Assembly (NCBI GenBank): GCA_017822615.1
Contig: GCA_017822615.1_4530.1
Length of the DNA stretch: 64,000 bases
Reading direction: 5' to 3' (one strand)
From: a phage
A program made the translations under genes and the position numbers. This document shows, piece after piece, positions 1 to 64,000 of the stretch (the first letter of the stretch is position 1; each line of letters opens with the position of its first letter). The notes under the pieces were generated by a model. The model was not told the DNA's origin and made no database searches. It was given only the letters and a program-made list of their open reading frames with translations.

Positions 1-1
1 T

Positions 2-196
2 TATTTTAACCCTGTAGATGCTCGCGCTGTTGCTTATGCAGAGAATAAAGCAGAATGGCATTACGAAATTGTTAAGCTTCTTCGAAATCCGAACTATCGG
101 GAAGATCGCGGCTTGTTCTTAGCGGAACATGTTCGAACACATTATAATCTGGCAGATGCAAACGAATTGCGACGCCAGGTTATTGAAAGTTTGTAG
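2..196 (+). CDS. 3' fragment of a gene cut by the window edge; paralog of the next gene (glycosyltransferase-like C-terminus)
   Basis: Frame open from position 2 to TAG at 194-196; C-terminus ...VRTHYNLADANELRRQVIESL parallels ...VRTHYHIDVLNERRRLLFEEL of the 386..1147 product. Confidence 0.5.
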   Translation, partial: YFNPVDARAVAYAENKAEWHYEIVKLLRNPNYREDRGLFLAEHVRTHYNLADANELRRQVIESL

Positions 197-219
197 GTGA
201 AGTATGGGACAAATAATTC

Positions 220-248
220 TTGACAATCGTAACGGAATCAATTATAGT
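220..248 (+). promoter_or_regulatory. sigma70-like promoter TTGACA-N17-TATAGT
   Basis: TTGACA at 220-225, 17-nt spacer, TATAGT at 243-248; followed by a 7-bp leader hairpin at 271-289. Confidence 0.5.
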
Positions 249-385
249 GTCTGCGATTTCCATAGGGTAGTGCTGCCTTACTCAAGGCAGTTCTCTTCAC
301 AACCTAAACACAACGTTTTCGTTTTTAACGGAGTGCCAACAAAAGGTAAAGAGGGCTTTTAGCCCTTAAAAACCTGGGCTTTAAA

Positions 386-1147
386 ATGGTTATGGATTTG
401 GATGACTCTTTAGTTATTCCAAAAGGACACATGTTAGAAGGTATTTTTGAATCAGGTATTCGTGAACATTTAAAATGGTTTTTAGAGCACAGTGATCTTG
501 TTACAACTACGACACCTGCCTTGCAAGTTGAACTTTCACAATACAATGATAATGTGCACATAATCCCTAATGGACTTCCTTACGATGAAGGTCAATTTGT
601 GTTGACCCGTGATCGCTACTCCAAAACTCCATTAGTCTGGGCTGGAAGTGAAACACATAAACAAGATTTGGCTATCTTGCCCGATTTTGGTAAAGATCTT
701 ACAATATGTGGTTTTCGTAGGGATTCTGAAGTTTTAAGTAGTCGTGAATGGTCTTTAATCAGGGAAAATGTAGCACCAACTTGTGTTTATGAAGGTGTAA
801 GACCATATGCCAACTACATGGAATCTTACGATGGTCATCAAATCAGTCTTGCACCATTGATCGATAACGTGTTTAATAATGCAAAAAGCAATCTTAAAAT
901 TCTTGAGGCAGGTGCTAAGGGTTTACCTTTAATCTGCTCTCCTCGTGAGAATTATCATACACAAGAGTTTAAAGATTTGTTATTCTTTGCTGAAACACCT
1001 TCCGAGTGGAAAGATATTACGGAATACTTATTAAGTGCTCCCGATGTTTGCATGGAGAAAGGATTAGCATTAGCTAAGTATGTCAGGACTCATTATCACA
1101 TTGATGTGTTGAATGAGCGTCGTAGACTTTTATTTGAGGAGCTATAA
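386..1147 (+). CDS. putative glycosyltransferase-like protein (GT-B C-terminal domain)
   Basis: 253-aa ORF; motif KILEAGAKGLPLICSP resembles the GT1/GT4 donor-binding segment; C-terminus paralogous to the upstream fragment. Confidence 0.4.
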   Translation: MVMDLDDSLVIPKGHMLEGIFESGIREHLKWFLEHSDLVTTTTPALQVELSQYNDNVHIIPNGLPYDEGQFVLTRDRYSKTPLVWAGSETHKQDLAILPDFGKDLTICGFRRDSEVLSSREWSLIRENVAPTCVYEGVRPYANYMESYDGHQISLAPLIDNVFNNAKSNLKILEAGAKGLPLICSPRENYHTQEFKDLLFFAETPSEWKDITEYLLSAPDVCMEKGLALAKYVRTHYHIDVLNERRRLLFEEL

Positions 1148-1425
1148 TGATTAACACTTTTGATTTTGAATACACCACTCGTAACGGGAAAGCCTTGGTC
1201 GTGGAGGTGGATTACTATTATGAAGAACCTAATCCACTTTCTCGTGAAAGCGATTGGGATTACCACGGAGGGCTTTTAATTGACGGTATTCGTTTTTATG
1301 AAGGATCTACAGAAGTTTTTGAAAAAGATTTAAATGTAACTGTAGCAGAAATTGCTTTCCAATTTAGAAAGCACATGGAAGAACTAGAAGCAGAATATAT
1401 GATGGAGACTAACGAACCATTTTAA
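1147..1425 (+). CDS. hypothetical protein
   Basis: 92-aa ORF; ATG overlaps the upstream stop (TAATG), suggesting translational coupling. Confidence 0.55.
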   Translation: MINTFDFEYTTRNGKALVVEVDYYYEEPNPLSRESDWDYHGGLLIDGIRFYEGSTEVFEKDLNVTVAEIAFQFRKHMEELEAEYMMETNEPF

Positions 1426-1437
1426 CAGGAGAACAAA

Positions 1438-3216
1438 GTGTCGCACATTATAACTAAATATGGATTTGATGTTGATCTTAGCAAGGAAGGGCATACAGGT
1501 TGTCCGCGCTGCATGAAAAATGGCAAGGATCGCTCTCGTAATAACCTGATGGTTTATGGATTAGATTCTAATGGAGAGCATAAAGGTGCTAAGTGCTTTG
1601 CGTGTGAATACACTATTCCTAGCGTAGAATGGTTACGAGAAAATGGTGAAGTTTTAGAAGAAGAGGAGGAGATTGTGGGTTCGGAATTTAATAAACAGAT
1701 TCATCGTAAAATTGTTCAAGAAACATCAACCAACCCACGTGGTTATCGAGGCATTAAAGAAAAAGTTTCATCTTTCTATGGTGTTCGTTATGAATACCGT
1801 CAGGAAGGGGATCAGATGGTAGTAGAAAGTTGTTTATATCCAACTACTATCGGTAAAGAATTGGTTGGTTTTAAGCGTCGTATTCATCCTAAAGATTTCA
1901 GTAAACCTATTGGTCAAGTAGGTAAAGATGTAGATCTTTTTGGACAAATTCGTTTTGCAGACCGTTCTCATACTGTGGTAATTACAGGTGGTGAACACGA
2001 TGCTCTGGCAGCTTATCAAATGCTGTCTGAAAACTTGGACAACAAATATGAACTTCCAGCAGTAGTTAGTGGCACAACTGGTGAAACCAGTATGTATAAA
2101 CAAGTTCAGGCACAATACCCTTTCTTTGAAAAATTTAAGAAGATTATTGTTTGCATGGATAATGACAAAGCAGGTAATGAGGCATTTGAAAATATTGTTA
2201 AGGTGCTGCCTCGTAACAAAGTCTACCGTATGCAGATGGATCTTAAGGATGCCAATCAGTATCTGGAAGAAGGTCGTGCAAAAGATTTCGTAAAAGCTTT
2301 TTGGAGTGCTCGTCTATACACCCCAGCAGGTGTTTATGCTTCTAATGTCTTGTATGAAGCTGCATTAGAATGCTTGGAATCCAAGATGATTACCTTGCCT
2401 CCTTTTATGCGTGTTGCTGCAAATATGCTGGGTGGTGGTTTAGTAGAGGAAGAGATTACAGTCATCCTGGCAAAGACCAGTATCGGTAAAACTTTGATGG
2501 TGAACGAGATCACCAAACATATTATTGTTGCGCACCCAGAACATACCCTAGGTATTCTGTCCTTGGAAGCAACTTATAAGAAATATTCTCGTAACCTGTT
2601 GTCCTCGTTCCTGCATATTCCTCTACACAGGAAAACACCGGAAGAGAAATTTCAAATCTTGGAAGAGAATAAAGAAAAAATCCTAGATTTTTACGAAAGA
2701 GAAGATGGATCACCACGTTTTTATGTGTGTGATGATCGTGGAGCAGATGTGGAGTCTATCAAAGAAAAAGTTTTGGAGATGATCATCTATTTTGGAGTAA
2801 CAATTCTTGTTATCGACCCTTATTCTGATTTGCTTTCTGGTATGGATGTTCAAGCCCAGGAAGAGTTAGCAACATGGTTGAAGCGCATCATGAAAGAGTA
2901 TGCTATAACTATTATCGTCATCTCACACGTTAAGAAATCGGCTAATGGTGGCAATGAACACTTAACAGAGGACGATGCAATGGGTAGTAGTTTCTTGGCT
3001 AAAGGTGCTGGTATTACCTTGGCTTTGGAACGAGATAAAGCCGCTGAAGACCCTGTAGAACGCAATACGACTCATTGCTTTATCCTAAAAAACCGTGAGT
3101 TCTCGGAAACTGGTCCGGCAGGGCAGTTTTACTATGACATTAGAACTGCAACTCTGCATGACAAAGAGCAGTATTTCAACAATCCTGCTAATTTGCCTAC
3201 GGATAGCAACTACTAA
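1438..3216 (+). CDS. DNA primase/helicase (T7 gp4-like)
   Basis: GTG start after AGGAG; N-terminal Cys4 zinc ribbon (CPRC...CFAC); DnaB-like helicase Walker A AKTSIGKT and Walker B ILVIDPY; 592 aa. Confidence 0.85.
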   Translation: MSHIITKYGFDVDLSKEGHTGCPRCMKNGKDRSRNNLMVYGLDSNGEHKGAKCFACEYTIPSVEWLRENGEVLEEEEEIVGSEFNKQIHRKIVQETSTNPRGYRGIKEKVSSFYGVRYEYRQEGDQMVVESCLYPTTIGKELVGFKRRIHPKDFSKPIGQVGKDVDLFGQIRFADRSHTVVITGGEHDALAAYQMLSENLDNKYELPAVVSGTTGETSMYKQVQAQYPFFEKFKKIIVCMDNDKAGNEAFENIVKVLPRNKVYRMQMDLKDANQYLEEGRAKDFVKAFWSARLYTPAGVYASNVLYEAALECLESKMITLPPFMRVAANMLGGGLVEEEITVILAKTSIGKTLMVNEITKHIIVAHPEHTLGILSLEATYKKYSRNLLSSFLHIPLHRKTPEEKFQILEENKEKILDFYEREDGSPRFYVCDDRGADVESIKEKVLEMIIYFGVTILVIDPYSDLLSGMDVQAQEELATWLKRIMKEYAITIIVISHVKKSANGGNEHLTEDDAMGSSFLAKGAGITLALERDKAAEDPVERNTTHCFILKNREFSETGPAGQFYYDIRTATLHDKEQYFNNPANLPTDSNY

Positions 3217-3234
3217 GGGCTTCGGCCCTTTTAT
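3216..3234 (+). terminator. rho-independent terminator
   Basis: agggc-ttcg-gccct hairpin followed by TTTT directly after the primase-helicase stop. Confidence 0.6.
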
Positions 3235-3246
3235 TAAAAATACCTG

Positions 3247-3275
3247 TTGACAACTTTGCGGAAGGGACTTATACT
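3247..3275 (+). promoter_or_regulatory. sigma70-like promoter TTGACA-N17-TATACT
   Basis: Consensus -35 at 3247-3252, 17-nt spacer, TATACT at 3270-3275; upstream of the 3309 gene. Confidence 0.55.
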
Positions 3276-3308
3276 TGTCTCATCAACCAAACAAGAGGAG
3301 AAGTAAAA

Positions 3309-3740
3309 ATGCGTATGACAATCGATCTGAATGCAAAAGTTAAAGCTGCTGGTGCTCTGGGTGCTGGTGTTATTAAACACAAACAAGCGTTGGCATTTGC
3401 CATCCCACACATGATTGTTGAGGATCATCCTGAAGAGTTTGCTGTAAAAGTTGTTGAGAACAATGTCTCTGTTATTGAACATATCCCAACTGGACGTTCT
3501 TACCGTGTTGTTTCTTCTAAAGGTTTCCGTTTCGATGTAAGCCCTTCTTTCACAAAAGGTGCTGGTCGTAGTAAAGTGGGTATTCTTTCTTACAAATATT
3601 ATATCGATAAAGTTGCAGATGGTGTTGCATTCTGTCGTGTAAGTGAAGGTAAAGTAGATATCATCTTTAAAAATACCAAAAACATGGTTATTTCTGACGA
3701 TGGTAAAGTTGACCTCACTATTGAGTTCGCTAACAACTAA
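3309..3740 (+). CDS. hypothetical early protein
   Basis: 143-aa ORF with strong RBS (GAGGAG), sitting between a terminator and its own promoter. Confidence 0.6.
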   Translation: MRMTIDLNAKVKAAGALGAGVIKHKQALAFAIPHMIVEDHPEEFAVKVVENNVSVIEHIPTGRSYRVVSSKGFRFDVSPSFTKGAGRSKVGILSYKYYIDKVADGVAFCRVSEGKVDIIFKNTKNMVISDDGKVDLTIEFANN

Positions 3741-3749
3741 GGAGGACTA

Positions 3750-4544
3750 TTGAGCAAGTTGAACACACTTGATCAATATTACACTAACCCCGCTTATGCG
3801 GGGTTCTTATGTGATAAGATCAAAGAAATTTTTGGAGAGGAAGCTAACTACGTAGAACCATCTGCGGGAGAAGGAGCTTTCTCTTCTTGTTTTAAAAACA
3901 TAACTTCTTTTGATATTGACCCTAAGTTTGAAGATTGTATTGAGGCAGATTTTTTAGCTCAATCTGTTGAGTCTGTTGGTAGTGTAACTGCTTTTGTCGG
4001 TAATCCTCCGTTTGGAAAAAATGCTAGTCTTGCCATTAAGTTCTTTAACCATTGTGCTGAAATGTTGGATAACGAAGGTGGTATTTGTTTTATCTTGCCT
4101 CGCACATTTCAAAAAATCTTTTTTGCACACAAACTAAATCCCCACATGCATCTTCTTTACGAAGAAGAATGTCCAAAAGGATCTTTTATTCTTCATGGAG
4201 AACCTTGGGATGTTCCTTGTGTATTCCAGATATGGATTAAACGCAACGAGAAGCGTTCTCCCGTTGTTTTAGGAGAGAATCGACTATTCGTATTAGGTAA
4301 CAGTAAAGACTACGATATAGCCGTTAGGAGAGCGGGAGCAAGTGCAGGTAAAGTGTTATCAGAAGAAGATTCTTTATCTGAAGCATCTACCTATTTTTTA
4401 AAAGCCTTGACTTCTGATCTTAAAACGCGTATCATTGAGGCTTACCCGTTACTTAAAGCTGAAGCTAGTAAAACTGCGGGAGTAAGAAGTTTAAGTTTAA
4501 AAGAACTTCAGTGGGTTCTGGAGAACATTAGAAAGGAGGAATAG
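3750..4544 (+). CDS. DNA N6-adenine methyltransferase (gamma class), orphan
   Basis: TTG start after AAGGAGG; AdoMet motif VEPSAGEGAF followed by catalytic FVGNPPFG (NPPF); no restriction endonuclease partner seen. Confidence 0.7.
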   Translation: MSKLNTLDQYYTNPAYAGFLCDKIKEIFGEEANYVEPSAGEGAFSSCFKNITSFDIDPKFEDCIEADFLAQSVESVGSVTAFVGNPPFGKNASLAIKFFNHCAEMLDNEGGICFILPRTFQKIFFAHKLNPHMHLLYEEECPKGSFILHGEPWDVPCVFQIWIKRNEKRSPVVLGENRLFVLGNSKDYDIAVRRAGASAGKVLSEEDSLSEASTYFLKALTSDLKTRIIEAYPLLKAEASKTAGVRSLSLKELQWVLENIRKEE

Positions 4545-7141
4545 TGAGTAAGTTTACATGGGATATTGAAGCAAACGGATTGTTGAATAATGACACTATT
4601 GATTATTTAGCTAGTCCTTATCGTCTCAAAGACACATTTCAAATGCACTGTATTGTCTTAGAGAACCATGAAACAGGAGAAATAGTAGCTTTCCACGATG
4701 GCCCTAAATACATCTTTGATGGGCGTCCTTATGAAGAGTCAGATGGTAAATACACATATGTTCTTAAAGAGTATGTGGCGCAAGATTACACGCATTTTCA
4801 ACTAAAAGATTTCCCAGACTTTATTAATCATGAAGGTTATTTTAAAGACAAGCCTGAATATCTGGTTGAAATGGCTGTGGCTCACAACGGTATCAACTAC
4901 GACTGGTTGGCTACAAAACTGTTTTATGGATTAGATTACAGTGTTAAATATAATACGTGGGGCAAAAATAAGGTAAAACTTATTGACTCCTTGATTTTGA
5001 GTAAAGTGTTAAACCCAGATCGAAAGATTGAGGGCAAATCAGGACATAGCTTGGCAGCACTTTCTCGAAAAGCAGGTGGTGATGTAAAAATAGATTTCCG
5101 TAAAGAGATTCCAGAAGAAGATCGATTTAAGACTTTTGCTGCGGATATGCTTTATTACTGTATCTATGACAACAAAGCCAATACTAGCGTATATAACTAC
5201 CTTATGGAAGAATGGGGTGATTATGATAAATGGGAAGGTCCATTTGAACTTGAACAACGTGTAGCAGACATTATCACACGCCAAGAACACCGTGGGTTTG
5301 CTTTTAACATGAAGCAAGCAGAAGAGAACCTTGCTTTTTTGGATGCAGAAATGGAGCGTCTTCGTTTACTCGTTGAGCCTATTTTGCCACCTAAACCAGC
5401 AACAAAAGGCTATCTTAAGGCTTTTATTCCACCTAAGTTGCAAATTAAAAAGAACTTAGAGCCAACTAACCATATGATCAATTTTGCTAAGAAACATGAT
5501 GGTCATTTGGAAGAGAGGGATGGCGATTGGTGGTTAGTTATGTTGGGGAAAGAGTGGAAACTGCCAGTTGCAGCAGATGAACCTCTATGTGATCCTAACA
5601 TCCCTGCAACATTGAACGATACAACCCATATTAAAAACTGGCTTGTAGGATTAGGTTGGGTACCGTCTGAATATAAAGATAAAGACTTAACTCTTAAATC
5701 TGGCACCAAGATTAAAAAGAGCGAGGAAGAACTTCAGAAAGGTATTCGAGCTTACGTTGAGCAAACTCTATCTTCTAATTTTTGTCAGGATCGTTGTGAT
5801 CATCTGGAGTGCACACCGGAAACCTTGGAAAGGAAGATTCAAGAGCGTATAGCAAAAGGTAAAGGTCGCGGTCTTAAAGTATTGACTAACCCATGTTTTA
5901 CCAAAGGTCAGGAAAAAGAAATCTGTCCTAACCTGCAAGCTTTGGGTGAGAAATTTCCTTATGCTACTCAGATTGTAGAATACTTAACGTATAAGCATCG
6001 TAGGAACTCTATTTTAGGTGGCGGTGCTGATTGGGAAGAAGATGAAGAAGATCAAGAATACGATAAAGGTTTCTTAGCCGCAGTAAGGGCGGATGGGCGT
6101 ATTCCTACACCAGCCGCTACATGTGATGCTGCAACCTCTCGTATGAAGCATAGGTCTGTAGCCAATATCCCTCGTGTCACATCTTTGTTTGGATGGGAGA
6201 TGCGTAACTTGTTTGGTGTAGAAGTTCCTAAATACTTCCAGATCGGTTATGACTTCGACTCTTTGGAAGCAAAGATTGAGTCGCATTATTGTTGGCGCTA
6301 CGAACCGGAGCCTCATGAATACTGTAACGCTCTCTTGTTAGAGAAGCCTAACGATGTTCATACCATGATGGCAAAACGTATTACAGATACTATTGGGCGT
6401 AAGTTTGAACGTAGTCCGGCGAAATCTGTTAAATACGGGATCACTTATGGTGCACAAGCAGACAAGGTTGCTAAAACAATTGGTAGCGATAAATACACAG
6501 GGCAACTGGTGTTCGATGCTTTCTGGGAAGCTGCATTCCCACTGGCGCGTCTTAAAGAACGTTTAAACGATTTCTGGGTTAAGACTGGTAAACAGTATGT
6601 TTTGGGTATTGACGGTCGTAAGGTTCCTACTCGTTCTGCTCACGCGATTCTTAACTCTCTGTTCCAAAGTGGTGGGGTTATCTGTGCTAAACGTGCAATG
6701 GTTATTTATGACGACATGATCGAAGAAGAAGGGCTAAGTGTTGACTTCTTTAAAGATGACTGGAAGAATAAAGACTTCGTGCAACAAATGATTGCATATC
6801 ACGATGAAGCCCAGCTTGAAGTTTCTCGTAACCTTGTAGAATTCAAATGGTTTTCACCTGAATCATTAGGTTGGAAGAAAGTAGACGATCCTGAAGAACA
6901 AAAGAAAATTGATAAAGAATGCCTTGCTAAAGTTGAAGAATGGAAGCATAATAAGGAAAAAGAGACAGGGCAAATTTGGGCTAACATTCATGAATCTCCC
7001 AAAGGTGGATGGTTTACAGCCTATAGTCGGGCAGGTGAACTTGCTGCTTTAGCTGTTACTAAGGCTGGAGAATTTTACAATCTTAATGTTCAGCTTACTG
7101 CCGGATATGATGTGGGTAACTCCTGGGCGTCCTGTCACTAG
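4544..7141 (+). CDS. DNA polymerase, family A, with 3'-5' exonuclease domain
   Basis: GTG start; Exo I motif DIEANGL; Pol A motif A DFDSLEAKIESHY, motif B KSVKYGITYG, motif C AYHDEAQLE; 865 aa. Confidence 0.9.
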   Translation: MSKFTWDIEANGLLNNDTIDYLASPYRLKDTFQMHCIVLENHETGEIVAFHDGPKYIFDGRPYEESDGKYTYVLKEYVAQDYTHFQLKDFPDFINHEGYFKDKPEYLVEMAVAHNGINYDWLATKLFYGLDYSVKYNTWGKNKVKLIDSLILSKVLNPDRKIEGKSGHSLAALSRKAGGDVKIDFRKEIPEEDRFKTFAADMLYYCIYDNKANTSVYNYLMEEWGDYDKWEGPFELEQRVADIITRQEHRGFAFNMKQAEENLAFLDAEMERLRLLVEPILPPKPATKGYLKAFIPPKLQIKKNLEPTNHMINFAKKHDGHLEERDGDWWLVMLGKEWKLPVAADEPLCDPNIPATLNDTTHIKNWLVGLGWVPSEYKDKDLTLKSGTKIKKSEEELQKGIRAYVEQTLSSNFCQDRCDHLECTPETLERKIQERIAKGKGRGLKVLTNPCFTKGQEKEICPNLQALGEKFPYATQIVEYLTYKHRRNSILGGGADWEEDEEDQEYDKGFLAAVRADGRIPTPAATCDAATSRMKHRSVANIPRVTSLFGWEMRNLFGVEVPKYFQIGYDFDSLEAKIESHYCWRYEPEPHEYCNALLLEKPNDVHTMMAKRITDTIGRKFERSPAKSVKYGITYGAQADKVAKTIGSDKYTGQLVFDAFWEAAFPLARLKERLNDFWVKTGKQYVLGIDGRKVPTRSAHAILNSLFQSGGVICAKRAMVIYDDMIEEEGLSVDFFKDDWKNKDFVQQMIAYHDEAQLEVSRNLVEFKWFSPESLGWKKVDDPEEQKKIDKECLAKVEEWKHNKEKETGQIWANIHESPKGGWFTAYSRAGELAALAVTKAGEFYNLNVQLTAGYDVGNSWASCH

Positions 7142-7158
7142 TTAACTCATTGTTTTAT

Positions 7159-7179
7159 AAGGGGCTTCTGCCCCTTTAT
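7159..7179 (+). terminator. rho-independent terminator
   Basis: ggggc-ttct-gcccc hairpin followed by TTTAT after the polymerase stop. Confidence 0.55.
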
Positions 7180-7189
7180 AGGAGGAGAT

Positions 7190-7381
7190 ATGCATTACGA
7201 TTTAGATTGTCTTGGTATGCCTTACCTACCAGATGAATTTGAAGGTGAAGAAGAACGTGAATGGGACGATGGGGATATCCGTTGTTGGTCTTGTGGTAAA
7301 GATATGTCCTATGAACAACATATGCACAATGATGGTTTCTGCATACATTGTTATAATGAAATTGATCTGGAGGAAGATTAA
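7190..7381 (+). CDS. small acidic Cys-containing protein (zinc-ribbon-like)
   Basis: 63 aa; RBS AGGAGGAG; CWSCGK...CIHCY. Confidence 0.6.
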   Translation: MHYDLDCLGMPYLPDEFEGEEEREWDDGDIRCWSCGKDMSYEQHMHNDGFCIHCYNEIDLEED

Positions 7382-7548
7382 TGGGAAATGGTATCATGAT
7401 TTGCTATAAAATTGTGCATATTGTCGGAGACGAAGTTATCACTCGGTATTTTATGATAGAGTCTCAAACCGATGAGGTTTACAATGACTGGCTTGAAAAA
7501 GGTGGATACGATTTTGTATCTAAAGAAACTTTCCGTTTAGAAGTATAA
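7381..7548 (+). CDS. hypothetical small protein (55 aa), not in ORF track
   Basis: ATG overlaps the upstream stop (ATGA); open to TAA at 7546-7548. Confidence 0.4.
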   Translation: MGNGIMICYKIVHIVGDEVITRYFMIESQTDEVYNDWLEKGGYDFVSKETFRLEV

Positions 7549-7558
7549 GGAGAAAACA

Positions 7559-7777
7559 ATGCGTAAATTAGTGAGCTTTAATGTTTCAATTCTTGTTGAT
7601 GAACAAAATGAAGATGTTATTAAAGGTCTTGCAAATAAGATTGCAGGCGGAATGACGGAAGCTGAAGTGTGGGAAGAATGTGCTCGACTTTATGAGGAAG
7701 GTGTTATTGAGGTCTTGGGGGATGAGATTAATATGGACGATGTTGTAAAAGTAACTGTGGAGCGTATCCATGACTAA
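7559..7777 (+). CDS. hypothetical protein
   Basis: 72-aa ORF with RBS AAGGAG. Confidence 0.55.
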   Translation: MRKLVSFNVSILVDEQNEDVIKGLANKIAGGMTEAEVWEECARLYEEGVIEVLGDEINMDDVVKVTVERIHD

Positions 7778-8363
7778 ATCAAAACAAATCAATATTGCCA
7801 AAGAAATTCTTACCGTATTAAAGATTGCTGATCCTAATTCTGTCTTGGCTGGCGGCGCTGTTCGTGATTGGCGTATTCTTGATATTGCTGGACGTGATCT
7901 GGATTTTTACACGTCTCTTCCTGCACATCGATCAGAAGAGCAAATACAAGAATTGATTGCATCTGCTTTGATGGGAACTAATGTTCGTAAATTAGGAAAC
8001 AAAGAAGCTTCGGATAACTACGAGGGTGTTACTGGTCTTAAACACGTTTTTGAGTTTGAACGTGATGGTCAGCTTTGCAACCTTATGATTATGGAACCAA
8101 GCGTAATGACAACCTTTCTAAATGAGTTTGATCTGTCCATCTGCCAGGCTGCATTTGATGGGAAGGATTGTTATTACTCTAAAGATTTTGAAACAACTTT
8201 GGAAACAGGGATCTGCTTCTTGCACAAAGATGTTAGAGAAGATGCCAAACACGTTATTAAAATTGCTACACGTTTCCCATATCTTCGTTTTGTGAAAGAG
8301 GTTAAGGTTCCACGTCCACCTCAAGTAGATACCAGATTGGAAGAAGATGATATTCCTTGGTAA
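7770..8363 (+). CDS. nucleotidyltransferase, CCA-adding enzyme / poly(A) polymerase head-domain-like
   Basis: LAGGAVRDWRILDIAGRDLDFY matches the class II tRNA nucleotidyltransferase signature (GGAVRD...DxD); C-terminus EEDDIPW. Confidence 0.6.
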   Translation: MTKSKQINIAKEILTVLKIADPNSVLAGGAVRDWRILDIAGRDLDFYTSLPAHRSEEQIQELIASALMGTNVRKLGNKEASDNYEGVTGLKHVFEFERDGQLCNLMIMEPSVMTTFLNEFDLSICQAAFDGKDCYYSKDFETTLETGICFLHKDVREDAKHVIKIATRFPYLRFVKEVKVPRPPQVDTRLEEDDIPW

Positions 8364-8370
8364 TTAAAGC

Positions 8371-8400
8371 TTGACAATATTAAACATTTTATGATAGGAT
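8371..8400 (+). promoter_or_regulatory. promoter TTGACA-N18-TAGGAT with TG extended -10
   Basis: TTGACA at 8371-8376; aTGaTAGGAT at 8391-8400, same -10 region as tRNA-cluster promoter P3. Confidence 0.45.
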
Positions 8401-8408
8401 AGCATTCA

Positions 8409-8801
8409 ATGACTGAACGTTCTAAGATAGCTGTTGAAACTGTTTATGGAAACTACACCAGTTTGACACTAGTTGAGAAAAATGTTGTAGGTCTTGACAA
8501 CTCTTTTTATTTTCAAATTTTGGTTATTCAAGGTGGAAACAAGAAGCTAACTGCTCGTGTCGAAACATCTGAAATAATTGAAACCACTGTTACAAACAAA
8601 GAATTCATTTCACTGCAAGATACAATCCGAAACGTTATAGACGAAGAAGGCAAAGCTGCCACAATTAAACTCGGAGGTTTCCCAGTGCAAATAGTTCATT
8701 TTCCTAATGGTGAAATTGGAGTTGGAATAGGTAAAGGTAAATACCTGTTAGAGCAAGATGATATGGAAAGACTCCGCTCTTTCTGTGCAAAATTAATGTA
8801 A
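8409..8801 (+). CDS. hypothetical protein
   Basis: 130-aa ORF downstream of a promoter. Confidence 0.55.
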   Translation: MTERSKIAVETVYGNYTSLTLVEKNVVGLDNSFYFQILVIQGGNKKLTARVETSEIIETTVTNKEFISLQDTIRNVIDEEGKAATIKLGGFPVQIVHFPNGEIGVGIGKGKYLLEQDDMERLRSFCAKLM

Positions 8802-8817
8802 TGTAGAGGAGATAATA

Positions 8818-9705
8818 ATGTCCGTAATTAATACTGAAACTGATCGTAAAGGCAAAACCGTAACTTATGCAACTGGTATCGTAGACTACGTTAAACTGGA
8901 TAAATTCGCTGAACCTAAAACTTTTCATTGGGAAGGAAAAACGATTGTTTCAACTCACCGAGCCTCTCTTGTTCTGAAAGAGAAAGGTGCTAAACCAGAT
9001 GAGAAAGGTGTTTGGATTTCTCTTGGTGACATTGAACTGAAAGAAGGTTATGAAAACCTGCAAGTCAAAGAAGGTGATAATTGGATCACTATTGAAAAAG
9101 GTGTAGAAGTAAGTATTGATATTGATCGCGTTGATAATAAAGGCGGTAAAACTTACTACAATACTAAAAAATCTCGTATTACAGTATTGTCTACCGATGG
9201 TGTTCAGAAGTCTAACAAATCTTCTGGCAATAAAGGTTCCAACGATGCTGCTCCTAAGCAGTCCTATAAAAAACGTGATACTGTAGGTCTGGAAACTGGT
9301 CACGCAGTAAATGGTGCACTGGAACTGATTCGTAATGGTGTTAAAGGTGATGCTTTCGATATCGCTGGGGTTGTTCAATCTGCAACTGTCACGCTGAAAT
9401 CGGAAATTGCTGAATCTCGTGGCGTTGATATTAATGATTATGATCTTGGGGCATCTGTTGGTCACGCTATTCTCAATGCTTGTAAAGACCATACCATTAA
9501 GACTGTATCTGTAGAAGATCTGATTGACTCTGCTCGTAAAGTTCTAGCTCTGTCTGATAAAGTTGCTGCTGCCATTCGTGGTTCCGCAGAACAACCTAAG
9601 AAAGAAGAGAAGAAAGAAGTTAAGAAACCTGAACCACAACCAGAACCAACTCCAAGCAATCAAGAAGAACCTCCAATGGACTTCGATGATGATATTCCGT
9701 TCTGA
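8818..9705 (+). CDS. ssb: single-stranded DNA-binding protein
   Basis: 295 aa; Gly/Lys-rich linker and acidic C-terminal tail PPMDFDDDIPF, identical in its last residues to the E. coli SSB tail. Confidence 0.8.
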   Translation: MSVINTETDRKGKTVTYATGIVDYVKLDKFAEPKTFHWEGKTIVSTHRASLVLKEKGAKPDEKGVWISLGDIELKEGYENLQVKEGDNWITIEKGVEVSIDIDRVDNKGGKTYYNTKKSRITVLSTDGVQKSNKSSGNKGSNDAAPKQSYKKRDTVGLETGHAVNGALELIRNGVKGDAFDIAGVVQSATVTLKSEIAESRGVDINDYDLGASVGHAILNACKDHTIKTVSVEDLIDSARKVLALSDKVAAAIRGSAEQPKKEEKKEVKKPEPQPEPTPSNQEEPPMDFDDDIPF

Positions 9706-9733
9706 TCTTATTGATTTATAAAGAGTTTTTATA

Positions 9734-9768
9734 AAAGAAAAGGGAACCTTTGCGGGTTCCCTTTTTAT
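9734..9768. terminator. bidirectional rho-independent terminator between convergent modules
   Basis: gggaacc-tttgcg-ggttccc hairpin flanked by an A-run upstream and a T-run downstream. Confidence 0.65.
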
Positions 9769-12443
9769 TAGTCGTAATATTTCAAACCTGTAATGAACTT
9801 CGATCCCCAATCCGCACTTGCGGCGGTGAACGTCAACATCCAAGTTGTAGCTGTACCAGTGAAGACCTCTCGTTGCACAGTACCATCAGTGTGGTAAATG
9901 TCCACGCCAGTATGTCCATTCTTAGGAATAGTGAAGGTAACAGCACTGGTAGTGTCTCGTGCATAAGAACAAACAAATGGTGTCCCAGCCCAAACTGGAT
10001 TTGTCATATCACCCATCTCAAGCTGTGGAACCCAAGCAATAAGACCTGCCGTACCATCTCCTGCGAAAGTGTCTGATCCACTTGCATTCAAAGCTATAAT
10101 CTCATAGGTTATAGATGCTTGTTTGGCAACTGTCACTTTGTGTAGAATTACACGATACCAACCATTCCCCATATCGATTATGTTTGCATCTGCACCTGTA
10201 AATGTTCCAGCTACAAGATCATAAGTCCCTTCGTTAATCTCATCTCCTGAAGTCAATTTGAGTTTCACTTTAGTGATCCCGTCTGGCTTCAAGAATACGG
10301 ATGCCGCCCAGTGCTTACCTGCTGTAATATCAGAAGCTGTATTCACTGCTGATAAAATATGTTGTCCTGAAGTTGTAGAAGGTGTTAACTTGTAAGTGTT
10401 AGCTGTAGTTCCAACCGGAGAGTTGATTGTTGATGCCGTGACTGTCAAGTTCGTCTTCAACCACGGGGAAGCTGTTGTCAAGTTATTGTTGATAAAGATA
10501 TGTGTACGGTTGGCTGCTACAACACGTCTACCTTGTGGAGTTGTACCAACATATTCTAAAGGTGCTACGGGAGCAGAACTCTCTGTAGGTACAAGGATAT
10601 CTCCAGAAGCCCTGGCATAACGGTTACTCCTGTTGACCTTTACATCCGCCGGAATAGTTTCTTGCGTCAAATCATAATCCATCACAATCACCACAGCATT
10701 CACTGTGAGATAAGAACTATCTTCGGCAGTTACCACACCTTGATAAGTTGCTCTACAACCGATACGACAACCTCCATCAGCAACCGCTGTAATAACGCCT
10801 GTAACGGGGTCAACTGTTGCTACCGTAGGGTCATTAGAGAAATACTCAACAACCATACCAGGTAAGCTTGCTGCTCCTGTTGGCGTTATTTCTGCTACCA
10901 TTGTTTGTGTTGTTCCTACATCCATCGCAGATAAGCTAGGGGTGTAAACACTCAATGTTGAAGCATATCCTCCAGAGGTATCTGATAAAGTTGTTCCTTC
11001 AGCGTTTAAGGCTGTCATACCTGCATCAAAACCACCTTCTGCATGGAAAGTCATTAAACCAGTAGATGATATTGTCATGTTTGCAGGGGCAGAAGAAGTG
11101 TATTTAATATTGAAAAGTTTGCCTCCTTCTGGGCTAACAGAATGTGTCAACTGTTTAGTTCCACCTACAATACAAATTCCTAAAGAATCTGTAGTTAAGC
11201 CTGTTGCCAGAATATCGCCCGTAATCACGGAGCTTGCTATTGGTGTGAATTTATTATAGTTTAGACCACTATTGAACAGATACGAGGCTTTCCCATCTTT
11301 CCAAATACCGGAATAATACATATCTCCATTATAAACGAAAAAGGTTCCTTGATAACCTAATTGGTTAGTAACATCCATATTCAGCGTATGAACGCTTGTG
11401 AGCTTGTTTATATCCCAAGAACCCACTCCTTCAGGTTTAACTGGTTTTCCCACTTGGAGTGGATCTCCGCTCGCAGAATCATACCCCAAACCTAAGTTTG
11501 CAGTGTAGTTCTTACCAATAGCCCACAAGGAATTATTGATCCCAACGAAAAAAGAGTGGCGGCTTGGTGGAAACTTCCATGTTGAGAAACCTGCTGCAAA
11601 GGTATCCAGTTTAGTGTAGGTTGTTTCTGTATTAGATCTAACATATAAGTAGTTTACTGTACCCGTGCCACCGGAGGTATCTCCTACAACTATTGTCTGG
11701 GAAACTGTATTGATGTAATCTTTGACATACACTGTTTCAGTAGTGGATATTGTGGCATTGACAAAAGCTGTTGTTGTGTTATTATTACCTGCTAAACCTT
11801 TACTAGCTCCACAAACACGCAAGGTTCCCACATTGTTGACATAAGAGCATTGGTTGTAACCTGCATCAAAAGCAACTGCTGCGCTTGTTATCTGACGAGG
11901 AGTAGAAACTTCGTTAGTAGTGCTTGCACCTAAACTACCTACTGTGTTTTGACCCGATCCATAAAGAACACCACTATTCATTAACCAGAGAGTATTGTTA
12001 TACCCTCCTTTAACCTCTTTAAGATTGGCTAAAGAAATAGTCCCTGTTATTACAGATGGAAAGCTGGTCCAGGTAGTTACACATGCATCCGTACCACCTG
12101 CTGCTATAGATCCTACCAACCCTGCTGTCAATCCTGAATATTGCCATCCCCCACTGTTAGTTTTAATAACAAAACAACGATCTGCGGTAAACACATCCGC
12201 TACTACAGTAGAAGCTAAGTGGAAATTATTGAATCGTGCACTACGAGTTCCATCTGCAATCTCACCAAAGAGGTTTGCGCCTTGAGTAAACAATCTACCA
12301 TCATTAAGCAAAATTGCTAAACTGCTGTTAGAATTACCAGCGTTATCTGGGTAATCTAAAGTGATTACTTTTTTAACAATACCTGCTGGCAGAGGAACGA
12401 CACCAGTGCTGGTCATAATAGTAAATATTGGAATTGGAAACAT
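9768..12443 (-). CDS. tail fiber / receptor-binding protein with RCC1-like repeats
   Basis: 891 aa; repeated G-x-N/Q-x-x-G-x-L-G motifs (GVLYGSGQNTVGSLG, GRLFTQGANLFGEIADG) suggest a beta-propeller. Confidence 0.6.
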   Translation of the reverse strand: MFPIPIFTIMTSTGVVPLPAGIVKKVITLDYPDNAGNSNSSLAILLNDGRLFTQGANLFGEIADGTRSARFNNFHLASTVVADVFTADRCFVIKTNSGGWQYSGLTAGLVGSIAAGGTDACVTTWTSFPSVITGTISLANLKEVKGGYNNTLWLMNSGVLYGSGQNTVGSLGASTTNEVSTPRQITSAAVAFDAGYNQCSYVNNVGTLRVCGASKGLAGNNNTTTAFVNATISTTETVYVKDYINTVSQTIVVGDTSGGTGTVNYLYVRSNTETTYTKLDTFAAGFSTWKFPPSRHSFFVGINNSLWAIGKNYTANLGLGYDSASGDPLQVGKPVKPEGVGSWDINKLTSVHTLNMDVTNQLGYQGTFFVYNGDMYYSGIWKDGKASYLFNSGLNYNKFTPIASSVITGDILATGLTTDSLGICIVGGTKQLTHSVSPEGGKLFNIKYTSSAPANMTISSTGLMTFHAEGGFDAGMTALNAEGTTLSDTSGGYASTLSVYTPSLSAMDVGTTQTMVAEITPTGAASLPGMVVEYFSNDPTVATVDPVTGVITAVADGGCRIGCRATYQGVVTAEDSSYLTVNAVVIVMDYDLTQETIPADVKVNRSNRYARASGDILVPTESSAPVAPLEYVGTTPQGRRVVAANRTHIFINNNLTTASPWLKTNLTVTASTINSPVGTTANTYKLTPSTTSGQHILSAVNTASDITAGKHWAASVFLKPDGITKVKLKLTSGDEINEGTYDLVAGTFTGADANIIDMGNGWYRVILHKVTVAKQASITYEIIALNASGSDTFAGDGTAGLIAWVPQLEMGDMTNPVWAGTPFVCSYARDTTSAVTFTIPKNGHTGVDIYHTDGTVQREVFTGTATTWMLTFTAASADWGSKFITGLKYYD

Positions 12444-12452
12444 TTAAACCCT

Positions 12453-12481
12453 CCATAAAAAGAAAGCCCCTTTCGGGGCTT
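12453..12481 (-). terminator. rho-independent terminator (minus strand)
   Basis: aagcccc-tttc-ggggctt hairpin with T-run on the minus strand after the 12485 stop. Confidence 0.55.
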
Positions 12482-12484
12482 CTG

Positions 12485-14509
12485 TTATCGTGTTACAACA
12501 ACCATGTCCACGATATCACCCACACCAGGATACGTTAATTGCAAAATTGTTACTGCGTTAGCAGTAGTTGCTATTTCTGTATCATTTAGTGCTCCATAAG
12601 ACGCATCTAGTGTAACCGTGTGTCCCGTTGTATCTTGAATCAAATAAATCATTGCTGAAAACGCTTTAGGTTTTGTAGAGCCAGTGACACCAGGCCATGC
12701 TCCAACTGTCAGAGCGTCAGTTACTGTAACAAAATACATATTGGAAGTTCCAGAAGGAGTCCAAGATGCTCCAGAGTTGGCAGTAGTTGTTTCAAGTTCC
12801 ATGAAACCTGCTGTAACTCTAGTTGGTGTTATAGCTTCCGTAGGATCTGATCCTGATATTTCGATCCAATTTCCATCAGACCTACCATACGTCAAGCCGT
12901 CTTGAGGGGCTTCTGGTATACTAGGAAGAGTGCCTATAAGCGTCCACGTAGAAGAATCTGTTTTCTTAAACACTGCTCCAGTGGTAGTATTGAAGGCGTA
13001 ATCATTGATAACACCGTCTCCTGCGACTGGATTAGTTGTTGCTACAAACCACTGTGCGCCGTCCTTACCGTTGGTCCCATCAGTACCGTTGGTTCCGTTT
13101 GTTCCAGGATCACCCTTATCTCCTTTATCCCCTTTTTCACCTTTGTCGCCTTTAATACTTCCCATGTCAACAAAAGATGCGGAATTGGTGTCTTGATCGT
13201 AGGTATAGATGTAAAGATTACTAGTGTCTTCAGTTAAGTAAGCATCACCATAGTTATTGTAAACAGGGAGAGCTTCACTGTTCGGAACATGACCTTTAGC
13301 TGTAATTGATGTTCCTCCAAGACTGCCAACATTCATCCATTCCGTAGCATCTTGGACCCAAACATATAAATCATTATTAATTTTATATGCGTCACCTACT
13401 TCTCCAGTCGGAGGAAGTTCAGCTTCGCTGTTCAGAACCCCGATAATCTCTAAGCCTGATCCTGTTGCACCCACTGGTCCTTGTGGACCTAGTTCACCTT
13501 GTGGACCTCGCTCTCCTTGATCACCCTTGTCTCCTTTTGGACCTTTAAGTGAGGCAATAAAATCTACTTCTGTCCCTTCATTACCAGCATCCAGCCAACT
13601 TTGATATGCAGATTTCCCTTCATCTCCATCTGTTCCATCTAGACCGTCTTTTCCTGCCTCGCCTTGTGGACCTTGAGGACCAACAATATTACCCATGTTG
13701 ACCCAAGCTGTCCCATTAGAGACATAAAGATTACCATTGATAGAATAAGCTTGGCTTACGTTTTCAGAGGTAGGTTGTGGTAAGTTACTTGTAGAAGGCA
13801 AATCTCCACGATAATCAAAACCGTTGGCGTTAACACCAGGTGCTCCCTGTGGCCCTGTAGGACCAACATCGCCTTTATCACCTTTTATAGAGGTAAGGAA
13901 ATCATAAACAGATCCTGTATTACCATCTGCCAACCATACCTCGTAAGCTGATTTACCTTCTGGCCCAAGAGAAGAAATAAGTTTCCAAACAGAACCATCC
14001 CAAGCGTAGATTACATCACCTACGATATAACCATCCCCTGCAACGTTACCTGTGGATGGTAGTTCACTAGTACTTGCTAATGATCCTTTAATATTAAGTT
14101 GAGCACCAGTATCCCCTTTCAAAGAGGCAAGCCACTGTGCTTCTGTTCCAACAAAACCATTATCAAGTGCGATCTGATAAGCCGATTTACCAGCTTCAGG
14201 TATTGTTTCCGACAGATCATCAATTTGTTGCTGCATTGCCGTAAACTTGGCATTGATAATTGCTATATCATCAGCGGTCCCAACACTTTGCCATGCAAGG
14301 GAAGAAATACCACCTGTGGTGGCTGGCGTAGAGTTTGCTGGAACCACTTTAGGAAAAGTTCCTTTCCATTGGTAATAATTCCCTTCTGCTGCTAACAGCA
14401 AAACTTCACGGGAATTACGTAATGTAAAACCTGCCTCAAAGCTGCGACGTTTTCGATAAGTAGCTTCTACCAGATCGGCTATCGCACTATTAGGTCTTGT
14501 TAAATTCAT
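12485..14509 (-). CDS. tail fiber protein with collagen-like repeats
   Basis: 674 aa; several G-X-Y tracts (GDKGDVGPTGPQGAPG, KGDKGDQGERGPQGELGPQGPVGATG, GDKGEKGDKGDKGDPGTNGTNGTDG). Confidence 0.7.
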   Translation of the reverse strand: MNLTRPNSAIADLVEATYRKRRSFEAGFTLRNSREVLLLAAEGNYYQWKGTFPKVVPANSTPATTGGISSLAWQSVGTADDIAIINAKFTAMQQQIDDLSETIPEAGKSAYQIALDNGFVGTEAQWLASLKGDTGAQLNIKGSLASTSELPSTGNVAGDGYIVGDVIYAWDGSVWKLISSLGPEGKSAYEVWLADGNTGSVYDFLTSIKGDKGDVGPTGPQGAPGVNANGFDYRGDLPSTSNLPQPTSENVSQAYSINGNLYVSNGTAWVNMGNIVGPQGPQGEAGKDGLDGTDGDEGKSAYQSWLDAGNEGTEVDFIASLKGPKGDKGDQGERGPQGELGPQGPVGATGSGLEIIGVLNSEAELPPTGEVGDAYKINNDLYVWVQDATEWMNVGSLGGTSITAKGHVPNSEALPVYNNYGDAYLTEDTSNLYIYTYDQDTNSASFVDMGSIKGDKGEKGDKGDKGDPGTNGTNGTDGTNGKDGAQWFVATTNPVAGDGVINDYAFNTTTGAVFKKTDSSTWTLIGTLPSIPEAPQDGLTYGRSDGNWIEISGSDPTEAITPTRVTAGFMELETTTANSGASWTPSGTSNMYFVTVTDALTVGAWPGVTGSTKPKAFSAMIYLIQDTTGHTVTLDASYGALNDTEIATTANAVTILQLTYPGVGDIVDMVVVTR

Positions 14510-14571
14510 TTATCTCTCCTATCATTAGACCATTCTATTGGAAGAAGAGGGGGAATCCCCCCTCTATTCCA

Positions 14572-17500
14572 TTAGGTTGTTGGCACATCTACTACTGGCG
14601 TTGGGCGAATAACCGCAGTATTACCTACAGAAACATTACTGGAATCATTAGGTATGGTTTTAATTCTAACTCCAGCACTTGTAGGCGTTACAATTGGATC
14701 TGCAATGTCTATTTTAACTGGGTTAGTCCACGTATCATTATCTTGATAAGGTGCACGAGTAATAACTGTGTCCAAATCTGCTCCACCTACGCCAGCACCA
14801 GGAATACGGATACGTGTCCCTGCTGACAGAGGGTAATGATACAACCAAGAAGCATTTGTTGCTGTCCCGTTAGGAGTCAAGTTCTGTGTCAGGAAGGTAT
14901 CTCCTGCCTGTGTAGCTCGAATACCGAAAGCTGGGATATCTGGAATATATGCCCCACTTGTTGTTACAAGGAAGAACGTATTATCCGCTTTGACTATCAT
15001 ATCACCTTTGTCAAACTCTTTCCCTGTTGGGAAATGCATTCCATCAATGTTTCGACTAGGATTAGGCTCTAAGTAATAAACTTTGCCCGTTGTCCCTACA
15101 ATAGCTCCAATACCACCTGCGATATTGGTATACATATTAGCTTCAACATTACAGTTGACACGATGAATATCCGAGTAACGGCAACGGCTCCACTGTGGAC
15201 GACCAGTAACCATCGTCTTGCCATCTGGGTAACAGTTTACGTTAACCATTTCAAGAACAGATTTTTCTCTACGGAAGAATCCATCATAAAATGTCCCTGG
15301 ACCAGATTCAGGTTGACCAACACAATCGAAGATATTACAGGTGATGTTAGACATTGAAAGCCAAGAAGCTATACCGAACAACTGCAATGCAGCGCAACGA
15401 ATATTTTCAAAGCTAACTCTGTTTTCATAACCTGGCCCAGCGGAAACTCCCGCAAAAACACGCCCAGTTTTGGTGTGAATGTTACGAACAGAATAGTTAA
15501 AGCATGGATTTGAAGGTCTGCCCTGTGCCGGAACTACCGGATTACCCTCTTCGTCCAGAACTGCGTTAGTTCCCCACTCCAAGTAAATCATACGGATATT
15601 ACTTGCAAGTGTGCTACCGTCTGTTTTAGGCTCTCCATAAACACCATCAATCGTAAAGTCTTTACTTCCATACATTACAACTGCGCCAGTTGCCAAACCT
15701 GTCCCAACAGATACGGTTTGATCTGGATCGCCATGAATGTTTTCGATAGAAATATTACGACCAACTTCTACGTGGACAATCTGACGGCAACGTTTTGCAA
15801 AAACGTTACGAATTGTAATGTTCTTACAATATTGATCATCAGGGATTCCGTAACCATATGGTCCTTTACCAGCTACACCGATACCGATACCCCAGTTCGA
15901 CAGAGGAATAGGAGCATTAGTTCCATCGATATTAGACAGGTAAATATTCTCAATCACACAACCATCGTCATAATGTTTATTGATGACGTTCAGTTCTATT
16001 GCATCACCTTGCATGTCCATGAAGGTAAGGTTACGGAAGACACCACGTGTTACTGGTTCCCCTGTTCCTTGTTGAAGGATGCCGTATAACCCATTTTTAA
16101 AAGTACAATTATCAATTTCAAAAGTACCTGATATTGGGTTGCCTTGGAATACCAAGCTACCAACTTGACCCGCGCGAGGAGCACCGTCCCACAAACAATC
16201 GAACATGCGCACAGCACCACCCCAATACATAACACGAGAGTTACGGAAAGTTGTGCCTTCTACTGTAGCATTTTGCACACGATAGTCGCGTTGACCACGG
16301 AACACACCCCCACGCAAAGTGATACCTTGAATATCAAAAGAGCTTGTCGTGAAAGTCATATCGCAACCGTAAGCATCGAGAATCTTGCTTTTCGAAGCTT
16401 TTGCTGCTAACAGTGCCGCTTGGAAAGCTGCTTCTGGTGTGGTATATGCTGTTGTGTTGTTAGCAAATTCTGACAAGTAGACAACATCGAATAAATCGTT
16501 GTATGTTCCACCACGAGGGGTTAACAGTCCTTCTGTATTGGTCAGAACCCATGCATTTGGACCTAATCCACCGCTTGTCTCCAATGTATCGGAGGCCAAA
16601 ATACTTTTTGGTAAACTTCCAGCCCAACGATAACGACCAGCGCCACGTCCAATCGTCTGATTTTTAGCTGTCAGAGTTACATTATTACCAAAGCTTGTAG
16701 GCAAATGAACAAACTGTCCACGCTCAACAGCCAGTGCAGAAAGGTCTACAGATCCTCCAGAATAAGTCATTACTCCAGAAACAGACAAGGATGTTAAAGT
16801 GCCTGTAATGTTAGGAGGTAATGTGTAGGAAGACTGCGCTACCGGATCATACAGAGCTTTAATCCCTGTTAACGATTGACCTGCTGTTGCGTAAGCCACC
16901 TCATCATCTAACAAACCATACTTACGAGCAATAGTTTGCAGAGGGACTTTATCCATGCTTTCTGTTAGTTCTTCCGTTTTTGTTTCTAAACTAACAAGAC
17001 GGTTCTCTAGATTAGGATCTGTATCTGCTGAAGCTACGATTTTGCCAATATAAGCAAAAAGTTTGTTTGGCAGTCCTGTTGCAGGATCGTGTCCCAAAGG
17101 TTCAGATAAGATGATCTTACTATCTTCTATACGGAAAGCTTCCCCCAGAACCTGAATAACACCATTGATCGTAACAATAGCACTATCAAAGATGTAAGGA
17201 GGACTAATTACTGTTTCATAACCAGTTGCACCAGAATATACCCAAGGGGTGACTTCTGTTGCCAATTGTTCTGTCTTCAGTCCCCACAATACCCAGTTGT
17301 TATCTCCTACTGGAGTCCCTTGCATAGGGATTGGGTTAACCAATGTAGCGTTAGGGGCATAGTAATAACCGCTCAATACTCCATTCTGGAAATAACGAAG
17401 TTGGTTAAAAACTGTTTCGTTTGTGCCTTGCGCCCAATCCAATGGGCTTTTAAAGAAAAAGTTGTCAACAAGGGCTTTTCTCAGGGTTGGTATCAACCCT

Positions 17501-17625
17501 GATTCTGTTTCAATACTCTCTGTAGCACTTCCATTAATAACATCATGGAGTTGGTTAGATGAGAAAATAACCAGGTCTACGCCCTGTTCGAGAGACGTTG
17601 CTGGATATGTTGGGAATGTTGCCAT
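14572..17625 (-). CDS. tailspike protein, probable beta-helix depolymerase
   Basis: 1017 aa; N/G/T-rich repeats typical of right-handed beta-helix tailspikes. Confidence 0.6.
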   Translation of the reverse strand: MATFPTYPATSLEQGVDLVIFSSNQLHDVINGSATESIETESGLIPTLRKALVDNFFFKSPLDWAQGTNETVFNQLRYFQNGVLSGYYYAPNATLVNPIPMQGTPVGDNNWVLWGLKTEQLATEVTPWVYSGATGYETVISPPYIFDSAIVTINGVIQVLGEAFRIEDSKIILSEPLGHDPATGLPNKLFAYIGKIVASADTDPNLENRLVSLETKTEELTESMDKVPLQTIARKYGLLDDEVAYATAGQSLTGIKALYDPVAQSSYTLPPNITGTLTSLSVSGVMTYSGGSVDLSALAVERGQFVHLPTSFGNNVTLTAKNQTIGRGAGRYRWAGSLPKSILASDTLETSGGLGPNAWVLTNTEGLLTPRGGTYNDLFDVVYLSEFANNTTAYTTPEAAFQAALLAAKASKSKILDAYGCDMTFTTSSFDIQGITLRGGVFRGQRDYRVQNATVEGTTFRNSRVMYWGGAVRMFDCLWDGAPRAGQVGSLVFQGNPISGTFEIDNCTFKNGLYGILQQGTGEPVTRGVFRNLTFMDMQGDAIELNVINKHYDDGCVIENIYLSNIDGTNAPIPLSNWGIGIGVAGKGPYGYGIPDDQYCKNITIRNVFAKRCRQIVHVEVGRNISIENIHGDPDQTVSVGTGLATGAVVMYGSKDFTIDGVYGEPKTDGSTLASNIRMIYLEWGTNAVLDEEGNPVVPAQGRPSNPCFNYSVRNIHTKTGRVFAGVSAGPGYENRVSFENIRCAALQLFGIASWLSMSNITCNIFDCVGQPESGPGTFYDGFFRREKSVLEMVNVNCYPDGKTMVTGRPQWSRCRYSDIHRVNCNVEANMYTNIAGGIGAIVGTTGKVYYLEPNPSRNIDGMHFPTGKEFDKGDMIVKADNTFFLVTTSGAYIPDIPAFGIRATQAGDTFLTQNLTPNGTATNASWLYHYPLSAGTRIRIPGAGVGGADLDTVITRAPYQDNDTWTNPVKIDIADPIVTPTSAGVRIKTIPNDSSNVSVGNTAVIRPTPVVDVPTT

Positions 17626-17628
17626 TAA

Positions 17629-17964
17629 TTACCCCTTATTCTGTGTACGTTTAACTATGTCATCTAGCATCATTTGGATAGTCGCATTCTTGAGGTCCAT
17701 AATCTTTTCAATTTTTTGCTCAAGGGTGTTATTATTTGCCATTAATGTAGAGTTAATTTGATTTAGCATCTGGGTAAGTTCGGCTTTAGTTGCATAAGTT
17801 GATTCAACAAAGACCAACTTCTTCTCTAGCTCTCGACTTTTCTCCTCCATTTCCTCAAGATCAGAGCCGAATTTATCCATTTTTTGTTTGAAAAAGAACC
17901 AGATGACTCCGATTAAAGGGATTATTGCATCCTTTGCAAGTCCCCATGCTTCTTGAAATTCCAT
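17629..17964 (-). CDS. membrane-anchored coiled-coil protein
   Basis: 111 aa; N-terminal TM segment IIPLIGVIWFFF followed by a charged helical region. Confidence 0.5.
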   Translation of the reverse strand: MEFQEAWGLAKDAIIPLIGVIWFFFKQKMDKFGSDLEEMEEKSRELEKKLVFVESTYATKAELTQMLNQINSTLMANNNTLEQKIEKIMDLKNATIQMMLDDIVKRTQNKG

Positions 17965-17973
17965 AGTGATCCC

Positions 17974-18519
17974 TTATTCTGTCGGTAATGTAGGCCAATC
18001 TATAGCGTAAGGATAGTCTTTTTGAAGCGGAACACGATTTAGTTTAACTACATAAACTTGAAGATTTTTAAGATAAGCTAATTCGTCTTCAGTAGCCATT
18101 TCTAAATCTTTAGCATACTGTAAAGGTGTTATAAGTGCTACCGCTGTTTCTTGTAAAGAGCGAATTTTTGCACTAGCTTGTGTCATCAACTCTTCACGGG
18201 AATACTCTTTATCCTTAAGAGTTAAGGTTTCTAAATCCAGAACCTTGTTCCTAATATCCTCAAAAGTATCTATATTAAAGTCTACTTGTGCTATAGAAAG
18301 ATCTTCAGGGCAAAGCAGTGTAGGATCAGTATTCCAAAACACAATACGATTTTGATCATCAAAAACGACTTTCATTTTATCGTTATTGAATTCTGTGCTA
18401 CGTAAATCATACCAATCGTAACCTTGATCGCAACGAAGAAAAAGAATGTTCTCTGCTTCTACCAATTCTTTTAGTTCAGGGTCTTCAGGAATATATTTTT
18501 TAAAGTTTGTAAATATCAT
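17974..18519 (-). CDS. putative tail fiber assembly protein
   Basis: 181 aa directly downstream of a tail fiber gene; position and size as in P2 G / Mu U. Confidence 0.45.
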   Translation of the reverse strand: MIFTNFKKYIPEDPELKELVEAENILFLRCDQGYDWYDLRSTEFNNDKMKVVFDDQNRIVFWNTDPTLLCPEDLSIAQVDFNIDTFEDIRNKVLDLETLTLKDKEYSREELMTQASAKIRSLQETAVALITPLQYAKDLEMATEDELAYLKNLQVYVVKLNRVPLQKDYPYAIDWPTLPTE

Positions 18520-19581
18520 TTAGCCTCCAATATCGTACCAGTTTCCGTTAACGTTGCGCTGGAGGCGTTTGAAGTAAACCCCACCGATGTTATCCGCAGA
18601 GCTACGTCCTGTTTCCTGTACGATAATACCAGAAAGAACATAACCAGAAGAACAGATATAAGTCCAAGAAACCTCGTTCCCTGGTGGATAATACACACCT
18701 TGGCTAGTATAACGAATATCTCTTACAAAGGTTCCGTTAGCATAGTTGTAGTTATTTGTAATCTGACTTTGATGATTACTTTCTACATTGTTTATACGAG
18801 AAGAGAGGTTGTTGTTAACATTATTCAAGTTGTTTTGAACAGTGTTAATATTCGTCTGCAATGTGTTCTGAAGGGAAGTCAAACGAGAGTTCAGATAATC
18901 TAAACGAACTAAAGCATTTCCGTTAGAAGTATCTTGTCCACTGTTTGATCTTGGATTATCTATTAGAACATAACCTGCGTCATATAAACGAATACCTGCC
19001 GATACACTACCTGTGCTAGGATTTCTACGATAGATGTAAAGCTGACCTCCGCTTTGATACTCGGCAGAAATCTCACCATTTGTTTGTCCTGCAAAGTTTT
19101 TGAAGAACAGTGTTGCAGGATCTGTTGTGGAAGTACCGTTAACATAAACATCGCCACCATAAATAGCACCACCCGCATCACGTTTTACCAGCACGTTTGG
19201 TGTTACTGTTGAACTAGTGGCATCTGTAATGTTTGCCGACAAGTGATTATGACTGTTATCTTGAACTTGGATAGATAAAGTAACTTCTTTGTTACCGTTC
19301 CAAGTAGCCTCACCAGTAGCATCACCTGCCATTGTAATCTTAGTTCCCACTAAAGGCAAGTAGGTATTAGGTAAAGTTGGAAGAAAGTCATCCACCAAAT
19401 AGCGAATCCATAAACCGATATTATTAAGAATCCAGTTCATTTCTTCGCAAGTCATGATTTGACCATAATCCATACCAACTGTGCGGATGGTTTCTTTAGG
19501 TCTAATTTTGTTTGTGTTTAAAGTTCCTGGGAGCGTTACAGTTTGTGTAGCCCAGTCAGGATAATATATTGGCTTCGCCAT
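18520..19581 (-). CDS. tail fiber protein
   Basis: 353 aa; N/T/S-rich; sits in the P2 H-like position after the baseplate J/I-like genes. Confidence 0.6.
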   Translation of the reverse strand: MAKPIYYPDWATQTVTLPGTLNTNKIRPKETIRTVGMDYGQIMTCEEMNWILNNIGLWIRYLVDDFLPTLPNTYLPLVGTKITMAGDATGEATWNGNKEVTLSIQVQDNSHNHLSANITDATSSTVTPNVLVKRDAGGAIYGGDVYVNGTSTTDPATLFFKNFAGQTNGEISAEYQSGGQLYIYRRNPSTGSVSAGIRLYDAGYVLIDNPRSNSGQDTSNGNALVRLDYLNSRLTSLQNTLQTNINTVQNNLNNVNNNLSSRINNVESNHQSQITNNYNYANGTFVRDIRYTSQGVYYPPGNEVSWTYICSSGYVLSGIIVQETGRSSADNIGGVYFKRLQRNVNGNWYDIGG

Positions 19582-19590
19582 TTAAACTCC

Positions 19591-20220
19591 TTAATCTATT
19601 TGCTTGAGAAGCGTACACATGCGTCCTGTTTCATCCCCAGTAGATTCCATGTACAGGGAACCTAAACCACCAATACCATGAGGCGGTTTGGTAGCATAAT
19701 AAGAACTAAAACCAAAAGCTGATCCTGCTTTTGCTCCAAGACGGTAGCTACTAATAATAGGGAAAACACTTAGCAACTGCTCTAAAGCTTGATCAGATTG
19801 AAGACACAGGTTGTAGAAAAACACATCAAAGGTTTTATTCAAACCTACGTAAGTATTAAGCGTTTCACGCTCTGTTCCTGTGAAACGGGCGAAGATATCA
19901 ATTATGTCACCACGAGTCCCCGATGAGGCTACGCGGTAAGCCCTGATTTTTAATATTGTTCTATACTCTTCATCATCAGAGCCATTACGTTCGATCCCCA
20001 TTTCTTCCCCTAGAATATCTAGGTATTTGCCTGTGGCTGTAGAGATCAAGCGGTGTTTAGCAAGATAGATCATTGCCTGATCTATCTTTTGCTTTTCACT
20101 GGATACGATGTAGAGGAGCTTGACAATGTTAGGAGAAGATTTAAAATCTTCAATCAGAAGGTTTTTAACGTCTTCATTGATACTGGCCCAAGTTGTTACA
20201 TGGTCAACACTCACTGCCAT
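19591..20220 (-). CDS. baseplate/tail protein (P2 gpI-like position)
   Basis: 209 aa; gene order only. Confidence 0.4.
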   Translation of the reverse strand: MAVSVDHVTTWASINEDVKNLLIEDFKSSPNIVKLLYIVSSEKQKIDQAMIYLAKHRLISTATGKYLDILGEEMGIERNGSDDEEYRTILKIRAYRVASSGTRGDIIDIFARFTGTERETLNTYVGLNKTFDVFFYNLCLQSDQALEQLLSVFPIISSYRLGAKAGSAFGFSSYYATKPPHGIGGLGSLYMESTGDETGRMCTLLKQID

Positions 20221-20222
20221 TT

Positions 20223-21710
20223 TTACACTCCATACTCGTAAGAAATGTTATCAAGGTCAAAAGAAGGGACAACATTATAAGCAGGAACTATATTATTCTC
20301 TGTATATTTACTGTCATCCTCAGTATTAAGTTTAACATAAACACGAAGAGAAGTCAAGCGTCCAAAAGCAAGTGCTGCATAAATAACACCTTTGATTTGA
20401 TCGTTCGTTACTGAAGAACCTAATTCAAAGTAAGCTTGCAGGTTTTGTAAAGCTTCTACGATGTTTTGTTTTTCTGTTCCACTTAAAGTTGTTCCGTTGA
20501 CAGTTTGATAAACAAGTTTTACAGAATACATAGCAGAAGCACCAGGAGAGAAGCGAATAATTTCTTGTCCTCCATCTTCTGTTGTAACTGTTATGTTAGT
20601 TGTTCCGTGTGTCAAAGTGTTGATTGGTTTGGTTTTATAAATAACATTTGCAATTTCTTCTGCACTGCCACCATAAACTATAGTCTGGAAAGTCATAGCT
20701 GGAGCGTGTTCTTGATCATGTAACGTAGGGTTATCATAAATCTTCACCTTAGTAACACCATCTGTAAGCAACAGAGCTTTCACAATAGCTGCTCGTGTCC
20801 CTGCGTTAGCTTCATCAACGTTGTCATTGAAACGAGAGCGGAATTCTGCGTCTGTCTCAACATCTCGACCAGGAGAAAATGAATAGAAGTTACCACTGTC
20901 AAGATAACCTGTAAAGGTAGAAGATATCCCTGTAATAGACTCCACACCAACAGGATTGTATCCTTTCTCTGCTGCAACTACCGGAATCTCACTCCATTTG
21001 GTTCCAACCGGAACACTAGCATAAAATTTAATAGGAGTTACCAGCCCCACTGGAGTATCACTGGTTAAAGAAGTAAAACCAATTGATAAGTTACCTGAAT
21101 CAGAAAATACAAGACTACGATCAGCTTCTGTTAAATTTGCCTTGATAAAAGTTTCAAGATCGGTTATAAATGTAGAAGAACCAGGTGCAAGTGTTTTACT
21201 GTTTAGTCCTCCATCGACCGCACTTTGTGCATAAAAAGTAATATTTGGAACACCTGTAGCAGTTGCATTAGCACGAGAGATTTGATAAGCTGCAATCTTA
21301 GCATTCAACATAGTTGGTGTGCTAACATAGTAGTTCATATCACTATCAGAGTTGAAATAAATATCTGTGCCTAGCTCATAAGTCCAAGCTGCTTTGTTAT
21401 TACTCTTAACATATGCATAACCTGTACTTGCTGCTGCACCTGCTCGATAGAAACCGCGTTTAGAAAAGATTTCATCAAGATAAATACCTTCTGCACCATC
21501 CAGTGTTTGAGTATTATAAACACCTTGCATACCTTCCCACAATGTGTAATCTGTGTATGCAATTATTCTAAACAGTTGTCCGATCACAGTATCTTCCGAA
21601 GTGGCTGCATCTGCACCAAATGTGTTTTTTACTGCTGTCATGTAGTTGTTTAAAACATCGTCAAAAGTCGGGATTACAAATCCCGCATCTGTCAAACCAT
21701 ATTCGTCCAT
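20223..21710 (-). CDS. baseplate J-like protein
   Basis: 495 aa; size and position upstream of gpI-like and fiber genes. Confidence 0.45.
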   Translation of the reverse strand: MDEYGLTDAGFVIPTFDDVLNNYMTAVKNTFGADAATSEDTVIGQLFRIIAYTDYTLWEGMQGVYNTQTLDGAEGIYLDEIFSKRGFYRAGAAASTGYAYVKSNNKAAWTYELGTDIYFNSDSDMNYYVSTPTMLNAKIAAYQISRANATATGVPNITFYAQSAVDGGLNSKTLAPGSSTFITDLETFIKANLTEADRSLVFSDSGNLSIGFTSLTSDTPVGLVTPIKFYASVPVGTKWSEIPVVAAEKGYNPVGVESITGISSTFTGYLDSGNFYSFSPGRDVETDAEFRSRFNDNVDEANAGTRAAIVKALLLTDGVTKVKIYDNPTLHDQEHAPAMTFQTIVYGGSAEEIANVIYKTKPINTLTHGTTNITVTTEDGGQEIIRFSPGASAMYSVKLVYQTVNGTTLSGTEKQNIVEALQNLQAYFELGSSVTNDQIKGVIYAALAFGRLTSLRVYVKLNTEDDSKYTENNIVPAYNVVPSFDLDNISYEYGV

Positions 21711-21952
21711 TAGTCATCCTCTTTGGTAGATTGTGATCTGCCCCAGCGTAAATCAATAAGATTTTTCATGAGGCGAGAAGGAGTTATCATGAAAACAAAA
21801 GCCCAACCCATCCATTCAGGAATTTCTTTTTCTATTCCTAAAAAGATAAACATGCCTGTCATAACCGACATGCCTACAGCGTTCCAGACTTTCGTAGAAC
21901 TGACTTTATTATCAGGATATGTACAGAACATACCTATTAAAAATTTTCTCAT
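21710..21952 (-). CDS. small membrane protein (two TM segments)
   Basis: 80 aa; hydrophobic stretches VMTGMFIFLGI and WMGWAFVFMI; charged C-terminus. Confidence 0.5.
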   Translation of the reverse strand: MRKFLIGMFCTYPDNKVSSTKVWNAVGMSVMTGMFIFLGIEKEIPEWMGWAFVFMITPSRLMKNLIDLRWGRSQSTKEDD

Positions 21953-21954
21953 AG

Positions 21955-22103
21955 TGCGTTCTCATTACTTTTTAAATCACGATATGCAGCTAATTCCCCA
22001 AGGTCTACAGAACCCGCTGAATGCACAAGTACAGCAGCACTAAGACTAATGGCAGTAGTACCTGGGGCAATACCGCCTTGGGAGAACATTTCGTTCATAA
22101 GTA
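21955..22103 (-). CDS. hypothetical small protein (49 aa), not in ORF track
   Basis: RBS AAGAGG before ATG at 22103; its TGA overlaps the ATG of the 21952 gene. Confidence 0.4.
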
Positions 22104-22148
22104 CCTCTTTGTTTTTCTAAGAAACCCCCTCCGAAGAGGGGTTTGTTA

Positions 22149-24131
22149 TTAAGATCCTGAAGACTTAACCCATGTAAAGGTGTCTCCACGATAAATAACT
22201 TCGTATCCGAGAGTAGTGTCGAAATACTTTTGCCATGCGTAAGGCTGGCTAGGTCTATTGGCTGTAGTACCGCCTTCGTTTAGCCCGTAACTGAAGCGTC
22301 CGGTGCCGTTTGCGCTAAAGAACTCACCTCGCACGGTATCGATACTCCAAGTATTTAATAGCTTCTTGCAAATCATCTTACCTGTGGCAGTGCTACGCAC
22401 TTCAGTAGTACGCGCCTCCAACATATCAGTAAAGATGAAATTCATCTGATTGCCTGATGTGTTGTAGCAGGTAAATTGCATTTCATCTGTACCATAACCA
22501 GCCTGAATAGTTACGGCAATAGGCCTGGTTGCATTGGTATTACGCACCTCATTACACCAGCGCGAGTTAGTAACTGTACCTGATGCAGTGAACTCCTGGT
22601 ATATCTTAGAGTTCGTGCGAATGCCTGCTGCTGCCGGGTTATGAATCTCAGGGTAAGTAAACTTACTACGGTCATACGTTATGTTGTTGAAAGTATAATT
22701 GCCGACATCTCCCGATATATTGTTTGTAATGGCAATAGGGTGAGTAAGCGTAGTACTACGGTTAATGATGTTTAGGTTATCAATTGTGATACCACCTGCA
22801 GTACCCCCTGCATAGTTATTGTAAATACCAATAGCTACACCATACGGGGAACTGGTATCACCTACCTGGTTACAGTTCAAACTTGTCATATTACGGATAT
22901 GGAACTTACAATCATCTCGCCACTTAACAGTTTGCAGTTCCTGATTCTTACTGTTACGCCCATAAACGGAATCAATAGTAATATTGCCGGACACGCCCCC
23001 GTCACCACGGATTTCTATACAACGTTGGCATCCAATAGATGATACGGACCCTACGGTAACGTTTATAGGTTGTGATACACCAGTAAGTTGGTGTACTGCA
23101 AACAGGAGTGCAGGCCCAGCGTTATTAACACCTCGTACAGAACCTATTACTAAATCAATGATAAATTCAGAAGATACGTCAGGCTCCACGTCAATAGTAG
23201 CCCACGGACCTGCCGAAGCTCCTTGAATACTAACTCCTACACTATCTTCGATATATAAACCACGGCATGAGATAACACTTATACCTTGTCTACGAGAACG
23301 GGTGTATACACCAGTACCGGTAATTGCACCTCCGTACTGTTGGTCGTCGTTAACGAACCAAAGGATACTATCGCCCCAACAATAACTGATGTTTGGTGAA
23401 TCAATCACAAGGTTGCTACTGTTGAAGTTGCGAATACCATAACCCCATTCACCTGTAGTCCCTGTATGTGTTTCAACATCACCAACAATAACAGGGTTAA
23501 TTATTTTTGAGTTATGAGCATAGTAAGCGTCTATGATGACATATCGCCCTGATTCTACTGCATCCATTTTTAAAGACGCACCAGCAGAAAATTCGATGTC
23601 TATATTTTGGCGGGTCATTCTCAGCCCCATAGGATATGTTTCACTCCTGACAGGGTCCAAAGTATCCACGAGAACAATTCTATGCTCTCCTGGCGGAATG
23701 GTTACTTTATTAGGGGTCAATTCATATGCGGTTTTCAGAAGAGGCATGATGTCGTCTCCGCTTTTTACAGCCCCCCAATTTCTTAAATCGTCGATATCAA
23801 ATCCATTAAGTAATCCAACGCACTGCCACGAGTCGTCAGGGGAGGAACCGGCACCTACAGTTATAGTGCCGTATTTGGGTGTGTAATAATAACCGTTTGT
23901 TGTGTTTTTTAGAGCTGATACACCCTCAGTTGCGCTTCCTCCTGATAAGAAAGATCCTTCAGACTTAACTAATTGGAGTGGTTTTAGTGTATTATTAGCC
24001 CAGCTTCCAACCGTGTCAGTAAGAAAGTTGGAAACTGTGCTTTTAACAGTCTTATCAGGTTGGTCTAAAACCAGGTAATCAGAACCATTAACTTTTGATG
24101 TTTCGGGTAAATTAGTAATTGTAGTTGACAT
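22149..24131 (-). CDS. tailspike protein, pectate-lyase-like beta-helix
   Basis: 660 aa; repetitive G/N/S/V-rich beta-strand pattern. Confidence 0.6.
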   Translation of the reverse strand: MSTTITNLPETSKVNGSDYLVLDQPDKTVKSTVSNFLTDTVGSWANNTLKPLQLVKSEGSFLSGGSATEGVSALKNTTNGYYYTPKYGTITVGAGSSPDDSWQCVGLLNGFDIDDLRNWGAVKSGDDIMPLLKTAYELTPNKVTIPPGEHRIVLVDTLDPVRSETYPMGLRMTRQNIDIEFSAGASLKMDAVESGRYVIIDAYYAHNSKIINPVIVGDVETHTGTTGEWGYGIRNFNSSNLVIDSPNISYCWGDSILWFVNDDQQYGGAITGTGVYTRSRRQGISVISCRGLYIEDSVGVSIQGASAGPWATIDVEPDVSSEFIIDLVIGSVRGVNNAGPALLFAVHQLTGVSQPINVTVGSVSSIGCQRCIEIRGDGGVSGNITIDSVYGRNSKNQELQTVKWRDDCKFHIRNMTSLNCNQVGDTSSPYGVAIGIYNNYAGGTAGGITIDNLNIINRSTTLTHPIAITNNISGDVGNYTFNNITYDRSKFTYPEIHNPAAAGIRTNSKIYQEFTASGTVTNSRWCNEVRNTNATRPIAVTIQAGYGTDEMQFTCYNTSGNQMNFIFTDMLEARTTEVRSTATGKMICKKLLNTWSIDTVRGEFFSANGTGRFSYGLNEGGTTANRPSQPYAWQKYFDTTLGYEVIYRGDTFTWVKSSGS

Positions 24132-24139
24132 TTTTACTC

Positions 24140-26293
24140 CTATATATAAAATTTTTGTGTTGTTACCAAATCTTCTCCAGATTTAGTAGCTAATGTAATT
24201 CCACTTATGGTAGCAATCTCAACATTTGCTTGTTTAAGAGTGATATCTTGCAAATAACAATTCAAAGGCACATTACCCATATAGAAAACTTGGGATTGAG
24301 AATTAACTACCGTGATGGAATCATGCATTATTTGAGGATAGGCCCATATATATTGTGTAAGCCCATTGAACTTATTGGCGTTCAACACTATATTACCTAT
24401 AATCATCTTCCAAAGATATGTGCGGTAGTTTGATTTAGGATCAAAGCCATACAAAGGTGCAAGAGTAGCATCTGGAACAAAACCTGAAAGGTAGTGAATA
24501 TCAGAATATTCAAAACCTAATTTTTCATGTGGTATAGTAATTGCATCAAATGCTTTCATCATCTTACCTTCCAGAAGCCAGTCATAACACTCTGAACAGT
24601 AAAAATCAAAAGCTTCAGGAATGTAGTAATCAGACGGGAAGTTAACTTTCTCCATCAAACCGTTGCCGATAATTGATGGCAAGAACGGAAGCAATGTTAC
24701 CTTGGCTCCTGGGTAAGTTGCTCTAGTATCTGTTGCAAACTTTGTAACTCTTAATCCTAGTTTACGAGACAAAAATGCATAATATTCGTCAAACGGCGTT
24801 CCTGTTTTATAATTATCTATTGTTCCTGCATCTTGTGCAAATAAACCTGTTTCTGTGTTGAATGCCAGTTTGGTAGTGTAATCATATATGCAAGGCATTT
24901 TACTTGCTGTATTATACCACCACCAAGGCTCACCAATTTGAATGACAACTGGAATATTATTAGCTTGCGAAATAGATGCTATTTTATTAATAACATTTTG
25001 CAAATATTCCATACCTTCGTCAATAGTTGGAGACAACACATAACTAGGAGGTTCATACCCTGTTGCTGCAAGAGCATCGTTCCAATCATGCTGGACCCAT
25101 TCTACAGGACAAACTGTGCTCATCAATTCAAAACTTAAAGAGTTCATTATTGTGTAGCCCTTCTCGTTTGCTATAGAATGGAAGCTGTTAAGCCAAGCTT
25201 CTGTAGCCGGATTCAGGAAAACAGATTTATTTAAAGCCCAAGATGTTCCATTCCATGAGAACTCATAATAGTGAGACATTCCGTTATAATGGTTAATCAT
25301 CCCACGATAACCTAGTGCATATGTATTATAAATAACTCTCTCTGGAGTCAGGTTATACATATCATCATAAGATGTGCACATGCGAATATCATGTTCAGGC
25401 TGGACAAGGTTGCTGACTTTCATCATACTGTAACCAGAGGTAGGTTCAAGAAGAGTGAAAGTAAACCAAGCCTCTTGACTGTCAATAGGTACAACCTCTT
25501 CTATTTCTTCATACCTTGCTGTAATCAAAGAGAAGAAAATATTATCTACAGCACTCATATCCAAAGGAATATCATTATTAGGGCCAGAAAAGATATTACC
25601 AAAATCTAACTTGATTGTAGCTGTTTTACCATCTTCTGAAATATCTGAAGCGTAGAATCCTAAACTGACATAATGAACACTTTTATCCAGGAGAGTTACA
25701 GTCAAAGTCGGCACCAAAGGTTCTTCTTTAAAACCTGGCATGTTTTGACTAATTTCCATTTTAAACCAAAGTTTCTCTGAACTTAAATCTGTGTGGGGTA
25801 AATACCCAACACCTTTATGGTCATATTTGTCAACTGTGCTCCAGATAACCCCTGCCAAACCTGCTGTTGTTCTGTTTACAAATCTTGCAGTAAAAGAGTC
25901 TCCATGAGATACAATAGAACAACTTTCCGTTGCTTGAGAATCTATTGTCCAATACATAGGAGAGAACATTTTAACGTCTTTTGTAGTCCAAGTTATTGGA
26001 GTAGTATTTTCTTGGATAGTAGTTATAATACAATTGATGGTTGTTTCAACCATCATGTTATTTTGACTAATCCCTGAAACTTGGAGGGAGAAGTTAAGAT
26101 CTATTGAGTTCTTTGGTCGTTCAAATACTTCAACCACAATGGTAGCAGAATCAGCATCATCAGGGAACACAAGTGTTCCCGATTTTGCAATATAATCTCT
26201 ACCAGCGACTGCTGTTCCATCAACAGTCGTGTAGTTAAATGAACTCGCATTTACTCTCTTGTCTCGCGTGACAGTAAATATAGCTTGTTTCAT
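24140..26293 (-). CDS. tail-associated protein with N-terminal Calx-beta-like domain
   Basis: 717 aa; FNYTTVDGTAVAGRDYIAKSGTLVFPDD matches the Calx-beta motif; large C-terminal domain. Confidence 0.5.
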   Translation of the reverse strand: MKQAIFTVTRDKRVNASSFNYTTVDGTAVAGRDYIAKSGTLVFPDDADSATIVVEVFERPKNSIDLNFSLQVSGISQNNMMVETTINCIITTIQENTTPITWTTKDVKMFSPMYWTIDSQATESCSIVSHGDSFTARFVNRTTAGLAGVIWSTVDKYDHKGVGYLPHTDLSSEKLWFKMEISQNMPGFKEEPLVPTLTVTLLDKSVHYVSLGFYASDISEDGKTATIKLDFGNIFSGPNNDIPLDMSAVDNIFFSLITARYEEIEEVVPIDSQEAWFTFTLLEPTSGYSMMKVSNLVQPEHDIRMCTSYDDMYNLTPERVIYNTYALGYRGMINHYNGMSHYYEFSWNGTSWALNKSVFLNPATEAWLNSFHSIANEKGYTIMNSLSFELMSTVCPVEWVQHDWNDALAATGYEPPSYVLSPTIDEGMEYLQNVINKIASISQANNIPVVIQIGEPWWWYNTASKMPCIYDYTTKLAFNTETGLFAQDAGTIDNYKTGTPFDEYYAFLSRKLGLRVTKFATDTRATYPGAKVTLLPFLPSIIGNGLMEKVNFPSDYYIPEAFDFYCSECYDWLLEGKMMKAFDAITIPHEKLGFEYSDIHYLSGFVPDATLAPLYGFDPKSNYRTYLWKMIIGNIVLNANKFNGLTQYIWAYPQIMHDSITVVNSQSQVFYMGNVPLNCYLQDITLKQANVEIATISGITLATKSGEDLVTTQKFYI

Positions 26294-26301
26294 TTTACCC
26301 C

Positions 26302-29178
26302 TTACTCGGTAACGTCCACACTAATGTTTGCCATTGTCAAAACAGTAAGTGCAGGAATATTGCTCGAATCCAAAACAGGTAATGCATTTTGGGGATTAAG
26401 TTTTTTGTATAAGGCATACAACCCAAAACCACGTAACAACTCTCCGGCGTGGAAGCCAAAGAAGACTCCGTTATCACTGTCTGGTCTAGGAGCAGCACTC
26501 CAACAACCATTCATAACGTGATTAGGACCAAGAACAATATAATTTTCCTGAATAAGTTCAAAACAGCGATCTGCTACTATTTTAATGTTAGGAATTTCTG
26601 AATCATATCCAGCCATCCCCATTATAGCACATCCCGCCATAAAGAGCGCAGACATGTGACTTGTAAAGTCATCTACAGGCGCAGCCACTTCTCCGTTGGG
26701 ATAAAATATTGTTGGTGTTCTTCCTTCGTTGTTATCTTGGAACCACTTCAGATAATTGATCCAGTTTTTACAAACTGTTAAAAGTTTTGCAGGAACTTCT
26801 GCTCCTCGTTGCTTCAGTTCGTATACTGTATGACACGCACAGAAGAATGCTCGTGCTTCATAACCATCCCAAGCTTTATCGTTCCAATGATACATTGTGA
26901 ACTCATTCTTGTTTCCATATTTATGAGCATCCCAACGATCCCAAACATAAGCTTGTGCCATTGGCCCAGGCATCACAGGGGCAAACTTATTATAAAACCA
27001 CATTTGTGAATCATATAAAAAGTCTATACTGTTGTTCATACGAACCCAGTCAATATCTCTCCCTTTAAAACAATATAAGGATGGGTATTGATAACCTGGG
27101 TAAGGAATACCACGCCAACCATCATACAATGCTGTGTTAGGATCACTAATATTGGAAAATGGAATGATTCCTGGAGTATAATTCAAACTATCAAGTTTGT
27201 AGTCCAGTATCGTACAATCTCCAAGTTTTGCTGTATAAGGCTTTTCAGACGAAACTGTAACCCTGAAGTACATTGTGTAGTCATCGCCAGTGGCTGAAGA
27301 ATACAAAGATGGGATATCGTTAACGCAATAAAAGTCGATTGCCCCTGTCAAACCATTTGCAGGTTCAGAATCCAATGCAATGTTAATCTGATCAACAGTA
27401 GTCAGGTTTATTGACGAAGGTTTTGTCTCTGTGTCATTGTGATTAGGTTGCCAAGTACTTAATTTGAAATCAGCAGGACTTAAAGCTTTAGTAACCCATG
27501 CAGAATTTGTTTTTTCTAACATGGCCCACCATCTCCAACCTGCGGAATCCGTAATAGTGATGTTAAAATCATCTGCGTATGAACGATACGTAATAGATTT
27601 TAAATTGGTTGTTTTAGTTGGTGTTAACCAAAACCCAATAGTAAAACCACCATCTGAATCCATATTAGCAGAAACTATCTGATCACTATTTGTCCCAGCA
27701 ATACCAGTTGCATATTTATATTGTATCACAGTATTGCTTCCCCAGTCAACAATGATTCTAGGTTCAGCAATAATATATACACCACCTCCAGGAGGTTCAG
27801 TGCGCATAAAACTGGATAAAGGTATATCCATCTTAGTCATATTAGCTGCACCAAGAGGTAAGCCACAACGATATGTCACTGTGTCTGTTTCACTCTTAGT
27901 CTTGCTTAATTCTAACTCTGGACGGAAAAGAACACCTTCCCCTGCATCATCTACGCCTTGAAACTCAATACGCAGTTTTGAATTCTGATCCACTCTGAAC
28001 CAAACTGCTTGTTGTTCTAGAGTTGTTTGTGCTGCAACATCTTGGCGAATTACTGTGTATCCTAACTCGTCACGAGAATATTTAGGTATTGCTGTAGATG
28101 GGTATGAGTAATCATACGAGATACCATCTGTAAAAGGAATTATTGCTGTCGTAGATCTACGGAAGAATTTATCAAACATATCGATGTTTGAGTAGTCTTG
28201 ACACAACAATAAAGAAGATTGCCAGCAAAGCCAGTATTTTCTCTCTCCTGTGATTTGATACATCAAGTAGTTTGCATCACACCACCACGTTTCAGCATCG
28301 GAAGCATTATCTTGATAACCTAACTCTACCGGAACGTTTACAGGACGGTTATGCCACATCTCATTACGCTTAAGCAGATATCCACCGTGTTCTACAGGAT
28401 TGCATGTAGCGTAGTTGAATTTATAGTCCCCGTTCACAGAAGCATTTTTAAGTTGCACTGTTCCATATTCTGCGAAGCTGTGCCCTGTAGATAAAATGTT
28501 ACCGTCCCAATCAACTTTACGTCCTAGACGATCTATAATCCATTCAACGTCCCACTGATCTCCATATTCTTTCCAGTTGGTTGAACCATCTGGGTTAGTT
28601 GCATAAACTGTTGCGTTAACGGAGTTCCAACCAAGATTGCCATTGAAAGCAAACCAAGCTTTATCTAAGTATTCCCCCCAATGCGGTGCACCTTTAGGAA
28701 TAACAGTCCTTCCGTTAATCCAAGTCATCATGCTACCTTTGAACCCGCCGTGCGTAGGATACCCATCATCTGTGAGAGGGTAATGTGCTAAACGTGGTTC
28801 TTTACCATTGATGATCCAGTTGGGACGATATTTAGCTGGAGGATCAGGAATAGGTTGGCCCCCGAAGAAGTGATCTATATAGGCTTGCCAATACTTCTCG
28901 GCAGATTCAAGATATTTTTTATCCCCTGTAGCCAAATATGCATAAGCAAAACCAGTGATAAGCACAGATTGACCTTCGGTAGTAGCGTCACCGTTTGGTT
29001 GCCCTTCCTGCGCTGTCCAGTTAATAAAGTGTCTGTTGTTCGCCAATACGTTTTGTGGGTTGATAATGTAATGCTGAACCGTAGGATCTATGGTAAGCCC
29101 AGTATTTCTTTCCAAAAACTGAACCAACCCTTCAATCAACTGAAACGTGTTGTCAATATTGTGCTTAACTCTTGACAT
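26302..29178 (-). CDS. large tail fiber/depolymerase-like protein
   Basis: 958 aa; N-terminal region (GFAYAYLATGDKKYLESAEKYWQAY) resembles alpha/alpha-toroid polysaccharide lyase/hydrolase folds. Confidence 0.45.
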   Translation of the reverse strand: MSRVKHNIDNTFQLIEGLVQFLERNTGLTIDPTVQHYIINPQNVLANNRHFINWTAQEGQPNGDATTEGQSVLITGFAYAYLATGDKKYLESAEKYWQAYIDHFFGGQPIPDPPAKYRPNWIINGKEPRLAHYPLTDDGYPTHGGFKGSMMTWINGRTVIPKGAPHWGEYLDKAWFAFNGNLGWNSVNATVYATNPDGSTNWKEYGDQWDVEWIIDRLGRKVDWDGNILSTGHSFAEYGTVQLKNASVNGDYKFNYATCNPVEHGGYLLKRNEMWHNRPVNVPVELGYQDNASDAETWWCDANYLMYQITGERKYWLCWQSSLLLCQDYSNIDMFDKFFRRSTTAIIPFTDGISYDYSYPSTAIPKYSRDELGYTVIRQDVAAQTTLEQQAVWFRVDQNSKLRIEFQGVDDAGEGVLFRPELELSKTKSETDTVTYRCGLPLGAANMTKMDIPLSSFMRTEPPGGGVYIIAEPRIIVDWGSNTVIQYKYATGIAGTNSDQIVSANMDSDGGFTIGFWLTPTKTTNLKSITYRSYADDFNITITDSAGWRWWAMLEKTNSAWVTKALSPADFKLSTWQPNHNDTETKPSSINLTTVDQINIALDSEPANGLTGAIDFYCVNDIPSLYSSATGDDYTMYFRVTVSSEKPYTAKLGDCTILDYKLDSLNYTPGIIPFSNISDPNTALYDGWRGIPYPGYQYPSLYCFKGRDIDWVRMNNSIDFLYDSQMWFYNKFAPVMPGPMAQAYVWDRWDAHKYGNKNEFTMYHWNDKAWDGYEARAFFCACHTVYELKQRGAEVPAKLLTVCKNWINYLKWFQDNNEGRTPTIFYPNGEVAAPVDDFTSHMSALFMAGCAIMGMAGYDSEIPNIKIVADRCFELIQENYIVLGPNHVMNGCWSAAPRPDSDNGVFFGFHAGELLRGFGLYALYKKLNPQNALPVLDSSNIPALTVLTMANISVDVTE

Positions 29179-29651
29179 TAAATAACTCCTGCTAAAACTA
29201 AGCTACCTGTCCAAGTTGCTCCATTATCATAACTGATAAACTCAAAAGTGTCTGTTGCACCTTGACGATAACTCAAAACTGGGGAACGACCAAAACTCCA
29301 TTTTACAGAAGAAGGCCATACGACTTTATTTGCACCACTTCCTTGACGCAAAGCTAAAGTAAAGTTTAAAACTGCATTTGTTGCTACTGGAATATTAGTA
29401 AAACTAATTGTGCACGTTGCAGAAGATAAAGTTGCTGAAAAATATTCTGCCGAACTAATATCTAATGCTAGGGTGCTAGTTACTGTTCCCCGTGCATTCA
29501 GACGGTTTCTAGTTACCCCTGCACCACTCAACAGCACTTTCAAAGAAGTTTTCTTTGTTATTCCAGCCTGATCTGTTACAAAGAAATCTGTATCAGACAC
29601 AGAGGTTGTTTGGGTAAGATCAGAAACTTTGATCGTAGTTAAATCTGCCAT
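29178..29651 (-). CDS. tail/baseplate protein
   Basis: 157 aa; start overlaps the upstream stop. Confidence 0.5.
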   Translation of the reverse strand: MADLTTIKVSDLTQTTSVSDTDFFVTDQAGITKKTSLKVLLSGAGVTRNRLNARGTVTSTLALDISSAEYFSATLSSATCTISFTNIPVATNAVLNFTLALRQGSGANKVVWPSSVKWSFGRSPVLSYRQGATDTFEFISYDNGATWTGSLVLAGVI

Positions 29652-30277
29652 TACTCTTCTACTCCTGTCATAGCTGTTATACCGAAATTATTGTTTGTAG
29701 CTAATGCATCACCTTTTTCGTTAACCATGATTCTTTCCACTGCTGACTCTGTAGACCATTCATTCCACCAAGTAGAGTAGGTATCACGTGGCAAACCAAC
29801 AAAGTTGATAAAGCGATAAAGTCTATTCGAATTCTCAACAATACTGTAAGCTTCGCAAGTGATCGCTGCATTGTCTTCACCAGCTTCAGGGTAAATAAAC
29901 TCTTCAGAAGGTTGAGTATTGAATATAGATGTTACTGTATCTGCTCCAACTGTGACCATAACTGTCATTGAGTAATAACGTTGATCCATGTCATACGCAG
30001 ATTTATAACTGTTTATTGTATCAATGTAAACGTTTTTGGCAATCTCTGCTAAAAATATTCTGTCTACAATATCTTTCTTTCTGGCAACACCAATAATCTC
30101 TTGTAAGTAAGGAACACCGAAGTTAGTATTTAAAAACCACTCCCCACGATACGTGTTCAGAGTTATCCCAAGAGTTTGTGCTGCAATTTCTGTTCTGGTT
30201 GTAGTGAGGACCAAATCCCCATCATCCATGATGAGGTCGTTGTTTGGTCCAAGCTTTAAGTCAAAAGGGATTCCCAT
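29651..30277 (-). CDS. baseplate protein
   Basis: 208 aa; gene order. Confidence 0.45.
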   Translation of the reverse strand: MGIPFDLKLGPNNDLIMDDGDLVLTTTRTEIAAQTLGITLNTYRGEWFLNTNFGVPYLQEIIGVARKKDIVDRIFLAEIAKNVYIDTINSYKSAYDMDQRYYSMTVMVTVGADTVTSIFNTQPSEEFIYPEAGEDNAAITCEAYSIVENSNRLYRFINFVGLPRDTYSTWWNEWSTESAVERIMVNEKGDALATNNNFGITAMTGVEE

Positions 30278-30278
30278 G

Positions 30279-31013
30279 TTAGGCTCCTGTTGGTTTTAAG
30301 GACTCGGCACTTGAGCTACCGCTCTGAATGTTACGAACCGTGTGCGTGTGAGTATGGAATCCGATGCCATTACCATCTGTCATCAAACCGTTCTGATCTA
30401 TTTTAAGACCATTGATATCTGCCACGCCGCCTTTGAAAGTTAAATTACCACCTTTTAGATCCAAAGTCCCTGTGCCATCTGTAATAGTAATACCAGAGGT
30501 AGTAATATCTATTTTCATCCCTTGACTATTCCATATTGAAATATTACCTGTAGGGTCGAAAGAAGCGTACGTGTTTTTGTTGTTAGAAATAACTACCTTT
30601 TCAGAATCTACAGCTTCTGTTGAATCTGTTCCTGTAGCTATTTTGGGAATAAAACAAATAGGGTATAATCCACAAGGCTGCATAAAAGTGGATGATGAAG
30701 AGGTTTCTCCACTAGTTTGCAGTGCATTAGAAGGATCTCTTTCAGAAAATATAACAGTTCCTAAATCGCCAGCTTTAATAGGGAATGAGATTCTTCCTGT
30801 CCCACCACCATTAACCATAAAAGGAACATCTTCAAAAGTAGGGTAATCTATTTCATCTTCGCTAGATCGTGTGTTTTTAACAATAGATTCTAAGGTGACA
30901 GTCTTAGCACCATAATTAACGCCAGTCACACGGACTGGCAGGGCTGTATGGACTTCTGCTAATTGTTCTGTCATTAAGCCACGCATTGCTGTGACAAAAT
31001 TTAATGCATCCAT
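30279..31013 (-). CDS. baseplate central spike protein (gpV-like)
   Basis: 244 aa; C-terminal beta-rich region with HTHTH motif, resembling HxH iron-binding spike tips. Confidence 0.5.
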   Translation of the reverse strand: MDALNFVTAMRGLMTEQLAEVHTALPVRVTGVNYGAKTVTLESIVKNTRSSEDEIDYPTFEDVPFMVNGGGTGRISFPIKAGDLGTVIFSERDPSNALQTSGETSSSSTFMQPCGLYPICFIPKIATGTDSTEAVDSEKVVISNNKNTYASFDPTGNISIWNSQGMKIDITTSGITITDGTGTLDLKGGNLTFKGGVADINGLKIDQNGLMTDGNGIGFHTHTHTVRNIQSGSSSAESLKPTGA

Positions 31014-32023
31014 TATTTCTCCTTAGTCATTATTTCAGACACGGATACACACTCCACTTCAGTAACCCACTCTTTACCCTCTTTATCACCATTGTGAGAA
31101 ACAGAAACAACTTTAAATGGACCATCATAATCTCGGCTTTTTAACCAGATTGTTTTTTCTGGTAATATTGCACCATTCATTTGACATTTGAATTTAACAC
31201 CATCTGTAGGTTTCTTTGCCTTCTTAGAGGACTTGGTAACTTTTTTAGTAGGTTTTATATCGTTGTGGAATGGTTCTGGACTTCCTATCAGACCAGTTTC
31301 AGGGCTAATATAGGCGCTACGTGCACTAGACATTTGTGAACGAGGCGTGACATAAACAGATCCATCTTGTATTGACACATTGTGATCAATACTTTTACAA
31401 ATATGTTCTAGGTAATGTGAAGTGTTTCCACACATAGCTGTTGCTGAAGATAAGGTTTGATCATTATCTACGTGTATATTACCTTCTGTAGTTCCTAAAT
31501 CCTTTACCAAATCTGTCACAACACGTTTTATTTTAGTTCCTTTTGGATAACTGCGACTTGTTCTTGCTTCTGCAATGTTAATACCGCCATCTAAACAGTG
31601 TAAAGTGGTTTTCCTGTCTACCGAGTCAAAAGTATCACTAACCCACTGGATAGTTCCTTTGAAGATCATAACCAACTCTTCACCTTCGTATCCTACCGCT
31701 AAAGCAACAGCCAAGTTATTTCGGATACCACGGTTTATATAGTTAACAGTATCATCCGAAAGGTTATAAACTACAATCTCTGCTTGGTTAGGATCTTTGT
31801 TATTATCTTTCTTAATACTGAAGGTTATTTGATGGTCTTGCAACAAATACAAATTAGAAGAGGATTTTTCTGTTGTCCCTAACTTGGTATCCAAATCTAC
31901 TGTAGATTTAAATGCCGAGTTCTTAGTTCTCTTCTGTATTGTGTTTGTGGCAGAACCAATTAATAATTTGTATGCCCTGTTTAAATTAGGGGCAGGAGCT
32001 TTTGTATACTCTCTTTCTGCCAT
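31013..32023 (-). CDS. baseplate hub / tail protein
   Basis: 336 aa; downstream of tape measure. Confidence 0.45.
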   Translation of the reverse strand: MAEREYTKAPAPNLNRAYKLLIGSATNTIQKRTKNSAFKSTVDLDTKLGTTEKSSSNLYLLQDHQITFSIKKDNNKDPNQAEIVVYNLSDDTVNYINRGIRNNLAVALAVGYEGEELVMIFKGTIQWVSDTFDSVDRKTTLHCLDGGINIAEARTSRSYPKGTKIKRVVTDLVKDLGTTEGNIHVDNDQTLSSATAMCGNTSHYLEHICKSIDHNVSIQDGSVYVTPRSQMSSARSAYISPETGLIGSPEPFHNDIKPTKKVTKSSKKAKKPTDGVKFKCQMNGAILPEKTIWLKSRDYDGPFKVVSVSHNGDKEGKEWVTEVECVSVSEIMTKEK

Positions 32024-32032
32024 ATTATCTCC

Positions 32033-32446
32033 TTACGCCTGATTAGGTTTGTTATCAATATAAACCAATACAAAACGTTTATCTCGACCTGTAGTTGTAT
32101 ACCCAGGACGACCATTAATCTTAACTGTATCTACTATATATAATTGACCATCTGGCACACTTTCAAGATATTTATAAGGTTTAAGAAGATCTAAACCATT
32201 TGTAACTTTGAAACTTATACTTGGATCATCTCCAGATAATCCAATCTGACATTGCCAAGACTCGTCCCTAGTGTTCCACCTTAAACGAATGTCATAATCA
32301 ACTCCATCCAATGTAACTGTATATGTTTGATCAGGATACTCTTCAGTTTTCAGATACCATGCAAAATAAGTAGAATGGTCCTCCAGATAAACTGCACTGT
32401 AGCCTGTATTACTTGTAGACCTTGTTGTTTTAGAATAAGTTGTCAC
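32033..32446 (-). CDS. tail protein
   Basis: 137-aa ORF in the tail module. Confidence 0.45.
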   Translation of the reverse strand: MTTYSKTTRSTSNTGYSAVYLEDHSTYFAWYLKTEEYPDQTYTVTLDGVDYDIRLRWNTRDESWQCQIGLSGDDPSISFKVTNGLDLLKPYKYLESVPDGQLYIVDTVKINGRPGYTTTGRDKRFVLVYIDNKPNQA

Positions 32447-32448
32447 TA

Positions 32449-33150
32449 TTAACCTCCGTTGTTTGTTGGGGTATTAGTAGCTTCAGCAGTTCTTACTGTA
32501 ATATCTGACTTAGGACCATTCGAAGCAACTTGACCTTTCACATCACCACCAGTCGATTTATTTGGTGCTGTTTTTACAGCAATAGCATTAGTAGTGGCCT
32601 TAGAAACGAGACGGATTTGTTCAAACTCTAAATCAAATTGCATAGCAAATTCAGATTTATAATCATAAGAGTAGCCTTTGAGAATAACATTTTCAAAAGT
32701 CCTGTGTTCTGTCAAAAGAACTATTGGTTGTCTTGACTCAAATATTTGATCTAGATATTCTATTGCTTGAGAAATCCTTGCCCCATTTACACCTGCGCTG
32801 TATAATTGATCTCGCATAAGCCGAATTGGTGTTTCGGTAATTATACCTGAAAGTTTAAATCTGTTGTTTTTTATTTGAACGTGGTCACTTACATCCGATC
32901 CTGATTCTACTGGAAAACTTGTAACATCTGCCTCACGAGTTACACCTACTTCAGGGACCGAATCGAAAGTAATTGCTTTAAAGTTTTGAATGTATTGATC
33001 ACTTGAACTATTATAAACACTTGCTAAAATGCAGAAACCATTATCACCCTTTACAGTAGATGCCGAGGTATTTTTATTCTCGGTAGAGTTGATTTCCTGT
33101 TCTGCCTTATAGACGGCTCTCACCGACTGTTGTGGAGTCATTGCTGCCAT
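32449..33150 (-). CDS. tail protein
   Basis: 233-aa ORF after tape measure. Confidence 0.45.
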   Translation of the reverse strand: MAAMTPQQSVRAVYKAEQEINSTENKNTSASTVKGDNGFCILASVYNSSSDQYIQNFKAITFDSVPEVGVTREADVTSFPVESGSDVSDHVQIKNNRFKLSGIITETPIRLMRDQLYSAGVNGARISQAIEYLDQIFESRQPIVLLTEHRTFENVILKGYSYDYKSEFAMQFDLEFEQIRLVSKATTNAIAVKTAPNKSTGGDVKGQVASNGPKSDITVRTAEATNTPTNNGG

Positions 33151-33245
33151 GATAACCTCGTAGTAATGATAATGCCAAAAGGAAGATGCAAGATCTTCCC
33201 ATATTGATTATTGTAACACATATAGAAACTTCGTGTCAAGGGAAA

Positions 33246-33269
33246 CGAAAAAACCCCGCCGAAGCGAGG
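33246..33269 (-). terminator. rho-independent terminator (minus strand)
   Basis: GC hairpin followed by a T6 run on the minus strand just after the tape measure stop. Confidence 0.45.
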
Positions 33270-33276
33270 TATTTTA

Positions 33277-35262
33277 TTAACCACCAGTGTTAGATTGTCC
33301 ACTTAGAGTTGAAAGAGATAAACGTTGGAAAATGCTATTTCCGCTATTTTGAATTCTTGCATCAAGAATATTTCCAAACTCTGAAGAAGGGCTGATCGTA
33401 ACTTTGATAAGATCACTTGGTATTGCTACCGTATTCTCAACAACAGGTTGATTACGAGCCAAACTTACATTAGGTGTATATGCCGACTGACGTAAATCTT
33501 CCAGAGGGTTTCCGAAACCGAAGGTTTGTGATCTGGTTTCTTCTCCTCTTATAGCACGACCAACATCTCGTGTATCTAAACCAGTGGCATTAAATATCCA
33601 ATCTGCTATAGTATTTGGTATTATTTGAGATGCGTCATTCACCTTATCTAATATAGATTTGTTCGGATCTGAATTTTTACCAAAAGTATCAGGGAAAGTT
33701 TCTTTTAACCAGTTATTAAAAGATCCAAAACCATCTCCTAATTCTTTAGCAAACCCTGTAAGCTGGACAGTTGTCTTACCAAGTTCTTCACCTAAATTTT
33801 TGGCGAACTGATCTAACACTTTAACGTTATCCAACCAACCATCATCTTTAGGTAAAGCTTTTACAAAACCTTCTAAGAAATGGTTCTGCATACCTTGACC
33901 TACAAGTTGAACTGTTGCAGCAAAACGAGTAAACTCTTTAGAAGCGTCTATTTGTTCTTGAGTTAATGTTGCACCTGTTCTTTGAAGCATTTTCAATGTT
34001 TCATTGTATCCTTCGCCGTTTTTACTAAACATTCGTTGGTAGTGCATAAGGTCGTCACCAAGGTTTTCAAGAAGTCGCCCGATTTGAGCAGAGTTCATAC
34101 CTCGACGCTCACCTTCATTAACAGTAGCCTGAATAAAAGCTAAAGGATCGTTCTGTAAAGGTTTAAGCTGTTCTGGATTCCATCCAAACAAGTTCATAAT
34201 GTCATTTATGCCATTATCACCGCCTTTCCACTTCCCTTCTTTCTCATTCCATTTTGAGGCTAAAACTGTATTACCAAGACGTTCACGAACGTCTTTAATA
34301 TTATCTATTGACTTAATAATATTTGCAGAGTCTACACCGTTCTGTTCACCCCAAGCTGTCATCGTTAAAATAGAGTTGGCGTTTGTCTGAACGTTTTCAG
34401 CGCCACGGCTTACAAGTTTAATTCTTTCGTTAGTATTCATCAAAGTGTTACCAACTACAGAACCACCTGCAAACAGTCCAGCACCGATCAAAGAGGATGC
34501 AATCATGCGTGGATTAAGACCTGCTGCACCTTCTTTTAATTGTCCATATCGACGATCACGATCACGTTTTTGTTGAGCTAATTCACGCTTACGGTTGCGT
34601 TCTATATCTCTAAGTTCACGATTTCGCATACGTATACGCATTTTAGCTTCTGCTTCTAGCTCTCTACGAATACGGCGACGACCGCGAACCTCGTCTTCTA
34701 TTTCAGCATTCTTTTCACGATGAGATCTGCGTAAAGCATCCAACTGGTGAGCAAGAGCTTGGTTCATACGTTGAAGAGTTATTTCACCCTTTTTGTATTG
34801 CTCTACAGCTTTACCCATAACGTCCCTAGCTTCTTGCATAGCCCCAGGACTGGCTTTACTAAACGCTCTTGCTCTGTAGTTAAAGTTCTGCAAACGAAGA
34901 TTACCTAAATCTTCCCTACGTGCTGCTGCTTTAGCTTCGCGTTCAGCAGCTTTACGAGCTTTTTCTTCTTCTCTACCTTGTGGGGTTTTAGGAGTTCTAG
35001 GTCTACCAGAACCACCTACAGGAGCACCCGCTCCAGCGGGAGTAGGTGCTCGCATAGGTTTTTGGCTTTGAGTTTGAGCTTTCTTAAGTTCACGCTCAAT
35101 CTCTTTCATTTGTTGTCTAAACTTGGTCATGTTCATAGTGGGTTGCATTTTATTTGCAAACTTCTGAACACTCAACACGGCATCTTTTGCTTCCTTGAGA
35201 CTGTTCTTGTCCACCTTAAACGTAACCACGTTACTAATTCTGGAGGCGTTAATTTCTAACAA
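33277..35262 (-). CDS. tail tape measure protein
   Basis: 661 aa; Arg/Glu-rich helical core; follows the chaperone pair. Confidence 0.75.
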   Translation of the reverse strand: MLEINASRISNVVTFKVDKNSLKEAKDAVLSVQKFANKMQPTMNMTKFRQQMKEIERELKKAQTQSQKPMRAPTPAGAGAPVGGSGRPRTPKTPQGREEEKARKAAEREAKAAARREDLGNLRLQNFNYRARAFSKASPGAMQEARDVMGKAVEQYKKGEITLQRMNQALAHQLDALRRSHREKNAEIEDEVRGRRRIRRELEAEAKMRIRMRNRELRDIERNRKRELAQQKRDRDRRYGQLKEGAAGLNPRMIASSLIGAGLFAGGSVVGNTLMNTNERIKLVSRGAENVQTNANSILTMTAWGEQNGVDSANIIKSIDNIKDVRERLGNTVLASKWNEKEGKWKGGDNGINDIMNLFGWNPEQLKPLQNDPLAFIQATVNEGERRGMNSAQIGRLLENLGDDLMHYQRMFSKNGEGYNETLKMLQRTGATLTQEQIDASKEFTRFAATVQLVGQGMQNHFLEGFVKALPKDDGWLDNVKVLDQFAKNLGEELGKTTVQLTGFAKELGDGFGSFNNWLKETFPDTFGKNSDPNKSILDKVNDASQIIPNTIADWIFNATGLDTRDVGRAIRGEETRSQTFGFGNPLEDLRQSAYTPNVSLARNQPVVENTVAIPSDLIKVTISPSSEFGNILDARIQNSGNSIFQRLSLSTLSGQSNTGG

Positions 35263-35282
35263 AGTATGTTCCTCGTGTTGGA

Positions 35283-35618
35283 TTAAACAAGTTTCTTAAA
35301 CAAATCTGACATTTTGTTTGTCTGGTTTTGATGTTTTCTCTTTATTGAAGTGTCTTTAACATACATGGCTTCAACATACTCTTCGTATGTTAAATACTCA
35401 TATAGTTTTAAAAGATAATCTACACCGTAGTTATCTAATGTTTTCAGTGTTTCCGAGGTATCTTTAACGACTTTGCAAAGAATAACCTCATACCACTTCA
35501 AAGTAAGGGTTTTCGTTGCTGTGTCGATAGCATGTTCAATCGCAGGTGTTAATTTGCTGCTAAACTCGTCATCGCCTGAAGCTGTGTGAACAGTTTTCCG
35601 AAACCTCGTTTGAAAAAA
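35283..35618 (-). other. -1 frameshift extension of the tail assembly chaperone (GT-like fusion, about 249 aa)
   Basis: Slippery heptamer at 35612-35618 (minus strand); the -1 frame is open from there through the 72-aa ORF to the stop at 35283. Confidence 0.55.
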
Positions 35619-36031
35619 GGGCCGTAGTTTACCTCCAGAACTTTAGCAGTAAGATCTAACACTAGTTCTGGGTGAGCCATAAATAATTCATCAAAATTTT
35701 CTGCAACGTTATAACCGTCTTGAGTATAAACCTCATCTAAAATTTTACGCAAAAAGACAGTTAAATTCTTTTCTTCCAAACCTGCAAAAAGTTGGATCAG
35801 TGCCATAGCAATACGTGACTCAAGGTCTTCGTCTGCGGACATTGTTGCTGTGCTATACATAGTCATAGGAACAACCAGAACACTACCTAATTCTGGAATC
35901 CTGTCAAACACTTTAGATGGACTCCACTTCATAATACGGAAAGTAACAGATCTGTTTCCATCTAACGGAATCTCAACTACTTCTTCTGGTCGAGCATATT
36001 TTTGAATTGTGTTATCTTGTTCTTGTGACAT
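35549..36031 (-). CDS. tail assembly chaperone (G-like)
   Basis: 160 aa directly upstream of tape measure; contains slippery heptamer T_TTT_TTC. Confidence 0.65.
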   Translation of the reverse strand: MSQEQDNTIQKYARPEEVVEIPLDGNRSVTFRIMKWSPSKVFDRIPELGSVLVVPMTMYSTATMSADEDLESRIAMALIQLFAGLEEKNLTVFLRKILDEVYTQDGYNVAENFDELFMAHPELVLDLTAKVLEVNYGPFFKRGFGKLFTQLQAMTSLAAN

Positions 36032-36076
36032 ATTTTCCTCTCTAATGATAAAAAGGGCATTTCTGCCCTTTATTTA

Positions 36077-36556
36077 TTATTGAATTGTCAGAGCAGAGAT
36101 TGAGTTAAGGGTGCTCAAACCTACACCAACTTCATTACGCAGAAGGCTTGCATCTTTAAGACCAATAACCCATTGGTTCTCTGTAATCATTTCGCCAATA
36201 GTATCTTCAGGCTGACTTTGAATCCATCCAATCGTGCTAATGTAATAGCCACGTGGGTCTTCCAAGTAAACACTGAATGCTACTTGACGAGTAGAATACA
36301 TTGTTTGTGCATATGTTGCAAGTACTTCGTTAGCTGGAGATGTGCGTTGCAAAGACATTGTGAGTGTTCCCAAACGGTTACGACTCAAAGCTAATGAAAC
36401 GTCCCCATCAGTCCCTGAATAAGGGTTGATAATATCGTTAGATTTAGCAATAACGATTTTAGTATCAGCCGCAAAACCCCACGGTTCCCAACCACCTAAT
36501 GAAAGGATAACTTGAGATGGGTCGTAGGCCATTACGCCAGTAAGCATTTTATCCAT
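36077..36556 (-). CDS. tail tube protein
   Basis: 159 aa immediately downstream of the sheath gene; RBS AAGAGG. Confidence 0.65.
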   Translation of the reverse strand: MDKMLTGVMAYDPSQVILSLGGWEPWGFAADTKIVIAKSNDIINPYSGTDGDVSLALSRNRLGTLTMSLQRTSPANEVLATYAQTMYSTRQVAFSVYLEDPRGYYISTIGWIQSQPEDTIGEMITENQWVIGLKDASLLRNEVGVGLSTLNSISALTIQ

Positions 36557-36580
36557 TATAGATCCTCTTTATTTTGATAA

Positions 36581-36597
36581 CGGGGGCTTAACCCCCG
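36581..36597 (-). promoter_or_regulatory. intergenic GC hairpin between sheath and tube genes
   Basis: cggggg-cttaa-cccccg perfect 6-bp stem; no clean T-run. Confidence 0.35.
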
Positions 36598-36602
36598 CCG
36601 TA

Positions 36603-37976
36603 TTAGTTTGCAGTACGGTTAGTCAGGACGTTGACCTGAACTTTAACGTAATGGAAGAAGCCAGCGTAAACATATTCAATCTTCATCCCATCAACCAGAC
36701 GAGCATTGATTTGCGCATCGGTCATATCGGCACGAGAAGGAATATAAACTATAGGTTTCAGATCGACACGCAAACCAGTCTCTTCAGAAGTAACAACTTC
36801 ATTAGCGATGGAACCGTTGAGGATACCTACTTGGATCGGGTTAGCCAGAACAGCTTGTCGAATCAAAGCTAGACCGTTTGAAGTAGCACGAACACCACCA
36901 CCCAGCATAGACTGTTGTTTAAACAGTGTAAACAGTGATTCTTCTGTGCGAGCTTTAAACCACAAAGCATGAACAACATAGTCAACAAAGAAACCGCTAA
37001 CCATCAATCCATCACGATAGAACAGAGTTCCATGCTCTTTACGATAGATGTTACCGTTCTGTTGAACAATATTGTTTTCCGAAGTCTGATCCAGTTTCTC
37101 GATCTCTACACCTACCAGTGTTTTACCGTGAAGGGTAGTTAAACCAGGTTGACGAGAACAGATAGCACCAACAACTGCTGCTTCTGGGAATACAGAATCT
37201 GCATCGGTCATCCACAATGCAAAGCAAGTGTTATTATAACCGAGATCATTCAGTCGTTCCAGAACGTTATCTTCTGCTTTCGTTTTAATTCCAGGTTCAG
37301 AACTAGAGAAGAAGTAAACTTTATCATTCTCTTCTACCCATGCAGCCAAAGCTAGAATATCTTCTGTTTCATGGGAATCTGAAAGGGTCCAGAACCAGCT
37401 ACTATCAATATCATGCAGAGCAGCAATATCTTCCGTAATAGCATTAGCATAGACAGTTTCTTGAGTGAAACCTGTGCTATCAATAGAACCAAACTTACCT
37501 TCTACTGGAGTGAAAGTCATTGCAGCGCCGTTGTTAGCTACTGTAAACAGTGGGCCATAAACAAGATCTGCATTGATCATTTCAGTAAGACCAACTACAA
37601 TCTCTTGTGCAGTTGCAGTGTCATCAGCAATGAATTTAAATTCTTTTTTCTTGGTACCATTTTTGATGGTAATTGTGTAAGTTGCACTATCTTCTACGAT
37701 TGGAGTTAGAGTAAAGTTTGTAACTTCACGCTTACCAACCATAACTTGATCTGGTGGGAACAAACCGTTAAACAGTTTGACTGCCATAATATACGCTGGA
37801 TCATTTAATCCATAACCTGCTTCCAAAAGTGCATCGGAAGAAGAGTAATATTGAATCGCTTCGCCAGTTACGTTCTGACCTGTAAGGATCAGGGGAATAT
37901 CGAACTGGGTTTCACGAATTGATGTAGCACCATACAGTAAAGTTACGGTTGCTACCTTTTCACGAAAAGTTGCCAT
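36603..37976 (-). CDS. tail sheath protein
   Basis: 457 aa; precedes the tube gene, as in contractile tails. Confidence 0.7.
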   Translation of the reverse strand: MATFREKVATVTLLYGATSIRETQFDIPLILTGQNVTGEAIQYYSSSDALLEAGYGLNDPAYIMAVKLFNGLFPPDQVMVGKREVTNFTLTPIVEDSATYTITIKNGTKKKEFKFIADDTATAQEIVVGLTEMINADLVYGPLFTVANNGAAMTFTPVEGKFGSIDSTGFTQETVYANAITEDIAALHDIDSSWFWTLSDSHETEDILALAAWVEENDKVYFFSSSEPGIKTKAEDNVLERLNDLGYNNTCFALWMTDADSVFPEAAVVGAICSRQPGLTTLHGKTLVGVEIEKLDQTSENNIVQQNGNIYRKEHGTLFYRDGLMVSGFFVDYVVHALWFKARTEESLFTLFKQQSMLGGGVRATSNGLALIRQAVLANPIQVGILNGSIANEVVTSEETGLRVDLKPIVYIPSRADMTDAQINARLVDGMKIEYVYAGFFHYVKVQVNVLTNRTAN

Positions 37977-38010
37977 TTATGCTCCTGTTAGAAACTTAAT
38001 TCCAATGAGT

Positions 38011-38670
38011 TTATTCGGTAGGGTTGTTAAATAATGATCCATTTTGATTAACTGACGAGTATTCGCCTGGAACCAAAGTAATTGCATAAACCCTGTTTAG
38101 AATTAAATCTAAAGGGATAGGATCATTGTAACTATCTCTGAATGAACGGATGTGCATGTTGATTGCTTCTATTGGTGTAGTAGCAATATCTTCAATACTC
38201 ATGCGAGTGTTGAACGTCATAACCATACGCGCTCTTAATTCAGTCTTATCTCCGTCTACAATTGTATTGGCTTGAGCTATATTAGAGGCTCCTAAAAAAC
38301 CAAGACCTTTAGAATAGAGATGTTTGTATTTTAATTCCTCTGCACCACGGAGAGCAGCCAGAACATAGCTCATCAAAGTGGTAGGTCTTCCACGATAGGC
38401 TACAAGTTCAATCTCGTAGGTATTATCCATCTCGTAGGAATACATATCATTTTGAATAGAGCTTCGGTAAGACCAACCTCCAGAATCGCTGGAAGTGATA
38501 ATACGTAGTGCTAGGTAAGGAGTATCCGGTTTAATGAATGGCTTATCCATAACATAGACTGGCAACCCCACTAATTCTTGAAGGAAGCCACCTATATTTA
38601 AGTAGATGGCATTTTCGTATGCTTCTATTTGTTGGTAAATATTAGCCAAAGTTTCCTCCTTCTGTTCCAT
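38011..38670 (-). CDS. neck/tail completion protein
   Basis: 219 aa between head and tail modules. Confidence 0.45.
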   Translation of the reverse strand: MEQKEETLANIYQQIEAYENAIYLNIGGFLQELVGLPVYVMDKPFIKPDTPYLALRIITSSDSGGWSYRSSIQNDMYSYEMDNTYEIELVAYRGRPTTLMSYVLAALRGAEELKYKHLYSKGLGFLGASNIAQANTIVDGDKTELRARMVMTFNTRMSIEDIATTPIEAINMHIRSFRDSYNDPIPLDLILNRVYAITLVPGEYSSVNQNGSLFNNPTE

Positions 38671-39091
38671 AAGACCAGGAGTTGTTTTGATCGTCTAATA
38701 TTGCAACACAGTGATGATGGACTAAGAAAGATGTTCTGGTCCAATCTTTAAGGGAATAAACAGAATACCATTTACCATCTATCAATATCTGATCTGATAA
38801 CTGTTCTGTTCCTTGTTGTAACCCCTTCATTTCTGTTTTAGTCCAGAAACTATATTGAGCCTTAGATCTGTAACCTTCAGGTAGTGCATTCAGTATTTTA
38901 CCAGATATCGGTTGTAAGCTTGCAGCTTCAATAGTAAATGGTTCATATTCTACACTACTTTCTAAGTTAGCAATAACTGAACCAACGGCCTCTTTGTAGA
39001 CTCGTCTACGACCTTGGTATTCAGTTAGATCAAGGAGAGTAAATTGATCTAGTAACACTTGTATCTCCTTTTTAGTATACATCAAAAACAA
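38642..39091 (-). CDS. head-tail joining protein
   Basis: 149-aa ORF overlapping its neighbour. Confidence 0.45.
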   Translation of the reverse strand: MFLMYTKKEIQVLLDQFTLLDLTEYQGRRRVYKEAVGSVIANLESSVEYEPFTIEAASLQPISGKILNALPEGYRSKAQYSFWTKTEMKGLQQGTEQLSDQILIDGKWYSVYSLKDWTRTSFLVHHHCVAILDDQNNSWSYGTEGGNFG

Positions 39092-39103
39092 AGTTTATGC
39101 AAG

Positions 39104-39592
39104 TTATTTTTTAGACTTGCTTTTTGTGATTTTTGTTTCGATTGCATTTATCATGTGTGCCGTATCTATTAAGATATGATTAGAATAGTTGCCTTTATCT
39201 TGTCGTATCTTAATTGTCACAGGAGATAAAGGACGATAACGTTGCATTGCAATCGCTTGAGCTATTCCTTCTCTAGAGGCTCTCGCTATAGGCTCAAAAA
39301 CAGCTAACCCGACATTATTCATTAGGTAATTTGCAAACACCTGCTTCATCTTTTTAGCGATATCGTTCTGTGAGATAACAGCACCATCTGTTATAAAAGG
39401 GCGAGCAGGTATGTTATTTGTTTCATTACCATATTGTTGAATAGCTGCTATTGCAGGAATAGTGAGATCTGATTCAGGATGCCTTTTGTTTGTTAAAAAA
39501 CCAGCTTCGATTTGAACTTGTTCAAGGTCCATCATCTTTTTGATAATGGTTTCCCAATCTGTATCGTCACCTGGTAAGATCTCACTTTCCAT
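39104..39592 (-). CDS. head-tail joining protein
   Basis: 162-aa ORF. Confidence 0.45.
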   Translation of the reverse strand: MESEILPGDDTDWETIIKKMMDLEQVQIEAGFLTNKRHPESDLTIPAIAAIQQYGNETNNIPARPFITDGAVISQNDIAKKMKQVFANYLMNNVGLAVFEPIARASREGIAQAIAMQRYRPLSPVTIKIRQDKGNYSNHILIDTAHMINAIETKITKSKSKK

Positions 39593-40140
39593 TATTTGTC
39601 CCTACGATAAAAAGAAACAGGTCCGTAATTTCGCAAATAATTAACGTTGCGTGTATTACGATCAACACTTGCAACATTACCAAGACCATTTACAGAGTTA
39701 GGATCGCTGTTTACTCGATCAATCTCACGAGCATCCACACCGCCAATAAGAACTTTGCTGGTTGCTCCTCGTCCTGCCGTGCACCCAGGGATCACCATAA
39801 GACCATTTAAATAGTTATGATAGATATCTTCCCACGGAGATTTATAAGTGACTTGACCGTTGTTAAATTTAACTTCAACTTCGACTTCACCCATCTTTTC
39901 TCTGCGGGACATAGCTCCTCCTGTTTGAGTACTGTTGTTAAGAACATCGTTGTTCCATAAATACTCTAAAACAGAAATCAAGCTGTTCCACAATACTGCA
40001 CACTTATCCTTATCTTCATTCCCTATAATATCAATCCAAGTTTGGATGATCTGAATCAGCATCGCATCTGGCAATACTTCTTGAGAAGGGTTATAAACAA
40101 GAATTCGGATCAGTGGTGCCAACTCTACCGCATTCAGCAT
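39592..40140 (-). CDS. head completion / connector protein
   Basis: 182-aa ORF. Confidence 0.45.
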   Translation of the reverse strand: MLNAVELAPLIRILVYNPSQEVLPDAMLIQIIQTWIDIIGNEDKDKCAVLWNSLISVLEYLWNNDVLNNSTQTGGAMSRREKMGEVEVEVKFNNGQVTYKSPWEDIYHNYLNGLMVIPGCTAGRGATSKVLIGGVDAREIDRVNSDPNSVNGLGNVASVDRNTRNVNYLRNYGPVSFYRRDK

Positions 40141-40149
40141 AAGCCCACC

Positions 40150-40548
40150 TTATTTTTTACGAAGGGAACGTTTTTTAGCTGGAGTGTCTACCGCTTCTAC
40201 TTTTAAAACTTCTTCTTTGATTTTTACAGGTGCATAGTCTTCGTAACTTACAAGATAGTAACCCATGTGTTCTTCACTTGCAAAAGGATGCACAAGAATA
40301 CCTGTTTCTTCTCTCAAACGCGTGAGGAAGTGAATGAAGTTTCCACCTAATGCAATACGACCATCTTTCAGATAGAAAGACATTGGTGGCGCAGATACTA
40401 ATGTTTTATCAGCATCAATCAGTGGTGAAAGCGATTCGAAATCACGAATCATTTCGTGATAACTAAAGTAACGTTTCAATTCTGGGTTTGACATATCAAT
40501 CTCCTCGTTGTAAACTCTTATTGTAAACAGAAAAGGCTCGCCCATCAC
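40150..40548 (-). CDS. head-associated protein
   Basis: 132 aa; start codon lies inside a hairpin just after the capsid gene. Confidence 0.5.
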   Translation of the reverse strand: MMGEPFLFTIRVYNEEIDMSNPELKRYFSYHEMIRDFESLSPLIDADKTLVSAPPMSFYLKDGRIALGGNFIHFLTRLREETGILVHPFASEEHMGYYLVSYEDYAPVKIKEEVLKVEAVDTPAKKRSLRKK

Positions 40549-40578
40549 GGACGAGCCTCTAATCTTAACAGAGTTCTA

Positions 40579-41580
40579 TTAAGCCGTAGTCAGTTTAACT
40601 ACCAGTTCTGGACGGGTGTTAACTGCGAGCAGCGAGAATTCAGACTGAAGCTGAATAGTGCGGTGCTGGCTGATCATGAAGGTATACAGTTCACGAGCCT
40701 GGGTGTTAGCCAGTTCTGGAGTATCCGCAGGAGCGTAGTGCGCCTGGAACATACCTTCGATACCCATAGGCAGAACATATGCTTCACCAGCAGGGATGTT
40801 ACCGTGGATATCTTCAATGTAAGTTACACCGTTCCATTCGAACACCTGAACATCCATGTTACCGCTAAGGCGGTCACGCAGAAGGTTAGGAGTTCCCTGG
40901 AAATACTGATACGCCTGGCGAACAAATGGAGAGTTAACCAGAGATGCGAAAAATTCACGAGAACACAGAGCTACGATACGGGTAGCGGTAGAGCCATCTT
41001 GTTTAGTATCGATGATGTAAGCACGAGCTTCTTGTTCGATAGTGGCTGCTGGAGAAACAGTGGTAGAAGCAAAGTCTACAGCAACAGATTTCTGGGTAGC
41101 ACCCCATTCGGTATACCAGTTGTATGCAGAGTTAGCTGCACCACCTACGCCGTTATAGGCACGACCCATAACTGCTTCTGCAAAGATTTTTTCTTTGGTT
41201 TTTGCTACGTCACGCAGAATCTGGGACATATAGCGGTTAACAACTTCAGCGTCTGTGCGCAGAGAGTCGTTGATTCCTGCCATTGCAAAGCTACGGAAAG
41301 ATTGAATATCTTGAGCTTTGATGTTTTTATCCAGAGGGAAGAACGGAATGCGGAACGCTTTCAGTTCTGGATTTTTCATGGTCAGGAAGTTACGCTCACC
41401 ACCACGCTCACGAGCGGAGATCAGAGCATCTTCAGCTTTTTCTTTACCGATTTCAATAGCGGTAGTTGAATGATAGTCAACACTGAACAGATTCAGGCTG
41501 GCAATCAGTGTATCAGGGGAATCCTGAAGTTCGATCATAGGGCTGAAATCTACAACCTGATCTAAAATTACTGCTGGCAT
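40579..41580 (-). CDS. major capsid protein (lambda gpE-like)
   Basis: 333 aa; C-terminal NTQARELYTFM resembles lambda E NTQARGLRTYG; follows decoration and scaffold genes. Confidence 0.8.
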   Translation of the reverse strand: MPAVILDQVVDFSPMIELQDSPDTLIASLNLFSVDYHSTTAIEIGKEKAEDALISARERGGERNFLTMKNPELKAFRIPFFPLDKNIKAQDIQSFRSFAMAGINDSLRTDAEVVNRYMSQILRDVAKTKEKIFAEAVMGRAYNGVGGAANSAYNWYTEWGATQKSVAVDFASTTVSPAATIEQEARAYIIDTKQDGSTATRIVALCSREFFASLVNSPFVRQAYQYFQGTPNLLRDRLSGNMDVQVFEWNGVTYIEDIHGNIPAGEAYVLPMGIEGMFQAHYAPADTPELANTQARELYTFMISQHRTIQLQSEFSLLAVNTRPELVVKLTTA

Positions 41581-41601
41581 TATATTAATCTCCTATTAAA
41601 A

Positions 41602-42000
41602 TTAAGAAGTGAAAACGACTTTTTCGGTCAGTTTCAGATCATGTGTTTCCAGTGCTGCTACGCCAGCGTCATCTACCAGGGAGCCATCTTTGTAGTATAC
41701 TGCAAAGCGGTTCAGAGTAAGATCACGTACGCCAACAACTGCGGTGAAAGTGTCACCTACTGCTACATCGTCAATACCGAACAGAGCATCAGTCCAAATC
41801 AGAACTTTAGCAGCATCGGCAGCTTCAGCTTTAGCAGCTTCAGTGTTGTCAGCTTTCAGGATAGAACCAATTTTCATGGTTGCTGTTTTAACCAGGTTAA
41901 CTTCACGTACACAGTGTCCAAGGTCAGAGCTAAACACTCCACCCAGAACCAGGTGTCCGAATTCCTGGCGAGAGTTAGATAAAGTAATTCCTTTAGCCAT
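41602..42000 (-). CDS. head decoration protein (gpD-like)
   Basis: 132 aa; Ala/Val/Thr-rich; between scaffold and capsid genes. Confidence 0.55.
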   Translation of the reverse strand: MAKGITLSNSRQEFGHLVLGGVFSSDLGHCVREVNLVKTATMKIGSILKADNTEAAKAEAADAAKVLIWTDALFGIDDVAVGDTFTAVVGVRDLTLNRFAVYYKDGSLVDDAGVAALETHDLKLTEKVVFTS

Positions 42001-42019
42001 TTAATTTAATCTCCTAAGA

Positions 42020-43135
42020 TTATTGTTTCTGGGCTTTTTTAAGTTCAGCAGCTTTCTGACTAATCAGTTCAGAAGAAGATTTAGCTACAGGTTGAGTATT
42101 GATCACGTCAACACCACGTTCTGTTCCAAATTCTTTCTTAACTGCGTCCACTTCTGCACGTGCTTTTTCGAATGCTTTGACGATAGTTTCAGCGATATCT
42201 TTATTGTCTACCAGATATTTAACGAGAGCTTCAACTTTGTCTTCTTCTACGAAAGAATAGGATTTAACAACAGTTGTATATTCTTCTTCGATACGAGCTT
42301 GTTCAGCTTTACGAAGTTCTTCTGCTTCCTGTTCTGCCTTAGCGATTTTTTCCTGTGCTTCAAGTTCTGCGGCTGCACGTGCATCTGCGGCTGCTTTTTC
42401 TACAGCTTCAGCGATCTGTGCTTTCATCAGTTCTTGGAATTCAGCAGATTTCAGGAATTCTTCTTTGTTGATATTTTCCAAAGGGGTTTCTCCTTTATTG
42501 ATTCCAGTTGTGTTTGCAGATTTATCACCTGCGGGGTTAGCCTCTGCATCCACAGAGTTTGTATTAGCTTTAGCGTGAGCTTTCACTAAATAATCTTTAA
42601 CTTGACTTTGTTTCAAGGAACTCTTAACGAGATTACTCAAAGCATCGTCTAAAACGTCCTCAAAGAAATCAATGGAGATCATTACATCACCATCAACAAC
42701 TTGATAATCAGTAACACGAACAACAGGTTTAGCAACCTCTTCAACTTCAACATTCAGTCCGTCAACTTTAAAGCCAACAGAGAACATACCGTTATCTGAA
42801 CAGAAAATTGCAACGTTCGCATCGAAGTCAGCATCAATAACGTAAACCCAATCCCAACCAGCTTCAAATTTTTCACGCACTTTTTCAGAAATGCGATCCA
42901 TCACTTGTTGAATATAGCTTTTACGTAACTCTGTAACATCTTCTCCCATTTTAGTGAGAGCTTCTAACTTTTCAAAAGTTATGTCTGGAGATCCGTCTGA
43001 CTTAAATAAAAGGGGGGTATTATAACCAGATGCCGCTCCACCTTGAAAATCAAAAGTGTAAGCAATATGAGCACCTAGTGACTCTTCCGTAGCTTTTCCA
43101 GAAAAGTCTACGTTAGTTAAATATGTATTTGCCAC
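42020..43135 (-). CDS. scaffolding protein
   Basis: 371 aa; long Ala/Glu/Lys coiled-coil C-terminal half. Confidence 0.6.
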   Translation of the reverse strand: MANTYLTNVDFSGKATEESLGAHIAYTFDFQGGAASGYNTPLLFKSDGSPDITFEKLEALTKMGEDVTELRKSYIQQVMDRISEKVREKFEAGWDWVYVIDADFDANVAIFCSDNGMFSVGFKVDGLNVEVEEVAKPVVRVTDYQVVDGDVMISIDFFEDVLDDALSNLVKSSLKQSQVKDYLVKAHAKANTNSVDAEANPAGDKSANTTGINKGETPLENINKEEFLKSAEFQELMKAQIAEAVEKAAADARAAAELEAQEKIAKAEQEAEELRKAEQARIEEEYTTVVKSYSFVEEDKVEALVKYLVDNKDIAETIVKAFEKARAEVDAVKKEFGTERGVDVINTQPVAKSSSELISQKAAELKKAQKQ

Positions 43136-43137
43136 GA

Positions 43138-43617
43138 TTAGTCCTTCTTGACTTTAACGCCCATTGCGCCTATACTCAAACCTTTAAGAACGCCGTCTTT
43201 ACGAGCTTGATATAATTCAGGGTCGTTGAATTGGATTTTAACGAGGGGAGTTCCTTCCACAACGAGTTCGTCACCAATGTAACAATCGACTTCATTTACC
43301 CAAGCTTTAATTGGAGAAAACTTATCGGTGTTCTTCATGTGACCAAGATTACCACTAATGTTGGTAATATTCTCATTGAAGTTGTCAACCATCTTCCTGA
43401 TTTCCAAATCAGACATGCGCTCTCCGTGGAGATCGTCTTCTTCAGGTGGACAATACAAGACCTCAATAACCTGCATCTTTTCTTCATCAAATTTATTTTG
43501 TTTGACTAGAGTTTCAGGTTTTTGAGATGGTATAGAATCTTGTTGGGATTCAGAATTCTCTTTAAAACCAGCGAAGGTTTTGAAGAGTTCCCACAGTGTA
43601 TCTTTATTGAGTTCCAT
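43138..43617 (-). CDS. head morphogenesis protein (possible prohead protease)
   Basis: 159 aa between portal and scaffold. Confidence 0.4.
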   Translation of the reverse strand: MELNKDTLWELFKTFAGFKENSESQQDSIPSQKPETLVKQNKFDEEKMQVIEVLYCPPEEDDLHGERMSDLEIRKMVDNFNENITNISGNLGHMKNTDKFSPIKAWVNEVDCYIGDELVVEGTPLVKIQFNDPELYQARKDGVLKGLSIGAMGVKVKKD

Positions 43618-43647
43618 TTGAAACCTCTTAAAAACAGATATCCCATA

Positions 43648-43682
43648 AATCTTAGTCTACAGGATATTTGTTGTTTTGTCAA
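43648..43682 (-). promoter_or_regulatory. minus-strand promoter with ctaTTGACAA -35 motif
   Basis: ttgtcaatag at 43674-43683 on the plus strand; upstream of the 43617 start. Confidence 0.45.
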
Positions 43683-43710
43683 TAGAAAAATTAAAAAATA
43701 TTAAATATTT

Positions 43711-45276
43711 TTAATTCGACAGGTTTTGTGCTGAAGGATCTAAAGCAGAAACAGTATCAGACGTTCCAGTTCCCGCTGTAGCTAAACCATCTCCTGATCG
43801 TGAAGTTTTGTCAGGCATATAGTTATCCATGAATTCAAAGAATTTCTCTTTATTGGCAACAATATCGTCAGGGATACGATATTCAAAACCAATTTTTTCA
43901 AGGAACTCGTTAATAACTTCTGGGGTTAAAGGTATTGCACCAGAGGCTACCAACTGCTGAATAGCTTTAGCATTTACTTCAATATCAGGATCACCCATTT
44001 CACCACTGACAAACTTAGGCATATCTTCATCAGAAAGGAAGATATTGTTTAGTCGTAGTGTTTGAGGGATCAGTTGAGAGTTTATAGCTTCTACAACAAT
44101 ATCTACATCCCGCTCAATAAAATGAGACAATAGTGTTTGTTTGTTGTCAGAAAGCGCAAAACTTCCTGCATCACCATCACCCATAATCAACACACCCGCA
44201 CCAAAGCGGTTATAAATATCTAGCTTGCGTTGTTTGATTAGTGCTTGAGTGTCAAACTGTTTACCCGTGCCATCAACACCTTGGAATACAAGGTCGTATT
44301 GACGCATCACTGTGCCTTCATAAACGTCTGAAGGCAATACCATGTAGGCTTGCTCACCAGAGTGCAGGTTAGCGATGTTGGCTTGGAGAACTCGAAGAGA
44401 TTGTGCTTCATCCCCAGCAGGATCTAAAGATGCCCTGTTTAGAATGTCACTTGGAACCTTAAGAACTGGCATACCGCCTAAATCTTTAGATACCCCAATA
44501 ACCTCAAATTCCTGAATAAGAGATTTTTCACGCCAGCTACGATATACAGCTAAAAGCGGACTAACTCCTAGTGGGTTATTCTCTGTAATGTTACTACCAA
44601 CAAATAAAACTTTACTGAAAGGAATTTCTTTAATACCAGTTTCTAAAGTTGTATTACCTGGAGCTAACATCGTATTGGTGATATTCTGGTTAACAGATAG
44701 AATAGAACGTCCGTCTGCCGAATATGTAAAAGGTTGAGCCATGTGAAGAGTGTCTTGTGGTCTAAAAGCCAGTTTGGTCAATCGCCAATACCCAAAGTAA
44801 GGACTCTTAGGATCTTCATCCAACTCATAAACTTTTTCTGCGAATGCAAACCCGTATTGCTTATATGTCAAAAGTGATCTAACATATTGACGTAGAGGGG
44901 CTTGCATATTGCGTAACATGTAATCAATAAACTTAGCAGCTTTTCTTGACTTTGCCGAGTTTACATTGTATTTTATCTTGAAATCAAAGAATGCTCTATC
45001 TACAAAGATATATGTAGCGTCAAGAGCAGTAGCTACATCAGGGTCTTCACCCATCTCTTTAAAAGTGCGAATACATTCTGGGAAACGAGTCTCATAAGGT
45101 TGCATGAAATTCGTAAATGCTTTGATTGAGTTTAATCCGATCGTTCCTATTTCAGGTGACAGGAGTAACGTTTTCTCTTTCTCTGCCTCTTTTGTTGGAG
45201 AGAGAGCAGCTTTATTTGCAGCACCTTTGTCCCAGTATTCTGACTTTTTAGTGTACGTTCTTTTTCCTGTTGACAC
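43711..45276 (-). CDS. portal protein
   Basis: 521 aa; downstream of large terminase. Confidence 0.75.
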   Translation of the reverse strand: MSTGKRTYTKKSEYWDKGAANKAALSPTKEAEKEKTLLLSPEIGTIGLNSIKAFTNFMQPYETRFPECIRTFKEMGEDPDVATALDATYIFVDRAFFDFKIKYNVNSAKSRKAAKFIDYMLRNMQAPLRQYVRSLLTYKQYGFAFAEKVYELDEDPKSPYFGYWRLTKLAFRPQDTLHMAQPFTYSADGRSILSVNQNITNTMLAPGNTTLETGIKEIPFSKVLFVGSNITENNPLGVSPLLAVYRSWREKSLIQEFEVIGVSKDLGGMPVLKVPSDILNRASLDPAGDEAQSLRVLQANIANLHSGEQAYMVLPSDVYEGTVMRQYDLVFQGVDGTGKQFDTQALIKQRKLDIYNRFGAGVLIMGDGDAGSFALSDNKQTLLSHFIERDVDIVVEAINSQLIPQTLRLNNIFLSDEDMPKFVSGEMGDPDIEVNAKAIQQLVASGAIPLTPEVINEFLEKIGFEYRIPDDIVANKEKFFEFMDNYMPDKTSRSGDGLATAGTGTSDTVSALDPSAQNLSN

Positions 45277-45345
45277 TTGTTCCTCCAGTCAGGTATAAAA
45301 TCGTTAAGGCAAGGCTGTATTATATACAACCTCACCTATCTAGTT

Positions 45346-45374
45346 ATAATACACTTTAAAGTGACTTTTGTCAA
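45346..45374 (-). promoter_or_regulatory. minus-strand sigma70-like promoter TTGACA-N17-TATTAT
   Basis: Consensus hexamers (plus strand tgtcaa 45369-45374, ataata 45346-45351) between terminase stop and portal start. Confidence 0.5.
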
Positions 45375-45377
45375 CAA

Positions 45378-47453
45378 TTATCTTTTACGGACACTATACG
45401 GTTGGTGAAATCCGCTGTTCATTCTACTGTATCCTGTAGGAGCATTTGTTGTTGCAGGGATAGCTACTGCTTTGAAAGTATTCTCTTTTGACAGAGTATT
45501 GAAACAAGAAGCAGCAGCATCGGGAATGTCATCTTTAATAGTGGCTGTAGATCTTTCACCATTGAAAGATTCCAATTCTTTATAAAAGTGGGTTAAAGTT
45601 TCCACATTAGGGAAAGAATCTTCAACAATATAAACAAAACCGTTTTGACACGCACTACTAAAAGGCATAAAACGCTGAAGCTTTTTCTTGTTGCCTGGCA
45701 TAGCATCTGGTTTAACAACAAAACCCTCTAGAATAAGTTTCTTTGCAGACTCTGTATATTCTATTGTCCCAGCACCAGATGGGTCTTTAGGAAGAACTAC
45801 TGTAACTTCTGGTCCATCAATCTTACATTGATTTAGAATCAGGTTATCCCTTTCCCCAGGTAATCTTCGAAACCTTCCGAAAATTTTACTTTTCTCATCC
45901 ACAGCATCATAATCATAGTCACCAAAGATGTAGATATTACCATCTTGGTCTTTACCCATTTTGACAGATGTTGTATAGTCTGGATAACGATAAGTTTCTG
46001 TAGGAATTGAAACAGCTTTATCCCATGCTCGCATTAGTTTAAGATTATTAGGAACATCTTTATAAGATATCTTATGCAACCATTCACGTTGGAAGAAAGA
46101 CTCTTTCTGTATACGTGCAAACCAACAGCCGTCCAAGAGTTGTGCTCTTTTGATTGCTGTTTGTGATTTAAGCTGTGCTAAATAATTAGGGTTAAGCCTA
46201 ATCAATTCTGGGTTATCAAATATTGTCCCACCGATAAATACGAAAGTTTGTGGTTCAATAACAACTGTCTCCCCTGTATTAGGGTTTTCCATGAAACAGT
46301 TTTCTGGATATTTTTCTTTCAGTTCTTCAGGTGTGTCAGCAAAAACAGGTTCATCGTTAACAATGATGAAATATTTTTGTTTACCACACATATCTTCTCT
46401 AGGATAACCACCCTCATCAAGATAAGGTAACACCCAATTCAAAACCCAACTATCTGCATCGGGGTTACATGTGCACAACATGAAGCTTGTTTCTGATTCT
46501 GAACGCATACGTCCCAGAAGATAGAGCATTTCATATTGCGTGAAGTGGGTTAACTCGTCAAAACCTACCATTGAATACTGTGTACCCTGATGGTTTGTTT
46601 CTGCTGTTACGTTGTCATTTTCCAAATGGTCGAATTTGAGGGTTCCACCACCAGTGGCTTCAAAAATGATATCCATTGTACTTTCTTTTACGTGCGGTTG
46701 TAAAGGAAGATACAAACGTTTTGCTTCTGTAAACAGACCACCTGGTTTACGGTGAGCAGTGGTGTTCTTACGGAAAAGTATTCCACCAAACAAAGGGTCT
46801 TTGTAGGCGTATTTTAAAGCTTTCAGCAATAGCAGACGAGACTTGCCGCTATTCCCAGTAACGAAGCAGTGATCGCCACGTCTAAAGACAATATAGCTGC
46901 TTGGAGTCTCAAAACAATATTTCTTATCATCTGTTGAAATAACCTCGTGTATTTTTAAGTAAGTGCTCTTTTTACCAGGTATGTTAAAAGGAACACGTTT
47001 ACCGAATGGATTTTCTACATAACCTTGCAGGGGTTTTCCTATTTGCTGTAATGCAATAAGATCTCCTACAAGAATCTCGAAATGTTTCTTTGATTTCTTT
47101 TTCTTATAGAATACAAAACGGTGTTCCATACTAAGTTCTTGGAACAATCCTACACCATTTGTTATTCTGTATAGGTTATCTCCATTTAAATCATATTCTA
47201 CAAAATAAGGTGTTACCAATTCTAAACGCTTATTCTTAGGATTGTATTGGTAAATATCCTCTCCCGAATATTCACTAATCTGTCTCCAACCATCTTTTGT
47301 AAGATATTCTGTTTCAGCAGAAACACATCCAGCGGCACCACCATAAATCATAACTTCTGGCATTAAATCCATTGCAAGAGTCTGTTTACCTGGTTGAGCC
47401 TTTACTTCAATATCTACTCCAGCTAAACTACCTGCTGCCTTTTTCTTTGCCAC
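45378..47453 (-). CDS. terminase large subunit, interrupted by a mini-intein
   Basis: 691 aa; Walker A split as MIYGGAAG / SGKS around a 159-aa insert; nuclease-type C-terminal half. Confidence 0.8.
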   Translation of the reverse strand: MAKKKAAGSLAGVDIEVKAQPGKQTLAMDLMPEVMIYGGAAGCVSAETEYLTKDGWRQISEYSGEDIYQYNPKNKRLELVTPYFVEYDLNGDNLYRITNGVGLFQELSMEHRFVFYKKKKSKKHFEILVGDLIALQQIGKPLQGYVENPFGKRVPFNIPGKKSTYLKIHEVISTDDKKYCFETPSSYIVFRRGDHCFVTGNSGKSRLLLLKALKYAYKDPLFGGILFRKNTTAHRKPGGLFTEAKRLYLPLQPHVKESTMDIIFEATGGGTLKFDHLENDNVTAETNHQGTQYSMVGFDELTHFTQYEMLYLLGRMRSESETSFMLCTCNPDADSWVLNWVLPYLDEGGYPREDMCGKQKYFIIVNDEPVFADTPEELKEKYPENCFMENPNTGETVVIEPQTFVFIGGTIFDNPELIRLNPNYLAQLKSQTAIKRAQLLDGCWFARIQKESFFQREWLHKISYKDVPNNLKLMRAWDKAVSIPTETYRYPDYTTSVKMGKDQDGNIYIFGDYDYDAVDEKSKIFGRFRRLPGERDNLILNQCKIDGPEVTVVLPKDPSGAGTIEYTESAKKLILEGFVVKPDAMPGNKKKLQRFMPFSSACQNGFVYIVEDSFPNVETLTHFYKELESFNGERSTATIKDDIPDAAASCFNTLSKENTFKAVAIPATTNAPTGYSRMNSGFHQPYSVRKR
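46851..47327 (-). other. mini-intein (159 aa) inside the terminase P-loop
   Basis: Starts CVSAETEYLTKDGW (block A), has ELSMEHRF (block B-like), ends DHCFVTGN followed by Ser; excision would give YGGAAGSGKS. Confidence 0.7.
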
Positions 47454-47462
47454 ATTCCCTCC

Positions 47463-47807
47463 TTATTCAGCAATAATACCTTTTTCTTGCAGTGTTTTAA
47501 TATATGTTTGTAAACCTAGAACCTTTCGTCTATCTTGCTCCCAAAGAGCATTGTTTTGAGTTTGGTTGTTAACAACTTCAGATCTACTAACCCCTTTTGC
47601 AATTTGATTTTTAGTGTATGGCACAGGTGTCGATACTTTATCCATCAAGTCCGAATCTGGACCTTTAACCTTTTCTATGGCTACAGCCTTACACTCATCA
47701 ATAAGAACTGGGGAAACTTTTGTTGATGATGAACAACCCGTCATCATTAGGGGCAAAGCAAGACATACTGCCAGAATTAGTTTTTGCATAATTCGTTGTA
47801 TCCTCAT
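47463..47807 (-). CDS. outer-membrane lipoprotein, putative o-spanin
   Basis: 114 aa; signal peptide with lipobox-like LMMTGC; starts 110 nt inside the upstream TM/coiled-coil gene in another frame. Confidence 0.5.
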   Translation of the reverse strand: MRIQRIMQKLILAVCLALPLMMTGCSSSTKVSPVLIDECKAVAIEKVKGPDSDLMDKVSTPVPYTKNQIAKGVSRSEVVNNQTQNNALWEQDRRKVLGLQTYIKTLQEKGIIAE

Positions 47808-48090
47808 TGATCGTTTGTTTCTTCTTCTCTAAATCTGCTTTTAATTGTGCATTGTTTTTAGACAAGTTGTTTATTTGAGTATTTAATAATGCTCTTTCTT
47901 CATCTGCTCTTTTTTGAAGAACATCAAAATCTTGTTTTGCTTTTGCTTGGGCTGCTTGATATACTTGCGTTTGATAGGCAACACCATCTTTGTAGCCAGA
48001 CTCACGTATCTTGTTATAAGCAAACATTCCGGCAAGAATAAGAACAACAATTAAAACAAAACTTAATACAGTTTTAGTCTTTAGATTCAT
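47698..48090 (-). CDS. putative i-spanin (Rz-like)
   Basis: 130 aa; N-terminal TM helix (VLSFVLIVVLILAGMFAY) then coiled-coil domain; overlaps the lipoprotein gene. Confidence 0.5.
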   Translation of the reverse strand: MNLKTKTVLSFVLIVVLILAGMFAYNKIRESGYKDGVAYQTQVYQAAQAKAKQDFDVLQKRADEERALLNTQINNLSKNNAQLKADLEKKKQTINEDTTNYAKTNSGSMSCFAPNDDGLFIINKSFPSSY

Positions 48091-48140
48091 TATCTTCTAC
48101 TTCCTCATAAAATTTTATTTTAGGAAGAGAAGGGGCGTTG

Positions 48141-48311
48141 TTAACTATCTTCTTCACTTCCATTGGTTGAGCCTCCGCTAGGATCTCTTCCCAAGTCTTC
48201 TCTGTCATCATAAAGTTCTTCCTCCAAGTTCCAAACCCGTGTGTAATCATTCTTTTTATCTTTATGATAAGAAGAACGGTTAAAATCATTTTTAACTACA
48301 AAATTGCGCAT
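48141..48311 (-). CDS. small acidic protein (56 aa), not in ORF track
   Basis: Strong RBS GAGGAGG 7 nt before ATG at 48311; competes with the RBS-less 71-aa track ORF 48074..48289. Confidence 0.35.
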   Translation of the reverse strand: MRNFVVKNDFNRSSYHKDKKNDYTRVWNLEEELYDDREDLGRDPSGGSTNGSEEDS

Positions 48312-48450
48312 ATTTTATCCTCCTCATATCTGATCTTATCACAAAATGATATACAATTGCAAGCATTAAAAATAAAAAAGCCCCTAACCTTTCGGAGAGG
48401 GGTGTTAAAAATAACAAGGAGGAGGGCAAAGCCCCAAGAGAGGAGAGGGA

Positions 48451-48747
48451 TTAGATTACGATCTTTTTAGGAACGTCATCTGTATTCTGCACGGCAGGGG
48501 TTTCTTCTTCCATAGCTTCATAATGTTCTTCTAACCATTCTTCTACTTGCTCTTTAATAGCTTTAGCTGCTTGGAAGCGGAGAGGTTTTGCTGCATCCTT
48601 ATCATTAACAAGTTCAACAATATACCGCATAGCTTCTAAATAATGCTCTGCAAATAATTCTTTTACACTTGCTTGCGCCGCATCCATTGCGTAAATCTGT
48701 TGCATTTCGGCTGTTGGTCTTCCACGACCACGTTTTAGTTTAGGCAT
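48451..48747 (-). CDS. DNA-binding protein, possible terminase small subunit
   Basis: 98 aa; N-terminal KRGRGRP basic motif; RBS AGGAGG; own promoter. Confidence 0.4.
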   Translation of the reverse strand: MPKLKRGRGRPTAEMQQIYAMDAAQASVKELFAEHYLEAMRYIVELVNDKDAAKPLRFQAAKAIKEQVEEWLEEHYEAMEEETPAVQNTDDVPKKIVI

Positions 48748-48768
48748 AATAAAATCCTCCTAAACTTT

Positions 48769-48797
48769 ATCTTAACATATAAAAAATAATAAGTCAA
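48769..48797 (-). promoter_or_regulatory. minus-strand promoter TTGACT-N17-TAAGAT
   Basis: Upstream of the 48747 start. Confidence 0.4.
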
Positions 48798-48811
48798 GTT
48801 TTATTCAATAG

Positions 48812-48839
48812 ATAGCAAAAAGCCTCCAATAAGGAGGCT
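48812..48839 (-). terminator. rho-independent terminator ending the tRNA transcription unit
   Basis: agcctcc-aataa-ggaggct hairpin with T-run on the minus strand. Confidence 0.55.
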
Positions 48840-48952
48840 AATAAATACTGTTAATTTGAAATGCTTTATTATAATTGTGCGTTAAGGAGTCGCACCCCTC
48901 CCTCTTAGAAGGAACCAGGCAAGGTCTTCAAAGATACCGCTGGCGCGATATT

Positions 48953-49031
48953 TGGAGGCGGGAATCGGATTCGAACCGATGATCTCCAGCATATGAAACT
49001 GGCGAGGACGACCAGACTCCTCTATCCCGCT
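48953..49031 (-). tRNA. tRNA-Met(CAT): tRNA, anticodon CAT (Met or lysidine-Ile), CCA encoded
   Basis: Manual cloverleaf: T-arm atcgg/attcgaa/ccgat, anticodon loop TTCATAT, 6/7 acceptor pairs. Confidence 0.6.
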
Positions 49032-49037
49032 ATTATG

Positions 49038-49107
49038 TATCCCGTGCTGGATTCGAACCAGCATCACAATAAGCTGTGGAACTCTTATCCTGTAAGTCTA
49101 ACGGGAA
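49038..49107 (-). tRNA. tRNA-like gene, anticodon unresolved
   Basis: Canonical T-arm gctgg/attcgaa/ccagc and 6/7 acceptor stem, but no regular anticodon arm could be folded. Confidence 0.35.
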
Positions 49108-49112
49108 ACTGG

Positions 49113-49183
49113 TTGTTTCGACAAGAATCGAACTTGTATCTCACGATTATCAGTCGTGGGTTCTACCATTGAACTACGAAACA
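49113..49183 (-). tRNA. tRNA-Ile(GAT): tRNA-Ile (GAT)
   Basis: Perfect 7-bp acceptor stem, D-stem GTTC/GAAC, anticodon loop CTGATAA, T-loop TTCGATT. Confidence 0.75.
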
Positions 49184-49192
49184 TTTAATTGG

Positions 49193-49266
49193 TCGGAATT
49201 GCAGGATTCGAACCTGCGACAATACGCTCCCAAAGCGTACACTCTACCAAACTGAGCTAAATTCCG
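49193..49266 (-). tRNA. tRNA-Pro(TGG): tRNA-Pro (TGG)
   Basis: Perfect acceptor stem, anticodon stem TACGC/GCGTA, loop TTTGGGA. Confidence 0.75.
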
Positions 49267-49363
49267 TCATAACATTCTAAAGGTACACCGCAAAAGAAAG
49301 TGTTCGGCGGCTCCTCGTTTTTTAACTTCACACTTGAGGTAGTGACTCACCTTTGTTGTATGG

Positions 49364-49436
49364 CTGGTCTGTCTGGATTTGAACCAAACCTACGACAGTC
49401 AAAGTGTCGTGTGCTACCTGACTACACTACAAACCA
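49364..49436 (-). tRNA. tRNA-Gln(TTG): tRNA-Gln (TTG)
   Basis: Anticodon stem CGACA/TGTCG, loop CTTTGAC, T-loop TTCAAAT. Confidence 0.7.
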
Positions 49437-49534
49437 ATAAATCATTTAATGAAGGGCAACCAGAAGAAGTGTGAGAGAAGGAGAAAACCATGAGTAAAAG
49501 AGAAAGTTTTCTGGCAACCCTTTATTAAATAATT

Positions 49535-49611
49535 TGGAGCGTTATATCGGATTCGAACCGATGCCACCGACTTGGAAGGACGGGATGCTGAACCGCTAAC
49601 ACTAATAACGC
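49535..49611 (-). tRNA. tRNA-Gly(TCC): tRNA-Gly (TCC), CCA encoded
   Basis: Perfect acceptor stem, anticodon loop CTTCCAA with one U-U mismatch in the stem. Confidence 0.65.
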
Positions 49612-49619
49612 TTTGTATA

Positions 49620-49654
49620 TATTTACTATACTACATTTTACTATTGGTTGTCAA
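49620..49654 (-). promoter_or_regulatory. tRNA promoter P1 (ctaTTGACAA, TG-extended -10)
   Basis: ttgtcaatag on plus strand at 49647-49656; TATAGT-like -10; reads into tRNA-Gly. Confidence 0.5.
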
Positions 49655-49930
49655 TAGTTTTATTGAGTGGGACAGTGACGAGTATCCCATTGGGTGACTA
49701 GCCCTACGTTCGGTAAGCTAACTTAAAATAATACAAAACAAAAGTCAAATATTATTCTTCGTTGCTGTCGATGGGAGAGCCGCTTCTTCTTTTGCCCCAT
49801 CCAACCCTACTCCGGTCAAGTTTCAGGTGACTCTTTTTGTGATCAACACAATACTAAGAACACTGTCTTTCGAGCAGACCTTGTGCACAGGATACGACGA
49901 TCAATCACAGTGCTCTTAATGTTGTGTTGG

Positions 49931-50002
49931 TGCTCCCACACTGAATCGAACAGAGATCCACGGATTACAAAACCGTTGTAATAGCCATTATACTATAGGA
50001 GC
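49931..50002 (-). tRNA. tRNA-Thr(TGT): tRNA-Thr (TGT)
   Basis: Acceptor stem with one G-U pair, anticodon loop TTTGTAA, T-loop TTCGATT. Confidence 0.6.
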
Positions 50003-50008
50003 AATGCT

Positions 50009-50086
50009 GGGACTCGGCAGGATTCGATACCTGCAATTCCAGAAGCCTATTGGCGACTGGGGGGTTTACCTTAACTCTACAAGTCC
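50009..50086 (-). tRNA. tRNA-like gene, non-canonical
   Basis: Acceptor stem (6 bp plus G-U) and T-stem GCAGG/CCTGC with an 8-nt T-loop; anticodon arm could not be placed. Confidence 0.3.
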
Positions 50087-50093
50087 ATAATTC

Positions 50094-50179
50094 TGGCGAT
50101 GAGTATAGGATTCGAACCTATATTGTTCTTTCGAACACGGATTAACAGTCCGCCGCTTAAACCATTCAGCCAACTCATC
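50094..50179 (-). tRNA. tRNA-Asn(GTT): type II (long variable arm) tRNA with Asn anticodon GTT, CCA encoded
   Basis: Perfect 7-bp acceptor, 3-bp D-stem, anticodon arm GCGGA-CTGTTAA-TCCGT, 15-nt variable arm GTTCGAAAGAACAAT, discriminator G73. Confidence 0.55.
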
Positions 50180-50185
50180 TTAATT

Positions 50186-50273
50186 TGGTGGTGAGTGATG
50201 GAGTCGAACCACCCGAATCGCAATGATAACAGATTTACAGTCTGCCCCGCTACCCCTACGGAATTAACTCACC
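50186..50273 (-). tRNA. tRNA-Tyr(GTA): tRNA-Tyr (GTA), type II, CCA encoded
   Basis: Perfect acceptor stem, anticodon arm GCAGA-CTGTAAA-TCTGT, long variable arm. Confidence 0.65.
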
Positions 50274-50403
50274 TAAATACTAATATTTAAATTCTTTTTA
50301 AAATAGCCAGTGTTCACACCACTAACTATGAGGTATCGGTAAAGTGGTTACCGCCACTTGCCGAAGATTTACTCTGCTAAAGTAAGCTACATTAAAAAGA
50401 ACT

Positions 50404-50489
50404 TGGCGGTAGATGTAGGACTCGAACCTACACGCCGTTTCCGACTACAGTTTAGCAAACTGTCGTGGCTACCATTTCACCAATCTACC
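50404..50489 (-). tRNA. tRNA-Ser(GCT): tRNA-Ser (GCT), type II, CCA encoded
   Basis: Perfect acceptor stem, anticodon arm ACAGT-TTGCTAA-ACTGT, 15-nt variable arm, G73. Confidence 0.7.
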
Positions 50490-50494
50490 TAATC

Positions 50495-50585
50495 TGGCGG
50501 AAGGAGGGAGAGTCGAACTCCCAAGGCTCTTTCAAGCTCGGCGGTTTTCAAGACCGTTTTCGTCGCCACATCGATTTGCCCTTCC
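50495..50585 (-). tRNA. tRNA-Ser(TGA): tRNA-Ser (TGA), type II, CCA encoded
   Basis: Anticodon loop CTTGAAA, long variable arm, T-loop TTCGACT, G73. Confidence 0.6.
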
Positions 50586-50593
50586 ATACTTAT

Positions 50594-50623
50594 AATCTAA
50601 CATAAAATAATGTTTGTTGTCAA
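50594..50623 (-). promoter_or_regulatory. tRNA promoter P2 (ctaTTGACAA, aTGtTAGATT)
   Basis: ttgtcaatag at 50616-50625; reads into tRNA-Ser(TGA). Confidence 0.5.
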
Positions 50624-50819
50624 TAGTTTTTTAAAACATTTTACCATGAATGGTGACTCCACCAACCCCCGTTCTCCACGAACGGTGCTCTTCGAGCATT
50701 TATGTCTTCTAATATAACCGTGGCCTTTGTTTATAATGTCTGACATACTTGCCTCATTCTCTGCCACCATGATCAGTAGTGGGTTCAAATCACTTGAGCT
50801 AATTCATGTTAAAATGTTC

Positions 50820-50894
50820 TGGTGTCTTTACAAGGAATCGAACCTTGACTAAGAGTTTAGAAGACTCCTGTGCTATCCATTACACCATAAAGAC
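50820..50894 (-). tRNA. tRNA-Arg(TCT): tRNA-Arg (TCT), CCA encoded
   Basis: Perfect acceptor stem, D-stem GTGT/GCAC, anticodon loop CTTCTAA. Confidence 0.7.
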
Positions 50895-50896
50895 TT

Positions 50897-50971
50897 TGGT
50901 GGCCCTGGCTGGTTTCGATCCAGCTACCTATCGGTTATGAGCCGACAGCTCTCCCATTGAGCTACAGGGCC
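50897..50971 (-). tRNA. tRNA-Met(CAT): tRNA-Met (CAT), possibly initiator-like, CCA encoded
   Basis: Perfect acceptor stem, anticodon loop CTCATAA with three G/C pairs closing the stem; unusual T-loop ATCGAAA. Confidence 0.65.
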
Positions 50972-51180
50972 ATAAATGTGGTAACAGAGACGCTGACGAT
51001 TGTAGAGAACCGCTACATTCTCTAAGACCAAGCCCAACTTTCAGCGTAAAAGTTCTTGAGCCGAGACTATTCCTTTTCCTCTTTGGTAGCTAACCTCTGA
51101 AGAAGTAGTCTCTAACACTACCGCAGTGCAAGCCCCTCTTAACAAAAGTCAACGACCCTGTTACCACACTTGATGAACGT

Positions 51181-51210
51181 ATCCTAACATATGAAGGATA
51201 CGTTTGTCAA
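51181..51210 (-). promoter_or_regulatory. tRNA promoter P3 (ctaTTGACAA, aTGtTAGGAT)
   Basis: ttgtcaatag at 51203-51212; reads toward the tRNA-Met/Arg end of the cluster. Confidence 0.5.
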
Positions 51211-51217
51211 TAGTTAT

Positions 51218-51466
51218 TTAAGCATATTCTGCTACTTCTTCACTATCTTTCTTTTCCAGAAGAGCAACAACCAAAGCTTCTGCGTTAAAAGTGTTAATTT
51301 CAAGATCCATTTCTCGCATCAGAGCCAAGAAATCAATAACTTTAACATCTTTAGTTATTACAATAGAAGTTGTACCATTGTTTTCAGATGTGTATTTTTC
51401 TGGATGGAAAAGAAAAACTGCATTGCCGTTACCATCTTCAAACACGTGTTTTTCTAATAGAGACAT
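51218..51466 (-). CDS. hypothetical protein (83 aa, start refined)
   Basis: Internal ATG at 51466 preceded by AGGAGG is a better start than the upstream ATG used in the track. Confidence 0.5.
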   Translation of the reverse strand: MSLLEKHVFEDGNGNAVFLFHPEKYTSENNGTTSIVITKDVKVIDFLALMREMDLEINTFNAEALVVALLEKKDSEEVAEYA

Positions 51467-51474
51467 TGTTCCTC

Positions 51475-51726
51475 CTAATCTGTTAGTTGTTCGTCCTCTA
51501 CCAAGTTTGACACGAGAACGTCTGTTATACATTGATGCTGATAAACCCTTTCGGGACTATCATCAAAAGCCAAACCTGTGCAAATAGAACAGAGGTCTGA
51601 TTCCTTGATGACTCCATTTTTATCACGTCTGGAGTGGTTTGTCAAATGCCTATTACAAGCACGGCACCTAAAATAAAAGCTATTTTGCATATATCCTTCG
51701 AACCCCAAATGGGGAGTGATCGGCAT
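51475..51726 (-). CDS. hypothetical Cys-rich protein
   Basis: 83 aa with CxxC...CxxC; poor SD spacing; overlaps a plus-strand track ORF. Confidence 0.35.
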   Translation of the reverse strand: MPITPHLGFEGYMQNSFYFRCRACNRHLTNHSRRDKNGVIKESDLCSICTGLAFDDSPERVYQHQCITDVLVSNLVEDEQLTD

Positions 51727-51763
51727 CTCCTCACTTCTAGTTTAGCACGAAGGATATCTTAAG

Positions 51764-51949
51764 TCAACTAGGAATAATTTTATCCTTTTTGGTTTCATAA
51801 CCAGTCCAATCTAAATCCTCCCAGCCTTCATCATCGTCTAACACATTGTCATCATCATAAGATGCAATGTTATAAATAGAACGTGGATTACAAGACATAC
51901 AATCTTTAATAGGCACATGATGCCATTTGCACGGATTCTCACTAATCAT
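51764..51949 (-). CDS. small acidic Cys-containing protein
   Basis: 61 aa; RBS GGAGG; Asp/Glu-rich C-terminal half. Confidence 0.5.
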   Translation of the reverse strand: MISENPCKWHHVPIKDCMSCNPRSIYNIASYDDDNVLDDDEGWEDLDWTGYETKKDKIIPS

Positions 51950-51981
51950 TGCACACCTCCATTCTTGTTAAGATGTTCCGT

Positions 51982-52010
51982 ACTGTACTTCATACTAATC
52001 TATAGATCAA
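51982..52010 (-). promoter_or_regulatory. candidate minus-strand promoter TTGATC-N17-TACAGT
   Basis: Hexamers with 17-nt spacing about 33 nt upstream of the 51949 start, inside the divergent AT-rich region. Confidence 0.3.
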
Positions 52011-52431
52011 GTATTATTTATAATAATTTATTATTTTATTTTTTAATTGATAGAAGTTGATCTGTACGTACCAGTTCTGATACACTGTACCTGTTTGTTA
52101 GATCTAATAATTATTTATTATTAATATTTAATAATTATTAATCTAGTACGGAGTACAGTACTTGAGTACAGAGTACTACATCAACAACCTAAAACCTTAA
52201 CTCGCTGCGCTCGTTAATAGATTTCTAGGGTAGCATACTTCGAACACAAAAGTCAAGAGTTTTATTAAAATTATTTTCTGTGTGCAAAAAACCTTGCTTA
52301 AATAGGTAGCAATAGTATAGCCTATAACATAAGCTTCATAAGAGGCTCGTAGAGCAAGTTCACTTACTAGGTAAGGTGATTTATCATCTTATATATAAAA
52401 AGTGCGTCAGAGACGCGTTTAGGAGGCTAGA

Positions 52432-52755
52432 ATGAGATTTACAAGACAAGAGGTAGTTGTGCTGGACGAAGCAATGACAATGATCGTCTTTTACTACGAG
52501 GATATCTTCTGTGCAGCATATCATTTAAATGATATTCAGATTGAATGGCAGCAGATAGCATTCCTGTTGGACAAGAGTAATCATTTGGATGGCTTTGAGT
52601 ATTTGGAGTGGGATGGTGCAAAGGAAGTTAAAATTGTAGGGTTAAATCACGATCAGATTGTTGACATGCAATGTAAGTTGTGTCATTATCAGTTCTCAAA
52701 CAAAGTCAAACTCGAAAGGCAATTGGAGGTGGTTAAAGATGATAGCACTAATTAG
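52432..52755 (+). CDS. hypothetical early protein
   Basis: 107 aa; RBS AGGAGG; first gene of the plus-strand early block. Confidence 0.55.
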   Translation: MRFTRQEVVVLDEAMTMIVFYYEDIFCAAYHLNDIQIEWQQIAFLLDKSNHLDGFEYLEWDGAKEVKIVGLNHDQIVDMQCKLCHYQFSNKVKLERQLEVVKDDSTN

Positions 52756-52855
52756 TGAGAACCCAATCCTGACAACAATTGTTCTGATTTTTGCCATGTG
52801 TGTGGTTCACGATGTTCTGGTAAGTTATTTTGACAACAAAGGAGGTAAGAAATGA
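52739..52855 (+). CDS. small membrane peptide (38 aa, start refined)
   Basis: Internal ATG after GGAGGTGG; single hydrophobic helix ILTTIVLIFAMCVV. Confidence 0.4.
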   Translation: MIALISENPILTTIVLIFAMCVVHDVLVSYFDNKGGKK

Positions 52856-53046
52856 AAGACGTTATTCAAATGGTATTCCGTGTAACGCTAGATGGTATAC
52901 ACGTTGTTAAAGGCACACAGAACTACACAGAAGCGAAAGAACACTTCTTAGAGTGGATTGATACATTGAAGACACAAGATGTGTCCTACAGCCGTGTTAC
53001 GCTTACTGGCGACCATACCCCAATCATGGAGTACGTAAAGAAATGA
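52852..53046 (+). CDS. hypothetical protein
   Basis: 64 aa; overlapping start/stop with neighbours. Confidence 0.5.
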   Translation: MKDVIQMVFRVTLDGIHVVKGTQNYTEAKEHFLEWIDTLKTQDVSYSRVTLTGDHTPIMEYVKK

Positions 53047-53282
53047 GCAACTATCCAATTACAGGCGTAACCTATTCTTGTGTAGCAAAAGGTGGTTTAT
53101 ATACAGTAGTGGAATTTCCAAAACCCGCCGGAATATCTAAAGTGTTTGATCCTGTGGTTATCTATGAAGATCTTAGAACAGGTCAACGTTACTGGAGATT
53201 TGTGAATGACTTTTTAGATCGTATGGAGGTAGTAAGTGGCGAAAACACCGAAGAAGTTATCAAAGCCAAAGAACGTTACTAA
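53043..53282 (+). CDS. hypothetical protein
   Basis: 79-aa ORF. Confidence 0.5.
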   Translation: MSNYPITGVTYSCVAKGGLYTVVEFPKPAGISKVFDPVVIYEDLRTGQRYWRFVNDFLDRMEVVSGENTEEVIKAKERY

Positions 53283-53589
53283 GAAACCGAAAAACGAGGT
53301 TCTCAAAGTAGCCAAATCAGTTCCTAAGAAAGATAAATTTGATACGGAGGCATTCGTCTTTGACACACCAATCGAGAAGATTGAAGAAGCGTTGCAACGT
53401 CTTGAGGAGCAGGAGGCAGATCCAATGGCTGAACCACTCACGGCAGACCAAATTTATTGGTGGGGAATATGGACTTTGCAACTACCAGAAGCAAAACGAA
53501 GAGGAATGACTTCAGTTCCTACTTGTGCAAAAGAAGCGGCTGTGTTAGGTTTGTATGAGAAATCTAAAAAGAGGAGCAAAAAGAAATGA
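53236..53589 (+). CDS. hypothetical Lys-rich protein
   Basis: 117 aa; GTG start 7 nt after GGAGG; overlaps the upstream gene by 47 nt. Confidence 0.45.
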   Translation: MAKTPKKLSKPKNVTKKPKNEVLKVAKSVPKKDKFDTEAFVFDTPIEKIEEALQRLEEQEADPMAEPLTADQIYWWGIWTLQLPEAKRRGMTSVPTCAKEAAVLGLYEKSKKRSKKK

Positions 53590-53867
53590 TCAAGACTTTC
53601 CTGAAGTGTGTAAAAGCAACAGATAATGAGTGGTACTCTGGATTATTCACTGCTGGCAAGAAATACGAGATCCTCAACGGGACAGGCAAGAAGTTTTCTC
53701 TCGTTGTAAACGATGAAGGTACGAAGCAAATGGTATTTGCTGAAAGTTCTGTTTATGGTATCTTTGAAGTAGTGCAAGAAGGATCTCCAATGCTTCTGGA
53801 GTATCATGGCACTAATAAACCATATACTGCTATGGATGTTATCAACAACAAGAGAAATGCAAAATGA
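53586..53867 (+). CDS. hypothetical protein
   Basis: 93-aa ORF. Confidence 0.5.
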   Translation: MIKTFLKCVKATDNEWYSGLFTAGKKYEILNGTGKKFSLVVNDEGTKQMVFAESSVYGIFEVVQEGSPMLLEYHGTNKPYTAMDVINNKRNAK

Positions 53868-54046
53868 TTTTGCTCTATTCCGGTAAGGCAAAATACATGC
53901 AAGGTGTTAAACGCGTAGAGGTTACTAGGACAGTAACAATCGGGAAATCTTTTATCGTTTATTATTTCCTTGTTAATGGGAAGGAGTATGCTGTAGCAAA
54001 AACCTTGGTTGATAATGGTAAAACGTGGAAAGTGGAGGCACTATGA
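53864..54046 (+). CDS. hypothetical protein
   Basis: 60-aa ORF. Confidence 0.45.
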   Translation: MILLYSGKAKYMQGVKRVEVTRTVTIGKSFIVYYFLVNGKEYAVAKTLVDNGKTWKVEAL

Positions 54047-54249
54047 TCCCTGTAGCTGGGTGGGTGGTATTGGCAACACTTAATGGGAATGTTACTGTGG
54101 AGACTAAAACCATCTTCAAAGCACCAGAAGATTGCTATAACTCCTTGGTAACTTGGCCTCGTGATGATGATGATAAGGCAGAGTATCAGTGTTTTTACAT
54201 TGAGGGTAATCCTGTAGAATTTGAGGTTAAAGTGAAGGAGGAAAAATGA
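54025..54249 (+). CDS. hypothetical protein
   Basis: 74-aa ORF. Confidence 0.45.
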   Translation: MESGGTMIPVAGWVVLATLNGNVTVETKTIFKAPEDCYNSLVTWPRDDDDKAEYQCFYIEGNPVEFEVKVKEEK

Positions 54250-54716
54250 GAATTAAAGTAACTAAAGCTTACGATGATAACCCGAAGTTTATCTCTTTGA
54301 ATAAGAGTTATGGTGTCGAAAACGGCGATGAGTTCGAGGTTATCGATCTTTTTGAGGACCACGGTTATATTGTCAAAGCCCCAATCACAGAGCAGGCTAT
54401 TATCATCTTACGCACAGAGGCTGTTGAGGTAGGTTCTGATGAGCCTCAATATGACAGCCCATACATGACAGAGTGGATCGTAGCTGTGGATGTTGGAGGT
54501 ATGGTTTCTGTACTGAAGGCTCCTAATCTCCATCCTAGTTTTACAGAGAACGGTAAGACAGCTTTGGATTATGGGTTGCCAGAAGATGTTGAGAATACAC
54601 CGCCAGGTATGTACCGTTGGATTTGCTCTTTCCATGAAGAGAAGGATTGGGAATCAGGGCTTGTTGATGATTGGCATTTTGAAGTGGAAAGTTCTTTTTT
54701 AATCATGCCAGCTTAA
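54246..54716 (+). CDS. hypothetical protein
   Basis: 156 aa; RBS AAGGAGG. Confidence 0.55.
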   Translation: MRIKVTKAYDDNPKFISLNKSYGVENGDEFEVIDLFEDHGYIVKAPITEQAIIILRTEAVEVGSDEPQYDSPYMTEWIVAVDVGGMVSVLKAPNLHPSFTENGKTALDYGLPEDVENTPPGMYRWICSFHEEKDWESGLVDDWHFEVESSFLIMPA

Positions 54717-54726
54717 AGGAGGTTAT

Positions 54727-55071
54727 ATGAAAGTTTGGATAGATGATATGCGGAACCCAGCCGACTATGGACAGGAGGATGCAATTTGGTTTAAAACGTC
54801 ACAAGAAGCTATGGCCTTTCTCAACGATCCTGCTAAACTGTATCGAAGAGTAACCGAGTGGTCTTTTGACAATGATTTAGGTATGGAGTCAGACCAAGAT
54901 GGGTATGATGTTTTCCTGTACCTGGAAGAACTTCTGGCGTTTGGTAAACCTTGCTTTGGTTCACCCACCATTTTCGTGCATACTTCTAATCCCGCCGCTG
55001 GGGATAAATTCATGCTTGCAAAAGAATCCATGCTGCGTTATGGTATTAAAATGATTCGTGTGCACTACTAA
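54727..55071 (+). CDS. hypothetical protein
   Basis: 114 aa; RBS AAGGAGG. Confidence 0.55.
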   Translation: MKVWIDDMRNPADYGQEDAIWFKTSQEAMAFLNDPAKLYRRVTEWSFDNDLGMESDQDGYDVFLYLEELLAFGKPCFGSPTIFVHTSNPAAGDKFMLAKESMLRYGIKMIRVHY

Positions 55072-55080
55072 GGAGAGAAC

Positions 55081-55224
55081 ATGCATCATTCGGTTTGGTC
55101 GGAACAAGAAGAGGACGAAGGTTACTTTATCTACCGAGAAGAAGAGGATTGGCCCGACACAAGTAATGATCTTTTACTTCCAGACGCTAGTTTTTTCGAG
55201 GATAACTTAAGAGAGGAGGATTAG
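55081..55224 (+). CDS. small highly acidic protein (47 aa), not in ORF track
   Basis: RBS AAGGAGAG; product MHHSVWSEQEEDEGYFIYREEEDWPDTSNDLLLPDASFFEDNLREED. Confidence 0.4.
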   Translation: MHHSVWSEQEEDEGYFIYREEEDWPDTSNDLLLPDASFFEDNLREED

Positions 55225-55230
55225 GAAACA

Positions 55231-55587
55231 ATGAGTGGTATTGAAAACAATATTTGTTACCAACCTCTTACCTGGATGGGTGAGGGTCATTATGCGCAAC
55301 GTGTTATCGTCTGTGCTGCAAATAAGTATATTTTGAATAATGGTGAAGAGTTAATTATTCCTTGTGTTCGACATGCAAATCCTGTACTATATGCACAGTT
55401 AAACGTGTTGAAAGAAGCAGGTGTAATCAACAAAACTTTGTGCACACCAGATAATCAAGGCTTTATCGATCAGTATTACAATTGGTGGAGTCGTGCGGAT
55501 GCTTACATCATCGCGGAAAATGCTGACCAGATCGACCATGAGCGTAATGGTCACGACCATGAATTATTTAGCGAGGGATTATACTAA
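55231..55587 (+). CDS. hypothetical protein
   Basis: 118 aa; RBS GAGGAGG. Confidence 0.55.
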   Translation: MSGIENNICYQPLTWMGEGHYAQRVIVCAANKYILNNGEELIIPCVRHANPVLYAQLNVLKEAGVINKTLCTPDNQGFIDQYYNWWSRADAYIIAENADQIDHERNGHDHELFSEGLY

Positions 55588-56138
55588 TGTTTATTACAAG
55601 TGATTTGCATTTTATGCACAAACGTATACGAGAGTTTGCTCCTGAATATCGACCGTGGGAAGATATGGACCACATGACAGAAGCACTGATCGAAGCATGG
55701 AATAAATGTGCTACTACTCCTGGTGTTAAGATGTGGCATTTGGGCGACTTCTGTTTCGGAACTGAAGAAGATACCCGTAAAATTGCTTCTCGTCTCCAAG
55801 GAGATATCACCTACTGTGTTGGGAACCATGACTACAGCAAACACCGAGAAGTGCTTGCAGAGTATGGTGAAGTGGTGTATTATGACGAAGTGAAATATCA
55901 GAAGCTGTTCTTCGTCTTAAGTCATTACCCTATGGCCTCCTGGAATAAACAAGGTCGTGGATCAATCATGCTACACGGGCATTCCCACGGATCTTTCCCT
56001 GATGAAGCTTATGGTAAAATGTTAGATGTGGGTTGGGATGCACATGGAAAAATCTTGCATTTTGATGAGATAATTTCTATGATGAGTAAACGAGATATCG
56101 TGACTGTAGACCATCACAAAATAATCAAAGGAGAGTAA
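55587..56138 (+). CDS. calcineurin-like metallophosphoesterase (putative RNA 3'-end healing phosphatase)
   Basis: Motifs SDLHFMH, HLGDFCFG, CVGNHD, HGHSH; immediately upstream of the RNA ligase and kinase genes. Confidence 0.7.
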   Translation: MFITSDLHFMHKRIREFAPEYRPWEDMDHMTEALIEAWNKCATTPGVKMWHLGDFCFGTEEDTRKIASRLQGDITYCVGNHDYSKHREVLAEYGEVVYYDEVKYQKLFFVLSHYPMASWNKQGRGSIMLHGHSHGSFPDEAYGKMLDVGWDAHGKILHFDEIISMMSKRDIVTVDHHKIIKGE

Positions 56139-56139
56139 T

Positions 56140-57072
56140 GTGGCTAAATTTAACTGCGACGATTTGGTTGAAAAAGGTTTAGTTCATAAGAAAACATATA
56201 AAGAAGGAGAGTATTCTGGTCTATCTGTTCTTAAGTATAAGAACAAAGTTTTCTGGGATAACTTATGGGGCATTGATTCTCGTCTTCTGGAATGTCGCGG
56301 AATCGTTGTTGACGCTGATGACAATGTTGTTATTTGGCCTTTCACTAAGATTTTTAATCATTTTGAGAATGGCACAGATCTACCAGCGGATGAACTTGTA
56401 GATGTGGTTCGTAAAGTAAATGGTTTTATGGCCTCTGTGGGTGTATATAAAGGTCAACTTATTGTATCGACAACAGGAAGCCTTGAATCAGATTTTGCAA
56501 GTATTGCAAAGAATCATATTGTTTCAGAGTGTGATGACATAGAACATTTCATCAAATGGACAGAGAGTGCAAAAGCAACTTTCCTTTTTGAAATCTGTGA
56601 TCCTTCTGATCCGCATATTGTCGAAGAAGAACCAGGTGCATACTTAATTGGTGCCAGAATTCAAAACCCTGATGGGACAAGTTTTATGTTACCTGAAGGT
56701 GCTCTTGATGGAATTGCTTCTGTCACCAAATTTAAGCGTCCTGAAGTTTATCCAATGGTTAAGTTTTCAGATGTTGTTGAAATGTCTAAACATTGTAAAC
56801 ACGAAGGGTTTGTAGTTCGTGAAACAAACTATCCGTTCAACTTACTTTTAAAAATTAAATCACCACACTATCTTACTAAGAAGTTTCTTATGCGCGGTGG
56901 AGATAAAAAGTGGGATCTGATTTGGGATAATCCGAAAAATGCCAAACAAATTGTTGACGAAGAATATTACGCTTTGTTAGAATGGATTCGAAATAATTTT
57001 ACGAAGACTCAATGGGCTGCTTTAAATCAGCAAGAGCGACGTGAAAAAATCGAAAACTTCTTTGGAGGATAA
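56140..57072 (+). CDS. ATP-dependent RNA ligase
   Basis: Nucleotidyltransferase motif I KVNG, motif IV EGFVV, motif V LLKIK; 310 aa; flanked by end-healing enzymes. Confidence 0.65.
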   Translation: MAKFNCDDLVEKGLVHKKTYKEGEYSGLSVLKYKNKVFWDNLWGIDSRLLECRGIVVDADDNVVIWPFTKIFNHFENGTDLPADELVDVVRKVNGFMASVGVYKGQLIVSTTGSLESDFASIAKNHIVSECDDIEHFIKWTESAKATFLFEICDPSDPHIVEEEPGAYLIGARIQNPDGTSFMLPEGALDGIASVTKFKRPEVYPMVKFSDVVEMSKHCKHEGFVVRETNYPFNLLLKIKSPHYLTKKFLMRGGDKKWDLIWDNPKNAKQIVDEEYYALLEWIRNNFTKTQWAALNQQERREKIENFFGG

Positions 57073-57477
57073 ATGAAACAACTTATCATTTTACGTGGCG
57101 TTTCAGGTGCTGGTAAATCTACGGTAGCAGAAATTATTTCTGAAGGTTATTGGCCTATCTGTGAGGCAGATCAATATCATTACACAGAGAGTGGTGTTTA
57201 CGATTGGAAGCCAGAAAATGTAGGTAAAGCACACGCATGGTGTCAGGGTATTGTTCGTGATGCTATGGCATCTAATCTTAACAAGATTATTGTTTCTAAT
57301 ACTTCAACCACAGAGAAAGAACTTAAACCTTATCTAGCTCTTGCTGAAGAGTTTGGTTATCAAGTTATCTCTTTAATTGTTGAAAATAGGCACGGTAATG
57401 ATTCAATTCACGAGGTTCCACAATATATCCGTGATCAGCAAGAGAAACGTCTTCGTGGTTCACTTAAACTTCAATAA
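57073..57477 (+). CDS. polynucleotide 5'-kinase (T4 Pnk kinase-domain-like)
   Basis: Walker A GVSGAGKST in IILRGVSGAGKSTVA, close to the T4 Pnk N-terminus; IIVSNT segment; 134 aa. Confidence 0.65.
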   Translation: MKQLIILRGVSGAGKSTVAEIISEGYWPICEADQYHYTESGVYDWKPENVGKAHAWCQGIVRDAMASNLNKIIVSNTSTTEKELKPYLALAEEFGYQVISLIVENRHGNDSIHEVPQYIRDQQEKRLRGSLKLQ

Positions 57478-57486
57478 GGAGAAATA

Positions 57487-57813
57487 ATGCAGATTTATAC
57501 AGATGATCGTAAATATGAGACAATTTTAGATGAAGATACTGGACGAATTACCGTTCTCCGTCACGGTGAAGAGTGGCGTGATGAAACGGGAGACAATTAT
57601 ATCTTGTCTCTGATTCATCTTATTGAACAAATGCGTGATGATTACGCTGAACTGCATTATGAAAATGAGGCTAATAAAGTAAAATTTGAAAATGAATTAG
57701 AAGAGAAAGAATCCGAAATGGTATATCTAAAAGAAGAGATCTCCCGTTTGGAGGAAGAGATTGATGCTCTTCAAGAAGAGATTTACGAACTCAACAACGA
57801 ACTGAACGCTTAA
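57487..57813 (+). CDS. hypothetical coiled-coil protein
   Basis: 108 aa; C-terminal heptad-rich segment. Confidence 0.5.
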   Translation: MQIYTDDRKYETILDEDTGRITVLRHGEEWRDETGDNYILSLIHLIEQMRDDYAELHYENEANKVKFENELEEKESEMVYLKEEISRLEEEIDALQEEIYELNNELNA

Positions 57814-57822
57814 GGAGGGATT

Positions 57823-58011
57823 ATGAAAAAAGATATCGTTGTTGGTTGGCTGACTTGCCCTTGTGGTAGTAATGACATAACTGTAAACACAGAGGGTGAT
57901 AAAAATTATTTATTCTACGGGGATAAAATCACTTGCAATACCTGCGGACGTGTTGGTATTATAGAAACCGATGATTGTTGTGCTTTTGAATCTTGGGATG
58001 AAGAAGAATGA
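57823..58011 (+). CDS. small zinc-ribbon protein
   Basis: 62 aa; CPCG...CNTCG plus a DDCC tail. Confidence 0.5.
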   Translation: MKKDIVVGWLTCPCGSNDITVNTEGDKNYLFYGDKITCNTCGRVGIIETDDCCAFESWDEEE

Positions 58012-58229
58012 GTACTGCATTTTATGTTCGTAGCGGAGACGAGGATTTTCTAGCTACTTTTGATGACGGTGATCTTGAAGATATGTATGAAGATATGCTT
58101 GACTATGCCAAAGGGCAAGGTTTCACAAGCATTGATTATATGTTGGCAACATCTACAACGTTACTCGACGCAGATTTGGATGAAGTGTGTAACAGATTGA
58201 AAATTTCAGTTTTTAAATGGGAGGACTAA
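58008..58229 (+). CDS. small acidic protein
   Basis: 73 aa, Asp/Glu-rich. Confidence 0.45.
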   Translation: MSTAFYVRSGDEDFLATFDDGDLEDMYEDMLDYAKGQGFTSIDYMLATSTTLLDADLDEVCNRLKISVFKWED

Positions 58230-59344
58230 TGCAACAAACAAATCAAACGCTGTATGGTAAAGATTCAAAAGGAAAACTTAAACAGTGGACAGTATATACA
58301 GATGGTGCAGTTGTTACTGTAGCTCATGGAAGAGTAGGTGGAAAGATCACAGAAAAATCTTATACAGCAGAAGCAAAAAACATTGGTCGTTCCAATGAAA
58401 CAACACCGGAAGAACAAGCTGAACTTGAAGCTTTTGCCAAATGGACAAAACAGTTAAAGAATGGCTATTATAAAACAAAAGAAGAAGCTGAAAACCATGT
58501 TCCTTCCACACCAATGAAATGCCAGGATTATAAAGATTATCCTGAAAGGGTTGTGTTCCCTGGTTATGCACAATACAAACTGAACGGGTTACGTTCTATG
58601 ATTAACATGAAAGGGGAGTGTTTATCAAAAGCTGGGGAAGTGTATAACCTGCCACCTCATTGGAAAGGTATTCCAAACTTTATTAGTGAAGTTGTTGGTC
58701 ATCCTCTTGATGGTGAAGTGTTTGCTGGGTTAGGTGTCCTTAGTCTGCAACAAATTAACAGTGCTTGGAAGAAGCATAATGCAAATACACCTTTGCTGAA
58801 TTATTACGTATACGATATTCCAGTTCCAGGTCTACCGTTTGAAAAACGTGTTGATGCTCTTGCTGCTCTTAAGGCAGTAGTTGAAGATTATGGTCTTGAC
58901 GAGCTTATTTGTGTAGTTCATACAGAGTATATTGAAAACCAAGAGCGGTTTGACGCTTTCTATGAAAAAGCTTTACTTGAGAAAGCTGAAGGTGTAGTAT
59001 ATCGTAATGCTCACGGAGTTTACGAATTTGATAAACGTTCTTATGACGTTATTAAACGTAAGCCTCGCCACACCCTTGAAGTTAAAGTAACAAATTCAAA
59101 AAGCGATAAAAATGGCGATGGAGTGTTGACAGGTGAGATGGAAAATGGTAAAGTAGTCGAATTCTTAATGCGTAAAGATGCTCATGAGACTATCAATTAT
59201 CGTAAAGCAGAGAATGCTTCTACCTTGATTAATCAGTTCGTTGAAATAGAGTATGAAGAATTTTCAGATGAAGGTATTCCAACAAAACCTGTTGGTGTTC
59301 GTATTCGAGAAATGATCCCAGGCACTTGGGAACCAGCAGAGTAA
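58229..59344 (+). CDS. ATP-dependent DNA ligase
   Basis: Start refined to ATG 58229 after GGAGG; motif I KLNGLR, motif IV EGVVYR, motif V VIKRK. Confidence 0.75.
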   Translation: MQQTNQTLYGKDSKGKLKQWTVYTDGAVVTVAHGRVGGKITEKSYTAEAKNIGRSNETTPEEQAELEAFAKWTKQLKNGYYKTKEEAENHVPSTPMKCQDYKDYPERVVFPGYAQYKLNGLRSMINMKGECLSKAGEVYNLPPHWKGIPNFISEVVGHPLDGEVFAGLGVLSLQQINSAWKKHNANTPLLNYYVYDIPVPGLPFEKRVDALAALKAVVEDYGLDELICVVHTEYIENQERFDAFYEKALLEKAEGVVYRNAHGVYEFDKRSYDVIKRKPRHTLEVKVTNSKSDKNGDGVLTGEMENGKVVEFLMRKDAHETINYRKAENASTLINQFVEIEYEEFSDEGIPTKPVGVRIREMIPGTWEPAE

Positions 59345-59353
59345 GGAGGAAAA

Positions 59354-59548
59354 ATGTTCTTAGCCATTTTAATCGTTTTCAGTGTACTTTCTTTTTATTG
59401 TATGAATGCTTCGGAAAACTTTCCTAAGAATTCAAAGAAAAGAACCGTATGTGTTGTGATTGATTCATGTATGTCTGGAGTTGGGTATGCGGTAGTTTCT
59501 TGTTTCTTAGCTTATCATTGTTCAAAATACCTGGAGGCATTTTTATGA
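59354..59548 (+). CDS. small membrane protein
   Basis: 64 aa; hydrophobic N-terminus FLAILIVFSVLSF. Confidence 0.45.
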   Translation: MFLAILIVFSVLSFYCMNASENFPKNSKKRTVCVVIDSCMSGVGYAVVSCFLAYHCSKYLEAFL

Positions 59549-59727
59549 TAATTTTAGCAACAATTCTTATGATGCTGATAGCAATTGCTATTGTAATTCT
59601 GGCATCTTTTCCAGCGGATAAATGGTATTTCAATATTCCACGTATGCTTGTTTTCGGTTTCGCAGGAATTTACATGGGTGAGACTGTAGTAAATATTAGC
59701 AACTTTCTAGAAAGCTATTTTAAATAA
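59546..59727 (+). CDS. small membrane protein (start refined)
   Basis: ATG at 59546 after GGAGG; hydrophobic segments IILATILMMLIAIAIVILA and MLVFGFAGIYM. Confidence 0.45.
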
Positions 59728-59736
59728 GGAGTTATA

Positions 59737-60462
59737 ATGATCGAGAATTTTTTTAAAGATATTAAGTTCGATACTGAATTTTTCAAAAATGCAGCGAAGC
59801 ACGTGATTGATTGGAATGCTAAAGCACGAGGTGGTGAACAACCTGAATTCACTCAAGAGCTATTTATGTCCCAAATCGGATTCGTTCGTGAAGAGCTTAA
59901 AGAGTATGAAACAGCCGCGAAAGTAAACGATCATGTAGAACTCTTGGATGCAGCAGCGGATATTTTTGTAGTATCCAGTTATCTGACCTACATGTTCTTT
60001 GGTGAAGAACATACGATGAATTTCTTGGACTATGCTGTAGGCGATGTTTTTACTCCAACTGTGTATACTGATTTTGATGCTTTGGAACAAACATTTACAG
60101 AGCCAGTTCAAATGGCACTAATGGCTGCTGGTATTATGCGTATGTCTCGTGACACTCTAATCCGTTCAAAATATCCAGAAAAGAAAGTTATTAAAGAGGT
60201 ATTGAAAAGTAATGATTCCAAGTATCCAACTAAACAACAGTTGCTGAAAACTTGGAAAACTTCGGATATCGATTCAGCCATTGCACAAGAATGCGCTGCA
60301 ATTGAAGAACGAAATGCCAATCGTCCAGAAGGGGCATACACTGGTGTTCATGCTGTTTATAATGAAAAACAGAAAGTGTATGTGTTCTTTGATGATAAAG
60401 GTAAGATCATGAAACCATCGACCTTTGTCAAACCTAATATTGCAGGTATTATTAATAAGTAA
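59737..60462 (+). CDS. MazG-like nucleotide pyrophosphohydrolase domain protein
   Basis: EELKEYE ... ELLDAAADIF matches the MazG E-E-x2-E / E-x2-D metal-binding helices; 241 aa. Confidence 0.45.
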   Translation: MIENFFKDIKFDTEFFKNAAKHVIDWNAKARGGEQPEFTQELFMSQIGFVREELKEYETAAKVNDHVELLDAAADIFVVSSYLTYMFFGEEHTMNFLDYAVGDVFTPTVYTDFDALEQTFTEPVQMALMAAGIMRMSRDTLIRSKYPEKKVIKEVLKSNDSKYPTKQQLLKTWKTSDIDSAIAQECAAIEERNANRPEGAYTGVHAVYNEKQKVYVFFDDKGKIMKPSTFVKPNIAGIINK

Positions 60463-60518
60463 TGTTGTAAGCCGCCCTTTATGGGCGGTAATGTGAGATG
60501 TATTAAATAGGAGGAAAC

Positions 60519-61397
60519 ATGTTTGTAAAATCTTTTAAATCCGCTCTGCCTATGGTTGTTGGTGACAATGCTTCTGTAGCATCCCTTAACAGCATTACAG
60601 ATATTCCTCTGGAATTTGTAACAGCAGAAGGCTCCCAGTCACACACTATCGGTCTTGTTCGTTTCGAAGATGACTCTAAATTTGTAAAAGAGTTTTCAGA
60701 TCTTGAACTGCTTAATGTAGGTCAATCTGTGAAGAAGGTAGATAAAAAGAAAGTTAAACGTATTCTGAATGAACGTCTAGAAGAAATGCGTCAGGACATG
60801 GAGAGCGAAGGTAAAGAGTTTTATGTCGATAAAGAAGTAGTCAAAGCAATGAAAGAAGATATTGAATTTGCACTATTGCCTGAAACAGAACCTGAAGATT
60901 TCTTTAACTATGTTGTCTTGGATAAAACTACGAATCTTCTTTATGTTCTTAATGGAAGTAAAAAGGTTGCAGAAGAGATTACTTCTTTCCTCCGTTCCGT
61001 CCTGGGGACTTTCCCTTCGGTAGGTTTTAGTGTGCACGAAGAAGCTATTGTAAAAGGTTTTGGTGAATTGCTGGAGAATCACGAAGCAGATCGTATTACT
61101 CTCGGAAATTATATCAAAATGGAGGATAGCGAGGGCGTTGTTGTTTGGAGTAAAGAATCTCTATACGAGTCTAAAGCTGTCGAACTAAAAGAAGATGGTA
61201 AAGATGTTGTTGCAATCGGTCTTGAATATGACGGTGTTGTAGATTTTGTAGTGGATAAAGAGTTTAAACTTTCTAAACTACGTTTTCCGAAATATTTTGC
61301 AGACGAAGAAGGTAGTATTGAAGCTTCAGTCCTTCTGTGCTTCAATGAGATTCGAGGTCTGATGGAAGATTTAACCAAAGCAACAATCCTTAAATAA
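60519..61397 (+). CDS. hypothetical protein (possibly recombination-associated)
   Basis: 292 aa; RBS AGGAGG; no decisive motif. Confidence 0.5.
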   Translation: MFVKSFKSALPMVVGDNASVASLNSITDIPLEFVTAEGSQSHTIGLVRFEDDSKFVKEFSDLELLNVGQSVKKVDKKKVKRILNERLEEMRQDMESEGKEFYVDKEVVKAMKEDIEFALLPETEPEDFFNYVVLDKTTNLLYVLNGSKKVAEEITSFLRSVLGTFPSVGFSVHEEAIVKGFGELLENHEADRITLGNYIKMEDSEGVVVWSKESLYESKAVELKEDGKDVVAIGLEYDGVVDFVVDKEFKLSKLRFPKYFADEEGSIEASVLLCFNEIRGLMEDLTKATILK

Positions 61398-61401
61398 GTT
61401 C

Positions 61402-61430
61402 TTGACTTGCGGGATTAGTTATGATATTAT
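61402..61430 (+). promoter_or_regulatory. promoter TTGACT-N17-TATTAT
   Basis: Lies between the 61397 stop and the terminator hairpin; predicted start site falls inside the 5' arm of that hairpin. Confidence 0.5.
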
Positions 61431-61459
61431 GCCTACCTACTTAATGAGGTAGGCTTTTT
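61431..61459 (+). terminator. rho-independent terminator overlapping the promoter output
   Basis: gcctacct-acttaatg-aggtaggc 8-bp stem followed by TTTTT. Confidence 0.55.
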
Positions 61460-61469
61460 AGGAGGCGTT

Positions 61470-61679
61470 ATGAAAAAGATTCTGACAGTCGTTCTTTTAG
61501 CTTTTAGTTTCACAGTAGCAGCAGGTCAAATTACTTTAATCTTGTCTGATTCTGAAGTTAATGGCAACACAAAATATTGCTACTATTCTAACGCTAACCA
61601 AGATGAAGTTATAGCAATCCCGAAAAGTCGTCAATGTCCGTATACTAAAACATTCTCAACAGAGGATGACGATGAATAA
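61470..61679 (+). CDS. small secreted protein with signal peptide
   Basis: 69 aa; MKKILTVVLLAFSFTVAAG signal-like N-terminus, two Cys, acidic C-terminus; RBS AGGAGG. Confidence 0.55.
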   Translation: MKKILTVVLLAFSFTVAAGQITLILSDSEVNGNTKYCYYSNANQDEVIAIPKSRQCPYTKTFSTEDDDE

Positions 61680-61691
61680 TTAGGGGGAAAT

Positions 61692-62810
61692 ATTAGCGGT
61701 TATATTTTAATTAAACCTGAAGATCTTCATTTATATGTCAACGAAGAAACAATAGCTGCAATTGATTATGATCAGATCGCTTTCCAAGCAGCGTCTGCAT
61801 TAGAGAAAAGAACAATCATTGCGAAGCACATCCCTTCAGGTGCTCAAAAGGAATTTAAAAATAAGACAGAGTTTTGGGGTAAAAGCAAGACTAAAATTGG
61901 AGGTTGGCTAGGAGATACAAATGCAGAAAGAGCCTCCAAAAACAAACGTCCCTTCACAAAGGAAGAGTTCGAAATCATTGATAAGCAATATCCGCCAGAA
62001 GATATCGGACACACCTTCCAAGCAGCTAAAACAAAAGTCTTAGGTATTCTAAAACATCTACGTTTAGAAAAATATTGCGGAGTTATTGGCGTAGGAAAAA
62101 CTTTCAGACACGCCTTCAAAATGCCTGTAGAATATAAATCTGAACGATTAGATATCAAACCACTCCAGCTTTCAGAAACCAAAGATTATCTTGTGGAGTT
62201 CCACAATGGTGATGTTGTTACTGTAATAGAAGCTGATGATGAGTTAGAGAAGTATGGTTTCCAAGGTTATAAAGATTATAAAAGGACGGGTAAATTTTCT
62301 TATATCGTTGTATCTATAGATAAAGATAGTTTACATACTCCTAGTATCCTTTTTAATTTCTACAAAGAGGATGGAGTATTTAAAAATCCAGATATAATTC
62401 TTATTGACGAGTCTATTGGCGACATATGGATCGTAGATAAAGGTAAAAAGAAAGAAGTTAAAGGTTGGGGCAGTTACTGGTTAGCATATCAGATGCTAAT
62501 GGGAGATAAAACAGATAGTATCCGACCTTATCAAGATTTTGATATTAAGTTCGGAGATATTACTTGTTTTAATCTTCTTTCAGCTTGTAAAACTCAAGCA
62601 GAACTTTTCCAAACAGTTAAAGATACTTACTACTCATGGTTCCCAGATGGTGTTAATTTTACTTCTTGGGATGGAGAAGAAGTCCATATGACAACAGATG
62701 AATGGATAGAAACAATTTTCCAGTTGGTATACATGAAACGCTGGGATAATGACGATACAACATTTGAGAGTATGCTTCAGTCATACATCTCGCAACAGGA
62801 GGCAGAGTGA
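61692..62810 (+). CDS. 5'-3' exonuclease / flap endonuclease (T7 gp6-like), non-canonical start
   Basis: Frame open from 61680; AIDYDQIAFQAASA resembles T7 gp6 MDGDWLVFQAMSA, VVSIDKD resembles IISCDKD, GDKTDSI helix; no ATG/GTG/TTG before 62121, so ATT at 61692 after AGGGGGA is proposed. Confidence 0.5.
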   Translation: MSGYILIKPEDLHLYVNEETIAAIDYDQIAFQAASALEKRTIIAKHIPSGAQKEFKNKTEFWGKSKTKIGGWLGDTNAERASKNKRPFTKEEFEIIDKQYPPEDIGHTFQAAKTKVLGILKHLRLEKYCGVIGVGKTFRHAFKMPVEYKSERLDIKPLQLSETKDYLVEFHNGDVVTVIEADDELEKYGFQGYKDYKRTGKFSYIVVSIDKDSLHTPSILFNFYKEDGVFKNPDIILIDESIGDIWIVDKGKKKEVKGWGSYWLAYQMLMGDKTDSIRPYQDFDIKFGDITCFNLLSACKTQAELFQTVKDTYYSWFPDGVNFTSWDGEEVHMTTDEWIETIFQLVYMKRWDNDDTTFESMLQSYISQQEAE

Positions 62811-63766
62811 GCAGATTAACAGAAGAGCAGAAAGCAGATATCCTTAGTATGAGTGCAGAGGGTATGTCTTCTCGCAATATTGCAGCAATTGTTTTAGGTA
62901 GTCCAACAAGAAAAAGCACAGTGAACGATTTCCTTGCACGATTCGGAGCAAGTAAACAAGAGCCAGTTAAAAAGAAACAACCAGTTATTAAAATTATTGA
63001 TGTTGAAACTGCACCAGAGATTGCATATACTTTCCGTCGATTCAAAGCCTTCATTTCTCCAGATCAAGTAATTCGTAGGGGTTATTTGTTATCTTACTCT
63101 TCTGCCGACCTGTATACTGGTGAAGTGGAAGGTAAGAACTTGTCTTCTTATCCTCTTTTTGATATTGATCATACAGATGATTGGGAGCTTTGCCAAGATC
63201 TTTGGAACCTTCTGAATGAGGCAGATGTAGTTGTGGCACACAACGGATATAAGTTTGACCGTGCATACATTAACCAACGATTTGCATATCACGATATGGC
63301 TCCTCCTTCTAATTATGTAGTTGTTGATACATTGAAGGCAGCTAAGAAACAATTTGCACTTCCTTCCAACTCCCTTAAAGAAATGGGAGCATATTTCGAA
63401 ACAGAAAGTGAAAAACTGGATAACGAGGGGTTCCCTTTATGGAAAGCATGTTGTGAAGGTGATCGTGATGCTTTTGAACGTATGCAGATTTACAATGATG
63501 GTGATGTTGTTTCGCTCCGTGATTTGTATATGAAAATCCTTCCGTGGATTCCACAGCATCCTAACTTATCCGCTTATTACACAGATGAGAAGGTCCGTTG
63601 TTCTCGTTGTGGCAGTGATCACGTTCACGTTGTTACTGGTAAACAATACCACACTGCGGTAAGTTCTTTCGATATCATTCGTTGTGAATCTTGTGGAGGT
63701 TTGTCACGTAGTAGAGCAAACACCAGATCCAAAGATAAACGAGCAGCAACTATTATTGGAATCTAA
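62807..63766 (+). CDS. DnaQ-like 3'-5' exonuclease with N-terminal HTH and C-terminal zinc ribbon
   Basis: GTG start; HTH-like NIAAIVLGSPTRKSTVNDFL; Exo I IDVETA, Exo II VAHNGYKFD, Exo III YNDGD; CSRCG...CESCGG. Confidence 0.6.
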   Translation: MSRLTEEQKADILSMSAEGMSSRNIAAIVLGSPTRKSTVNDFLARFGASKQEPVKKKQPVIKIIDVETAPEIAYTFRRFKAFISPDQVIRRGYLLSYSSADLYTGEVEGKNLSSYPLFDIDHTDDWELCQDLWNLLNEADVVVAHNGYKFDRAYINQRFAYHDMAPPSNYVVVDTLKAAKKQFALPSNSLKEMGAYFETESEKLDNEGFPLWKACCEGDRDAFERMQIYNDGDVVSLRDLYMKILPWIPQHPNLSAYYTDEKVRCSRCGSDHVHVVTGKQYHTAVSSFDIIRCESCGGLSRSRANTRSKDKRAATIIGI

Positions 63767-63770
63767 TAAT

Positions 63771-63796
63771 CAGGGAGCTTATTGCTCCCTTTTTTA
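63771..63796 (+). terminator. rho-independent terminator
   Basis: gggagc-ttatt-gctccc hairpin followed by T6. Confidence 0.6.
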
Positions 63797-63825
63797 TTGA
63801 CAAAAATTTGATATTAGTGTATACT
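63797..63825 (+). promoter_or_regulatory. sigma70-like promoter TTGACA-N17-TATACT
   Basis: Same hexamers and spacing as the 3247 promoter. Confidence 0.55.
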
Positions 63826-63852
63826 CTGCTAACCACAATAAAAGGAGGAAAT

Positions 63853-64000
63853 ATGAGCATTACATTAACAGGTAACGAAATTTTCGAACTGTTTGAAATG
63901 TTAGGTTTAAACTACACCATCGAGAAAGACCCAGATTTACTTGACGTTAAAATAACAATTCAAGAAGATACAGCAATCTACAATGATGATGGTGATGTTA
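63853..64000 (+). CDS. hypothetical protein, 5' part (cut by window end)
   Basis: RBS AAAGGAGG before ATG at 63853; frame open to the window end. Confidence 0.5.
   Translation, partial: MSITLTGNEIFELFEMLGLNYTIEKDPDLLDVKITIQEDTAIYNDDGDV

Follow-up and report, generated by a model that had tools for sequence, protein, structure and literature searches.

Genes, RNAs and repeated promoters at the head and tRNA loci

The DNA analysed here, a window of 64,000 nt, is from a Phapecoctavirus, a phAPEC8/ESCO13-like E. coli myovirus of ~150 kb. The head genes and a tRNA array lie on its minus strand, and the same strand carries four predicted promoters that share the 10-mer CTATTGACAA (on the plus strand TTGTCAATAG):

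40579..43617, minus strand: head genes (159 aa, protease-like; 371 aa; head decoration protein; major head protein)
43654..43685, minus strand: head-operon promoter, CTA + TTGACA (43682-43677), 17-bp spacer, TAGACT (43659-43654)
48821..48839, minus strand: intrinsic terminator closing the tRNA array, AGCCTCC-ttatt-GGAGGCT then TTTTT, a terminator in record MZ726793 as well
48953..50971, minus strand: tRNA array, 12 genes in three promoter-headed blocks
49625..49657, minus strand: tRNA-Gly block promoter, CTA + TTGACA (49654-49649), 18-bp spacer, TATAGT (49630-49625), no TGn
50594..50626, minus strand: tRNA-Ser block promoter, AAAAAA tract, CTA + TTGACA (50623-50618), 18-bp spacer ending TaTGt, TAGATT (50599-50594)
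50972..51176, minus strand: structured non-coding RNA of 205 nt, between the promoter at 51210 and the first tRNA, Met/Ile(CAU)
51181..51213, minus strand: first tRNA-array promoter, CTA + TTGACA (51210-51205), 18-bp spacer ending TaTGt, TAGGAT (51186-51181)

TTGTCAATAG occurs exactly four times in the window, at 43676-43685, 49648-49657, 50617-50626 and 51204-51213 of the plus strand; the first-pass annotation had recognised all four copies and placed them 1-2 nt too low. It had also assigned three copies to tRNA blocks and one to the head-gene operon, and this assignment holds. The tRNA blocks are Met/Ile(CAU)-Arg, Ser(UGA)-Ser(GCU)-Tyr-Asn-Thr and Gly-Gln-Pro-Ile-Met; ARAGORN finds 10 of the tRNAs, Rfam adds those at 50189-50273 and 50499-50585, and 12 tRNAs are annotated in MZ726793. 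The promoter at 49654 (predicted start ~49618) precedes tRNA-Gly, which begins at 49611, 13 nt downstream of the promoter. The one at 50623 lies ~8 nt 5' of a tRNA-Ser(UGA)-like gene missed by ARAGORN, with its predicted start at ~50587, 2 nt ahead of that gene, and the one at 51210 (predicted start ~51174) leads to tRNA-Met/Ile(CAU), where the 205-nt RNA stretch has to be added to the earlier description. The promoter at 43682 is co-oriented with the head genes and directly upstream of them, 29 nt 5' of the genes for the 159-aa, 371-aa, decoration and major capsid proteins; its predicted start at ~43647 leaves a 29-nt leader to the ATG at 43617. It is the only one of the four sites that is followed by a Shine-Dalgarno site and an ATG. 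The 159-aa product is likely the prohead protease.

Architecture of the promoters

Each copy of the 10-mer forms the -35 region of a sigma-70-type promoter with an A/T-rich tract upstream, and directly 5' of the CTA these tracts read AAAAAA, AATAA, AAAA and, in one case, T and A only. The -35 hexamer is a perfect TTGACA (6/6) at all four sites and at a plus-strand site at 8371. The spacers of the four are 17, 18, 18 and 18 bp, the -10 hexamers are TAGACT, TATAGT, TAGATT and TAGGAT, and A-11 and T-7 are present in every case (4/4). A TG-extended -10, with aTGt and the hexamer following 14 nt after the 10-mer, had been described for the whole group, which is correct for the sites at 50623 (TaTGtTAGATT) and 51210 (TaTGtTAGGAT) but not for the other two. 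At 43682 a TG does lie 14 nt past the 10-mer, as cTGt, but directly adjoins the hexamer TAGACT instead of occupying -15/-14, and at 49654 the TG comes 12 nt past the 10-mer, and TATAGT, 18 bp from the -35 and lacking TGn, is the best -10. The canonical TGn is thus found at 2 of the 4 sites, and also at 8371, where a shared TGaTAGGAT element had been noticed and is indeed present:

8371..8400, plus strand: promoter TTGACA-18-TaTGaTAGGAT, with the ATG of a 130-aa ORF at 8409

The transcript from this promoter is predicted to be leaderless or nearly so, and its ORF matches phrog_16560 over positions 1-130 of 130.

It is likely that the four CTATTGACAA sites are constitutive Phapecoctavirus promoters dependent on the host sigma-70; initiation, strength and timing we infer from the DNA sequence. 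Sigma region 4 would read the perfect TTGACA, region 3 the TGn where it is present, and region 2 the TAGnnT or TATAGT, while the A/T tract around -40 to -50 is probably bound by the alpha C-terminal domains. Along the tRNA array, which has a single terminator at its end, stand three of the promoters, and each would add transcription to the tRNAs downstream of it, starting 2-7 nt ahead of the first tRNA of the block or, at 51210, at the foot of the 205-nt structured RNA, and RNase P would trim the tRNA 5' ends. The fourth, at 43682, would boost the head-protein genes from within the structural cluster. Large lytic phages do not usually have a strong -35-dependent promoter ahead of late (head) genes, and this is counted against the explanation preferred here.

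The repeat and the promoter consensus of the phage

By chance 0.34 copies of the 10-mer would be expected instead of four, and none of 100 shuffles gave as many as four; if one mismatch is tolerated, the count is not in excess (11 versus an expected 7.7). In the related complete genome OQ031492.1 (149 kb) the 10-mer is found at the same four loci (n=4) and at no others. In this related genome, of which 9% is non-coding, TTGACA with a TAnnnT -10 occurs 22 times in non-coding and 26 times in coding DNA, versus 6 and 81 times without the -10, and TTGACA with a -10 is thus enriched in non-coding DNA with an odds ratio of 11.4 (p = 2e-7). Among the 22 non-coding promoters, C is found at -38 in 36%, T at -37 in 68%, A at -36 in 50% and A at -29 in 50%, and many of them have 5-7 A within -46 to -39. 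As C, T and A at -38, -37 and -36 and the A at -29 are the commonest bases at their positions, ~1.4 exact 10-mers are expected from the position frequencies alone, against which the four observed are borderline (Poisson about 0.05). The repeat is real and probably functional as a promoter, but the shared 10-mer (cTA-TTGACA-a) is the general promoter consensus of the phage and not a separate signal or the mark of a sub-regulon. Members of the general population, and a promoter of the divergent control region, are found elsewhere in the window:

33210..33239, minus strand: promoter TTGACA-18-TGtTACAAT, behind a terminator hairpin
45346..45374, minus strand: promoter TTGACA-17-TATTAT, between the terminase and portal genes, its position conserved in L013, L014 and L018
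52227..52256, minus strand: leftward promoter of the divergent control region, AATAAAACTC-TTGACT-18-TGcTACCCT

In the last of these the upstream 15 nt resemble the tRNA promoters, and TG.TACCCT is conserved in L013.

That the sites are chance matches to the consensus, or relics that do not initiate, with tRNAs and head genes transcribed only by read-through from promoters upstream, is hardly credible. All four do lie inside longer co-oriented transcription units, so read-through would be possible, no published start sites were found, and in a lenient consensus scan of 42-54 kb promoter-like sites are not above shuffles (32 versus 31.8), so that the case rests on the top-scoring, well-placed and conserved sites. 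For chance matches or relics, however, neither the strong enrichment in non-coding DNA would be expected, nor hexamers and TGn conserved on a diverging background in up to five lineages, nor predicted starts placed precisely at tRNA 5' ends and at the foot of an RNA helix.

Conservation across lineages

The phiWec188-like, phi92-like (Antha, L014) and KP2025/L018 lineages have orthologs of the promoters at corresponding positions, and over three to five diverged lineages these orthologs keep TTGACAA, TGn and the -10, with varying spacers and CTA. At 49654, TTGACAA and TA(T/G/A)AGTAA are invariant in five lineages, again with CTA and spacer variable, and at 50623 AAAA.GTTTTAAAA, TTGACAA and TGTTAGATT are invariant; the 50623 promoter is also among the few blocks of the window that can be aligned with phage Antha. 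In orthologs the CTA gives way to GTA at the head promoter and to GTG, CTAC, CTC or TAC at the tRNA promoters. The constraint differs sharply between the two kinds of site: the tRNA promoters keep only their core elements, whereas the head promoter is nearly invariant and so is its leader, with TATTGACAAA and everything between the 3' half of the spacer and the Shine-Dalgarno site nearly unchanged in relatives whose protein identity goes down to 63%.

Conservation of this head region goes far beyond what promoter function alone needs, an observation that is also counted against the preferred explanation.

The first-pass annotation had suggested that host sigma-70 reads these promoters, and this is well supported by the perfect -35, a legal spacer, A-11 and T-7, correct placement and orientation, enrichment in non-coding DNA, and a conserved core with drifting spacers. 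Its further suggestion, of one regulon with possible tuning by a phage factor, is not supported, as no bases are commoner at those positions of the phage's promoters in general than the CTA and trailing A, the CTA is lost in orthologs, and the constraint patterns differ. It is very unlikely that a transcription factor or sigma-modifying protein encoded by the phage recognises CTATTGACAA with aTGtTAG and unites tRNAs and head genes in one regulon. Such a factor would fit with a 10-mer that is identical at four sites and occurs nowhere else in ~150 kb, with the unusual G at the third position of the -10 in the group and its orthologs (TAGATT, TAGGAT, TAGACT, TAGAGT), and with a head promoter region near-invariant well past the core elements. 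It does not fit with the swapping of the CTA in orthologs (GTA, GTG, CTAC, CTC, TAC) while position and core persist, with flanking bases that match the phage-wide consensus, or with the sharply different constraint on head and tRNA promoters; moreover, the -35 is a perfect host consensus with no factor box in its place, unlike in T4 MotA promoters, and pairs of the candidate operator TATCC-N-GGATA occur at chance level (5 seen versus ~4 expected).

Somewhat less improbable, though still unlikely, is that the sites are paralogous copies of one short promoter cassette, spread or homogenised by duplication or recombination in the tRNA array in the manner of PeSL cassettes, and identical in the 10-mer by common descent. 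Over 18 nt the three tRNA promoters are 83-94% identical, and two of them are 87% identical over 23 nt; as the three have 15-18 nt in common, a measure of common descent or gene conversion may have played a part, which is counted against the preferred explanation. In the phi92-like lineage a single variant with one added base, AAAAACTA-n-TTGACAA, is found at two tRNA-region promoters, which looks like homogenisation within the lineage. Lineages also differ in tRNA content block by block, and the sequence directly past the -10 of the Gly promoter has been replaced between close relatives, both suggestive of the gene gain or loss breakpoints that go with PeSL cassettes; PeSL-like terminator-promoter composites are found elsewhere in the window (33239, 63797, 3247, 48797). 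Against a cassette, the similarity stops within ~20 nt, and longer flanking homology was looked for and not found; none of the four sites has the upstream stem-loop that defines PeSLs, and every promoter has a positional ortholog in lineages ~75-80% identical. The copies must therefore be old, and their identity is better explained by selection toward the consensus.

A structured RNA and a hairpin at the first tRNA promoter

The 205-nt RNA between the promoter at 51210 and the first tRNA has a minimum free energy of -76.8 kcal/mol (z = -5.3). It has 73 pairs, with 98% of cells paired, and 13 pairs are changed on both sides, versus at most 4 in slid controls. It has no Rfam match and is without annotation in 71 Phapecoctavirus records. 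The entire promoter at 51210 is itself contained in a hairpin of 10-14 bp (-18.5 kcal/mol, z = -5.4), which is retained with altered sequence in the phiWec188 lineage, where the promoter reads TTGACA-17-TAAGAT; taken as a group, the promoters do not fold more stably than random windows (mean z -0.15 versus -0.07, p = 0.40).

A tentative extension, which we regard as possible, is that the promoters are the heads of modular units of promoter, structured spacer RNA and tRNA. The promoter at 51210 would then express an undescribed multi-helix RNA of ~200 nt, begun at the start site and freed by RNase P at the first tRNA, and the hairpin at 51210 and the near-invariant head promoter and leader would add further control, as sites of processing or of read-through attenuation superimposed on sigma-70 promoters. 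If this is true, such devices could time expression in a phage without its own sigma factor or RNA polymerase. The structured RNA, the promoter-spanning hairpin and the near-invariant head leader are more intriguing than the repeat itself.

Relation to known systems and significance

For rV5 (Vequintavirinae) about 33 sigma-70 promoters have been predicted over the genome, with TTGACA-N15-18-TAnnnT and 11 of them with an extended -10 (Kropinski et al. 2013, PMC3606486), one of which predicted promoters, PtRNA, lies before the tRNA cluster (PMC3606486). rV5 and the phage studied here are both large lytic myoviruses of E. coli that have no RNA polymerase of their own and have promoters in early and structural regions, but rV5 belongs to another subfamily with non-orthologous sequences, its list is a prediction only, and no shared cTA flank has been reported for it. 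TGn promoters often have a spacer of 18 bp and a weak -10 (Hook-Barnard and Hinton 2007, PMC2613000), and UP, -35, TGn and -10 elements occur together in T4 early promoters (PMC2613000). The sites described here resemble these and the "-35/TGn" promoters of E. coli in their A/T-rich upstream DNA, their -35, their TGn where it is present and a -10 short of the consensus, but the T4 early promoters are shut off via AsiA/MotA and ADP-ribosylation and no such switch is evident here, the canonical TGn is limited to 2 of the 4 sites, and function here is predicted. PeSL cassettes of T4-type phages are short, repeated, near-consensus sigma-70 motifs, AT-rich upstream, in plastic genome regions (PMC2839356, PMC4122927). 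Other promoters of the window likewise sit directly behind terminator hairpins, but the four CTATTGACAA sites have no upstream terminator stem-loop, three of them drive RNAs and not genes with a Shine-Dalgarno site, and the hairpin at 51210 overlaps the promoter instead of preceding it.

The stable-RNA (rRNA and tRNA) promoters of E. coli with UP elements likewise have an A-tract just 5' of the -35, and in them too only a very short leader precedes the tRNA. Their discriminators are GC-rich, whereas those found here are AT-rich (ATAAGTA, ACGTTCA, AAATATA), and stringent or growth-rate control is therefore not expected.

A search of the literature on Phapecoctavirus and Stephanstirmvirinae found no results from start-site mapping, RNA-seq or in vitro transcription, and existing annotation is without these promoters: that of ESCO13 has only ribosome-binding sites and that of ASO2A only terminators in the region. 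No new question is opened, and the practical value is modest: the sites may serve as strong, compact and probably factor-independent promoters for engineering. The analysis yields a defensible promoter map of the tRNA array and the head operon for a genus that is widely isolated for therapy, and it lends support to an earlier proposal, made for rV5, that these large myoviruses depend on host-type promoters for much of their programme, structural genes included.

Genomic context

Between 43 and 52 kb the window shares 98-99% identity with Escherichia phages belonging to Phapecoctavirus (subfamily Stephanstirmvirinae), a genus that includes ESCO13, phAPEC8-type isolates, ZCKP1 and ASO2A, which are myoviruses of ~150 kb; the G+C content is 39%. 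The minus-strand gene order is small hypothetical genes, the tRNA array, lysis and small genes, terminase large subunit, portal, a 159-aa protein, a 371-aa protein, head decoration and major capsid protein. With window positions 43300-44100 as the query, this E. coli phage genus shares 81-100% identity with phage records that bear the names Campylobacter, Klebsiella, Acinetobacter and Pseudomonas, MG065650.1 ("Campylobacter phage B15") reaching 100% over 801 nt, and the host labels of these records look doubtful.

Anatomy of the sites

The 10-mer TTGTCAATAG has exactly four plus-strand copies in the window (43676-43685, 49648-49657, 50617-50626 and 51204-51213), as counted in the first-pass annotation, the coordinates of which were 1-2 nt too low. 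Shuffled sequences contain 0.34 copies on average and none of 100 shuffles reached four, whereas variants with one mismatch are not in excess (11 vs 7.7). The complete genome of a relative (OQ031492.1, 149 kb) likewise carries the 10-mer four times, always at the corresponding loci and nowhere else.

Predicted promoters of the window (minus-strand sites are named by the start of the -35 element)
43682, minus strand, head promoter: CTA-TTGACA-AAACAACAAATATCCTG-TAGACT; spacer 17 bp; TG touching the hexamer, not at -15/-14
49654, minus strand, Gly promoter of the tRNA array: CTA-TTGACA-ACCAATAGTAAAATGTAG-TATAGT; spacer 18 bp; no TGn
50623, minus strand, Ser promoter of the tRNA array: CTA-TTGACA-ACAAACATTATTTTATGT-TAGATT; spacer 18 bp; canonical TaTGt
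51210, minus strand, first promoter of the tRNA array: CTA-TTGACA-AACGTATCCTTCATATGT-TAGGAT; spacer 18 bp; canonical TaTGt
8371, plus strand: TTGACA-18-TaTGaTAGGAT; spacer 18 bp; canonical TGn

An A/T tract (AAAAAA, AATAA, AAAA or a T/A-only run) lies directly 5' of every site. The suggested rule that the 10-mer is followed 14 nt later by aTGt applies literally at two sites and loosely at a third, but fails at 49654.

Evidence for promoter function

In a lenient scan, promoter-like sites were no commoner than in shuffles, so that a match to the consensus is by itself weak proof. That the four sites do not act as promoters is an unlikely alternative. A comparison was made in OQ031492.1, where non-coding DNA makes up 9%, by asking whether a perfect TTGACA is followed by TAnnnT at 16-18 bp: with such a -10 element, 22 copies are non-coding and 26 coding, and without it 6 are non-coding and 81 coding (odds ratio 11.4, p = 2e-7). 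A positional ortholog of each site is moreover found in lineages that share no more than 73-81% identity in coding DNA. Those of the head promoter occur in phiWec188, Antha, KP2025 and seven metagenomic relatives; the Gly promoter has them in five lineages, all of which keep TTGACAA and TA(T/G/A)AGTAA but differ in the spacer; the Ser promoter, among the few non-tRNA blocks that can still be aligned to Antha, has orthologs that retain AAAA.GTTTTAAAA, TTGACAA and TGTTAGATT; and the first promoter appears in the phiWec188 lineage as TTGACA-17-TAAGAT.

The architecture is textbook-like: spacers of 18 bp and sub-consensus -10 hexamers commonly go with TGn promoters, and T4 early promoters combine UP, -35, TGn and -10 elements (PMC2613000). 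In the related phage rV5, 33 such promoters have been described, 11 of them with an extended -10 and one preceding tRNAs, from which the authors argued that reprogramming of the host polymerase may not take place (PMC3606486). No experimental transcription start sites were found in the literature searched. The non-coding enrichment, the positional orthologs and the architecture support the earlier claim that these are promoters, and judged by sequence comparison the four sites are a real set of ordinary sigma-70 promoters, probably functional ones.

A rival explanation that is partly attractive is a PeSL-like origin, PeSLs being mobile cassettes of promoter and terminator known from T4-type phages (PMC2839356, PMC4122927): the same one-base variant is present in two promoters of the phi92-like lineage, differences in tRNA content go block by block, and terminator hairpins directly precede other promoters of the window. 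The four sites, however, lack the upstream stem-loop that defines PeSL cassettes, and each of them has old orthologs.

Downstream genes

From the head promoter, transcription is predicted to start at ~43647, so that the 159-aa gene would have a 29-nt leader before its ATG. Next come the genes of the 371-aa protein, the decoration protein and the major head protein. The 159-aa protein (43138-43617, minus strand) has PHROG matches to both DNA methyltransferase and head maturation protease. RefSeq-style annotations call it "DNA methyltransferase", a label that is probably wrong given the protease match and the location between portal and capsid genes.

In the tRNA array, the predicted start of 49654 (~49618) is 7 nt 5' of tRNA-Gly, that of 50623 (~50587) 2 nt 5' of a tRNA-Ser(UGA)-like gene, and that of 51210 (~51174) at the base of 205 nt of non-coding sequence 5' of tRNA-Met/Ile(CAU). 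The Ser gene is missed by ARAGORN in the window, but Rfam scores it as a long-arm tRNA with 35.7 bits and relatives annotate it as tRNA-Ser-TGA. Two long-arm tRNAs on the minus strand, Ser-UGA-like (50499-50585) and Tyr (50189-50273), escape ARAGORN in this way, whereas Rfam finds them and ASO2A has them annotated. As the array comprises 12 tRNAs with one good intrinsic terminator (48839-48821), the three tRNA promoters can be regarded as internal boosters of one unit. The minus-strand spacers 50003-50093 and 49032-49109 carry T-arm-like GGTTCGAATCC motifs and resemble decayed tRNA genes; in the promoter regions and spacers, Rfam gave no matches other than tRNAs.

A predicted structured RNA and hairpins

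Structured elements around the tRNA promoters, all on the minus strand
50972-51176: predicted non-coding RNA of 205 nt that separates the 51210 promoter from the first tRNA; it is closed by a 26-bp helix and has several hairpins inside
51166-51213: hairpin of 10-14 bp enclosing the whole 51210 promoter (TTGA/TCAA and AACGTATCCT/AGGATACGTT)
49605-49700: Gly promoter with a lineage-specific 6-7 bp inverted repeat around the -35 element
50627-50819 (193 nt, z = -4.4), 50274-50403 (130 nt, z = -3.7) and 49437-49534 (98 nt, z = -5.6): inter-tRNA spacers built as end-to-end hairpin modules, the termini of which pair beside the flanking tRNAs or promoters

The 205-nt RNA has an MFE of -76.8 kcal/mol (z = -5.3), and between the window and an 80%-identical lineage 98% of the cells pair, with 13 pairs changed on both sides vs at most 4 in slid controls. 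It lacks both annotation and a match in Rfam, and was found in Phapecoctavirus only (71 records). The hairpin at 51210 (RNA MFE -18.5 kcal/mol, z = -5.4) is kept with altered sequence in the phiWec188 lineage, including a compensated -10 change from TAGGAT to TAAGAT, and may provide read-through transcripts with a processing or 3'-end structure. Inverted repeats around the -35 element are seen at several promoters and their orthologs, but the 51210 hairpin alone stands out, and "hairpin promoters" are no general trait, since 41 predicted promoters fold like random windows (mean z -0.15 vs -0.07, Mann-Whitney p = 0.40). The repeats of the Gly promoter (CTATTG/CAATAG, AGCCTC/GGGGCT and AATACTT/AAGTATT; window and the relatives L013, L014, L018 and L012) lie in registers that differ by up to 1.5 nt in three lineages, so that they may be due to chance.

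The 8371 promoter and other promoter regions

In the plus-strand stretch 8395-8411, the TAGGAT of the 8371 promoter ends 8 nt 5' of the ATG of a 130-aa ORF, for which PHROG matching gave a full-length match to phrog_16560. With such a gap the predicted mRNA is leaderless or has a leader of 1-2 nt, and the AGGA within the -10 element could serve read-through transcripts as a Shine-Dalgarno site. ESCO13 is not colinear with the window here, the matching coordinate falling in its DNA polymerase gene.

Divergent gene blocks are separated by a 480-bp non-coding region (51950-52431), a candidate control or origin region that contains pure A/T palindromic stretches, GTAC-containing short repeats (AGTAC[G/A]GAGTAC and GTAC[T/A]GTACTT, two copies each) and a leftward promoter, TTGACT-18-TGcTACCCT. 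Outside the window, at ~141-148 kb of OQ031492.1, no fewer than seven sigma-70-like promoters have directly behind them the conserved box CAC(G/A)TAGGGCGG(C/G)AATGGTGC, which may represent a repeated 5' leader or small RNA family; the window has no copy of the box GTAGGGCGG seen after promoters in this relative.

Family or phage-wide consensus

In OQ031492.1, the 22 consensus promoters located in non-coding DNA most often have C at -38 (36%), T at -37 (68%) and A at both -36 and -29 (50% each), and as these flanking bases yield CTATTGACAA, the shared string is simply the population consensus. Exact copies are expected ~1.4 times among ~23 promoters vs the four observed (Poisson ~0.05). CTA itself varies in orthologs: three lineages have GGTA instead at the head promoter, and tRNA promoters have GTG, CTAC, CTC or TAC. 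The three tRNA promoters are alike over 18-23 nt only. With flanks that follow the phage-wide consensus, a variable CTA, short similarity and unlike patterns of constraint, the sites give no support to the dedicated family or regulon that had been proposed. There is also no sign of the phage factor suggested as possibly tuning it: the palindrome TATCC-N-GGATA, considered as an operator common to 43682 and 51210, is at chance frequency (5 pairs in 149 kb vs ~4 expected) and was rejected. A leaderless upstream ORF of six codons in the head leader was likewise rejected, as its stop codon is unconserved in the window and phiWec188.

The patterns of constraint differ in that the tRNA promoters retain core elements only, whereas at the head promoter the 3' half of the spacer, the -10 element and the whole leader are nearly invariant. 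This stretch of promoter and U-rich 29-nt leader (43618-43685, minus strand; AATATCCTGTAGACTAAGATTTATGGGATATtTGTTTTTA) recurs in the relatives L008-L010 and L013-L020, and its near-invariance holds at ~76% DNA identity of the flanking genes and down to 63% protein identity. The constraint on the head promoter and its leader thus exceeds what a promoter needs.

Follow-up and report, generated by a model that had tools for sequence, protein, structure and literature searches.

Genomic context of the locus

Two overlapping genes occupy positions 47463..48090 on the minus strand of the window, that is, of the whole stretch of 64,000 nucleotides of phage DNA that we analyzed (contig GCA_017822615.1_4530.1 of the NCBI GenBank assembly GCA_017822615.1). 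The first codes for a protein of 130 amino acids (47698..48090, minus strand) that appears in the list of open reading frames (ORFs) and matches PHROG 4297 with an E value of 3.4e-35. The second, taken as its longest ORF in the same list, codes for a protein of 114 amino acids (47463..47807, minus strand) and matches PHROG 1267 with an E value of 8.7e-21. Both PHROGs carry the label "Rz-like spanin, lysis", and the two genes are referred to below as the i-spanin and the o-spanin gene, respectively. The o-spanin gene is in the +1 frame relative to the i-spanin gene and runs 235 nt past the i-spanin stop codon. The region read in two frames (47698..47807, minus strand) is 110 nt long when the longest ORF is considered and 92 nt long when the o-spanin gene is taken from its probable start codon (see below).

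Downstream of the pair lies terL, the gene for the terminase large subunit (PHROG 979, E value of 2.6e-216, plus Pfam Terminase_6N). The junction is tight: within 47451..47465 (minus strand), the TAA stop codon of the o-spanin gene (47465..47463) shares bases with the AAGGAGG that serves as ribosome-binding site for terL, which starts with GTG at 47453. An earlier reading of this DNA, made from the sequence alone (hereafter the sequence-only reading), had placed the pair next to the terminase gene, and this overlap bears it out. On the other side, the spanin genes are bordered by small genes and a tRNA cluster. Ten tRNA genes are found at 48953..50971, and a 98-residue protein encoded upstream (48451..48747) is named small terminase in one record. 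A promoter scan around the spanin locus found 5 sites against a mean of 4.9 in shuffled sequence, which is not above expectation, and we therefore make no promoter claim for the locus. Terminator-like sites near the locus were enriched (6 versus 1.5).

The DNA of the window is ~99% identical to Phapecoctavirus genomes such as those of phAPEC8 and ukendt, and a blast of the whole window against ukendt was collinear with record positions ~80.7-146.7 kb. In a megablast search with the segment 45300..49000, 119 phage records matched, 63 of them with at least 80% query coverage in one place. The best matches (~99% identity) were phAPEC8-like myoviruses of ~150 kb that belong to the Stephanstirmvirinae, genus Phapecoctavirus, e.g., Escherichia phage ukendt (NC_052661).

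A predicted membrane-anchored helical protein

The i-spanin has one hydrophobic segment in the entire protein, located at approximately residues 7-25 (TVLSFVLIVVLILAGMFAY; codons at 48016..48072, minus strand), with a Kyte-Doolittle mean of 2.57 over the 19-mer. Two Lys residues, read from the sequence, lie N-terminal to this segment, and the protein is predicted to be a type II (N-in/C-out) membrane protein with a single N-terminal transmembrane anchor. AlphaFold2, run on the single sequence, returned a continuous helix spanning residues 3-104, with block pLDDT values of 86-97 over residues 11-100, followed by a non-helical stretch of low confidence over the last ~26 residues. Residues 37-100 contain neither Pro nor Gly, with 32% charged residues, and a simple heptad score reached its maximum at residues ~60-100. 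The 130-residue protein with one N-terminal transmembrane helix and a periplasmic coiled coil that had been proposed at first sight thus coincides exactly with an ORF, has one predicted transmembrane segment, and includes a long predicted helix with a heptad peak.

The C-terminal tail of the i-spanin is conserved and contains a Cys (YAKT..G.MSCF.PNDDGL.IIN.SFP); this residue, Cys111, is invariant in six homologues. By tblastn, the protein was found in 134 phage records, 32 of them at 99% identity or higher. The ORF of the window starts ~5-16 residues later than those of the diverged homologues compared. Besides PHROG 4297, the i-spanin weakly matches four other Rz-like PHROGs, matches that may be due to coiled-coil composition alone. 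A Pfam scan with E values up to 0.1 gave sub-threshold coiled-coil matches only.

A predicted outer membrane lipoprotein

The 114-residue ORF begins with a predicted signal peptide that ends in a lipobox, L-M-M-T-G-C (codons at 47733..47750, minus strand), identified with a PROSITE-type pattern. The segment CLALPLMMTG/C fits the PS51257-type lipobox rule of PROSITE, with the cysteine at position 25 of the 114-residue ORF, Ser at position +2, and Lys/Arg in the n-region. The Ser at +2 means that the protein is devoid of the Asp inner membrane retention signal. The Gly-Cys of the lipobox is invariant in six homologues, in which the motif appears as LMMTGC, LMITGC, LMVSGC, or TVVGC; the lipobox-like LMMTGC pointed out in the sequence-only reading is thereby upheld. 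Apart from the signal peptide, the o-spanin has no hydrophobic segment. The mature protein would have 90 residues, with 5 Pro and one further Cys (C39 in the numbering of the 114-residue ORF), which is also invariant. Its conserved C-terminal segment, NNALWEQDR..LQ.YIK.L, looks helical by eye. A Pfam scan of the o-spanin with E values up to 0.1 gave no matches.

The start codon of the o-spanin gene deserves a correction. The proteins of five diverged homologues all begin at the equivalent of Met7 (MQKL.., MRKH.., MKKV..), and the ATG at 47789 is preceded, ~12 nt upstream, by GAGGA, with the same spacing as at the i-spanin start. Because the homologue starts align to Met7 and the GAGGA is properly spaced at 47789, this ATG is probably the true start, which would give a product of 108 amino acids and an overlap of 92 nt with the i-spanin gene. 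The coordinates 47463..47807 previously given for a 114-residue lipoprotein gene are hence those of the ORF, but probably not those of the gene. The lipoprotein signal is valid from either start (47789 or 47807).

Conservation of the overlapping pair

We extracted the homologous pairs from phi92, phiWec190, and the Klebsiella phages FKP3, 05F01, and KP13-16, whose proteins are 33-54% (i-spanin) and 38-73% (o-spanin) identical to those of the window. In all five, the +1 offset is maintained, with an overlap of 80-95 nt, the i-spanin keeps the N-terminal hydrophobic helix, the o-spanin keeps the signal peptide ended by a lipobox, and the periplasmic part of each partner has one invariant Cys. 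The overlap in a different frame that had been noticed at the outset is not a peculiarity of this phage but an arrangement kept in these diverged phages. Both genes are present in ~134-136 phage genomes, almost all of them Stephanstirmvirinae (Phapecoctavirus and Justusliebigvirus/phi92). Other hosts are named in a few of the records, namely, Klebsiella, Serratia, Salmonella, Acinetobacter, and, in some labels, Campylobacter.

It could be argued that the i-spanin-like gene alone is real and that the 114-residue ORF is a spurious product of an alternative frame or has been miscalled. The annotation of public genomes lends some weight to this idea, given that in the RefSeq record of ukendt (NC_052661) the o-spanin appears as a 94-residue "hypothetical protein" that starts at MMTGC, inside the signal peptide, and that many other phage records also name its product hypothetical. 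However, 235 of the 345 nt of the ORF (two thirds) lie outside the i-spanin gene, and in this 235-nt non-overlapping part we found no other ORF of at least 60 amino acids on the coding strand. The o-spanin was retrieved by tblastn from 136 phage records, at identities down to 37%, and the alignment of the homologues retains 24 invariant columns, the lipobox Gly-Cys among them. In addition, a full signal peptide precedes the Cys in all homologues, a conserved signal that the truncated start would discard. Because two thirds of it lie outside the i-spanin gene and it is found in 136 phage records, the ORF is, on this sequence evidence, not a chance ORF, and a spurious or miscalled gene is scarcely credible. 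Records in which the o-spanin is hypothetical or starts at MMTGC, such as RefSeq NC_052661, could be corrected.

Assignment to a two-component spanin family

The pair was evaluated with the criteria that Summer et al. (2007) and Kongari et al. (2018) set for two-component spanins. At the sequence level, we found all the features that these comprise: a transmembrane segment and a helical domain in one partner, a lipobox in the other, the gene arrangement, Cys residues, and membership in a catalogued family. With regard to the latter, Tables 3 and 4 of Kongari et al. 2018 (PMC6139136, BMC Bioinformatics 19:326) group phi92 and phAPEC8 in a two-member family of "Overlapped" architecture, for the i-spanin and for the o-spanin, although both this catalogue and the PHROG label are based on the same in silico criteria (transmembrane domain, lipobox, and gene arrangement). 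The o-spanin of phAPEC8 is 100% identical to that of the window. Other records have annotated the genes as well: in the BASEL phage Bas61 EmilieFrey, "i-spanin" and "o-spanin" are the first two genes of the record, directly before terL; ESCO5 (KX664695.3) has an "Rz spanin" and an "o-spanin", the latter with the same extent as the 47463..47807 ORF; and FKP3 has two genes labeled "Rz-like spanin". Periplasmic cysteines have been reported in 507 of 528 two-component spanins (PMC6139136), and the single periplasmic Cys per partner found here is within the common range of that study.

Considering all of the above, we identify 47463..48090 as a two-component spanin of overlapped architecture from a Phapecoctavirus (phAPEC8-like E. 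coli myovirus), an assignment drawn from sequence to which we give a probability of roughly 0.9. The overlapped spanin-like pair recognized in the sequence-only reading thus stands, sustained by the PHROG matches, the conserved offset, lipobox, and Cys residues, the annotations of relatives, and the published listing. Since the pair is included in the catalogue of Kongari et al. 2018 and annotated in GenBank records, it is already known, and our result merely finds it again. Its value lies mostly in the correct annotation of what is predicted to be the device for the last step of lysis in a group of E. coli phages that has been sampled well. Phages similar to phAPEC8 are used in phage therapy and food safety studies.

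Comparison with known spanin systems

Nothing substantive differs between the pair of the window and those of the phi92 and phAPEC8 families, which have the same genes, the same overlapped +1 architecture, and the same position upstream of terL (phi92, Bas61, and ESCO5). Among the classical systems, the archetype of the overlapped architecture is LysB/LysC of phage P2. As in the window, the P2 o-spanin gene begins, in the +1 frame, within that of its i-spanin partner and extends beyond the end of the latter; the P2 i-spanin, a membrane protein of type II topology, has a periplasmic domain that is helical. On the other hand, lysB and lysC of P2 are located within a lysis cassette together with the holin and endolysin genes, unlike the pair described here. 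In the GenBank record of one relative, the i-spanin bears the name "LysB family lysis regulatory protein". The P2 LysB model of NCBIfam (TIGR03495) scored only 16.6 bits against the i-spanin (E value of 0.0073), far below its cutoff of 92.75 bits, which rules out homology to P2 LysB at the sequence level. Scanning the two proteins against NCBIfam yielded no match at the level of a family.

In lambda, the Rz1 gene lies entirely within Rz and both are part of the S-R-Rz/Rz1 cassette, whereas the genes of the window overlap and are apart from the endolysin. The Pfam models of Rz (Phage_lysis) and Rz1 matched neither of the two proteins with E values up to 0.1, and for this reason we do not regard the pair as a sequence homologue of lambda Rz/Rz1. 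Judging from its features, it is the same kind of system as Rz/Rz1 but a different family. The o-spanin, with a predicted 90-residue mature form that is not rich in proline (5 Pro) and a helical-looking C-terminal segment, resembles that of T4 and not Rz1: lambda Rz1 has no helical structure and carries a penta-proline stretch, and the T4 o-spanin is larger than Rz1, with a predicted C-terminal helix (PMC6139136). The spanin of T4, PseT.3/PseT.2, which has been shown to complement lambda Rz/Rz1 (PMC6139136), is also comparable in its genomic location, with genes far from those of the endolysin (e) and the holin (t). However, the T4 spanin genes are separated and not overlapped, and the T4 i-spanin has no periplasmic Cys while the T4 o-spanin has two (PMC6139136), compared to one in each partner of the window. 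No sequence similarity between the pair and PseT.3/PseT.2 was detected. A unimolecular spanin of the T1 gp11 type was also considered and rejected, since the lipoprotein has no C-terminal transmembrane segment and the anchor resides in the separate 130-residue protein.

A membrane-anchored coiled-coil protein and a lipoprotein could also have a role other than lysis, for example, in superinfection exclusion or receptor masking, as Llp of T5, or as an envelope-spanning complex for packaging or virion release. Several observations can be read in this way. The pair has no linkage to an endolysin or a recognized holin, its matches to experimentally characterized spanins are insignificant, and its neighbors are terL on one side and, on the other, a protein that one record names small terminase. 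The adjacency to terL is kept in phi92, phiWec190, 05F01, FKP3, Bas61, and ESCO5. In Klebsiella phage KP13-16, however, the spanin pair is followed by tRNA genes and not by terL, which implies that the linkage to packaging is not obligatory. Moreover, the transmembrane helix with its rod, the lipoprotein with outer membrane sorting, the +1 overlap, and the Cys in each partner are all conserved, and the genome of ukendt has no other annotated spanin candidate, when the lysis of a Gram-negative cell is expected to need one. A non-lysis role therefore appears highly improbable, and we favor the two-component spanin.

Endolysin and holin candidates

Two endolysin candidates are encoded in the genome of ukendt, both in regions beyond the limits of the window. 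One is gp161, a T4-type lysozyme (Pfam Phage_lysozyme, E value of 7e-11; record positions 68,648-69,148), situated ~11.6 kb beyond one edge of the window and ~27 kb from the spanins on the ukendt map. The other is gp212, a SleB-like hydrolase (Pfam Hydrolase_2, E value of 1.9e-17; record positions 149,391-149,912), ~2.7 kb beyond the other edge and ~52 kb from the spanins. A tblastn search of gp212, gp161, and their neighbors against the window gave a best E value of 0.39. The suggestion of the sequence-only reading that the lysis genes are dispersed, and that an endolysin should be sought elsewhere in the genome, is in agreement with these locations. That the spanins lie apart from the remaining lysis genes is not surprising, since it is the classical arrangement of T4 and this is a large virulent myovirus.

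The RefSeq record of ukendt includes no holin annotation. Two small ORFs immediately upstream of the spanins (48141..48311 and 48074..48289) lack hydrophobic segments, and their PHROG matches are all to families of unknown function. The paper on the related phage BME3 describes no membrane proteins beside the endolysins and proposes as holin candidates two small proteins encoded at a distance, 61 and 81 residues long, whose topology is that of class II holins. The window encodes two small proteins that each have a pair of hydrophobic segments, one of 80 residues (21710..21952, minus strand; phrog_1322, "membrane protein"; 372 phage records) and one of 60 residues (59545..59727, plus strand; phrog_19851), which agree in size with the BME3 candidates. 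It had been claimed that the window contains neither a holin nor an endolysin; the part on the endolysin holds, but the absence of a holin cannot be asserted with these two candidates in the window. The ORF at 57487..57813, annotated as "hol-like chemotaxis", was discarded as a holin because its product is a soluble acidic coiled coil. A search of the window for a homologue of gp113, which in phi92 is the "rIII lysis inhibition accessory protein", found none.

The dispersal of these genes might also reflect a holin-independent or pinholin-type pathway, in which the spanin would work together with an endolysin exported by its own signal peptide. The N terminus of gp212 begins with a hydrophobic signal-like segment (IKNFVTVALLSLTAFTFTPVVAKA/EA), its neighbors in ukendt have no transmembrane segments, and the same absence of membrane proteins beside the endolysins is reported for BME3. 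However, the genome also codes for the cytoplasmic T4-type lysozyme gp161, which has no signal sequence and would need a holin, and the 80- and 60-residue membrane proteins are available as holin candidates. We consider such a pathway rather unlikely.

Proposed mechanism

Beyond the ORFs, the sorting signals, the overlap and its conservation, and the family matches, all of which were shown above, we infer the topology, lipidation, complex formation, disulfide bonding, fusion mechanism, and expression timing of the pair as follows. The i-spanin would be anchored in the inner membrane by its N-terminal helix, from which a helical rod of ~80 residues would project into the periplasm. The signal peptide of the o-spanin would be cut by signal peptidase II at LMMTG/C and the resulting N-terminal Cys lipidated, after which the Lol system, given the Ser at +2, would sort the lipoprotein to the outer membrane. 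Taking lambda Rz/Rz1 and T4 PseT.3/PseT.2 as models (summarized in PMC6139136), we expect the C-terminal regions of both proteins to bind across the periplasm in a bridge that passes through the peptidoglycan, and the single conserved periplasmic Cys probably holds each partner as a disulfide homodimer. Once the endolysin has removed the peptidoglycan, the complexes would undergo a conformational change and collapse, fusing the inner membrane with the outer one and completing lysis.

Because the genes abut terL, the expression of the spanin pair is presumably late, like that of the packaging and head genes with which it would occur. It could be speculated that the conserved placement upstream of terL is functional and not historical, i.e., that spanin synthesis is coupled, translationally or transcriptionally, to DNA packaging and that lysis timing is non-canonical. 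This notion comes from the fact that in most of the Stephanstirmvirinae examined the stop codon of the pair falls within the ribosome-binding site of terL, and it also draws on the upstream 98-residue protein, the signal-bearing SleB-like endolysin, and the lack of a recognizable holin cassette. If true, the Stephanstirmvirinae would time lysis in a non-canonical way, but we regard such coupling as very unlikely.

An insertion in the terminase and other observations

The terL of the window carries an insertion of 159 amino acids (residues 43-201; 46851..47327, minus strand) that splits the Walker A motif into YGGAAG and SGKSRLL. The insertion starts with a Cys (CVSAETEYLT...), ends with ...HCFVTGN, and is followed by a Ser. 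With the insertion spliced out, the query gave an unbroken alignment with terminases from Pseudaeromonas phage KLEP7 and from Felixounaviruses. The KLEP7 terminase reads IYGGSAGSGKSRLLLLKAL uninterrupted over the junction and, in the flanking ATPase domain, shares 64% identity. Made by comparison with an insertion-free homologue only, the call is that the insertion has the signature of a putative mini-intein in the Walker A motif. The single-sequence AlphaFold2 model of the insertion had a pLDDT of 36, and a Pfam scan and a PDB sequence search with it gave nothing informative. A literature search combining intein, terminase large subunit, and phi92 retrieved no paper.

Another protein with a membrane segment and a coiled coil is found in the tail fiber module (17629..17964, 111 residues); it is predicted to have a transmembrane segment and is assigned to a PHROG labeled "lipoprotein", yet it contains no cysteine.

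Endolysin and holin candidates

Escherichia phage ukendt (RefSeq NC_052661), whose genome is about 99% identical to the window, codes for a SleB-like cell-wall hydrolase annotated as endolysin (gp212; 30392..30913 in L002, a stretch of that genome), which lies about 2.7 kb past the left edge of the window. The N-terminus of gp212 resembles a signal peptide (IKNFVTVALLSLTAFTFTPVVAKA|EA), and no transmembrane segments were found in the genes neighbouring it in ukendt, a hint that this endolysin may be secreted or held by a signal anchor.

Two small proteins encoded in the window have two hydrophobic segments each. The first, of 80 aa (21710..21952, minus strand; phrog_1322, "membrane protein"), is located in the baseplate module, has a charged C-terminus, and is contained in 372 phage records; the second, of 60 aa (59545..59727, plus strand), belongs to phrog_19851 ("unknown"). 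Both are similar in size to the 81- and 61-residue proteins proposed as "topology II holin" candidates in the paper on the related phage BME3, and they are candidate holins within the window. The 108-aa acidic coiled-coil protein at 57487..57813 (plus strand), a holin by the name of its PHROG (phrog_18076, "hol-like chemotaxis"), has no hydrophobic segment and was ruled out.

Another protein is encoded in the tail-fibre module, flanked by a tail-fibre assembly gene and a colanic-acid-degrading tailspike gene. This 111-aa product (17629..17964, minus strand) is hydrophobic near its N-terminus and includes a coiled-coil region, and it matches the Rz-like spanin phrog_739 weakly (E 1.2e-3). Despite its PHROG label of "lipoprotein" (phrog_15210, E 4e-70), it does not contain any cysteine.

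Annotation of the o-spanin and its upstream neighbours

In RefSeq, the o-spanin of ukendt appears as a 94-aa "hypothetical protein" (gp265; 22164..22448 in L001, another stretch of NC_052661), corresponding to 47463..47747 of the window. This version starts at MMTGC, so that the conserved signal peptide is lost. The o-spanin is called hypothetical in many further records too, and both the start site and the naming are probably errors passed on from record to record.

Upstream of the spanin pair, on the minus strand, is a gene for a 98-aa protein of unknown function (48451..48747; phrog_3330) that LR597654 names "terminase, small subunit"; the protein is basic at its N-terminus (KRGRGRP) and acidic at its C-terminus. 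If this label is correct, the spanin pair would be flanked by terS and terL. Ten clustered tRNA genes (Met, Ile, Pro, Gln, Gly, Thr, Asn, Ser, Arg, and Met; 48953..50971) are found immediately upstream of this block of small genes, spanins, and terminase, and on the same (minus) strand.

An insertion in the terminase large subunit

The terL gene itself (45378..47453, minus strand) contains an insertion of 159 aa (residues 43-201; 46851..47327, minus strand) that interrupts the Walker A motif of the protein (YGGAAG|SGKS). The inserted segment begins with Cys (CVSAETEYLT...) and ends in ...HCFVTGN, followed by Ser. Searches of Pfam and of PDB sequences and single-sequence AF2 gave no result for it. 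In Pseudaeromonas phage KLEP7, whose TerL is 64% identical in the flanking ATPase domain, the protein is devoid of the insertion and reads IYGGSAGSGKSRLL. The insertion looks like a mini-intein in which the homing-endonuclease domain is absent.

Among relatives with diverged homologues of the spanin pair, Klebsiella phage FKP3 has a terL annotated as two pieces with an HNH endonuclease gene between them (L010, 3339..6327), and in Klebsiella phage KP13-16 (L006) tRNA genes, not terL, come after the spanin pair. Therefore, both the linkage of the spanins to terL and the integrity of terL are variable within the Stephanstirmvirinae.

Follow-up and report, generated by a model that had tools for sequence, protein, structure and literature searches.

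The DNA analysed here, a 64,000-nucleotide stretch (the window), comes from a phAPEC8-like E. coli myophage (Phapecoctavirus). On its minus strand, between positions 50971 and 48953, lie 12 canonical tRNA genes and two tRNA-shaped elements (TL1 and TL2), separated in five places by long spacers (S1 to S5). A sixth structured element (S0) lies upstream of the first tRNA and a trailer (S6) follows the last. Three internal sigma-70 promoters, identified by consensus, divide the cluster, which ends in one intrinsic terminator. The coordinates of all features are collected in Table 1.

tRNA genes and spacer elements

To test whether the predicted tRNAs are genuine, we searched the cluster with ARAGORN and with the Rfam covariance models. 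ARAGORN found 10 tRNAs, and the Rfam tRNA model (RF00005) added tRNA-Tyr(GTA) at 50273-50189, giving 11 genes that score 39-72 bits against a cut-off of 29. The twelfth, tRNA-Ser(TGA) at 50585-50499, scored only below threshold, against the tRNA-Sec model of the same clan (35.7 bits), but is called by tRNAscan-SE in the 98%-identical phage ASO2A. The cluster is already annotated in sister phages. TL1, TL2 and the spacers gave no tRNA-clan hit even at E<=10, and no non-tRNA Rfam family, including GOLLD, ROOL, ribozymes and type I antitoxin sRNAs, came near its threshold in 48500-51500.

An earlier note, made from the sequence alone, had described this region as a fourteen-gene tRNA cluster with long unassigned spacers, and that observation is confirmed. 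Its strand and its 12 anticodons are exactly right, and the spacers lie at the positions it gave and hold no further tRNA, although the count is better stated as 12 tRNAs plus two tRNA-like RNAs, and CCA is encoded directly after all 12 genes rather than several. The note's reading of the spacers as small RNAs, processing sites or decayed tRNAs is borne out only in part. Small RNAs are supported, since the spacers are conserved and show compensatory base changes, and most are closed by a terminal clamp helix. Decayed tRNAs are not supported for the spacers and remain possible only for TL1, while processing is at most a side role of the clamp helices. The note could not have seen the plasmid homologies of S2 and S5 described below, nor the internal promoters.

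Table 1. Features of the tRNA cluster, in order of transcription. Coordinates are those of the window.
Feature	Coordinates	Strand	Description	Observations
P1	51181..51210	-	Promoter, TTGACA-18-TAGGAT, inside the extended motif CTATTGACA	CTATTGACA occurs 5 times in the window against 0.65 expected, always on the minus strand; 3 of the 5 are in this cluster
S0	50972..51175	-	Leader RNA of about 200 nt, multibranched, closed by a 22-bp helix that ends 4 nt before the first tRNA	MFE -76.8 kcal/mol, z -5.9; 9 of 70 pairs compensatory against 80%-identical relatives; found only in Phapecoctavirus
tRNA (CAT)	50897..50971	-	CCA encoded	ARAGORN, Rfam; called Ile2 by tRNAscan in ASO2A
tRNA-Arg (TCT)	50820..50894	-	CCA encoded	ARAGORN, Rfam
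S1	50631..50822	-	Structured RNA of about 190 nt with a clamp helix; includes a hairpin whose invariant 7-nt loop CUGAUCA copies the anticodon loop of tRNA-Ile(GAU) (repeat family D7)	14 of 51 pairs compensatory across 8 sequences, including Seunavirus phages at 70% identity, where it also lies between tRNAs; covariance-model hit of 206.7 bits; no plasmid or E. coli homologue found
P2	50594..50623	-	Promoter, TTGACA-18-TAGATT	
tRNA-Ser (TGA)	50496..50585	-	Atypical D arm; CCA encoded	Sub-threshold; tRNAscan-SE call in ASO2A
tRNA-Ser (GCT)	50404..50489	-	CCA encoded	ARAGORN, Rfam
S2	50284..50406	-	115-nt four-helix RNA: P1 clamp and hairpins P2, P3 and P4; homologous to the strand antisense to the 3' end of the IncI-plasmid abi gene	Covariance-model hit of 142.5 bits
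S2 core	50325..50386	-	P2, linker and P3; complementary to abi mRNA from the stop codon back to about codon 95	96.8% identical over 62 nt to ColIb-P9-type plasmids, with a 55-nt perfect run
tRNA-Tyr (GTA)	50186..50273	-	CCA encoded	Rfam
tRNA-Asn (GTT)	50094..50179	-	CCA encoded	ARAGORN, Rfam
TL2	50009..50086	-	tRNA-shaped RNA, anticodon arm replaced by a closed tetraloop hairpin; no CCA; homologue of T5 RNA3	Acceptor and T stems covary between Phapecoctavirus and phi92-like phages
tRNA-Thr (TGT)	49928..50002	-	CCA encoded	ARAGORN, Rfam
S3a	49850..49927	-	78-nt hairpin RNA with an invariant core	z -3.1; homologues in E. coli prophages, a Salmonella phage-plasmid and Klebsiella siphophages; 3 pairs compensatory
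S3b	49660..49849	-	Two conserved sequence blocks separated by a replaceable middle segment	
P3	49625..49654	-	Promoter, TTGACA-18-TATAGT	
tRNA-Gly (TCC)	49535..49611	-	CCA encoded	ARAGORN, Rfam
S4	49437..49534	-	Long hairpin with a 45-nt CU-rich loop	z -7.3; 36-nt core 92% conserved in phi92-like phages
tRNA-Gln (TTG)	49361..49436	-	CCA encoded	ARAGORN, Rfam
S5	49267..49360	-	One ToxI-like repeat unit (49354-49318) followed by a 3' hairpin	
tRNA-Pro (TGG)	49190..49266	-	CCA encoded	ARAGORN, Rfam
tRNA-Ile (GAT)	49110..49183	-	CCA encoded	ARAGORN, Rfam
TL1	49038..49107	-	tRNA-like element with good acceptor and T arms, a 10-nt 'anticodon' loop, no D stem and no CCA; may be a decayed tRNA	No covariation; changes fall in the pseudo-anticodon arm
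tRNA-Met (CAT)	48953..49031	-	CCA encoded	ARAGORN, Rfam
S6	48860..48952	-	3' trailer with three short hairpins	87-88% conserved in phi92-like phages and seen in Klebsiella phages; z -1.7
Terminator	48821..48839	-	Intrinsic terminator of the operon	

Homology of S2 and S5 to plasmid loci

We aligned 28 distinct S2 sequences to test the four-helix model. In this alignment 99.5% of cells are paired and 15 of 39 pairs are compensatory, which none of 500 shuffles reached, while slid controls gave at most 53% paired. G-U pairs place the structure on the tRNA strand. S2 occurs in 178 phage records from Phapecoctavirus, Justusliebigvirus, Vequintavirus, Tequintavirus and Certrevirus, at least four virulent lineages, and in every locus whose context was examined it lies directly 5' of a tRNA.

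The S2 core also matches 152 E. coli plasmids and 460 PLSDB plasmids, 418 of them conjugative and including ColIb-P9 (NC_002122), and the covariance model scores the plasmid copies at 55-62 bits (E about 1e-12). On the plasmids the sequence lies opposite the last ~37 codons and the stop codon of a 114-aa ORF with a hydrophobic core, which NCBI and UniRef name 'abortive infection protein'; in one such plasmid sequence (L029) S2 matches 2482-2581 on the plus strand and the abi CDS is at 2502-2846 on the minus strand. This ORF matches no Pfam, NCBIfam or PADLOC family, and the literature describes the abi gene products as unidentified (PMC10644984). The phage strand has no abi-like ORF, only 17 codons preceded by stops.

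Four alleles of the hypervariable P2-loop/linker/P3 module are each shared exactly between phages and plasmids, in perfect runs of 46-71 nt (71 nt for phAPEC8), whereas non-matching phage-plasmid pairs usually share only 10-20 nt (up to about 36). Sister phages of one genus carry different alleles. Predicted duplexes are about -139 kcal/mol for matched alleles and -96 to -127 kcal/mol for mismatched ones.

The plasmid sequence is preceded by TTGACA-17-TAGC(G/T)T, invariant in 12 variants although its spacer varies, but this is only a consensus match with a weak -10 that the promoter scan did not call, and no terminator is evident. The plasmid copies by themselves keep P2, P3 and P4, with compensatory changes and G-U pairs on that strand, although the region also encodes protein and part of its conservation is due to coding. 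A literature search found no published antisense transcript for abi, and Rfam searches of the plasmid abi and ToxI regions returned no hit near threshold.

S5 nucleotides 7-43 are 94.7% identical, over 38 nt, to the first unit of a plasmid array (L125) that lies between a promoter and a terminator directly upstream of a ToxN/AbiQ toxin gene (Pfam ToxN_toxin 1.3e-40; PADLOC AbiQ 2e-59). The array consists of 2.9 x 38-nt repeats, which covary internally (UCAC/GUGA versus UCGC/GCGA), and S5 aligns over a full unit. By sequence it is therefore a pseudo-ToxI, but it holds a single unit followed by an unrelated hairpin, and no tandem repeat family covers the cluster. The same element occurs in T4-like phages after rIII and in 73 phage records, including Vibrio phages.

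Comparison with known phage and plasmid RNAs

The closest precedent for S5 is the pseudo-ToxI of Pectobacterium phage PhiTE (Blower et al. 2012, PMC3475682), a non-coding RNA that resembles a type III (ToxIN) antitoxin repeat, is carried by an rV5-like myophage at low repeat number and evolves by exchange with the plasmid locus. S5 belongs to a different ToxI sequence family, with a 38-nt unit on E. coli, Serratia, Pantoea and Shewanella plasmids, and sits inside a tRNA operon between tRNA-Gln and tRNA-Pro. In PhiTE neither 1.5 units nor a single pseudo-ToxI repeat was protective. S2 goes beyond this precedent, as it would mimic a cis-antisense RNA rather than a protein-binding repeat. In type I toxin-antitoxin modules such as bsrG/SR4 and txpA/RatA, a convergent antisense antitoxin overlaps the 3' end of the toxin gene. 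The plasmid abi locus resembles these in having a small hydrophobic protein gene with a predicted structured RNA on the opposite strand overlapping its 3' end, and ColIb abortive infection depolarises the membrane (PMC10644984), but at 114 aa the protein is larger than typical type I toxins, and both the antisense transcript and the toxicity of this ORF are inferred. To our knowledge no phage-borne copy of a type I antitoxin has been described.

TL2 and T5 RNA3 share 54 identical positions of 73, including GTAGAGTTAAG(G)TAAAC and ATCGAAT, and both lie directly 3' of tRNA-Asn. RNA3 is one of the stable RNAs of unknown function interleaved with tRNA genes in T5 (RNAI, RNAIII, RNAIV, RNA1, RNA2, RNA2H, RNA3, RNAX) and T4 (rnaC and rnaD), several of which are tRNA-like; T4 rnaC also combines acceptor and T arms with a non-tRNA body. 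Apart from TL2 and RNA3, only T-loop words are shared between these RNAs and the elements of the window. The S1 and S2 covariance models found nothing significant in the T5 or T4 loci, and none of the T5 or T4 RNAs matches plasmids. In the tRNA-rich region of T5-family phages, described as an anti-defence island (Azam et al., bioRxiv 10.1101/2023.03.15.532788), tRNA-Tyr itself cancels retron Ec78, and in T5-like phages S2 lies directly upstream of that tRNA-Tyr. The effectors described there are a protein (Rad), ORFs and a functional tRNA, not antitoxin-like non-coding RNAs. GOLLD and ROOL ornate RNAs (PMC12286853) are also structured, of unknown function and often next to tRNAs in phages, but are 500-800 nt long, compared with 80-200 nt for the spacer RNAs here.

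A proposed role in counter-defence

We propose, with a probability of roughly 0.6, that the locus is an early-transcribed tRNA operon that doubles as an expression and processing scaffold for non-coding RNAs directed against host defences. Each spacer RNA is flanked by tRNAs, so RNase P and the tRNA 3'-end machinery should cut it out, and the terminal clamp helix of most spacers would protect the released RNA. At least two of these RNAs would be mimics of the RNA partners of plasmid-borne abortive-infection modules. Supplied in excess from the phage, S2 would pair with abi mRNA over 46-71 perfectly matched nucleotides, or stand in for the plasmid's own putative antisense antitoxin, and either way would prevent production of the 114-aa membrane protein presumed to kill the infected cell. 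S5 carries one unit of the ToxI-like repeat presumed to neutralise a ToxN/AbiQ endoribonuclease, and would be either a weak inhibitor or a seed that can expand, as in PhiTE. Our analysis establishes the tRNAs, the promoters (by consensus), the conservation and covariation of the spacer RNAs, the homologies, the allele matching and the strand. Expression and excision of the RNAs by tRNA processing, their stability, pairing with abi mRNA or binding to and inhibition of ToxN, the role of the 114-codon ORF as the abi toxin, and relief of abortive infection are inferred from sequence alone. S0, S1, S3, S4, S6, TL1 and TL2 are proposed to be further RNAs of this sort, but nothing ties them to a target; the other spacers, like the T5 and T4 stable RNAs, have no detectable plasmid or E. 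coli counterpart, so the general idea of a decoy array rests on 2 of about 9 elements. Consistent with the proposal for S2, T5, the classic victim of ColIb abortive infection (PMC10644984), has a different sequence in the slot before tRNA-Tyr and no S2 in its tRNA region (20-60 kb of its genome was searched).

A less likely alternative is that the spacers are passive insulators or processing hairpins (RNase III or RNase E sites) that help tRNA maturation, and that the similarities of S2 and S5 to plasmids are recombination debris picked up in plasmid-bearing hosts. tRNA clusters are recombination hot spots: a homing endonuclease gene sits right after S2 in JohannJBalmer, ZCKP1 has a ~700-bp insert, and T4 has segB and T5 its HNH genes in the same regions. 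Long clamp helices such as the 22 bp of S0 look like RNase III substrates, and S5 has only one repeat unit. Debris, however, would not be kept with compensatory changes across at least four phage lineages, re-acquired in four alleles that each match a plasmid allele exactly, or given a covarying phage-specific P1 clamp. The ToxI-like unit moreover recurs in 73 phage records, and processing hairpins need no invariant loop sequences such as those of S1.

Allele matching and complementarity to abi mRNA would fit either direction of an arms race, and S2 could instead be the signal that the plasmid senses, pairing with the 3' end of abi mRNA to stabilise or activate it while plasmids track phage alleles. 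We consider this very unlikely, because T5 triggers ColIb abortive infection without S2 in its tRNA region, the literature names the pre-early protein A2 as the trigger (PMC10644984), a dispensable RNA that provokes suicide should be lost quickly rather than spread to 178 phage records, and the plasmid carries its own copy with a conserved promoter-like element. Least likely is that the spacers are decayed tRNA genes or short protein-coding genes. TL1 does look like a degenerating tRNA, and some records annotate small ORFs in S0, S1, S3 and TL1, but no spacer gives a tRNA-clan hit, homologues differ by single-nucleotide indels and paired substitutions, which is not a codon-like pattern, and ORFs on the transcribed strand are at most 63 codons, start at TTG or GTG and are not conserved.

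A bolder reading, which we regard as possible but doubtful, is that ColIb/IncI abi, whose mechanism has been unresolved since the 1970s, is a type I-like toxin-antitoxin module controlled by an allele-specific antisense RNA, which virulent coliphages defeat by carrying the matching allele in their tRNA operons and re-sampling alleles from plasmids by recombination. In this view the clamp-closed RNAs between phage tRNA genes (S0, S1, S3, S4 and S6 here, and the stable RNAs of T5 and T4) would form a general arsenal of RNA decoys or antitoxins, each aimed at a different host defence and released by the tRNA-processing enzymes.

The tRNA cluster itself is ordinary, and what matters is what sits between the tRNAs. 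The proposal offers a concrete, testable function for the stable non-tRNA species of phage tRNA clusters, annotated as of unknown function for decades. It also points to an RNA component at the ColIb abi locus, a classic defence system, and makes the long-open question of its mechanism directly testable. It would extend RNA-based antitoxin mimicry from one laboratory example, the PhiTE pseudo-ToxI, to a widespread natural strategy with many alleles, including a cis-antisense (type I-like) antitoxin. Because IncI plasmids are common in poultry and clinical E. coli and Salmonella, and these phages are candidates for phage therapy, the S2 allele could predict host range.

Organization of the tRNA operon and its structured spacers

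To test if the cluster contains genuine tRNA genes, we searched the region with ARAGORN and with the Rfam covariance models. The region is 96-98% identical to phAPEC8-like E. coli myophages (Phapecoctavirus, Stephanstirmvirinae), and all of its features lie on the minus strand. ARAGORN finds 10 tRNA genes, and the Rfam tRNA model adds tRNA-Tyr(GTA). A twelfth gene, tRNA-Ser(TGA), scores only below threshold on the tRNA-Sec model of the same clan, but is called by tRNAscan-SE in phage ASO2A, the annotation of which lists the same 12 anticodons that were folded by hand in the earlier note. This gene has an atypical D arm and starts within a few nucleotides of the predicted start site of promoter P2; although ARAGORN misses it here, the program finds its counterparts in phi92-like and rV5-like phages. 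All 12 genes are followed directly by CCA. The two further genes that the note called tRNA-like, TL1 and TL2, have acceptor and T arms but lack CCA and are rejected by the covariance models. The observation made in the earlier note is thus confirmed, and as a tRNA cluster it is already known. Its interpretation, that the spacers may hold small RNAs, processing sites or decayed tRNAs, is partly supported, in that the spacers are structured, conserved RNAs.

Coordinates of the features described in the text. Coordinates on plasmid, prophage and other phage sequences are those of the records or contigs named.
Sequence	Feature	Coordinates	Strand
Window	tRNA genes	50971-48953	-
Window	sigma-70 promoter P1	51210-51181	-
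Window	S0, non-tRNA stretch	51175-50972	-
Window	S1, spacer	50819-50626	-
Window	hairpin inside S1	50780-50760	-
Window	GAGTCAC in S1	50653-50659	-
Window	sigma-70 promoter P2	50623-50594	-
Window	tRNA-Ser(TGA)	50585-50499	-
Window	S2, spacer	50403-50274	-
Window	S2 core	50386-50325	-
Window	TL2, tRNA-like element	50086-50009	-
Window	S3, spacer	49927-49612	-
Window	GAGTCAC in S3b	49827-49833	-
Window	sigma-70 promoter P3	49654-49625	-
Window	S4, spacer	49534-49437	-
Window	S5, spacer	49360-49267	-
Window	GAGTCAC in S5	49342-49348	-
Window	TL1, tRNA-like element	49107-49038	-
Window	S6, non-tRNA stretch	48952-48860	-
Window	intrinsic terminator	48839-48821	-
T5 NC_005859 (L124)	slot upstream of tRNA-Tyr, and RNAX	15429-15530 and 20849-21567	
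Phage JohannJBalmer (L027)	putative homing endonuclease gene after S2	1640-2020	
Klebsiella phage ZCKP1 MH252123	cluster with insert of about 700 bp	38414-41723	
IncI plasmid (L029)	ORF of about 35 codons upstream of abi	about 2846-2950	-
IncI plasmid (L029)	nearest promoter-like site for abi	3194-3166	
E. coli prophage (L030)	S3a-like hairpin	3001-3083	
Salmonella phage-plasmid (L126)	S3a-like hairpin	2501-2584	

Three strong sigma-70 promoters, identified by sequence, sit on the tRNA strand, and one intrinsic terminator follows the cluster. All three promoters carry the extended motif CTATTGACA, which occurs five times in 64 kb against 0.65 expected, always on this strand. The tRNA cluster is a hot spot for mobile insertions: a putative homing endonuclease gene is inserted directly after S2 in phage JohannJBalmer, and in Klebsiella phage ZCKP1 an insert of about 700 bp carrying an XRE/antitoxin-HTH gene sits inside the otherwise 98%-identical cluster. 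Records labeled as Campylobacter, Acinetobacter or Pseudomonas phages (MG065650, OP562383, OR584014 and others) carry this cluster or its S2 element at E. coli-phage-like identity (76-97%), so that their host labels look doubtful.

The spacers S0, S1, S2, S3a (a hairpin within S3) and S4 each fold with a terminal helix of 10-22 bp that joins their 5' and 3' ends, and their folding energies are well below those of shuffled sequence (z -5.9, -3.6, -3.3, -3.1 and -7.3, respectively). S0 keeps 70 predicted pairs against 80%-identical relatives, and 9 of those pairs are compensatory. S1 has homologs at about 70% identity inside the tRNA clusters of Seunavirus phages (PVP-SE1, GAP31, 4MG); 14 of its 51 pairs are compensatory, and its loop sequences are invariant. 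One hairpin of S1, CCACUA-CUGAUCA-UGGUGG, has an invariant 7-nt loop that copies the anticodon loop of the cluster's own tRNA-Ile(GAU), except for C at position 37, and its stem covaries in the Seunavirus homologs (CACAGA/UCUGUG). The loop UGAUCA is also self-complementary and contains a GATC site. The hairpin could be an anticodon-arm decoy or a kissing-dimer site. S3a has homologs in E. coli prophages, a Salmonella phage-plasmid and Klebsiella siphophages; the S3a-like hairpins of one prophage and of the phage-plasmid sit in long unannotated intergenic regions, one about 330 nt upstream of a lone Gp49/HigB-like toxin gene and the other upstream of dnaB. The S4 hairpin has a 45-nt CU-rich loop (including CUCCUUCUCUC), the reverse complement of which would read a perfect Shine-Dalgarno sequence plus a 12-codon ORF; the G-U pairs favor the tRNA strand, so S4 may be antisense to a ribosome-binding region of some target. 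Its 36-nt core is 92% conserved in phi92-like phages.

Substitutions among spacer homologs include single-base indels and paired changes, and ORFs in the spacers are short and unconserved, so that protein coding and missed tRNAs can be set aside. Rfam scans at the gathering threshold and at E<=10 of the cluster, of the plasmid abi region and of the ToxI array gave nothing except tRNAs. Retron ncRNA, ribozyme and tmRNA-like readings of S0 and S1, which were considered by eye only, found no support. The heptamer GAGTCAC occurs in S5, S3b (the other part of S3) and S1, and was considered as a shared motif; these are 3 of its 5 occurrences in the 64-kb window, but the window total is not above chance and the observation was post hoc. 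Only in S5 is it explained, as the start of the ToxI-like unit.

TL2 keeps its acceptor and T stems through compensatory changes between Phapecoctavirus and phi92-like phages, while its anticodon arm is a closed hairpin that differs between the two groups. It is homologous to T5 RNA3, annotated as a putative tRNA-like RNA, and both follow tRNA-Asn. We found no other homology, between the spacers and T4 rnaC/rnaD or T5 RNAI, RNAIII, RNAIV, RNA1, RNA2, RNA2H and RNAX. TL1 shows no covariation, and its changes fall in its pseudo-anticodon arm, so it may be a decaying tRNA.

Homology of S2 to the IncI abi locus

S2 consists of a P1 clamp helix and three hairpins (P2, P3 and P4), and is found in 178 phage records from Phapecoctavirus, Justusliebigvirus (phi92-like), Vequintavirus (rV5-like), some Tequintavirus (T5-like) and a Certrevirus. 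In every locus whose context was examined it lies directly upstream of a tRNA, either Tyr or Lys. On 28 distinct sequences 99.5% of cells are paired, 15 of 39 pairs show compensatory change, no shuffle out of 500 reaches this, and slid controls give at most 53% paired. Although this alignment is fitted to the covariance model, so that the pair counts lean towards the model, an independent MAFFT/RNAalifold run gave the same helices, with 7 compensatory pairs. Several invariant or common G-U pairs place the structure on the tRNA strand. Pattern scans of IMG/VR for S1 and S2 returned only 3-4 contigs each, and a scan of a collection of genome contigs with a 17-base pattern gave mostly chance hits; of its three enterobacterial hits only one, on a Scandinavium plasmid-like contig, scored with the S2 model.

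The S2 core is 96.8% identical over 62 nt to 152 E. coli plasmids and matches 460 PLSDB plasmids, 418 of which are conjugative, and which include ColIb-P9 (NC_002122) and IncI-gamma/K1 replicons. On the plasmids the sequence lies on the strand opposite a 114-codon ORF, covering its stop codon and roughly its last 37 codons; in NC_002122 the stop codon is near position 13.39 kb. This ORF has a hydrophobic core, keeps its length in all complete variants, and is named "abortive infection protein" by NCBI and UniRef, although it belongs to no Pfam, NCBIfam or PADLOC family. Just upstream of the S2-like sequence, inside the abi 3' UTR, is a promoter-like element, TTGACA-17-TAGC(G/T)T, that is invariant in 12 plasmid variants although its spacer varies; as an antisense promoter it is weak by consensus and was not called by the promoter scanner. 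The plasmid copies by themselves keep P2, P3 and P4, with compensatory changes and G-U pairs on that strand, in a region of overlap that also codes for protein. The phage does not encode the Abi C-terminus; the corresponding abi-like frame opposite S2 is 17 codons bounded by stops. Upstream of abi on an IncI plasmid, an ORF of about 35 codons with its own Shine-Dalgarno sequence overlaps the abi start codon out of frame, which recalls mok/hok translational coupling. The nearest promoter-like site for abi is about 320 nt upstream, and a DUF4238 gene lies next door.

The P2-loop/linker/P3 module exists in several alleles, four of which are shared exactly between phages and plasmids. Allele A is carried by the window, rV5-like JEP1, W70, phAPEC8 (a 71-nt perfect run) and two metagenomic phages, and matches ColIb-type plasmids. 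Allele B is shared by the phage and plasmid sequences designated L011 and L098 (56 nt), allele C by phage L116 and plasmid L102 (58 nt), and allele D by phi92 and four plasmid contigs (46 nt). Non-matching phage-plasmid pairs usually share runs of only 10-20 nt (up to about 36), and closely related phi92-like phages carry alleles A, B, C or D. Predicted S2:abi-mRNA duplexes are about -139 kcal/mol for matched pairs and -96 to -127 for mismatched ones. Repeated, allele-specific sharing is what one expects if the phage RNA must pair with the plasmid RNA or exactly imitate it, and is hard to reconcile with neutral debris.

ColIb plasmids abort T5 and BF23 infection through loss of membrane potential, and the abi/ibf products and mechanism are described as unidentified (PMC10644984). 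In T5 itself the slot before tRNA-Tyr holds a different 100-nt sequence with its own clamp helix, as if it were a cassette slot, and no significant S2 was found in its 20-60 kb tRNA region, the only part of T5 that was examined. T5 RNAX contains two copies of AGTCACCTTGAC(T/A)TAAACTGGAA and a weak resemblance to S2 P2/P3 that is not significant (nhmmer E=1.2). Literature searches found no description of an abi antisense RNA or of S2.

Homology of S5 to a ToxIN-type locus

Nucleotides 7-43 of S5 are 94.7% identical to the first unit of a 2.9 x 38-nt tandem array on E. coli IncF, Serratia, Pantoea and Shewanella plasmids. That array lies between a TTGACT-17-TATAAT promoter and a terminator, directly upstream of a gene that is Pfam ToxN_toxin (1.3e-40) and PADLOC AbiQ (2e-59), which is the standard layout of a type III toxin-antitoxin locus. 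CP057296 carries a ToxN of this kind with its native array. The repeat units covary internally, and S5 aligns over one full unit and then continues into an unrelated hairpin. The same element follows rIII in some T4-like phages, and ToxI-like units of this family occur in 73 phage records, including 25 Vibrio phages, CR3, PcCB7V and a T5-like phage. The precedent is pseudo-ToxI of the rV5-like phage PhiTE, in which 1.5 units did not protect and escape mutants either expanded the array or recombined with the plasmid (PMC3475682). S5 may therefore be a weak inhibitor or a seed for expansion.

Interpretation and comparison with known systems

We considered three alternatives to a counter-defense role, namely that the spacers are passive processing structures accompanied by recombination debris, that S2 is the signal sensed by Abi, and that the spacers are decayed tRNAs or small ORFs. 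The first is the most serious, mainly because 7 of about 9 elements have no identified target, although the allele matching of S2 is hard to reconcile with neutral debris. To test if the decoy idea extends to other RNAs of this kind, we searched PLSDB with the T5 and T4 stable RNAs and with S1, and found no match, and we searched 5,426 E. coli genomes with S0, S1, S3b, S4, S6, TL1 and TL2, again finding none. The generalization is therefore unsupported.

The tRNA genes are members of a known family. S5 has the sequence homology expected of a pseudo-ToxI but lacks the repetition. S2 would work like an antitoxin mimic, but of a cis-antisense (type I-like) RNA, for which we know of no phage precedent. 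The closest analogs in placement are the T5 and T4 stable RNAs, for which no function has been assigned, and the T5 "anti-defense island" among its tRNAs.

Our analysis, which is entirely computational, demonstrates the anatomy of the locus, the conservation of its RNAs, their homologies, the strand and the allele matching, whereas every step of the mechanism that we propose, from transcription and release to pairing, ToxN binding and the block of Abi, is inferred. In this model early promoters would drive high transcription, and RNase P and the tRNA 3'-end enzymes, which must act on the flanking tRNAs, would release the spacer RNAs. The clamp helices, which are absent from the plasmid version of S2, would protect the ends of the released RNAs. 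S5 would bind ToxN, and S2 would either pair with the 3' part of abi mRNA or replace the plasmid's own putative, labile antisense RNA after host shut-off, blocking production of Abi.
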